A stretch of 1,103 bases of DNA from Escherichia coli (GTDB lineage Bacteria > Pseudomonadota > Gammaproteobacteria > Enterobacterales > Enterobacteriaceae): the NCBI RefSeq assembly GCF_003334255.1, contig NZ_QOWU01000174.1; one strand, given 5' to 3'. Below are positions 1 to 1,103 of the stretch, in pieces; positions within the stretch are counted from its first letter, which is position 1; the number at the start of each line of letters is the position of its first letter. The notes under the pieces were generated by a model that searched no databases, was not told the origin of the DNA, and saw only the letters and a list, made by a program, of their open reading frames with translations. Position numbers and translations under genes: made by a program.

Positions 1-2
1 TG

Positions 3-27
3 GTAAGCGTACAGCCTGAACCGTCTG
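3..27 (+). repeat. Putative left terminal inverted repeat (IRL) of the IS66-family element; inner boundary approximate
   Basis: Begins GTAAGCGTACAGCCTGAACCGTCTG. IS66-family termini characteristically start 5'-GTAA. The matching right IR is outside the window, so the length cannot be confirmed. Confidence 0.5.
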
Positions 28-73
28 GTCAGAATCTGACGAATTAGACAAAGTGGTGTCCACCAAATAAGTA
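28..73 (+). promoter_or_regulatory. Leader / putative promoter-operator region upstream of tnpA
   Basis: Holds two short palindromes: GTCAG-aat-CTGAC at 28..40 and TGGTG-tc-CACCA at 54..65. CTGACG at 35..40 is a weak -35-like hexamer. I found no convincing -10 hexamer, so promoter placement is uncertain. Confidence 0.3.
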
Positions 74-475
74 GTGGGAACCAAAGTGTCAGATATGCAG
101 AAAAATGTGACTCCCGGCAGGCGAAAAGGCTGCCCTAATTATCCTCCCGAATTTAAACAGCAGCTCGTTGCTGCCTCCTGTGAACCCGGGATATCCATCT
201 CAAAACTTGCTCTTGAAAATGGCATTAACGCCAATCTGTTGTTCAAATGGCGACAACAATGGCGCGAGGGAAAGCTGCTATTACCTTCTTCAGAGAGCCC
301 CCAGCTACTTCCTGTGACTCTCGATGCAACTGCCGAACAGCCAGAATCGCTCGCAGAGGACCCGGAAACCCTCAGTATCAGCTGTGAGGTAACGTTCCGG
401 CACGGGACGCTCCGCTTCAATGGCAATGTCAGCGAAAAGCTCCTGACTCTGCTGATACAGGAACTGAAGCGATGA
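74..475 (+). CDS. tnpA: IS66-family OrfA/TnpA, small helix-turn-helix accessory protein (133 aa from the GTG at 74; true start may be GTG 86 or ATG 95)
   Basis: ORF 74..475 in frame 2. The segment ISKLALENGINANLLFKWRQQW looks like an HTH, and the C-terminus is leucine-rich (KLLTLLIQELKR). It is first in the operon and its TGA stop overlaps the tnpB ATG. GGGA at 77..80 lies 5 nt upstream of the in-frame GTG at 86, a plausible Shine-Dalgarno; the in-frame ATG at 95 is another candidate. Confidence 0.85.
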   Translation: MGTKVSDMQKNVTPGRRKGCPNYPPEFKQQLVAASCEPGISISKLALENGINANLLFKWRQQWREGKLLLPSSESPQLLPVTLDATAEQPESLAEDPETLSISCEVTFRHGTLRFNGNVSEKLLTLLIQELKR

Positions 476-819
476 TCCCGTTACCTTCCGGGACCAAAAT
501 TTGGCTGGTTGCCGGTATCACCGATATGAGAAATGGCTTCAACGGCCTGGCTGCGAAAGTACAGACGGCGCTGGAAGACGATCCCATGTCCGGCCATGTT
601 TTCATTTTCCGGGGCCGCAGCGGCAGTCAGGGTAAACTGCTGTGGTCCACCGGTGACGGGCTGTGCCTCCTGACCAAACGGCTGGAGCGTGGGCGCTTCG
701 CCTGGCCGTCAGCCCGTGATGGCAAAGTGTTCCTTACACAGGCGCAGCTGGCGATGCTGCTGGAAGGTATCGACTGGCGACAGCCTAAGCGGCTGCTGAC
801 CTCCCTGACCATGCTGTAA
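472..819 (+). CDS. tnpB: IS66-family OrfB/TnpB accessory protein (115 aa)
   Basis: ORF 472..819 in frame 1: MIPLPSGTKIWLVAGITDMRNGFNGLAAKV...RQPKRLLTSLTML. Size and sequence match my recollection of IS66 Orf2/TnpB. The ATG at 472 overlaps the tnpA TGA at 473..475. AGGA at 459..462 is a plausible RBS 9 nt upstream. Stop is TAA at 817..819. This protein is unrelated to the IS200/IS605 TnpB nuclease. Confidence 0.9.
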   Translation: MIPLPSGTKIWLVAGITDMRNGFNGLAAKVQTALEDDPMSGHVFIFRGRSGSQGKLLWSTGDGLCLLTKRLERGRFAWPSARDGKVFLTQAQLAMLLEGIDWRQPKRLLTSLTML

Positions 820-844
820 ATCTCTTTATCCTGGTTGTCACAGA

Positions 845-870
845 ATAAGCCCGGTAAAATACGGGCTTAT
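845..870 (+). promoter_or_regulatory. Perfect stem-loop (9-bp stem, 8-nt loop) overlapping the tnpC start codon
   Basis: ATAAGCCCG at 845..853 pairs with CGGGCTTAT at 862..870; the loop is GTAAAATA at 854..861. The 3' arm includes the A and T of the tnpC ATG (869..871) and the only SD-like GGG (863..865). No U-tract follows, so it is not a typical intrinsic terminator. Confidence 0.55.
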
Positions 871-1103
871 GAACGACATCTCTTCTGACGACATCCTCCT
901 GCTGAAACAGCGCCTGGCCGAACAGGAAGCGCTGATCCACGCCCTGCAGGAAAAGCTGAGCAACCGGGAGCGCGAAATAGACCATCTGCAGGCGCAGCTG
1001 GATAAACTCCGCCGGATGAACTTCGGCAGTCGTTCCGAAAAAGTCTCCCGCCGTATCGCACAAATGGAAGCCGATCTGAACCGGCTTCAGAAAGAGAGCG
1101 ATA
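869..1103 (+). CDS. tnpC: IS66-family transposase OrfC/TnpC, N-terminal fragment (5' partial; runs off the window)
   Basis: Open frame from ATG 869 to the window end with no stop: MNDISSDDILLLKQRLAEQEALIHALQEKLSNREREIDHLQAQLDKLRRMNFGSRSEKVSRRIAQMEADLNRLQKESD. Hydrophobic residues recur at 3-4 spacing (I9, L12, L16, I23, L26, L30, I37, L40, L44, L47), suggesting a coiled coil. It is absent from the ORF track only because it has no stop within the window. Confidence 0.85.
   Translation, partial: MNDISSDDILLLKQRLAEQEALIHALQEKLSNREREIDHLQAQLDKLRRMNFGSRSEKVSRRIAQMEADLNRLQKESD

Follow-up and report, generated by a model that had tools for sequence, protein, structure and literature searches.

Position of the left terminus of an ISEc8-type IS66-family insertion sequence in Escherichia coli

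Background

The DNA considered here, a stretch of 1,103 nucleotides from an Escherichia coli contig that will be called the window, begins with the dinucleotide TG followed by GTAAGCG, and the question that it raises is whether an insertion sequence starts at the third base and, if so, what can be said of the site into which it inserted. The preliminary description of the window placed the terminus of an IS66-family element at the G of GTAAGCG, leaving two bases of flanking DNA. In the literature, IS66 has inverted repeats of 20-30 bp beginning with GTAAGCG and direct repeats of 8 bp (PMC11946415), direct repeats of 8 bp also border captured IS66-family elements (PMC3281130), and in Agrobacterium the 8-bp duplications of IS66 give way to mismatched flanks after recombination between two IS66 copies (PMC6778807). 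The analysis leads to the conclusion, with a probability of roughly 0.96, that an ISEc8-type IS of the IS66 family occupies positions 3-1103 with its left end and that positions 1-2 are DNA of the insertion site. The features on which this conclusion turns are as follows.

1..2, no strand: flanking (target) DNA, TG; all four bases occur at both positions among 43 distinct left flanks
3..1103, + strand: left 1,101 bp (45%) of a 2,442-bp ISEc8-type IS66-family IS, 99.5-99.8% identical to annotated copies
3..24, + strand: left terminal inverted repeat (IRL), GTAAGCGTACAGCCTGAACCGT, identical in 63 of 63 sampled IRL occurrences

Identity and abundance of the element

The right edge of the window cuts through the element, the remaining right 55% of which lies outside. 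Copies that are 99.5-99.8% identical over the whole window are present in 3,060 of 5,426 complete E. coli genomes. Matches on plasmids number 3,541 records in total, in 1,483 of which the copy spans 80% or more of the window, and the plasmid copies are spread over Escherichia, Klebsiella, Salmonella, Enterobacter and other genera. The transposase of many near-identical copies is labelled in RefSeq as "IS66-like element ISEc8 family transposase", and the name ISEc8 is taken here from the RefSeq/PGAP annotation of those copies (99.5% identity), which stands in for the ISfinder reference. By the convention of ISfinder, isoforms of one IS have a nucleotide identity above 95%; the length of the ISEc8 entry in ISfinder presumably agrees with 2,442 bp.

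ISEc8 itself is an IS of E. coli that is widespread in the chromosomes of EHEC/STEC strains and in enterobacterial plasmids, and the window has the same tnpA-tnpB-tnpC layout. Its near-identical copies are 2,442 bp long, have GTAAGCG and CGCTTAC ends and make 8-bp duplications; the window is 99.5% identical to them, and differs from the sampled ISEc8 copies by the combination of single-nucleotide variants A329, G574, G632, A738 and C896.

The left terminus

Within the window GTAAGCG occurs once, at positions 3-9 of the + strand, against a chance expectation of 0.08. A bare 7-mer is weak evidence of a terminus, as it is found in 16 of 200 shuffled versions of the window, and on this ground the motif might be put down to chance and the window regarded as an internal fragment without a real terminus. 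The full 22-nt inverted-repeat pattern, GTAAGCGTACAGCNNGNNCCGT, has its sole match at positions 3-24 and is matched in none of the 200 shuffles; moreover, homology to all other copies ends exactly at position 3 and the target-site duplications abut that base. An internal fragment is therefore extremely improbable.

The boundary was placed with a sample of 16 annotated copies and 46 viral-contig loci, the latter chosen for an exact match to the 51 nt at the left end of the element, which together yielded 63 IRL occurrences in 62 loci with 43 distinct left flanks. In all 63 occurrences sequence identity starts exactly at position 3 of the window, and the flanks outward of it are unrelated. The base immediately outside the element (-1) is G in 17, C in 13, T in seven and A in six of the 43 distinct flanks, and the next base outward (-2) is A in 14, T in 11, C in 11 and G in seven. 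Because neither position is conserved, the TG at positions 1-2 is flank and not element. Alignment to the ends of other IS66-family elements, which the preliminary description had proposed as a check, puts the terminus at the same base. The start that it had assigned, with TG as flank, is upheld by 43 distinct flanks that all diverge exactly before position 3.

A true terminus one or two bases further out, such that G2 or both T1 and G2 would belong to the element and the duplication would be 6-7 bp, is the other reading that the junctions bring up. It could draw on the G found at -1 in eight of the first 11 junctions sampled and on the many BLAST matches that reach query position 1 or 2. Over the 43 distinct flanks, however, the composition of both positions is as mixed as given above, and the duplications GGTGAAGT, TAAAGAAC and GGATATGT finish on a base other than G and yet are perfect 8-mers abutting GTAAGCG and CGCTTAC, which makes an outer terminus very improbable. 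As a candidate element base, G at position 2 was ruled out by the flank statistics and the duplication register. The excess of G or C at -1 (30 of 43 sites) is more readily explained by a weak target preference than by a base of the element.

The right end and the target-site duplications

A scan with the inverted-repeat pattern detected no right end of the element inside the window. In full-length copies elsewhere the element is bounded by GTAAGCG...CGCTTAC, and the distance from the left terminus to CGCTTAC is exactly 2,442 bp. When the IRL is compared with the reverse complement of the right end of near-identical full-length copies, the terminal inverted repeats are imperfect, matching at 13 of 13 terminal bases and 18 of 22 overall. 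The inverted repeat of 20-30 bp from GTAAGCG that characterizes IS66 is accordingly present, the left repeat (IRL) in the window and the right repeat (IRR) on the near-identical full-length copies; the lack of any terminal repeat, which would have spoken against a genuine end, was not what the full-length copies displayed.

A canonical right end together with both flanks is available for 17 distinct sites, and 11 of these are flanked by independent perfect 8-bp duplications, among them GGTGAAGT, AGGCTCTG, CCAGAATG (inside gcl), GGTAACCG, GATAAAAG, GATTGATG, GACATCAG and TAAAGAAC. The probability that one 8/8 match arises by chance is 1 in 65,536. In all 11 the left repeat ends directly before the G of GTAAGCG and the right repeat begins directly after the C of CGCTTAC; the register of the perfect repeats fixes both the terminus and the length of the duplication. 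The 8-bp target-site duplication that the preliminary description had drawn from the family as a whole is thereby documented for this type of element, by the 11 independent ISEc8-type cases and by two more in a divergent relative (L064 and L065, described below).

No duplication is present at the other six of the 17 full-length copies, and the nearest relatives of the window are among these six. Several copies (L004, L014, L015) are truncated on the right.

On one viral contig (L017), two ISEc8 left ends, at 7471-7521 (+ strand) and 10444-10494 (- strand), point towards each other across about 3 kb. This space is too short for two complete copies of 2,442 bp without overlap, and therefore at least one of the two is truncated or the pair has been rearranged.

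Across the 43 distinct sites (L001-L062), the 8 bp to the left of the element show a weak pattern, roughly G-N-T-N-A-A-N-S. At -4 the base is A in 26 of the 43 (p = 2e-5 relative to the background of the flanks); A occurs at -3 in 21 sites, T at -6 in 21 and G at -8 in 18. Prophage contigs are over-represented in the sample from which the pattern was derived. A weak target preference of roughly this form, within the 8-bp duplication, may exist for ISEc8.

The nearest relatives of the window are ISEc8/ISEc22 hybrids

The copies nearest to the window (L001, L011, L012 and L013) differ from it by two SNPs in 1,101 bp and have TG directly to their left. They were fetched from the E. coli strains Ecol_AZ146, STO_Bone1B, M24 and N2512; two further matches, H4 (M70) and H6 (N2456), gave near-identical match statistics. 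All four fetched copies occupy one chromosomal location, with iolG2 and an MFS transporter gene upstream and a truncated helicase gene to the right, in which the element spans 2503-4944 of the locus. The DNA upstream of the element in the L001 group, following the iolG2/MFS-transporter gene pair, ends in GTATTAACAAATG.

In composition these elements are hybrids: the left part of about 1.5 kb is ISEc8, and the right part of about 0.9 kb is 98.9% ISEc22-like, with the IRR GTAAGCGTGCAGCAAGAACCGT. The 8-mers that flank them match at only four of eight positions and hence are not a duplication. This is a signature of recombination of the kind documented for IS66 in Agrobacterium (PMC6778807). The simplest explanation would be homologous recombination between two related IS copies, and the hybrids suggest that two IS recombined and the DNA between them was lost. 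By its sequence, the copy in the window is most similar to this small group of hybrids; the hybrid copies have G329 and G738, whereas the window has A at both positions.

Haplotype and insertion context of the window's copy

The variant combination A329, G574, G632, A738 and C896 is found in none of 35 copies scored, and each variant is found separately in other copies. Relative to the commonest alleles, the encoded changes are A79T in TnpA and K35E and V54G in TnpB. The exact 181-nt pattern of positions 565-745, which includes three of the variants, had no match in viral contigs, species-representative genomes or metagenome contigs, and neither the complete E. coli genomes nor the PLSDB plasmids contain a copy with 100% identity to the window, the best being 99.8%.

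In the case of a simple insertion, the 8-bp duplication of the window's copy would end with this TG. Assignment of an insertion site from these two bases was considered and rejected: the flank is uninformative because this ending is found in six of the 43 distinct flanks, and the statement in the preliminary description that 2 bp are too short to judge the insertion context therefore holds. Nor should a duplication be assumed. Since six of 17 full-length copies have none, and since the closest relatives have none, the window's copy may also be without one, and the odds are about even.

A specific form of this outcome is that the window's copy is itself recombinant or hybrid (for example, ISEc8 on the left and ISEc22 on the right) or else truncated, in which case no 8-bp duplication is to be expected. 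The four fetched relatives, with their two SNPs and flanks ending in TG, are hybrids without duplication, and G574, G632 and C896 are shared uniquely by the window and these four; the frequency of full-length copies without a duplication and the right-truncated copies L004, L014 and L015 point the same way, and the SNP pattern of the window resembles a patchwork of variants that are found separately in other copies. On the other hand, two positions separate the window from the hybrid group, the window is placed at no site, and its TG flank is uninformative for the reason given above. A recombinant or truncated copy is accordingly a serious possibility, falling slightly short of an even chance. 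It touches only the right end, beyond the window; the left boundary at position 3 is unaffected.

Genes and transposition

The window contains two complete genes and the beginning of a third, all on the same strand.

95..475, + strand: tnpA, IS66 accessory protein, 126 aa; match to NF047595 (IS66-like TnpA), 97.1 bits against a cut-off of 74
472..819, + strand: tnpB, IS66 accessory protein TnpB, 115 aa; match to NF033819 (IS66_TnpB), 115.4 bits against a cut-off of 50
869..1103, + strand: 5' part of tnpC, IS66-family DDE transposase, first 78 of 512 codons; start as in the near-identical RefSeq copies

The profile matches are to NCBIfam equivalogs with curated cut-offs. An alternative GTG start of tnpA at position 74 would give a protein of 133 aa, and both starts are in use among RefSeq copies. 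As read from the sequence, the ATG of tnpB overlaps the stop codon of tnpA in the tetranucleotide ATGA (472-475), so that the arrangement by which IS66 elements are recognized, tnpA, tnpB and tnpC in one direction with an ATGA overlap of the first two, is found in the window. The window itself has only the 78 N-terminal codons of tnpC, and the IS66-type DDE transposase was identified through the full-length TnpC orthologue of a near-identical copy (L006), which matches NF033517 (transpos_IS66) with 461.6 bits against a cut-off of 180. Assignment to the IS66 family, as first proposed from the letters of the window, thus rests on profile matches of TnpA, TnpB and TnpC above curated cut-offs and on the RefSeq names of near-identical copies.

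A scan of the window for sigma-70 promoters returned zero sites, and a search of Rfam at gathering thresholds returned no match in the window. One terminator-like match was found in the window (175-159, minus strand), which is within chance expectation.

General knowledge of DDE transposases and of IS66 predicts how such an element would move. TnpC, with the accessory proteins TnpA and TnpB, would recognize both inverted repeats, cleavage would fall at the terminal G/C of the element, and the ends would be joined to target strands cut 8 bp apart, the repair of the gaps giving rise to the duplication. According to the primary IS679/IS66-family paper, that of Han et al. in 2001, transposition of IS679 reportedly needed all three genes.

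A hairpin at the start of tnpC

The spacer between tnpB and tnpC contains the following structure.

845..870, + strand: hairpin with a 9-bp stem, AUAAGCCCG/CGGGCUUAU, and an 8-nt loop; folding energy -20.1 kcal/mol, z = -3.9

Bases paired in the stem include a Shine-Dalgarno-like GGG ahead of tnpC and the A and U of the tnpC start codon (AUG, 869). In one divergent relative the spacer around the hairpin is 96% conserved and the stem is kept by a double change from C-G to U-A (z = -4.6); compared with the ISEc22-like arm on the right of hybrid L001, the 3' part of its tnpC reaches an identity of only about 81.5%. Other relatives have U-G or a U.U mismatch at the position of the C-G pair, and ISEc22 and ISKpn24 carry a small hairpin before tnpC that is different from that of the window. 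A possible role of the hairpin at 845-870 is that of a brake on translation of the transposase. It is doubtful, however, that the fuller proposal will hold in both its parts, namely that such a brake on transposase synthesis is shared by the ISEc8 group and that ISEc8 also has a weak target preference.

Divergent relatives in the IS66 family

In four divergent types of IS, for which nucleotide identity over tnpB-tnpC is 79-92%, the ends are without exception GTAAGCGT...ACGCTTAC.

Unnamed type (L064 and L065): 2,437 bp, GTAAGCG/CGCTTAC ends
Unnamed type (L066): 2,438 bp, GTAAGCG/CGCTTAC ends
ISEc22: 2,441 bp, GTAAGCG/CGCTTAC ends
ISKpn24: 2,454 bp, GTAAGCG/CGCTTAC ends

The L064 and L065 copies are flanked by the perfect 8-bp duplications GTTAGGCC and TTCCATGC. 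The inverted-repeat blocks GTAAGCG(T) and ACCGT are common to the window, ISEc22, ISKpn24, ISCro1 and the two unnamed relatives; the internal block, ACCGT(CTGG), lies about 18 nt in and is common to the four divergent types. The right ends of ISCro1 and ISEc22 in L063 fit the same terminal pattern. More generally, ISEc22, ISKpn24, ISCro1 and IS66 are like the window in having a terminal GTAAGCG(T), an ACCGT block, the three-gene layout and 8-bp duplications.

In an ISEc22 copy on a Shigella boydii plasmid (L070, 1104-1143), the first 40 nt are identical to the IRL end of the window, and the tnpB-tnpC region is about 82% identical. Either ISEc8 and ISEc22 have a left tip in common or they have exchanged segments.

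Implications for annotation

The left tip of ISEc8 at the start of the window is ordinary and already-known biology, as ISEc8 is among the commonest IS of the Enterobacteriaceae, and the importance of the finding is small beyond correct annotation. With its start at position 3, the element can be annotated precisely, and next to nothing of the host surroundings is included in the window. In this group of IS mosaicism is frequent, and ISEc8-type copies are often mosaic or recombined. Because this is so, and because six of 17 full-length copies are without a duplication, a missing duplication at the window's copy would signal an IS-mediated rearrangement and not a wrong boundary.

Follow-up and report, generated by a model that had tools for sequence, protein, structure and literature searches.

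A 1.1-kb left end of an ISEc8-type IS66-family insertion sequence is shared by structurally different elements

Classic members of the IS66 family of insertion sequences have three open reading frames, which encode TnpA, TnpB and a DDE transposase (PMC12888890), and the family is recognized by inverted repeats of 20–30 bp that start with GTAAGCG and by 8-bp direct repeats (PMC11946415). For the family member ISEc8, the ORFs L0013, L0014 and L0015 were given as 133, 115 and 512 amino acids in a plasmid paper (PMC2762410), and peptides of E. coli IS66-type TnpC proteins have been reported to bind the beta sliding clamp (PMC3971601). Here, we analysed a stretch of 1,103 nucleotides, referred to as the window, which with very little doubt begins with two bases of target DNA and continues with the left 1,101 nt of an ISEc8-type IS66-family insertion sequence. 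The window thus belongs to an already known, catalogued and very common mobile element of E. coli and its relatives, and is ordinary in this respect. We assigned the name ISEc8 from RefSeq product names and from the ORF sizes in PMC2762410. The window contains the following features:

1–2, no strand assigned: target flank TG, with the element boundary at base 3 in copies at other sites and in the full-length copy L002
3–1103, plus strand: left 1,101 nt of an ISEc8-type IS66-family element with a canonical full length of 2,442 bp; 99.8% identity to annotated E. coli copies, limits taken from insertions with 8-bp duplications
3–24, plus strand: left terminal repeat (IRL) GTAAGCGTACAGCCTGAACCGT, matching the canonical right end at 18 of 22 positions, the terminal 13 perfectly; from the IRL/IRR comparison in L002
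74–475 (GTG start, 133 aa) or 95–475 (ATG start, 126 aa), plus strand: tnpA (orf1, L0013), encoding a helix-turn-helix accessory protein; NF047595 and PF01527
472–475, plus strand: ATGA overlap of the tnpA stop and the tnpB start; read from the sequence and the ORF coordinates
472–819, plus strand: tnpB (orf2, L0014), encoding an IS66-type accessory protein of 115 aa; NF033819 and PF05717
820–868, plus strand: tnpB–tnpC spacer of 49 nt; alignment A1
845–871, plus strand: hairpin with a 9-bp stem and an 8-nt loop (ATAAGCCCG / GTAAAATA / CGGGCTTAT + G); folding energy
869–1103, plus strand: 5' part of tnpC (orf3, L0015), the first 78 codons of a 512-aa DDE transposase; ATG at 869, frame open to the window end

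By megablast, 3,826 of 5,426 complete E. coli genomes contain matches to the window, at 15,537 places of which 12,868 are chromosomal and 2,669 lie on plasmids; the median number of places per positive genome is 3, and the highest is 31. The best identity is 99.8%, to regions annotated as tnpA/tnpB/tnpC or as 'IS66-like element ISEc8 family transposase'. In PLSDB, matches were found on 3,541 plasmids, the majority of them from Escherichia and Klebsiella; 2,368 of the 3,541 are conjugative. An earlier note on this DNA had described the window as the left end of an IS66-family element with the genes tnpA-tnpB-tnpC, and as a known mobile element rather than a novel system, pointing to a GTAA terminus and to a ~130-aa HTH OrfA, a 115-aa OrfB and an OrfC all on one strand. 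Our comparison confirms the family and the status of the element, with near-identical copies being annotated as IS66-like TnpA, IS66 TnpB and ISEc8 family transposase and with 99.8% identity to thousands of annotated copies. The underlying observations hold as well: the three reading frames share one strand and had been given accurate coordinates, and the GTAA terminus GTAAGCGTACAGC starts at window base 3, in agreement with the insertion junctions of full copies.

The boundary between target and element can be placed by comparison with copies inserted elsewhere. For H9, H18 and H19, all of them at other sites, the alignment to the window begins at base 3, and in L002, a copy from E. coli 2013C-3264, the element boundary falls between ...CCAGAATG and GTAAGCG. 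L002 interrupts gcl, with ...cgcgCCAGAATG adjoining GTAAGCGT... at one junction and ...ACGCTTAC adjoining CCAGAATGtgac... at the other; accordingly, the element measures 2,442 bp and begins exactly at window base 3. The terminal repeats of L002 show the 18 of 22 matches and the perfect terminal 13 listed above, and 8 bp of its target are duplicated. Terminal repeats of the IS66 type (~20–30 bp, 5'-GTAAGCG) are found at the left end of the window as well as at the right ends of full copies. The TG flank probably represents the last two bases of an 8-bp target duplication.

Perfect 8-bp duplications were found at 16 distinct sites, occupied by copies having this left end or belonging to the family. 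Six of these sites come from E. coli, Salmonella and plasmid copies, L002 included, and the remaining ten from viral contigs, where they were found by a scan with the bare left terminus. A preference for TG beside the left end was considered, given that TG ends four of the six duplications sampled from E. coli and plasmids, but the flank-independent scan yielded TG at 2 of 37 sites. We rejected this preference because the sample of six had been ranked by a query that itself contains TG, making the enrichment a ranking artefact. The flank-independent sample comprises the 20 nt upstream of the left end in L021–L071, which represent 37 distinct sites. Within the duplicated 8 bp of this sample we observed mild biases, namely A at position -4 in 22 of 37 sites (nominal p = 0.001, among 20 tests), as well as A/T in 31 of the 37 sites at -6 and G/C in 26 of the 37 at -1 (nominal, among the same 20 tests). 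Separately, the gcl target CAGAATGTGACGAAT (L002 6446–6460) matches the subterminal element sequence CAGAATCTGACGAAT (window 30–44) at 14 of 15 bases, a single case that could reflect either chance or the choice of end-like targets.

The two accessory genes are well supported by profile searches. For tnpA, RefSeq usually takes the ATG at 95 as the start, giving 126 aa, and one record takes the longer form. TnpA reaches 96.9 bits with NF047595 (IS66_ISRel24_TnpA; IS66-like element accessory protein TnpA), the cutoff being 74, and matches PF01527 (HTH_Tnp_1) at 3.8e-12. TnpB reaches 115.4 bits with NF033819 (IS66 family accessory protein TnpB), the cutoff being 50, and matches PF05717 (TnpB_IS66) at 3.2e-37; a PDB sequence search with TnpB returned only non-significant MUS81 matches (E ≈ 0.09). 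The ATGA overlap that joins the two genes is the arrangement expected for translational coupling of tnpA and tnpB. Two other family assignments were examined and discarded. Membership in the IS3 family is contradicted by the TnpA helix-turn-helix, which matches NF033516 only below threshold (20.7 bits against a cutoff of 160), and by the downstream genes, which are TnpB_IS66 and DDE_Tnp_IS66 and not an rve-type DDE enzyme produced via a -1 frameshift. Likewise, the 115-aa protein matches TnpB_IS66 only, and not the TnpB of IS200/IS605 elements, an RNA-guided nuclease of the RuvC-like OrfB_IS605 type (~400 aa) that is found beside a Y1 transposase. The name TnpB being common to IS66 and IS200/IS605 elements is a coincidence, in agreement with the RefSeq note.

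Scans for further elements in the window gave nothing that exceeds chance. The minus-strand reading frames at 139–426 and 785–1063 lie wholly within well-supported sense genes and are attributed to chance, as is the sole Rfam match, a sub-threshold hit to isrJ (20.7 bits against 37, E = 0.39) that runs antisense over 472–537. A promoter scan of the left end found no sigma-70-like promoter, and a terminator scan returned a single terminator-like site, which is within expectation.

The part of tnpC contained in the window encodes a coiled-coil N-terminus that extends into the LZ_Tnp_IS66 domain (residues 39–110). The 78-aa TnpC fragment alone gave no significant family match in the NCBIfam profile search, and it was therefore identified through its nucleotide identity to full-length copies. 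TnpC of L002 has 512 aa and shows LZ_Tnp_IS66 at 39–110 (4.8e-14), zf-IS66 at 119–161 (3.5e-13), DDE_Tnp_IS66 at 175–461 (5.1e-106) and DDE_Tnp_IS66_C (3.4e-16). All four IS66 transposase domains are carried by the 512-aa TnpC of full copies that are at least 99.5% identical over the window. Following the element to the right, a check that had been proposed for the window and was made on near-identical copies, yields ~1.34 kb that hold the rest of the 512-aa DDE_Tnp_IS66 transposase and a right repeat ending in CGCTTAC. A PDB sequence search with TnpC returned no match.

Between tnpB and tnpC, the spacer contains two features of potential regulatory relevance. The first is a 13-nt block, TCTTTATCCTGGT at 823–835, that shows no variation among the ten aligned copies, which extend down to 79% identity, with neighbouring positions being variable. 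This block may serve tnpC as a promoter, as a site for ribosome access or as a protein-binding site. The second is the hairpin at 845–871, the 3' arm of which includes the first two bases (AT) of the tnpC start codon. Its folding energy is -20.1 kcal/mol with z = -3.75 when calculated on the 71-nt stretch 815–885 of the window copy, and -19.1 kcal/mol on the 46-nt stretch 835–880 of the window, L001 and L002. Relatives of 86–92% identity keep the hairpin with one compensatory change from C-G to U-A, one wobble pair and one mismatch, and the ISEc22/ISKpn24 branch does not keep it. We also examined covariation as support for the hairpin and rejected it as not significant, there being one compensatory pair and a value that 150 of 500 column shuffles reach. 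Because of this result, and because the ISEc22/ISKpn24 branch is without the stem, selection for the hairpin structure is unproven. The hairpin and the 13-nt block may together form a cis-acting switch that, in the ISEc8 lineage, keeps translation of TnpC below that of TnpA and TnpB, an idea that we regard as rather doubtful and for which we found no prior report in the literature searched.

To the right of the window, the element is less uniform. Left ends that are at least 99.5% identical to the window join three right parts: that of canonical ISEc8, that of an ISEc22-type mosaic, and that of a derivative with an in-frame deletion of 153 bp. No sampled copy is identical to the window, the best having 2 mismatches. 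This distance is shown by L001, L011 and L012, all of which are mosaic and occupy one chromosomal locus, iol/helicase, in the strains AZ146, STO_Bone1B and N2512; none of the three has a target duplication. The mosaic (L001 4003–6444) consists of ~1.5 kb of ISEc8 on the left and ~0.8 kb on the right that agrees with the ISEc22 copy L008 over most of its length; of the last five 150-nt alignment windows, four are 100% identical and one is 94.7% identical. Compared to canonical ISEc8, it has 116 differences over the last 942 nt, and its right end reads ...GGTTCTTGCTGCACGCTTAC, the canonical one in L002 being ...GGCCCTCGCTGTACGCTTAC. Canonical copies of 2,442 bp differ from the window at 3–6 positions. 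The third form measures 2,289 bp, its deletion removing TnpC residues ~401–451 with the conserved EIDNNIAENALR segment, and differs from the window by 4–5 mismatches in E. coli copies and by 17 in one viral-contig copy. We found this form at no fewer than three sites (L015/L016 1503–3791, L019 1501–3789 and one viral contig), one of them with a perfect 8-bp duplication (TTTAGAGC). Because this derivative is found at several sites, one having a perfect duplication, our data suggest that it was moved in trans by full-length copies. Judging from these sequences, IS66-family elements of Enterobacteriaceae are mosaic.

We compared the individual bases of the window with these three forms. Five variants stand out, namely 329A (TnpA T79 in the 126-aa numbering), 574G (TnpB E35), 632G (TnpB G54), 738A (synonymous) and 896C (TnpC L10), and in none of the sampled copies do all five occur together. 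The bases 574G and 632G are common to the window and the mosaic, whereas K35 and V54 are present in every canonical copy sampled. The variant 329A was seen only in the canonical-type copies L014 and L018, and 738A only in the 2,289-bp copies L015 and L016. This combination is compatible with sequence exchange among copies, or with an origin from a genome that the collections do not include.

The most plausible alternative is that the window represents the left end of an ISEc8/ISEc22 mosaic, in which case the element would still be of the IS66 family and would use the same mechanism, with a different TnpC C-terminus and right repeat. The three closest copies, at 2 mismatches, are all mosaic, and TnpB E35 and G54 are shared with them as opposed to the canonical K35 and V54. 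On the other hand, those three copies sit at one locus and count as one event, and with 329A being restricted to canonical-type copies and 738A to the 2,289-bp variant, the substitutions follow no one lineage. We consider a mosaic quite possible, though short of probable. It is unlikely that the window belongs to a defective copy, either a 2,289-bp derivative or an element truncated or interrupted further to the right, that would be unable to move by itself. Such copies do exist close by: the left 1.1 kb of the 2,289-bp derivative is just 4–5 mismatches away in E. coli and occurs at no fewer than three sites, plasmids commonly carry truncated relatives, with L005, L006 and L007 having no tnpA and/or tnpC, and a place covering at least 80% of the window is present in 3,611 of 5,394 matching E. 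coli records. However, the three frames are open in the window, with no frameshift or stop relative to full-length copies, and the majority of sampled near-identical copies are full length. A chance resemblance, with three ORFs and a GTAA end arising in ordinary chromosomal DNA, can be dismissed outright in view of profile E-values of 1e-27 to 3e-37 with scores exceeding the curated cutoffs, and of the thousands of mobile copies, at various sites and with target duplications, to which the window is 99.8% identical at the nucleotide level.

Taken as the left end of an ISEc8-type element, the window therefore gives no inference as to its right-end type or intactness, because its variants are drawn from canonical, mosaic and deletion copies. 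The earlier note had held that intactness could not be judged from the window, and this view is strengthened by our finding the same left end on three structurally different elements.

Regarding transposition of the ISEc8-type element, TnpC would bind both terminal repeats, cut the element ends and join them to target DNA cut with an 8-bp stagger, the repair of which would give rise to the 8-bp target duplication. TnpA and TnpB would be made jointly via translational coupling and serve as accessory factors. These steps are modelled on the IS66 family and on DDE transposases generally; the gene layout, the ATGA overlap, the termini and the duplications were observed directly. All three genes are reportedly required for IS679 transposition, a result ascribed to Han et al. 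in 2001. To our knowledge, neither the biochemical role of TnpB nor the question of donor excision versus copying has been settled for the IS66 family. A 2026 paper states that IS66-family mechanisms 'remain insufficiently characterized' (PMC12898284).

The window is of little importance in itself, ISEc8 being catalogued and carried by most complete E. coli genomes as well as by many conjugative plasmids. Its practical use is that of an insertion-site marker and of a repeat that breaks short-read assemblies. In annotation, such sequence should be labelled as mobile DNA, and since this left end is joined to at least three different right parts, its presence should not by itself be taken as evidence of an intact transposase.

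Among described systems, ISEc8 of E. coli O157:H7 EDL933 (L0013/L0014/L0015) is one of the closest to the window. Over its length, the window is 99.5% nucleotide-identical to RefSeq-labelled ISEc8 copies, and the ORF sizes of 133, 115 and 512 aa are identical to those found here, the value of 512 being taken from full copies. The left terminus, the ATGA overlap and the 49-nt spacer are all as in the window. The 3–6 substitutions that separate canonical ISEc8 from the window result in TnpB K35E and V54G and, in some comparisons, TnpA A79T (126-aa numbering) and TnpC F10L. The right 55% of the ISEc8-type element (1.34 kb, beyond the window) varies between copies. The nearest sampled sequence is the mosaic L001 of E. 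coli AZ146 (NZ_CP018991.1), which has 2 mismatches in 1,103 positions including the TG flank and is without the window's 329A and 738A. More distant are ISEc22 and ISKpn24 from Enterobacteriaceae plasmids, which have the three-gene layout and the GTAAGCG termini of the window. The first ~0.6 kb of ISEc22, comprising the IRL and tnpA, is 98–99% identical to ISEc8, whereas for ISEc22/ISKpn24 identity falls to ~75–85% across tnpB, the spacer and the 5' portion of tnpC, and the spacer hairpin of ISEc8 is lost. Finally, the founding members IS679 and IS66, which have been studied experimentally, differ from the window element in sequence and host; compared by family description, they share with it the three ORFs, the GTAAGCG repeats and the 8-bp duplications.

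Follow-up and report, generated by a model that had tools for sequence, protein, structure and literature searches.

In IS10 and IS50, read-through transcripts fold back by means of a segment complementary to the ribosome-binding site (RBS) and hide the transposase start, and the native promoter is located between the two arms, so that the native mRNA escapes the fold. The tnpA 5' untranslated region (UTR) of IS200 contains a stem-loop that sequesters the Shine-Dalgarno (SD) sequence, inhibits 30S binding and keeps transposase levels low (PMC4513863). For ISPpu9, control of transposase expression by secondary structure in the mRNA 5'UTR and by two sRNAs is reported (PMC8450116).

Here we analyzed a stretch of Escherichia coli DNA of 1,103 nt, referred to as the window, which is the left end of an ISEc8-like insertion sequence of the IS66 family and comprises the left terminal inverted repeat (IRL), tnpA, tnpB and the start of tnpC. 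In common with IS66, IS679 and ISEc8, it has inverted repeats of the GTAAGCG type, the gene order tnpA-tnpB-tnpC with an ATGA overlap, a helix-turn-helix (HTH) TnpA and a TnpB of PF05717/NF033819. Its leader carries an inverted repeat at the left end whose placement with respect to the IS end and to the start codon resembles that in IS200, although the two elements belong to unrelated IS families and differ in sequence. Whereas IS200 has a near-consensus SD, a mapped transcript, the antisense sRNA art200 and control by Hfq, the IS66 leader has a weak SD-like element and a start codon that is itself predicted to be paired. The likeness to IS10 and IS50 lies in a start that would be hidden on incoming transcripts, and ribosomes arriving on these would additionally be blocked by the stop codon at 68-70 in the loop; in contrast to the promoter between the arms of those elements, no promoter was detected in the IS66 window in a scan of positions 1-300. 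ISPpu9 likewise relies on a 5'UTR structure, but it belongs to a different IS family and reportedly employs two sRNAs. The IS66 leader hairpin appears to be of a known kind, an RBS-sequestering IS leader, which would be new for IS66 in the literature searched, where no description of it was found, and which has no Rfam family.

Results

Identity and Layout of the Element

The window DNA is present at an identity of at least 99% in thousands of complete E. coli genomes, in which the genes carry the annotations tnpA, tnpB and 'ISEc8 family' tnpC, the transposase name being that given by PGAP. The full copy in L001 measures 2442 bp and is bounded by 22-nt terminal inverted repeats that are 86% complementary (2503-2524 with 4923-4944). 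Membership of the IS66 family was assessed by inverted repeats of about 20-30 bp starting from 5'-GTAAGCG, the order tnpA-tnpB-tnpC with ATGA, matches to family models, and an 8-bp target-site duplication. The terminal repeats, the gene order with the ATGA overlap and curated-model matches for both TnpA and TnpB were all found. The flanking 8-mers were unlike in both full copies (AACAAATG versus GGTAAAAG in L001, TATCATTA versus AGCGATAG in L002), which may be due to later rearrangement.

In the window, the IRL occupies positions 3-24 (plus strand, like all parts of the element given below) and begins with GTAAGCG; the pattern GTAAGCG...CCGTCTGG is kept in relatives. The open reading frame of tnpA as originally delimited spans 74-475 (133 aa). 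Its product matches NF047595 with 96.9 bits (cut-off 74) from residue 21 of the 133-aa form, and PF01527 (HTH_Tnp_1) covers residues 23-88 of this form, so that the onset of the domain lies well 3' of all three candidate starts discussed below. Since the disputed N-terminal residues are outside the HTH domain, the function of the protein is unlikely to depend on the choice of start. The gene tnpB (472-819) encodes a protein matching NF033819 (IS66_TnpB) with 115.4 bits (cut-off 50), and its ATG overlaps the tnpA stop codon in the sequence ATGA (472-475), an arrangement that would be expected for translational coupling. The 5' part of tnpC, an IS66 family transposase gene, was placed at 869-1103 from the annotation of L001 and L002 at the equivalent base, the gene being cut by the end of the window.

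A scan of positions 1-300 for sigma-70-like promoters found none. A promoter proposed by eye, consisting of TAGACA (45-50), a 17-nt spacer and TAAGTA (68-73), was dropped because its -10 element matched the consensus at only 2/6 positions.

Candidate Start Codons of tnpA

The initial annotation had named three candidate starts, and all of them are present in one frame after a TAA stop codon at 68-70: GTG 74 (74-76), GTG 86 (86-88) and ATG 95 (95-97). A further in-frame GTG is located at 107. Translation from ATG 95 gives a product of 126 aa beginning MQKNVTPGRRKG, as noted before, while GTG 86 would give a 129-aa product beginning with MSD. Pairing with the anti-SD sequence (ACCUCCUUA) was scored over positions -18 to -4 of each candidate. 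GTG 74, which had been described as lacking a recognizable SD, indeed scored +0.9 kcal/mol; GTG 86 showed weak pairing of -4.2 kcal/mol, and ATG 95 reached -3.3 kcal/mol with the same GGGA at a distance of 15 nt. This GGGA is the sole SD-like element near any of the three candidates. Its presence 5' of GTG 86 had been recognized correctly, but it lies at 76-79 and not, one base off, at 77-80, which reads GGAA; the spacer to GTG 86 accordingly measures 6 nt after GGGA and 5 nt after GGAA. The first G of the element is at the same time the last base of GTG 74.

Public annotation is divided among the three codons. RefSeq WP_001171554.1 (126 aa) is annotated from ATG 95 on this very DNA (L001) and also in O157:H7, whereas WP_032300200.1 (133 aa) is annotated from GTG 74 in L002, despite the identity of L001 and L002 across 60-115. 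The 126-aa form is the commonest RefSeq annotation, and the protein collection contains many 129-aa forms that begin at GTG 86. No initiation-site experiment on an IS66 tnpA, ribosome profiling included, was found in the literature searched.

Conservation of the Start Region Among Relatives

The codons were compared in a close set of elements from Klebsiella, Enterobacter, Salmonella and Serratia (71-90% nucleotide identity) and in a distant set whose TnpA proteins are 30-40% identical. The latter consisted of Aeromonas L014/L054, Noviherbaspirillum L098, Janthinobacterium L238, Enterobacter bugandensis L240 and 12 metagenomic or genomic loci picked from a search of cluster representatives. 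A search of viral contigs for related loci yielded mostly near-identical ISEc8 and ISEc8-57% copies and supplied allele variants.

In the close set, positions 46-97 are almost invariant and exceed the coding sequence that follows in conservation, and the motif GTAGTGGGAACCAAA persists in the distant relatives despite the divergence of the proteins. The codon three bases past GGGAACC, which is the equivalent of GTG 86, was ATG, GTG or TTG in all 21 relatives aligned or inspected (21/21). It is ATG in Serratia L007, L183, L224 and L231 and, one base later, in Aeromonas L014/L054; GTG in the window, Klebsiella, Salmonella, Noviherbaspirillum L098, L225, L226 and L227; and TTG in L219, L220, L221, L223, L228, L229, L230 and L238. 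When evaluated against the codon usage of each gene, the Leu-position codons at this site were TTG in 8/8 cases (p ~8e-6) and the Val-position codons GTG in 5/5 tested cases (p ~1e-2), values that are not independent of structure: NUG at 86 pairs with the conserved CA of CAAAG, and this confounds its invariance.

In three lineages the 86-equivalent is the sole possible start. The TAA in the loop of L231 is followed by ATA GCG GGA ACT ACT ATG with no earlier start codon; L219 has no ATG, GTG or TTG from the upstream stop to its TTG, nor from this TTG to the conserved motif; and in Aeromonas an in-frame TAG immediately precedes the ATG, the equivalent of GTG 74 being in another frame. In Noviherbaspirillum and L220, no start codon is found between the 86-equivalent and the conserved RKG...EFK motif. 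The start called by PGAP is the 86-equivalent in Serratia, where this codon is ATG and the 95-equivalent is ATA, and likewise in Janthinobacterium, where TTG is called and an ATG at the 74-equivalent is skipped. L183 (78% protein identity) has ATG at both 86 and 95. The N-terminus MSD is common to the window and the distant L017 (ATG/GTG TCA GAT; ATG TCA GAT in L017). These comparisons point, with moderate confidence, to GTG 86 as the probable main start of tnpA in the window, the coding sequence then being 86-475 (129 aa plus TGA) for an HTH_Tnp_1 accessory protein. They agree with the earlier suggestion that the real protein may fall 4 to 7 residues short of the 133-aa reading frame, and they narrow this range to GTG 86.

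A start at GTG 74, with VGTK(V/L) as the conserved N-terminus of the 133-aa protein WP_032300200.1, appears highly improbable. GTG 74 is the first start-capable codon past the TAA, its equivalent is ATG in L224, L226 and L238, and the gene calls of many distant relatives frequently contain a VGTK(V/L)-like peptide, also in the form (V/M)(G/D)T(K/I/T)(V/L). Conservation through 74-94, which the initial annotation would have taken as an argument for GTG 74, is therefore superficially seen; it does not rescue this codon, since the 74-equivalent is GCG in three lineages (L219, L230 and L231) and out of frame behind the TAG in Aeromonas. In L219 the change to GCG is accompanied by a compensating change in the opposite arm of the leader hairpin, a G:C pair replacing A:U. 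What is conserved in 74-85 is the nucleotide sequence, as these bases make up the 3' arm of this hairpin, in whose inner stem GTG 74 pairs fully with CAC 61-63. GTG 74 would be start-capable only because the stem requires GUG opposite CAC, and gene callers are drawn to it because this part of the stem happens to read GTG in frame. Together with the missing SD and the PGAP call in Janthinobacterium, these observations led us to judge that it is not the start. In relatives with protein identities of 57% or less, similarity sets in only from residue 16-17 of the 133-aa form, which argues against GTG 74 and means that protein alignment alone cannot place the start.

Structure and Conservation of the Leader Hairpin

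The leader hairpin (47-90), which the initial annotation had not noticed, is supported by the predicted fold, by covariation and by a covariance model. The predicted minimum free energy of the window leader is -15.7 kcal/mol (z -3.59). In this predicted fold, the inner stem pairs 54-63 with 74-83 (GUGGGAACCA forming the 3' arm) around a loop of about 64-73, and an outer stem joins GACA (47-50) to UGUC (87-90). GTG 74, the GGGA (76-79) within the 3' arm and most of GTG 86, of which U87-G88 are in the outer stem, would thereby be buried, GTG 86 standing 3 nt past the 3' arm of the inner stem. The stem GGTTCCCAC/GTGGGAACC is perfect in Serratia, Aeromonas and Noviherbaspirillum, and the z-scores of the folds of these three leaders and of the window range from -3.4 to -5.5. 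The loop carries in-frame stop codons in relatives as well, namely TAA in L221, L225, L229, L231 and L240, TGA in L220 and TAG in Aeromonas.

A model of 19 pairs (47-65 with 72-90) was tested on 19 leaders, aligned with MAFFT without fitting to the structure. Under this model 77.3% of the cells were paired, compared with 32-44% when the partner was slid by 1-3 columns, and 9 pairs (24 cells) had changed on both sides. None of 500 shuffles (0/500) matched the observed paired fraction, the covariation score or the number of doubly changed cells. The outermost pairs, which link the bases 5' of CAAAG with codon 2 at its first two positions, covary (GC/UA, CG/AU); in 18/19 sequences the start codon pairs through its UG with the CA of CAAAG, and RNAalifold independently finds both the inner and the outer helix. 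Compensatory changes, the sign of selection on the hairpin, were thus observed.

The leaders of L009/L010, L016, L017, L018 and L240 could not be aligned; for these a hairpin ending 0-5 nt before the start was predicted too, with GGA or GGAG in the 3' arm 8-10 nt before a unique ATG, the folds of L009 and L016 being no better than those of shuffled sequence (z about -1). L009-type alleles with GGATAG/CTATCC and GAATAG/CTATTC are mutually compensatory. Taken together, the same arrangement, with the SD element and/or the start codon inside a predicted leader stem-loop, was found in 24 leaders.

A covariance model of the hairpin matched only IS66 left ends, with ~1 Mb of unrelated DNA as negative control. 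The control DNA consisted of sequences that contain the 15-mer GTAGTGGGAACYAAA by chance and came from an exact-pattern scan of 298 Gb of contigs; IS66 ends among the 15-mer matches listed were L022, L023, L054, L091, L092, L098, L129 and L136. A search of the window against Rfam (E<=1) gave no family match for the hairpin. A match to isrJ elsewhere in the window (472-537, minus strand; 20.7 bits against a gathering score of 37, E = 0.39) was taken as chance. The possibility that the hairpin is an intrinsic terminator was rejected, as no U-run follows the stem.

The pairing pattern is neutral as to whether the sense RNA folds or the DNA is palindromic, and we considered whether the inverted repeat at 47-90 is a site in double-stranded DNA, either an operator for TnpA or a left-end site bound by the transposase or by a host factor, with the paired changes reflecting symmetric half-sites. 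This would be compatible with any of the starts. TnpA is a helix-turn-helix protein with an HTH_Tnp_1 domain, so an operator is still conceivable; moreover, G.U cells in the stem are not enriched over A.C cells (25 vs 23, equally frequent), parts of the loop and flank (CAAAGT, CCAAATA) are conserved in sequence, and the scan of 1-300 found no promoter. On the other hand, an operator needs none of the following: in every subfamily the start comes 0-5 nt after the end of the 3' arm, this arm holds SD-like purines, and the outer helix includes the start codon and covaries with codon 2. For a repressor site, moreover, arms reaching 17-19 bp are long. The motif does not occur at the right end of the element, and a palindrome serving as a symmetric transposase-binding site common to both ends was therefore rejected. 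We regard a DNA site as unlikely. Action of the hairpin on the mRNA to throttle tnpA translation is probable in view of the predicted folds and the placement of the start.

The G88A Allele and ATG 95

An allele of the O157:H7 type carries G88A and hence GTA at 86. Its exact 56-nt match was found in 797 E. coli records, with up to 13 copies in one O157:H7 chromosome, compared with 2895 records for the exact match of the GTG-86 allele. PGAP annotates the G88A allele from ATG 95, the obvious candidate there, being the sole remaining start of this variant. Han et al. reportedly found in 2001 that all three IS679 ORFs are needed for transposition. If TnpA is needed as in IS679, the G88A element, which has multiplied, must initiate it at another codon, and the spread of the allele in 797 records implies that with ATG 95 present GTG 86 would be dispensable.

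For a read-through transcript, opening of the ribosome site is predicted to cost most at 86 (14.4 kcal/mol, compared with 13.3 at 74 and 10.5 at 95), which speaks against GTG 86. G88A breaks the C49:G88 pair, and the predicted cost at 95 drops from 10.5 to 5.8 kcal/mol. In this model, opening energies alone do not separate 86 from 95.

ATG 95 could be the working start (126 aa), with GTG 86 an ancestral relic kept for the outer helix only. Besides the proliferation of G88A, this is favored by the location of ATG 95 outside the hairpin in an A-rich stretch, by the lowest predicted opening energy of the three candidates, which drops further in G88A, and by the fact that AUG is a stronger initiator codon than GUG. 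ATG 95 is also kept in all examined relatives with at least 78% protein identity. However, it has no SD at a workable distance, the only one being the GGGA 15 nt 5' of it; in Serratia it is replaced by ATA, precisely where 86 is ATG; and it is confined to the ISEc8 clade, without an equivalent codon in Noviherbaspirillum, L220, L219 and others, while family-wide the start directly follows the hairpin. We therefore consider a working start at ATG 95 possible but fairly unlikely. GTG 86 remains the preferred main start, and both codons may be used.

Discussion

The ambiguity of the tnpA start codon is in itself an ordinary annotation matter. A common mobile-element protein of E. coli has been deposited with 133, 129 and 126 aa for identical DNA, and the comparison across relatives favors GTG 86. 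From the conservation of this codon we infer that it would also be the one that ribosomes actually use.

We propose the following mechanism. GTG 86 would stand at the foot of the hairpin, whose outer helix would take up the UG of this codon together with the first bases of codon 2. The RBS would be occluded on a transcript that contains both arms. With the start in this position and the only SD-like element inside the hairpin, transcripts with both arms should be poorly translated. The logic would be that of the IS200 leader, where it was demonstrated by experiment, and of the fold-back inhibition in IS10 and IS50. Little TnpA would be made, and the ATGA overlap would carry the low rate over to TnpB. 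Ribosomes entering from outside the element would be halted at the in-frame stop (68-70) in the loop. ATG 95 would be a later acquisition of the ISEc8 clade and serve as a second or back-up start.

A more far-reaching reading is that the hairpin is a dedicated, family-wide cis-regulatory RNA gating tnpA-tnpB(-tnpC), switched by a trans-acting factor (such as Hfq, TnpA itself or antisense RNA) or according to where transcription starts, with the starts at 86 and 95 leading to two TnpA isoforms or expression levels and G88A representing a de-repressed, more active variant. We consider this reading speculative and quite improbable.

To our knowledge, almost nothing is known about the regulation of IS66-family transposition. 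If the hairpin does hide the RBS of tnpA, it would give IS66 transposition a first control point, one that is directly testable. G88A, which removes GTG 86 and halves the predicted opening cost of ATG 95, may provide a natural allele for altered activity.

Element ends and flanking sequences

Identical 8-bp target duplications were not found flanking either of the two complete copies examined (L001 2495-2502 and 4945-4952; L002 2493-2500 and 4943-4950). Truncated genes adjoin both of these copies, which suggests that a rearrangement took place later. Truncated left-end relics, in which the left terminal inverted repeat (window 3-24) and the leader hairpin are retained and tnpA is lost soon after its start region, were observed at the loci L008 (601-690), L091, and L092 (2117-2220). 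The relic in L008 is broken off near the position equivalent to window 92, close to an ISKpn26.

Long TnpA proteins and the tnpB-tnpC junction

Some IS66 relatives (L011, L012, L013, L015, and L239) encode a long TnpA of ∼200-225 aa (model NF038385), in which an N-terminal extension of ∼70-90 residues precedes the region homologous to the TnpA of the window. In the window, the gap between tnpB and tnpC contains a perfect 9-bp predicted hairpin (window 845-870; ATAAGCCCG / CGGGCUUAU) with a loop of 8 nt, the 3' arm of which overlaps the ATG of tnpC (869-871). The fold of the region 820-890 has a predicted energy of -20.1 kcal/mol (z -3.26). The intergenic sequence is strongly conserved among relatives of 82-93% identity, and in these relatives the pairing of the hairpin is kept only in part. 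A weak Rfam match to isrJ on the minus strand at window 472-537 (20.7 bits, E = 0.39; gathering score 37) was taken as a chance match.

Sequence variation in the leader hairpin

Within the ISEc8 clade, the inner stem of the predicted leader hairpin (54-63/74-83) is imperfect at window 58-59/78-79, where a G58.A79 mismatch adjoins a U59.G78 wobble. The perfect partner of the 5' arm of this clade, GGTGTCCAC, would be GTGGACACC; the 3' arm is of the GGTTCCCAC type, as in Serratia, Aeromonas, and Noviherbaspirillum. In one allele (L184), T59C regains a C:G pair in the stem.

A widespread ISEc8 allele, G88A, carries GTA in place of the candidate tnpA start codon GTG at window 86-88 (L139, L140, L184, and others, and also L232). 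A single chromosome can carry as many as 13 copies of this allele, which is typical of O157:H7. Exact matches to it occur in 797 E. coli records, compared with 2895 records for the GTG-86 allele. G88A removes the C49:G88 pair of the leader hairpin and approximately halves the predicted opening cost of ATG 95, another candidate start.

The inner stem is flanked on both sides by the direct repeat CAAAGTG (window 49-55 and 82-88), the upstream copy of which is kept as CAAAGT in most lineages. Where the start is TTG, the upstream CAAAGT pairs with ACTTTG or CTTTG, and in either case the paired sequence includes the start codon.

In many independent lineages, the hairpin loop holds an in-frame stop codon (TAA, TGA, or TAG), which is located at window 68-70 and at the corresponding place in the loops of L220, L221, L225, L229, L231, L240, and the Aeromonas locus L014. 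This stop codon may serve to terminate ribosomes that enter the element from flanking genes.

Follow-up and report, generated by a model that had tools for sequence, protein, structure and literature searches.

Stop/start overlap of tnpA and tnpB in the IS66-family insertion sequence ISEc8 of Escherichia coli and its probable role in coupled translation

Introduction

How is the second of two small accessory proteins of an insertion sequence made when its start codon overlaps the stop codon of the first? This question is raised by a window of 1103 bases of E. coli DNA (the window being the whole stretch that was analysed), in which tnpA and tnpB share the tetranucleotide ATGA. An earlier note on this sequence had read the overlap as a classic arrangement for coupled translation, one that tends to hold the two proteins at a fixed ratio. 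The overlap is real, ordinary and already known. For IS679, Han et al. reportedly described in 2001 an ATGA overlap of the tnpA stop and the tnpB start, with tnpB in the -1 phase, and are said to have read it as translational coupling. The description of the IS66 family in ISfinder/TnPedia is reported to cover the tnpA-tnpB-tnpC layout, the ATGA overlap, the GTAA terminal repeats and the 8-bp target duplication. A literature search that did not extend to the main IS66 papers, which were beyond its reach, returned no paper discussing coupling in IS66 and no direct measurement of it for any element of the family.

Matches to the window are present in 3826 of 5426 complete E. coli genomes, and the overlap could tie together the outputs of two accessory proteins in an element carried by this many genomes. 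It also offers a simple handle on the roles of TnpA and TnpB in IS66 transposition, since a displaced tnpA stop would be expected to leave the cell short of TnpB. The overlap itself adds little that is new, being the most frequent arrangement in bacteria; a side observation on the expression of tnpC is the more useful lead.

The element and its genes

The window covers the left 1.1 kb of an ISEc8-type insertion sequence of the IS66 family and shares 99.8% identity with many chromosomal copies in E. coli. The features discussed here are collected in Table 1. The left terminal inverted repeat (IRL) starts 2 nt into the window. In a full copy of the element (L001) the IRL, GTAAGCGTACAGC..., pairs with the right inverted repeat (IRR), ...GCTGTACGCTTAC, in 25-nt arms that are 80% complementary. 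This copy is 2442 bp long and is flanked on both sides by the 8-bp direct repeat GATTGATG, the target duplication. L001 thus shows two traits of the IS66 family, terminal repeats that start with GTAA and a target duplication of 8 bp.

Table 1. Features of the ISEc8 window, with coordinates counted from its first base
Feature	Position	Strand	Basis or remark
Left terminal inverted repeat (IRL), begins GTAAGCG	3..24	+	Pairs with right end in full copy L001
tnpA, IS66-like accessory protein, 126 aa from ATG 95	95..475	+	RefSeq annotation, NCBIfam, ORF list
Weak Shine-Dalgarno-like AGGA, inside tnpA, 9 nt before tnpB ATG	459..462	+	Duplex with 16S 3' end
ATGA: tnpB start (472-474) overlapping tnpA stop (473-475)	472..475	+	Sequence, ORF list
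tnpB, IS66-family accessory protein, 115 aa, Pfam PF05717	472..819	+	NCBIfam, RefSeq annotation
Nine-base-pair hairpin: arms ATAAGCCCG (845-853) and CGGGCTTAT (862-870), loop GTAAAATA (854-861)	845..870	+	RNA fold
-10-like hexamer TAAAAT, 8 nt before tnpC ATG, overlaps hairpin loop	855..860	+	Candidate internal promoter
tnpC 5' part, IS66/ISEc8 DDE transposase, runs past window end	869..1103	+	RefSeq annotation of a 99.6% identical copy

The gene boundaries in Table 1 agree with the annotations of this full copy, a RefSeq copy 99.6% identical to the window, which map to 95-475 (tnpA), 472-819 (tnpB) and 869 onward (tnpC). The open frame of tnpA is listed as 74..475, and GTG 74 is a possible alternative start. 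Its product, a helix-turn-helix protein, scores 96.9 bits with the NCBIfam model for IS66 TnpA (NF047595, curated cut-off 74), and the tnpB product scores 115.4 bits with that for IS66 TnpB (NF033819, curated cut-off 50). As both pass their cut-offs, the identification of the genes as IS66-family tnpA and tnpB in the earlier note was right. A precomputed record of PF05717 is found on all close TnpB homologues. This TnpB is unrelated to the RNA-guided TnpB of IS200/IS605.

In the 99.6% identical copy, tnpC is annotated as a 1539-nt gene for an IS66-like ISEc8 family transposase. The 78 aa of TnpC that lie inside the window gave no family match by themselves, and its frame contains no in-frame start from the stop at 806 to ATG 869. 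A search of the window against Rfam returned a sole match, isrJ on the minus strand, which is below threshold (20.7 bits against 37, E = 0.39) and is taken as chance.

Conservation of the tnpA/tnpB junction

Bases 469-478 read GCGATGATCC. With respect to tnpA, tnpB is read in the -1 frame, and the coordinates that had been given for the overlap are exact by both the sequence and the list of open reading frames. Is such an overlap unusual? ATGA occurs four times in the window (472, 526, 869 and 1016), against about 4.3 expected by chance. In E. coli the commonest spacing of same-strand genes is -4 nt, and 24% of same-strand pairs are spaced between -8 and +6 nt (PMC10666635). A single ATGA overlap is therefore unremarkable. 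What goes beyond chance is the conservation of the overlap as the tnpA/tnpB junction, not the tetranucleotide per se.

Diverse TnpB proteins were aligned and the alignment was then used to fetch 80 loci of other species from contigs representing one genome per species. These loci come mostly from beta-, gamma- and alphaproteobacteria and are related by descent; compared with the window, their TnpB proteins are 59-98% identical and their TnpA proteins 23-57%, except for one near-identical locus. NTGA was found at the homologous junction in 76/80 loci. In 69 of the 80, the TnpA-homologous frame is open to the TGA and overlaps tnpB by 4 nt (56 ATGA, 11 GTGA and 2 TTGA). A further seven have NTGA and a tnpA that has diverged too far to be detected, is cut off where the contig ends or carries an internal frameshift. 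The remaining four comprise two 7-nt overlaps (ATGCTGA and ATGTTAG), one long overlap and one degenerate copy. The 69 verified junctions lie in 68 distinct 60-nt contexts, and the 30 nt upstream of them carry just 0.07-0.9 bits per position.

More distant members were found in 16 loci from phage records. Fourteen of these are distant (TnpB 33-52% identical), from human-gut scaffolds and from Leptospira and Streptococcus phages, and two are closer E. coli elements (66% and 75%). A frame lies upstream of tnpB in 15 of the 16, and it overlaps tnpB by 1-17 nt in 14 of these 15: the junction is ATGA in two loci, TGATG in one and a 7-17 nt overlap in eleven, with a 2-nt gap in the last. One of the 16 loci has no tnpA. 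In the IS66-type unit of Streptococcus phage phiStag1 (L165), no tnpA can be recognised ahead of tnpB, and the annotation gives the leucine-zipper part of the transposase a small ORF of its own.

The comparison with junctions of other IS66-family members, which had been proposed as a check in the earlier note, came out in favor of its claim, with the NTGA overlap kept across proteobacterial members and other short overlaps in distant ones. In its exact ATGA/NTGA form the overlap is typical of the proteobacterial clade; stop and start lie close together throughout the family.

A scan of viral contigs yielded only near-identical copies of ISEc8, which were used for allele counts only. Upstream sequence is available for 76 such copies in prophage contigs, and in these the junction is ATGA in 47, TTGA in 28 and GTGA in one. 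Over the part homologous to window 452-481, the prophage-contig copies (L082-L161) fall into two main alleles, AGGAACTGAAGCGATGA in 44 copies and GGGAGCTCAAACGTTGA in 28. The second allele has a TTG start together with a stronger Shine-Dalgarno-like GGGAG. One locus with the TTGA allele (L003) has a TnpB that is 96% identical to that of the window and a TnpA that is just 57% identical, a contrast which hints at a reassortment of tnpA and tnpB through recombination close to the junction. Among ISEc8 copies and relatives the start codon and the Shine-Dalgarno sequence drift and the overlap stays, which marks the overlap as the retained feature.

Initiation of tnpB

Most likely tnpA and tnpB share one mRNA and are coupled in translation by termination-reinitiation, a reading to which we give a probability of roughly 0.8. 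The ribosome that terminates tnpA at UGA would sit right over the tnpB AUG and, having released TnpA, would reinitiate at this overlapping start codon. The synthesis of TnpB would then depend on that of TnpA and scale with it, and reinitiation would supply most of the TnpB. The weak AGGA may help to hold the ribosome in place; it is not what is conserved. The purpose of such an arrangement would be to set the TnpA:TnpB ratio, possibly as both proteins act together.

Termination-reinitiation is favoured by the conserved overlap, by Shine-Dalgarno sequences that are not enriched before tnpB, by a scan for promoter-like and terminator-like sites between the genes and by published reporter experiments. 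In the window the pair is co-directional with a stop/start overlap, as coupled pairs are. A simple consensus scan found no promoter-like and no + strand terminator-like site between tnpA and tnpB. Of 14 overlapping pairs tested with reporters, 13 proved strictly coupled, E. coli contributing five (PMC6728339). Coupling requires an overlap or a very short distance, and it was almost abolished when the upstream stop was moved about 20 nt away (PMC10666635). The claim of coupled translation in the earlier note is thus supported by the retained NTGA overlap, by a tnpB that has no conserved Shine-Dalgarno sequence and by the coupling of published overlapping pairs. Its claim of a fixed ratio is a general expectation that the sequence does not show. 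It is plausible by analogy, given the published enrichment of short overlaps in genes for subunits of heteromeric complexes (PMC10666635).

The alternative that survives best, although it is unlikely, is that tnpB is initiated independently, with the 30S subunit binding AGGA 459-462 de novo and the 4-nt overlap being mere gene packing. The spacing of 9 nt is acceptable and the duplex with the 16S 3' end is worth -4.3 kcal/mol, so that AGGA could allow a degree of independent initiation; in some relatives a stronger GGGAG or GGGAGG stands in this place, and the Shine-Dalgarno contribution at overlapping pairs differs from gene to gene (Huber et al. 2019, PMC6728339). However, AGGA is a weak motif, matched by 24% of all 20-nt windows in this sequence, and it is not conserved in relatives. 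In a survey of the 69 relatives that had no positive control, and in which tnpC starts likewise scored low, Shine-Dalgarno sequences before tnpB are no stronger than in coding background (-2.86 versus -2.90 kcal/mol, p = 0.66), whereas the overlap is kept in 76/80 loci. The strict coupling of the E. coli pairs tested with reporters also argues against it (PMC6728339).

RNA structure around the start of tnpB was considered as well. In the minimum free energy fold of 420-520, bases 460-465 in the AGGA region are paired with about 505-513 (z = -2.25). Junction windows of the 69 relatives fold slightly more stably than controls (-38.7 versus -35.3 kcal/mol, base composition uncorrected). A conserved structure that masks the initiation region is not supported, as accessibility in the 69 relatives equals that of controls (0.389 versus 0.380, p = 0.60).

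It is very improbable that the junction is only a by-product of protein constraint, in which a TnpB that begins Met-Ile forces ATGAT with no effect on expression. The second tnpB codon is ATC, ATT, ATA or ATG in 68/69 loci, and any frame that reads TGA there has to stop; the invariance of the A at 475 could partly reflect this conserved Met-Ile start instead of selection on the stop codon. Such a constraint neither explains why tnpA keeps a constant frame that is open right to the junction despite a poorly conserved C-terminus, nor accounts for the 7-17 nt overlaps of distant members whose TnpB begins differently (MF, ML).

A programmed -1 frameshift that yields a TnpA-TnpB fusion, as in orfA/orfB of the IS3 family, was rejected as hardly credible: tnpB does lie in the -1 frame, a heptamer (G_GGA_AAG) does occur in the tnpA frame at 268 and a few database proteins are such fusions (P0160, P0174, P0242 and P0245), but TGA 385 closes the tnpB frame, so that a ribosome shifting at 268 would stop some 40 codons on, short of tnpB, no X_XXY_YYZ heptamer lies in the frame overlap of the window or of the 69 relatives (a stretch of at most 30 nt in 13 of them), and the linkers of the fusion proteins are of low complexity and look out-of-frame, as indels would give.

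A -1 shift at the heptamer (267-273) would give a shortened TnpA with an altered C-terminus and no fusion, and the heptamer is probably there by chance. The four fusion proteins are cluster representatives in which a TnpA-like N-terminus is joined in frame to a full TnpB via a low-complexity stretch. They are most likely products of indel-derived pseudogenes or sequencing errors, and fusing the tnpA and tnpB frames takes little.

Expression of tnpC

How is the transposase itself expressed? The tnpB-tnpC spacer of the window (820-868) is 49 nt long, compared with 29-30 nt in the commonest class of relatives. The hairpin at its end, taken from a fold of 815-900, has a free energy of -23.3 kcal/mol and z = -3.5, with 0/200 shuffles as stable, and the A and U of the tnpC AUG lie inside its 3' arm. 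The model fold suggests that this hairpin could block tnpC translation on read-through transcripts. Spacer hairpins in relatives are not universal (mean z = -0.93, 27% below -2), and the start codon is paired in 32/59. A consensus hairpin of fixed register in the spacer was considered and rejected, as the arms pair in differing registers between loci (alignment A2, by eye).

No Shine-Dalgarno sequence was found before tnpC in the window, and the tnpC starts of relatives score low. A hexamer of the form TAnnnT, with at least 4/6 matches to TATAAT, was looked for in the tnpB-tnpC spacers of loci L005-L080. In 41 of the 57 distinct contexts 5-8 nt separate the end of such a hexamer from the tnpC ATG, a pattern that recurs at 0.6% of control positions and at 0/67 tnpB starts. 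The variants include TAAACT, TAACAT, TAGGAT, TACACT, TAAAAT and TATAAT, in spacers of 19 to 171 nt. TTGTAA-N17-TAAACT-N6/7-ATG is the pattern of the most frequent spacer class, in which the -35-like TTGTAA includes the stop codon of tnpB, and in an alignment of 24 spacer sequences TTGTAA, TAAAC and ATG are invariant or nearly so. In several distant members, boxes of the TATAAT type lie farther upstream and precede a clear Shine-Dalgarno sequence.

The geometry of the hexamer before tnpC suggests a putative internal sigma-70 promoter and a leaderless transposase mRNA. For ISEc8 itself the case for a leaderless tnpC is weaker, because the best -35 match in the window, TTGTCA (835-840), is just 14 nt from TAAAAT and a consensus scan of the window found no promoter. 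If the spacer promoter is real, the hairpin would exist on read-through transcripts only and would hide the tnpC start there. We tentatively suggest, at somewhat less than even odds, that IS66 elements are expressed as two modules. The first would be a strictly coupled tnpA-tnpB pair, with no separate initiation signal for TnpB. The second would be tnpC, transcribed from a conserved internal promoter in the spacer with the transcript starting at or next to the ATG, and thus leaderless; in ISEc8 the hairpin would hide the tnpC AUG on read-through transcripts only. Fold-back inhibition has been described for IS10, and the hiding of the tnpC AUG on read-through transcripts is likened to it. The literature search, with the main IS66 papers beyond its reach, returned no mention of a tnpC promoter or a leaderless mRNA.

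Comparison with known systems

ISEc8 shows no essential difference from IS679 and the IS66 family as described. It has the same three-gene layout, and the GTAA ends and the 8-bp duplication are confirmed here.

The coupled gene pairs of E. coli (Huber et al. 2019, PMC6728339; Huber et al. 2023, PMC10666635) resemble tnpA-tnpB in being co-directional, with a -4 nt ATGA junction and, within the 3' end of the first gene, a Shine-Dalgarno sequence whose importance varies. These pairs were tested by reporters and premature stops, whereas the coupling of tnpA-tnpB is predicted. The published enrichment of overlaps concerns subunits of heteromeric complexes, and a TnpA-TnpB complex is putative.

The orfA and orfB genes of the IS3 family likewise follow one another within a transposable element, and orfB is in the -1 frame. 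In IS3 a slippery heptamer and a long frame overlap lead to a fusion transposase. ISEc8 differs from IS3 in that its overlap is 4 nt long and holds no heptamer, its tnpB frame is closed upstream, and its transposase is encoded by the third gene.

Follow-up and report, generated by a model that had tools for sequence, protein, structure and literature searches.

The native tnpC mRNA of the insertion sequence ISEc8 is shown here to be leaderless: it starts with the AUG of the transposase gene itself, at A869 of the window (the whole stretch of DNA analyzed, 1,103 bases or ~1.1 kb, all of it the left end of this IS66-family element), has no Shine-Dalgarno (SD) sequence and lacks both the 5' arm of a hairpin at the tnpB-tnpC junction and the 5' strand of an outer helix that surrounds it (Table 1). 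Since a message that starts at A869 is without the 5' arm and keeps no more than 2 nt of the 3' arm, the hairpin cannot throttle the native message and can act only on RNA derived from upstream. In the reading that we favor, and consider probable, the hairpin is an insulator that silences read-through RNA at tnpC, from which the native leaderless mRNA escapes.

Results

Genetic Organization of the ISEc8 Left End

Megablast with the window detected ISEc8-like sequence, annotated as tnpA, tnpB and tnpC, in 3826 complete genomes of E. coli out of 5426, and thousands of resistance and virulence plasmids carry it as well. A 99.8% identical copy with RefSeq annotation places the three genes at the positions listed in Table 1, with the third running from 869 onward, and the tnpB stop and tnpC ATG of the initial annotation agree with it; in related copies the RefSeq name of the gene is ISEc8 family transposase. 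Assignment to the IS66 family is borne out by the protein models for all three genes, by terminal repeats that begin GTAAGCG and by the ATGA at 472-475, in which the tnpB start overlaps the tnpA stop and places tnpB in the -1 frame. The full TnpC protein, taken from a single chromosomal copy (L001), scores 463 bits against the NCBIfam model transpos_IS66 (cut-off 180), and the 22-nt terminal arms of that copy, 86% complementary and 2398 nt apart, delimit an element of 2442 bp. An 8-bp target-site duplication is absent there, the flanks reading AACAAATG and GGTAAAAG (2491-2502 and 4945-4956), although one copy is uninformative on a family trait; the mismatch suggests that copies rearranged with each other after insertion.

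Two further features of the accessory genes were observed. The tnpA frame is open from GTG 74, upstream of its RefSeq start, and no obvious SD sequence lies 5' of either start codon. An imperfect 21-nt inverted repeat (413-433 and 451-471, 71% complementary, 17 nt spacing) ends exactly at the tnpB ATG and may have a role in tnpA-tnpB coupling.

Table 1. Features of the ISEc8 left end, in window coordinates
Feature	Position	Strand	Basis or remark
Left terminal inverted repeat of ISEc8 (GTAAGCG...)	3..24	+	Context only; aligned to both EDL933 copies
tnpA (accessory protein)	95..475	+	RefSeq start ATG 95; NCBIfam IS66_ISRel24_TnpA, 97 bits, cut-off 74
tnpB (accessory protein)	472..819	+	Stop TAA 817-819; NCBIfam IS66_TnpB, 115 bits, cut-off 50
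Outer helix, 5' strand GUUGUCA	834..840	+	RNAalifold and pair counts; covers most of TTGTCA
Hairpin, 5' arm AUAAGCCCG	845..853	+	Upstream of the transcription start, hence missing from native tnpC mRNA
-10 element TAAAAT of the tnpC promoter, in the hairpin loop	855..860	+	Mapped start 9 nt downstream of the hexamer; family comparison
Hairpin, 3' arm CGGGCUUAU	862..870	+	Promoter discriminator; holds A and U of the start codon
tnpC transcription start, first base of ATG (A869)	869..869	+	EDL933 Cappable-seq
tnpC (DDE transposase), 5' part	869..1103	+	Runs beyond the window end; RefSeq annotation of near-identical copy
Outer helix, 3' strand UGACGAC	886..892	+	tnpC codons 6-8; RNAalifold

A Predicted Two-Helix Fold Encloses the tnpC Start Codon

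The perfect 9-bp stem that the initial annotation had described, with the A and T of the tnpC ATG buried in it, is confirmed: ATAAGCCCG (845-853) is perfectly complementary to CGGGCTTAT (862-870) across the 8-nt loop GTAAAATA (854-861), A869 and T870 of the start codon are paired and G871 is free. The isolated hairpin has a predicted folding energy of -14.3 kcal/mol. Folding of the region 820-900, a check that the annotation had itself proposed, came out in favor of structure, with a predicted -23.3 kcal/mol, z = -3.8 and none of 200 shuffles as stable, and when the window was dinucleotide-shuffled 2000 times, only 66 of the shuffles (3.3%) had any perfect 9-bp stem with a loop of 3-12 nt. The RNAalifold consensus adds a 7-bp outer helix, which together with the 9-bp hairpin encloses the AUG and the first five tnpC codons. 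For RNA that carries both arms, the predicted probability that the AUG is unpaired is ~0.01 and opening the footprint from -15 to +15 would cost 18.2 kcal/mol; for RNA that starts at 867-869, this probability is 0.65-0.77 and opening +1 to +16 would cost 1.5 kcal/mol. The hairpin had originally been proposed as a translational throttle on the transposase, and this idea survives in one part, the predicted occlusion of the AUG on RNA with both arms, and fails in the other, the native message, which starts at A869.

The GGG at 863-865, suggested at the outset to be SD-like, is indeed present, but a role as SD sequence is unsupported and was rejected: just 3 nt separate it from the ATG, and an SD-like 4-mer (AGGA, GGAG or GAGG in -20 to -4) occurs in 0 of 53 representative junctions of related elements.

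No T-tract lies 3' of the stem on either strand (tail GAACGACA on plus, TCTGTGAC on minus) and a terminator scan was negative there, which rules out an intrinsic (Rho-independent) terminator, as the initial annotation had anticipated. In Rfam 15 nothing matched at the gathering score, and hits stayed below threshold, as with ES056 (811-881, minus strand; 17.7 bits vs. 43, E = 4.9). These negative results also weigh against a role at the 3' end of the tnpA-tnpB message or in its processing, be it as a stabilizing stem, as a site for RNase III or as a signal for pausing or termination that lacks a U-tract, a reading to which the position 25 nt after the tnpB stop and the stability of the isolated hairpin would lend themselves; moreover, in unrelated elements the 3' arm again lies at or over the tnpC AUG, which a tnpAB 3' end does not need, and we regard this reading as very unlikely.

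tnpC Transcription Starts on the A of the ATG

For E. coli O157:H7 EDL933, primary transcription starts have been tabulated by Cappable-seq in eight conditions of growth (PMC10469882, supplementary files 5-8). Two plus-strand starts, 346224 and 1275582, both assigned in the tables to 'IS66 family transposase ISEc8', were found in all eight conditions with an RRS of ~9-15, the relative read scores of 346224 being 13.4, 11.5, 14.0, 8.9, 15.3, 10.4, 10.1 and 9.7 (PMC10469882). In RefSeq NZ_CP008957.1 the same positions are the first bases of the coding sequences RS01705 (346224-347762) and RS06320 (1275582-1277120). Up to and across the hairpin, the EDL933 sequence equals that of the window, with 346224 as the A of the start codon, so the mapped start is window A869. 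Cappable-seq reads multi-map between ISEc8 copies, and a start is accordingly not assignable to one copy, while its position within the element is unaffected. The text of the EDL933 paper leaves transposases unmentioned (PMC10469882).

The 5' end on the start codon, the AUG and the absence of an SD sequence are the features of a leaderless message. A near-leaderless tnpC transcript from TAAAAT had been raised in the initial annotation as a low-confidence aside, and it is this aside that the mapped start on the ATG, seen in eight of eight conditions, bears out. The divergent element IS682 of EDL933 agrees: its start 1088264, again present in 8/8 conditions, is the CDS start of RS05275, and its junction reads TTGTAA, 17 bp, TATAAA, 7 nt, ATG, with a 9-bp stem UCAUGGCCG/CGGUCAUGA over the AUG. 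In a third IS66 element of EDL933, truncated and nearby, TATAAT precedes the ATG by 7 nt and an 11-13 bp stem with different arms lies over the AUG. The arm sequences of both elements are unrelated to those of ISEc8, and both cover the AUG. The start tables of K. pneumoniae MGH 78578 held no usable IS66 entry.

As a promoter, the window copy looks weak on paper, with neither a good -35 nor a TGn motif, and its start is nevertheless detected. The -10 TAAAAT matches at 5/6 positions, a spacing of 17 bp offers no better -35 than TGGTTG (2/6) and position -15 is C, not T. A sigma-70 consensus scan of the window reported no promoter because this copy lacks a -35 at 16-18 bp, and the promoter was recognized only through comparison and the mapped starts. 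The initial annotation had proposed a weak promoter pair, TTGTCA (835-840) and TAAAAT (855-860); both hexamers and their 14-bp spacer are there and TAAAAT stands as the -10, but TTGTCA does not hold as a -35, since in addition to the short spacing the hexamer is not conserved (TTGTCG, TTGTTG and TCGACG in relatives) and its changes keep the outer-helix pairing. TTGTCA is more readily accounted for as outer-helix 5' strand.

Transcription around and into ISEc8

A plus-strand start at 345217, found in 7/8 conditions, is situated 141 nt beyond the left end of one EDL933 copy, so that transcription does impinge on the element from outside. Within the element and ahead of the tnpA ATG, the Cappable-seq tables for the eight conditions list no plus-strand start in either EDL933 ISEc8 copy. 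This absence bears on whether tnpC could be expressed mainly from a tnpA-tnpB-tnpC mRNA, with the hairpin as a constitutive throttle on the main message. The ATGA overlap of tnpA and tnpB suggests operon-style expression, and an AUG that is covered by a hairpin and has no SD sequence would suit such a throttle. This arrangement is nonetheless unlikely, as it has to contend with the primary 5' end on the ATG in 8/8 conditions at two ISEc8 copies and IS682, with the lack of a start ahead of tnpA in both copies, and with a family-conserved -10 at a fixed distance from the ATG, which it leaves unexplained.

Three other starts map to the element. On the minus strand, a start at window 75 (EDL933 345430 and 1274788), 20 nt upstream of the tnpA ATG, appears in 8/8 conditions and in both copies; it is directed out of the element through the left inverted repeat, antisense to whatever leader tnpA may have, and could be an outward promoter that activates neighbor genes or an antisense regulator of tnpA. 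A plus-strand start inside tnpA at window 255 (EDL933 345610 and 1274968), with TCAAAT 7 nt upstream, appears only in the four stationary-phase conditions (RRS 2.3-9.9), and RNA from it would carry tnpB and only a truncated tnpA. Finally, an antisense start at +891 of tnpC on the minus strand (EDL933 347115 and 1276473, beyond the window) was found in 8/8 conditions and in both copies.

Compensatory and Wobble Exchanges in ISEc8-Type Relatives

The close-relative set comprises 13 distinct junctions of the ISEc8 type, drawn from viral contigs and metagenomes as well as from plasmids and E. coli genomes. Viral contigs yielded only relatives of 91-98% identity, that is, variants rather than distance, and a metagenome scan with a 14-mer anchor returned mostly chance matches, with IS66 junctions at 7 loci (6 distinct sequences). 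Standard pairs fill 98.1% of the 206 pair cells in the 13 sequences, vs. 34-48% after the 3' partners had been shifted by 1-3 columns. Most stem positions are invariant among these relatives, so that conservation is by itself uninformative and the exchanges carry the information: at pair 8, U.G occurs in 8 sequences, C-G in 2, U-A in 2 and U.U in 1, and at pair 9, G-C in 10, A-U in 2 and G.U in 1. In the outer helix 97.8% of the cells are paired, and the sole exchanges are C-G to U.G and G.U to A-U. The covariation score was matched by 9 of 500 shuffles, a control that the relatedness of the sequences inflates, and double changes occur in two pairs only; covariation in the ISEc8-type group is thus modest, resting on two pairs in related sequences. 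The structure is kept by selection in close relatives, by way of compensatory and wobble exchanges. G.U accounts for 35 of the 206 pair cells (17%), and because the complementary strand would have A.C at each of them, a plus-strand RNA structure is favored over a DNA palindrome.

In the ISEc22/ISKpn24 group, whose TnpB is ~95% identical, a different inner stem, GCC.UGGUA/UACC.CGG(U), ends at -1 in the same place, and the outer helix differs from that of ISEc8 as well, again as a two-tier fold. Position 852 is T in 11 of the 13 distinct close relatives, giving the extended -10 TGG TAAAAT; the window copy has C852. There a C-G pair replaces U.G and strengthens the stem, and the TGn of the extended -10 is lost, both of which should lower TnpC output.

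Disrupted copies were also noted. Many ISEc22-type and related plasmid copies (L002, L004, L011, L008 and L009) have an IS26/IS100 truncation or a tnpC frameshift, with the tnpB-tnpC junction intact. In a metagenome locus (L227), the GTAAGCG... terminal repeat of another IS66-family element follows ...ATGAACGACATCTCTT, 16 nt into tnpC, a nested insertion that leaves promoter and hairpin intact.

A -10 Element at a Fixed Distance from the tnpC ATG across the IS66 Family

For a wider comparison, TnpB relatives from one genome per species were combined with plasmid copies from alpha-, beta- and gammaproteobacteria, giving 81 distinct tnpB-tnpC junctions that were reduced to 53 representatives and aligned on the tnpC ATG; the plasmid tblastn was dominated by enterobacterial copies and distant members were hand-picked. 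Nearly all junctions have a single in-frame ATG beside the homology-predicted tnpC start. A strict TANNNT ends 6-9 nt before this ATG in 37/53 representatives, compared with 0-3 at other offsets from -55 to +24, and most junctions without it have near-matches in its place (CATACT, TATAAA, TTCAAT). In 46 of the 53, the -10-like hexamer and the ATG are 6 or 7 nt apart, and C directly precedes the ATG in 43. TTGTAA, whose TAA is the tnpB stop codon, lies 16-17 bp upstream of the hexamer in 28/53 junctions, and 14 of the 25 junctions without TTGTAA have a TGn extended -10; the two occur together in none (Fisher 2e-6). A -10 with a pyrimidine-purine start, combined with either a -35 or TGn and with no SD sequence, is the hallmark of a promoter whose transcripts begin with the A of the start codon.

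The same alignment bears on a coupling between the two genes, in which ribosomes that end at the tnpB stop would melt the 5' arm and re-initiate at the SD-less AUG, tying TnpC to TnpB translation. With a tnpB-tnpC gap of only 29-30 nt in most relatives, the 5' arm is within reach of a terminating ribosome, and both the missing SD sequence and the co-varying arms would fit. In ISEc8, however, the stem begins 25 nt past the stop codon, outside the footprint of the terminating ribosome, in line with the doubt that the initial annotation had voiced about direct unwinding; across the family the gap ranges from 19 to ~150 nt while the -10-to-ATG distance is constant; and TANNNT, the C at -1 and the alternation of -35 and TGn would go unexplained by a mechanism that the mapped start makes unnecessary. 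Such coupling strikes us as improbable.

The arms were compared by the duplex energy between a spacer segment (-36 to -13) and the segment -8 to +5, within vs. between elements. Pairing within an element averages -9.5 kcal/mol vs. -7.7 kcal/mol between elements (z = -5.4, p = 2e-4, a z-score possibly inflated by kinship among the elements), and four control segment pairs gave z = 0.1, -0.2, -0.8 and -2.1. An own-arm duplex of -11 kcal/mol or better is found in 18/52 representatives, vs. 14% of cross pairs. At least 12 elements have strong stems with unrelated arms, for example GUGGCAAG/CUUGCCAC, CCGACA/UGUCGG, CCCAUG/CAUGGG and GCAUGCGCG/CGCGCAUGC, and in every case their 3' arm stops at the AUG or extends over it; between elements, the arms vary widely in length and the loops in size (3 to 18 nt). 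In the junctions compared, the fold-back arms are recurrent and not universal, with about two thirds of the members lacking a strong stem, and the -10 is nearly universal.

Chance complementarity in a conserved intergenic region, with no function at all, would sit well with the mostly invariant stem positions and with that two-thirds majority, and yet appears highly improbable given how rarely shuffles of the window yield such a stem anywhere, the compensatory and wobble exchanges, the specificity of the self-vs.-cross test for this one segment pair and the three EDL933 elements in which unrelated arms all lie over the AUG.

Plus- and minus-strand folding is about equal family-wide (25 vs. 22 elements), and because the strands fold alike, the strand assignment rests on the ISEc8-type group. 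Arm pairing without family-wide strand asymmetry would also be expected if the inverted repeat worked as DNA, either as an operator for a dimeric repressor (for instance TnpA, which has a helix-turn-helix, or a protein of the host) or as a structural feature of the promoter or discriminator; the palindrome is indeed centered on the -10 of the mapped promoter, and its GC-rich 3' arm is the discriminator. Against this stand the variation in arm sequence, arm length and loop size, which is unlike fixed-spacing half-sites, the G.U cells of the ISEc8 group, which preserve RNA pairing and not DNA symmetry, and the outer helix, which pairs with coding sequence 17 nt into tnpC and is not operator-like. 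We hold a DNA role to be rather improbable.

Burkholderiales-type elements (L023-L076 and similar) show GTAAAC twice, 20 bp apart, at -33 to -28 and -13 to -8 from the tnpC ATG. The tnpB stop lies within one copy (ttGTAAAC) and the -10 is formed by the other (cGTAAACT), and the motif resembles the family's terminal GTAAGC; the pair may be more than a -35 and -10, perhaps a site to which a protein binds. In most elements the base ahead of the -10 hexamer is G.

Discussion

In the insulator model that we prefer, the inverted repeat brackets the tnpC promoter, at which RNA polymerase uses TAAAAT (855-860) and starts at A869. RNA initiated further upstream, whether the tnpA-tnpB message or host read-in, would carry both arms, and on such read-through RNA the hairpin and outer helix, judging from folding and conservation, would enclose the SD-less AUG and block internal tnpC initiation. 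Transposase synthesis would thereby be tied to the element's own weak internal promoter and not to upstream or outside transcription. Two features of a fold-back device are found directly, namely a 3' arm that covers the AUG and a native start downstream of the 5' arm; that read-through RNA folds as predicted, blocks tnpC initiation and has had its arms selected for that purpose is what we infer. A much broader reading would give every IS66-family element a leaderless transposase mRNA from an internal promoter, uncoupled from tnpA and tnpB and protected by a fold-back insulator; TnpC synthesis, and transposition along with it, could then be gated by the condition of the translation apparatus instead of by transcription. 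We consider this extension doubtful. Leaderless AUGs use a different initiation route (70S or IF2-favored) and are relatively favored under some stresses and at low IF3.

The leaderless start explains the missing ribosome-binding site before tnpC. If the transposase comes from its own leaderless transcript, its dosage would be set independently of the two accessory proteins, and if the fold-back shields it from incoming transcription, insertion beside strong host promoters should not activate the element. Should the family-wide reading be true, T852C in ISEc8 would be a one-base setting that tunes promoter and stem together. The regulation of the IS66 family is almost undescribed though the element is very widespread, and the model is testable at one hexamer, two helices and one start; the answer already sat uninterpreted in a published genome-wide start-site table. 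Fold-back protection and leaderless mRNAs are both known classes; in the literature searched, which covered IS66 together with leaderless mRNAs, promoters and stem-loops, neither is described for the IS66 family.

The closest relatives of the proposed device are IS10 (Tn10) and IS50 (Tn5), whose fold-back inhibition against outside promoters was reportedly worked out by Davis, Simons and Kleckner in 1985, Krebs and Reznikoff in 1986 and Schulz and Reznikoff in 1991. As in ISEc8, an inverted repeat straddles the element's own start, the native mRNA keeps the 3' arm only, and read-through RNA folds over the translation start. In IS10 and IS50, however, the device lies at the element end, before a single transposase gene with a leader and SD sequence, whereas in ISEc8 two accessory genes precede it, which puts it 870 nt into the element, and inhibition is predicted; ISEc8 further differs in having the -10 in the loop, a leaderless message and a second helix that reaches into the coding region.

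In IS200, a stem-loop in the tnpA 5'-UTR occludes the SD sequence (Ellis et al. 2015, PMC4513863, as cited in PMC8450116). Insofar as that citing account describes it, IS200 shares with ISEc8 an RNA hairpin at the transposase translation start, which in IS200 keeps expression low; there the hairpin lies inside the native mRNA and is a constitutive throttle of the kind first proposed for tnpC, whereas the native mRNA of ISEc8 excludes it.

Among leaderless bacterial mRNAs are those of lambda cI from PRM and of Tn1721 tetR. Genome-wide sets of starts on start codons exist as well (PMC6161684, PMC3536570). ISEc8 tnpC resembles such messages in its start on the A of the AUG, in the lack of an SD sequence and in a -10 placed 6-8 nt upstream; unlike the other leaderless cases, that of ISEc8 and its IS66 relatives shows conservation throughout an entire IS family and comes together with a hairpin of the fold-back kind.

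Follow-up and report, generated by a model that had tools for sequence, protein, structure and literature searches.

The locus

The window considered here, i.e. the whole stretch of 1103 bases that was analysed, corresponds to the left end of an ISEc8-like element of the IS66 family and comprises the left inverted repeat (IRL), tnpA, tnpB and the beginning of tnpC. It is 99.8% identical to thousands of Escherichia coli loci annotated as tnpA, tnpB and tnpC of the IS66 family, some of these near-identical copies carrying the name ISEc8, and its sequence matches 3,826 of 5,426 complete genomes, the median among genomes with any match being three places; few insertion sequences are as common in E. 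coli as those of the IS66 family. The left terminal inverted repeat (GTAAGCGTACAGCCTGAACCGT) occupies positions 3-24 of the plus strand, leaving a flank of only 2 bp within the window, and matches the right end of a 99.8% identical copy (locus L001), which reads GTAAGCGTGCAGCAAGAACCGT on the other strand. The element in that copy measures 2442 bp, with terminal inverted repeats at both ends, so that inverted repeats, which in the IS66 family are expected to begin with GTAAGCG, are present here. The family is also expected to leave an 8-bp target duplication; the 8-bp flanks of the L001 copy are unlike each other (AACAAATG at 2495-2502, GGTAAAAG at 4945-4952), so that a duplication is not seen there, possibly reflecting recombination between copies; a truncated helicase pseudogene adjoins its right end.

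The window holds three consecutive ORFs in the order tnpA-tnpB-tnpC, as found in IS66 elements (74/95-475, 472-819 and 869 onwards), all on the plus strand. The first, tnpA, encodes an IS66 accessory protein at 95-475; its longest ORF begins at GTG 74 and would give 133 amino acids, and the RefSeq start is the ATG at 95, giving 126 amino acids. The second accessory gene, tnpB (472-819, 115 amino acids), likewise bears its name in the RefSeq annotation; TnpB of IS66 elements is of the PF05717 type, and this Pfam family is matched by the TnpB of three distant relatives. The tnpA stop and the tnpB start overlap in an ATGA at 472-475, an arrangement that suggests translational coupling between the two. 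The third gene, tnpC, is represented by its 5' part (869-1103), the first 78 codons of a 512-amino-acid transposase, as defined by the ORF, the RefSeq copy and the NCBIfam model NF033517; its ATG at 869-871 agrees with the RefSeq annotation of the 99.8% identical copy, and its translation starts MNDISSDDILLLKQRLAEQEALIHALQEKLSNREREIDHLQAQLDKLRRMNFGSRSEK. On the minus strand, an antisense ORF of 92 amino acids (785-1063) overlaps the region of tnpC with which most of this analysis is concerned, 893-1009, yet it gathered no support and is probably spurious. Within 893-1009 itself, neither a tandem repeat nor a promoter-like or terminator-like site was found, and the sole match of an Rfam scan of the window at E ≤ 1 was a sub-threshold hit to isrJ lying outside this interval.

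Directly upstream of tnpC, at 845-870, the sequence can form an RNA hairpin (AUAAGCCCG / GUAAAAUA / CGGGCUUAU), the 3' arm of which takes in two bases, A and U, of the start codon of tnpC (869-871). Together with its surroundings (815-900, 86 nt) it folds with an energy of -23.3 kcal/mol and z = -3.5; there is no T-run after the hairpin and no obvious Shine-Dalgarno sequence before the tnpC ATG. A hairpin of other sequence occurs in a relative with 65% identity (locus L078, 2820-2848), where the whole AUG is paired. Together, these hairpins suggest translational control or coupling of TnpC synthesis.

Domain architecture of TnpC

The full-length transposase was read from the 99.8% identical copy (L001 3369-4904), its zinc-finger and catalytic domains lying outside the window. 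Four Pfam families match it: LZ_Tnp_IS66 at residues 39-110 (E = 2.7e-13), zf-IS66 at 119-161 (3.5e-13), DDE_Tnp_IS66 at 175-461 (3e-106) and the C-terminal element DDE_Tnp_IS66_C at 468-505 (2.4e-16). Membership of the IS66 family, judged by the presence of DDE_Tnp_IS66, zf-IS66 and the C-terminal element, is borne out by all three, and the NCBIfam IS66 transposase model NF033517 gave 463.5 bits against a cut-off of 180. The preliminary description of this DNA had placed the catalytic domain beyond the window, as is indeed the case given the limits of DDE_Tnp_IS66 (175-461).

An AlphaFold2 (AF2) model of the full-length protein, built on an 81-sequence alignment, reached a mean pLDDT of 91 and shows, in order, a helix over residues 7-52, a weaker helix over 55-80, a disordered linker over 81-107 and then the zinc-finger and catalytic body. 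A sequence search of the PDB with TnpC returned nothing at E ≤ 1; by structure, the body of the model comes closest to the ISCth4 transposase (6xg8/6xgx; Foldseek E = 1.3e-7, TM 0.39-0.53).

A six-heptad leucine zipper at the N-terminus of TnpC

The preliminary description had drawn attention to isoleucines and leucines recurring at a spacing of three to four residues near the start of TnpC, at positions 9, 12, 16, 23, 26, 30, 37, 40, 44 and 47, and had read them as a leucine-zipper-like coiled coil. All ten residues are where they were said to be, and residues 9-47, which make up six heptads, map exactly onto 893-1009 of the plus strand. When the register is set with I9, L16, I23, L30, I37 and L44 at a and L12, Q19, L26, R33, L40 and L47 at d, ten of the 12 core positions are occupied by I, L, V or M (ILVM), and all ten are Ile or Leu. 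When these 39 residues were shuffled 100,000 times, that count was reached in any register only four times (p = 4e-5), and no other 39-residue segment of the 512-residue protein scores as high. Two polar d positions, Q19 and R33, and three off-pattern leucines, L10, L11 and L22, had gone unmentioned. Among the pairs formed between g and the following e' (+5) in this TnpC, two are attractive (R15-E20 and K29-E34) and none is repulsive. Residue 23 (window 935-937), an a position, is Ile here and Asn in many close relatives (AEQEALN).

A COILS-like scan, whose matrix is approximate and which returned about 1.0 for the GCN4 zipper and 0.02 for T4 lysozyme as controls, assigned P > 0.9 to residues 7-51 and to a second stretch at 54-84. 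The remainder of TnpC scored low, the sole other segment above P 0.5 being 362-383 (P 0.68 at a scanning width of 21); in the wider family, P > 0.9 was reached by only 35 of 74 homologs. Among the Pfam and NCBIfam models, the zipper segment matches coiled-coil families only weakly (SlyX, PKcGMP_CC, CLZ, GIT_CC and SMC). In the AF2 monomer the helix is unbroken from residue 7 to residue 52, with pLDDT 86-92 over residues 11-40, and its extent, to which the alignment and the cap-to-cap spacing described below also point, places the full predicted N-terminal helix at 887-1024 of the plus strand, so that the heptad pattern reaches slightly past the interval originally flagged. What is usually asked of a leucine zipper, namely four or more heptads in a row with a hydrophobic core at a and d, freedom from proline and glycine, and a predicted helical conformation, is found in this segment. 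The zipper-like reading thus survives both the coiled-coil scan, with P > 0.9, and structure prediction, which yields a single long and confident helix at 7-52 in full-length TnpC. Taken together with the conservation of the heptads and the whole-heptad changes of length in the family (see below), we conclude that the segment first noticed is indeed a leucine zipper, six heptads long, with which the ISEc8-like transposase begins.

The second, less confident helix (residues 55-80) begins at 1031 on the plus strand and runs off the window at 1103; it rests on P > 0.9 for residues 54-84 in the COILS-like scan and on pLDDT 61-79 in the AF2 model. In the lineage of the window it is itself heptad-like (I63, M66, L70, L73), a property that seems specific to the enterobacterial lineage.

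Conservation across the IS66 family

A search of 1.84 billion representative proteins yielded 150 diverse IS66 transposases. In 72 of them, sharing 33-52% identity with the TnpC of the window, the a and d columns 12, 16, 26, 30, 37, 40, 44 and 47 contain ILVM in 69-94% of sequences; outside the core, the columns at b, c, e, f and g between residues 9 and 47 do so in at most 26%, except for g-position 15 with 79%. The d columns 19 and 33 contain ILVM in only about 33% of the same homologs; polar residues at d19 and d33 may mean either that the zipper is weak or that another oligomer state is specified.

According to the alignment, the family shares a common layout in which an N-terminal cap, LPxD, is followed by a heptad region of variable length and then by the motif RxxFGxxSEK, and in most relatives the helix runs from the LPxD region to a C-cap that corresponds to F52-G53 in the TnpC of the window. 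Does the length of this helix vary freely? In 48 of 57 representatives, the spacing between the proline of LPxD and the glycine of FGxxSEK is 33, 40, 47, 54, 61, 68, 82 or 89 residues, i.e. it falls into one and the same heptad phase (binomial p = 6e-32 in a test that requires no alignment, a value that overstates the independence of representatives that are related to one another). An alignment-based test of the spacing agrees with this result. Six of the nine out-of-phase representatives deviate by +4, as a stutter in a coiled coil would, and the heptad phase is absent from the control interval between FG and the zinc finger. With a cap-to-cap spacing of 47, the TnpC of the window is in phase with its family. 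Across the 57 representatives, the helix between the flanking motifs thus varies from 33 to 89 residues and comprises 4-12 heptads depending on the lineage. Despite the kinship of the sequences, the existence of eight in-phase length classes requires that whole heptads were gained or lost repeatedly. Throughout, the core columns stay hydrophobic and insertions and deletions come as whole heptads; such a pattern is to be expected only where selection maintains an unbroken hydrophobic seam.

The composition of the core bears on the type of coiled coil that may be formed. In 48 representatives, with the register set by the flanking anchor motifs, a positions are occupied by Ile or Val in 43%, by Leu in 30% and by Asn in 10% of cases, and d positions by Leu in 63% and by Ile or Val in only 3%. 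By the Harbury/Alber rules, beta-branched residues or Asn at a combined with Leu at d are the signature of a parallel dimer, a buried Asn at a being a classic mark of the parallel, in-register arrangement. The family core, to judge from its residues, is therefore of the parallel-dimer type.

Proposed self-association of TnpC and alternative explanations

We propose that residues about 5-52 of TnpC form one continuous amphipathic helix, which would pair with its counterpart in another copy of TnpC to give a parallel, in-register leucine zipper. By joining two protomers, the zipper would double the RxxFGxxSEK motif, the zinc finger (119-161) and the DDE domain, and the doubled domains could then allow both ends of the insertion sequence to be bound and brought together. 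Self-association is in our view the most likely function of the zipper, and we consider it probable, though well short of certain; the partner would accordingly be another TnpC and the stoichiometry two. That pairing might be needed for end binding and synapsis is suggested by analogy with the zipper of IS911 OrfA/OrfAB (see below). Of the two roles that the preliminary description had offered for the zipper, multimerisation thus stands as the reading best favoured by the family pattern and by modelling, and contact with OrfA or OrfB through coiled-coil pairing is left without support.

Modelling of the pair itself made use of a linked construct, TnpC(1-56)-(G4S)8-TnpC(1-56), for which AF2, with an 18-sequence alignment, predicted two helices of pLDDT 94-98 (pTM 0.60) and 45 disordered linker residues. 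Linked constructs favour packing as such, and the orientation of the helices could be deduced only by superposing PDB chains: the two-helix matches of known topology were exclusively parallel pairs, from Sec9 and SNAP-25, and the single-helix matches were dimeric zippers, namely those of GIT1, ATF4, JunD and geminin. A Foldseek search with the same model was uninformative. That AF2 models a parallel pair from two linked copies of the zipper is no more than suggestive. A predicted dimerisation helix with clear bounds (5-52) and clear test mutations would at the same time make it simple to design soluble fragments for expression and to tell self-association apart from catalysis.

How do other readings of the same helix compare? 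It could serve as a docking site for TnpA and/or TnpB, which was the alternative contemplated at the outset and would make the zipper part of a hetero-oligomer. In its favour, the genes invariably lie side by side in close coupling, as illustrated by the ATGA at 472-475, the order tnpA-like/tnpB/tnpC is kept in three distant elements, and we know of no work that defines the roles of TnpA and TnpB. Against this, neither protein displays any coiled-coil propensity, the COILS-like score staying at P < 0.005 both here and in three distant IS66 elements, and the distant tnpA-like ORFs (74-150 amino acids) are poorly conserved with no Pfam hit on record. Moreover, between lineages the zipper shifts in length by whole heptads over a range of eight heptads (33 to 89 residues), which argues against docking because a homotypic in-register pair accommodates such shifts of itself, whereas any fixed partner would need to change along with the zipper. 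A coiled coil between TnpC and either accessory protein was for these sequence-based reasons rejected, and docking in general appears unlikely to us, even if a contact of a non-coiled-coil kind is possible. Single-ORF relatives of the ISBst12 type were sought by tblastn of plasmids and by scanning viral contigs with the family alignment, and the matches listed were close enterobacterial copies; tnpB is kept in all three distant relatives whose contigs were read.

Alternatively, the helix might pack within its own chain, where it would fold back on residues 55-80 in an antiparallel hairpin or lie against the catalytic core, and not mediate oligomerisation at all. It is true that the second helix starts only two residues after the first in the AF2 model and that it also scores as a coiled coil in the lineage of the window, but it is not conserved: proline is the commonest residue at column 61 (22 of 72 homologs), and many relatives have QLxLF in its place. 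Nor does the length of the downstream segment follow that of the first helix (Spearman -0.36) or show any heptad phase, and the model itself has a pLDDT of ~61 at the junction and a disordered stretch at 81-107, all of which leaves intramolecular packing with a small probability in our estimate. A similarly small one is assigned to a homotypic coiled coil of higher order, i.e. a trimer or tetramer, to which the polar d19 and d33 and the mixture of Leu and Ile at the a positions of this particular TnpC might point, as might the fact that some DDE transposases act as tetramers. In the family as a whole, the a positions nonetheless carry beta-branched residues or Asn and the d positions are almost exclusively Leu, a combination that by the Harbury/Alber rules favours dimers, and the transposase of ISCth4, the closest solved catalytic relative, is presumably a dimer in its transpososomes. 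The least probable reading by far, and one that can be regarded as excluded as far as sequence analysis allows, is that the pattern arose by chance or from composition and is structurally meaningless. An abundance of L, E, Q and R, as found in this segment, inflates scores of the COILS type, yet composition-preserving shuffles gave p = 4e-5, 72 divergent homologs keep these columns hydrophobic, and lengths change by whole heptads.

Relation to known zippers

The existence of a leucine zipper in TnpC is already known, both from Pfam, where PF13007 (LZ_Tnp_IS66) bears its name, and from the LZ of Gomez et al. (2014), who drew a 'leuzine zipper domain (LZ)' in TnpC (Fig. 3E, PMC3971601) and reported that in some Bacilli the LZ forms a separate ORF (PMC3971601). 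Full-text literature searches found no study of the function of the TnpC zipper and no published biochemistry of an ISEc8-like transposase. The Pfam domain belongs to the N-terminal region of this very protein family, as does the zipper flagged here; however, its match covers residues 39-110 (window 983-1103 and beyond; model positions 1-70 of 71) and holds only the last heptad and a half (39-47) of the flagged zipper. The heptad part of variable length (5-38) lies upstream of the match, the rest of which consists of the basic and beta-motif region. Residues 5-38 are probably outside the Pfam model because the length of this part varies. The current view that TnpC has a leucine zipper, annotated before, is thus unchanged. 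What is added is that the Pfam LZ covers little of the zipper, that the zipper varies in length by whole heptads, that its core appears to be of the parallel-dimer type, and that heptads to match it are absent from TnpA and TnpB.

The nearest functional model is provided by OrfA/OrfAB of IS911 (IS3 family), which likewise combine heptad repeats with a bacterial DDE transposase. The IS911 zipper, studied by Haren and colleagues in 1998 and 2000, reportedly mediates homo- and hetero-multimerisation and is said to be needed for end binding and synapsis. It follows a helix-turn-helix, comprises about four heptads and is shared with the regulator OrfA by frameshifting. In TnpC, by contrast, the zipper lies at the extreme N-terminus, before the basic motif and the zinc finger, and comprises 4-12 heptads depending on the lineage; the ORFs upstream of tnpC have no zipper, and there is no sequence relationship between the two systems. 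The bZIP proteins (GCN4, ATF4, Jun) are not homologous either and differ in polarity, in that their basic region is N-terminal to the zipper, whereas that of TnpC is C-terminal to it. As for the ISCth4 transposase of the IS256 family, its likeness was demonstrated for the body of TnpC only.

Motifs flanking the zipper

At its C-terminal end the zipper gives way to a basic motif, R48-R-M-N-F-G-S-R-S-E-K58 (1010-1042, plus strand), which the alignment identifies with the consensus RxxFGxxSEK. Its G53 and E57 are conserved in at least 90% of sequences, and the LZ_Tnp_IS66 match is at its best conserved here. At the opposite end, the N-terminal LPxD is absent from the TnpC of the window, which reads ISSDD instead (residues 1-8, window 869-892); relatives 83-90% identical to it have LPDD or LPND. 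Beta-clamp-binding motifs have been described either upstream or downstream of the LZ in TnpC (Gomez et al. 2014, PMC3971601). In most of the family, columns 65-69 read QLxLF, the Q, L, L and F being found in 58, 44, 54 and 30 of 72 homologs, respectively, and a beta-clamp-type QLxLF/L motif beside the zipper is not present in the TnpC of the window, which has QMEADL there (residues 65-70, window 1061-1078).

These flanking motifs allow a further thought, which as a whole we hold to be rather improbable, namely that the zipper is a rod of adjustable length and that, in the ISEc8 lineage, the coupling to the replisome has been altered. With 4 to 12 whole heptads between its two caps, the zipper could do more than dimerise, and the rod could keep its two ends, LPxD on one side and RxxFGxxSEK/QLxLF on the other, in a fixed angular phase because both would dock one partner, for instance the beta sliding clamp or an end of the insertion sequence. 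The ISEc8 lineage has neither LPxD nor QLxLF, and the coupling of transposition to the host replisome may therefore have changed in this lineage.
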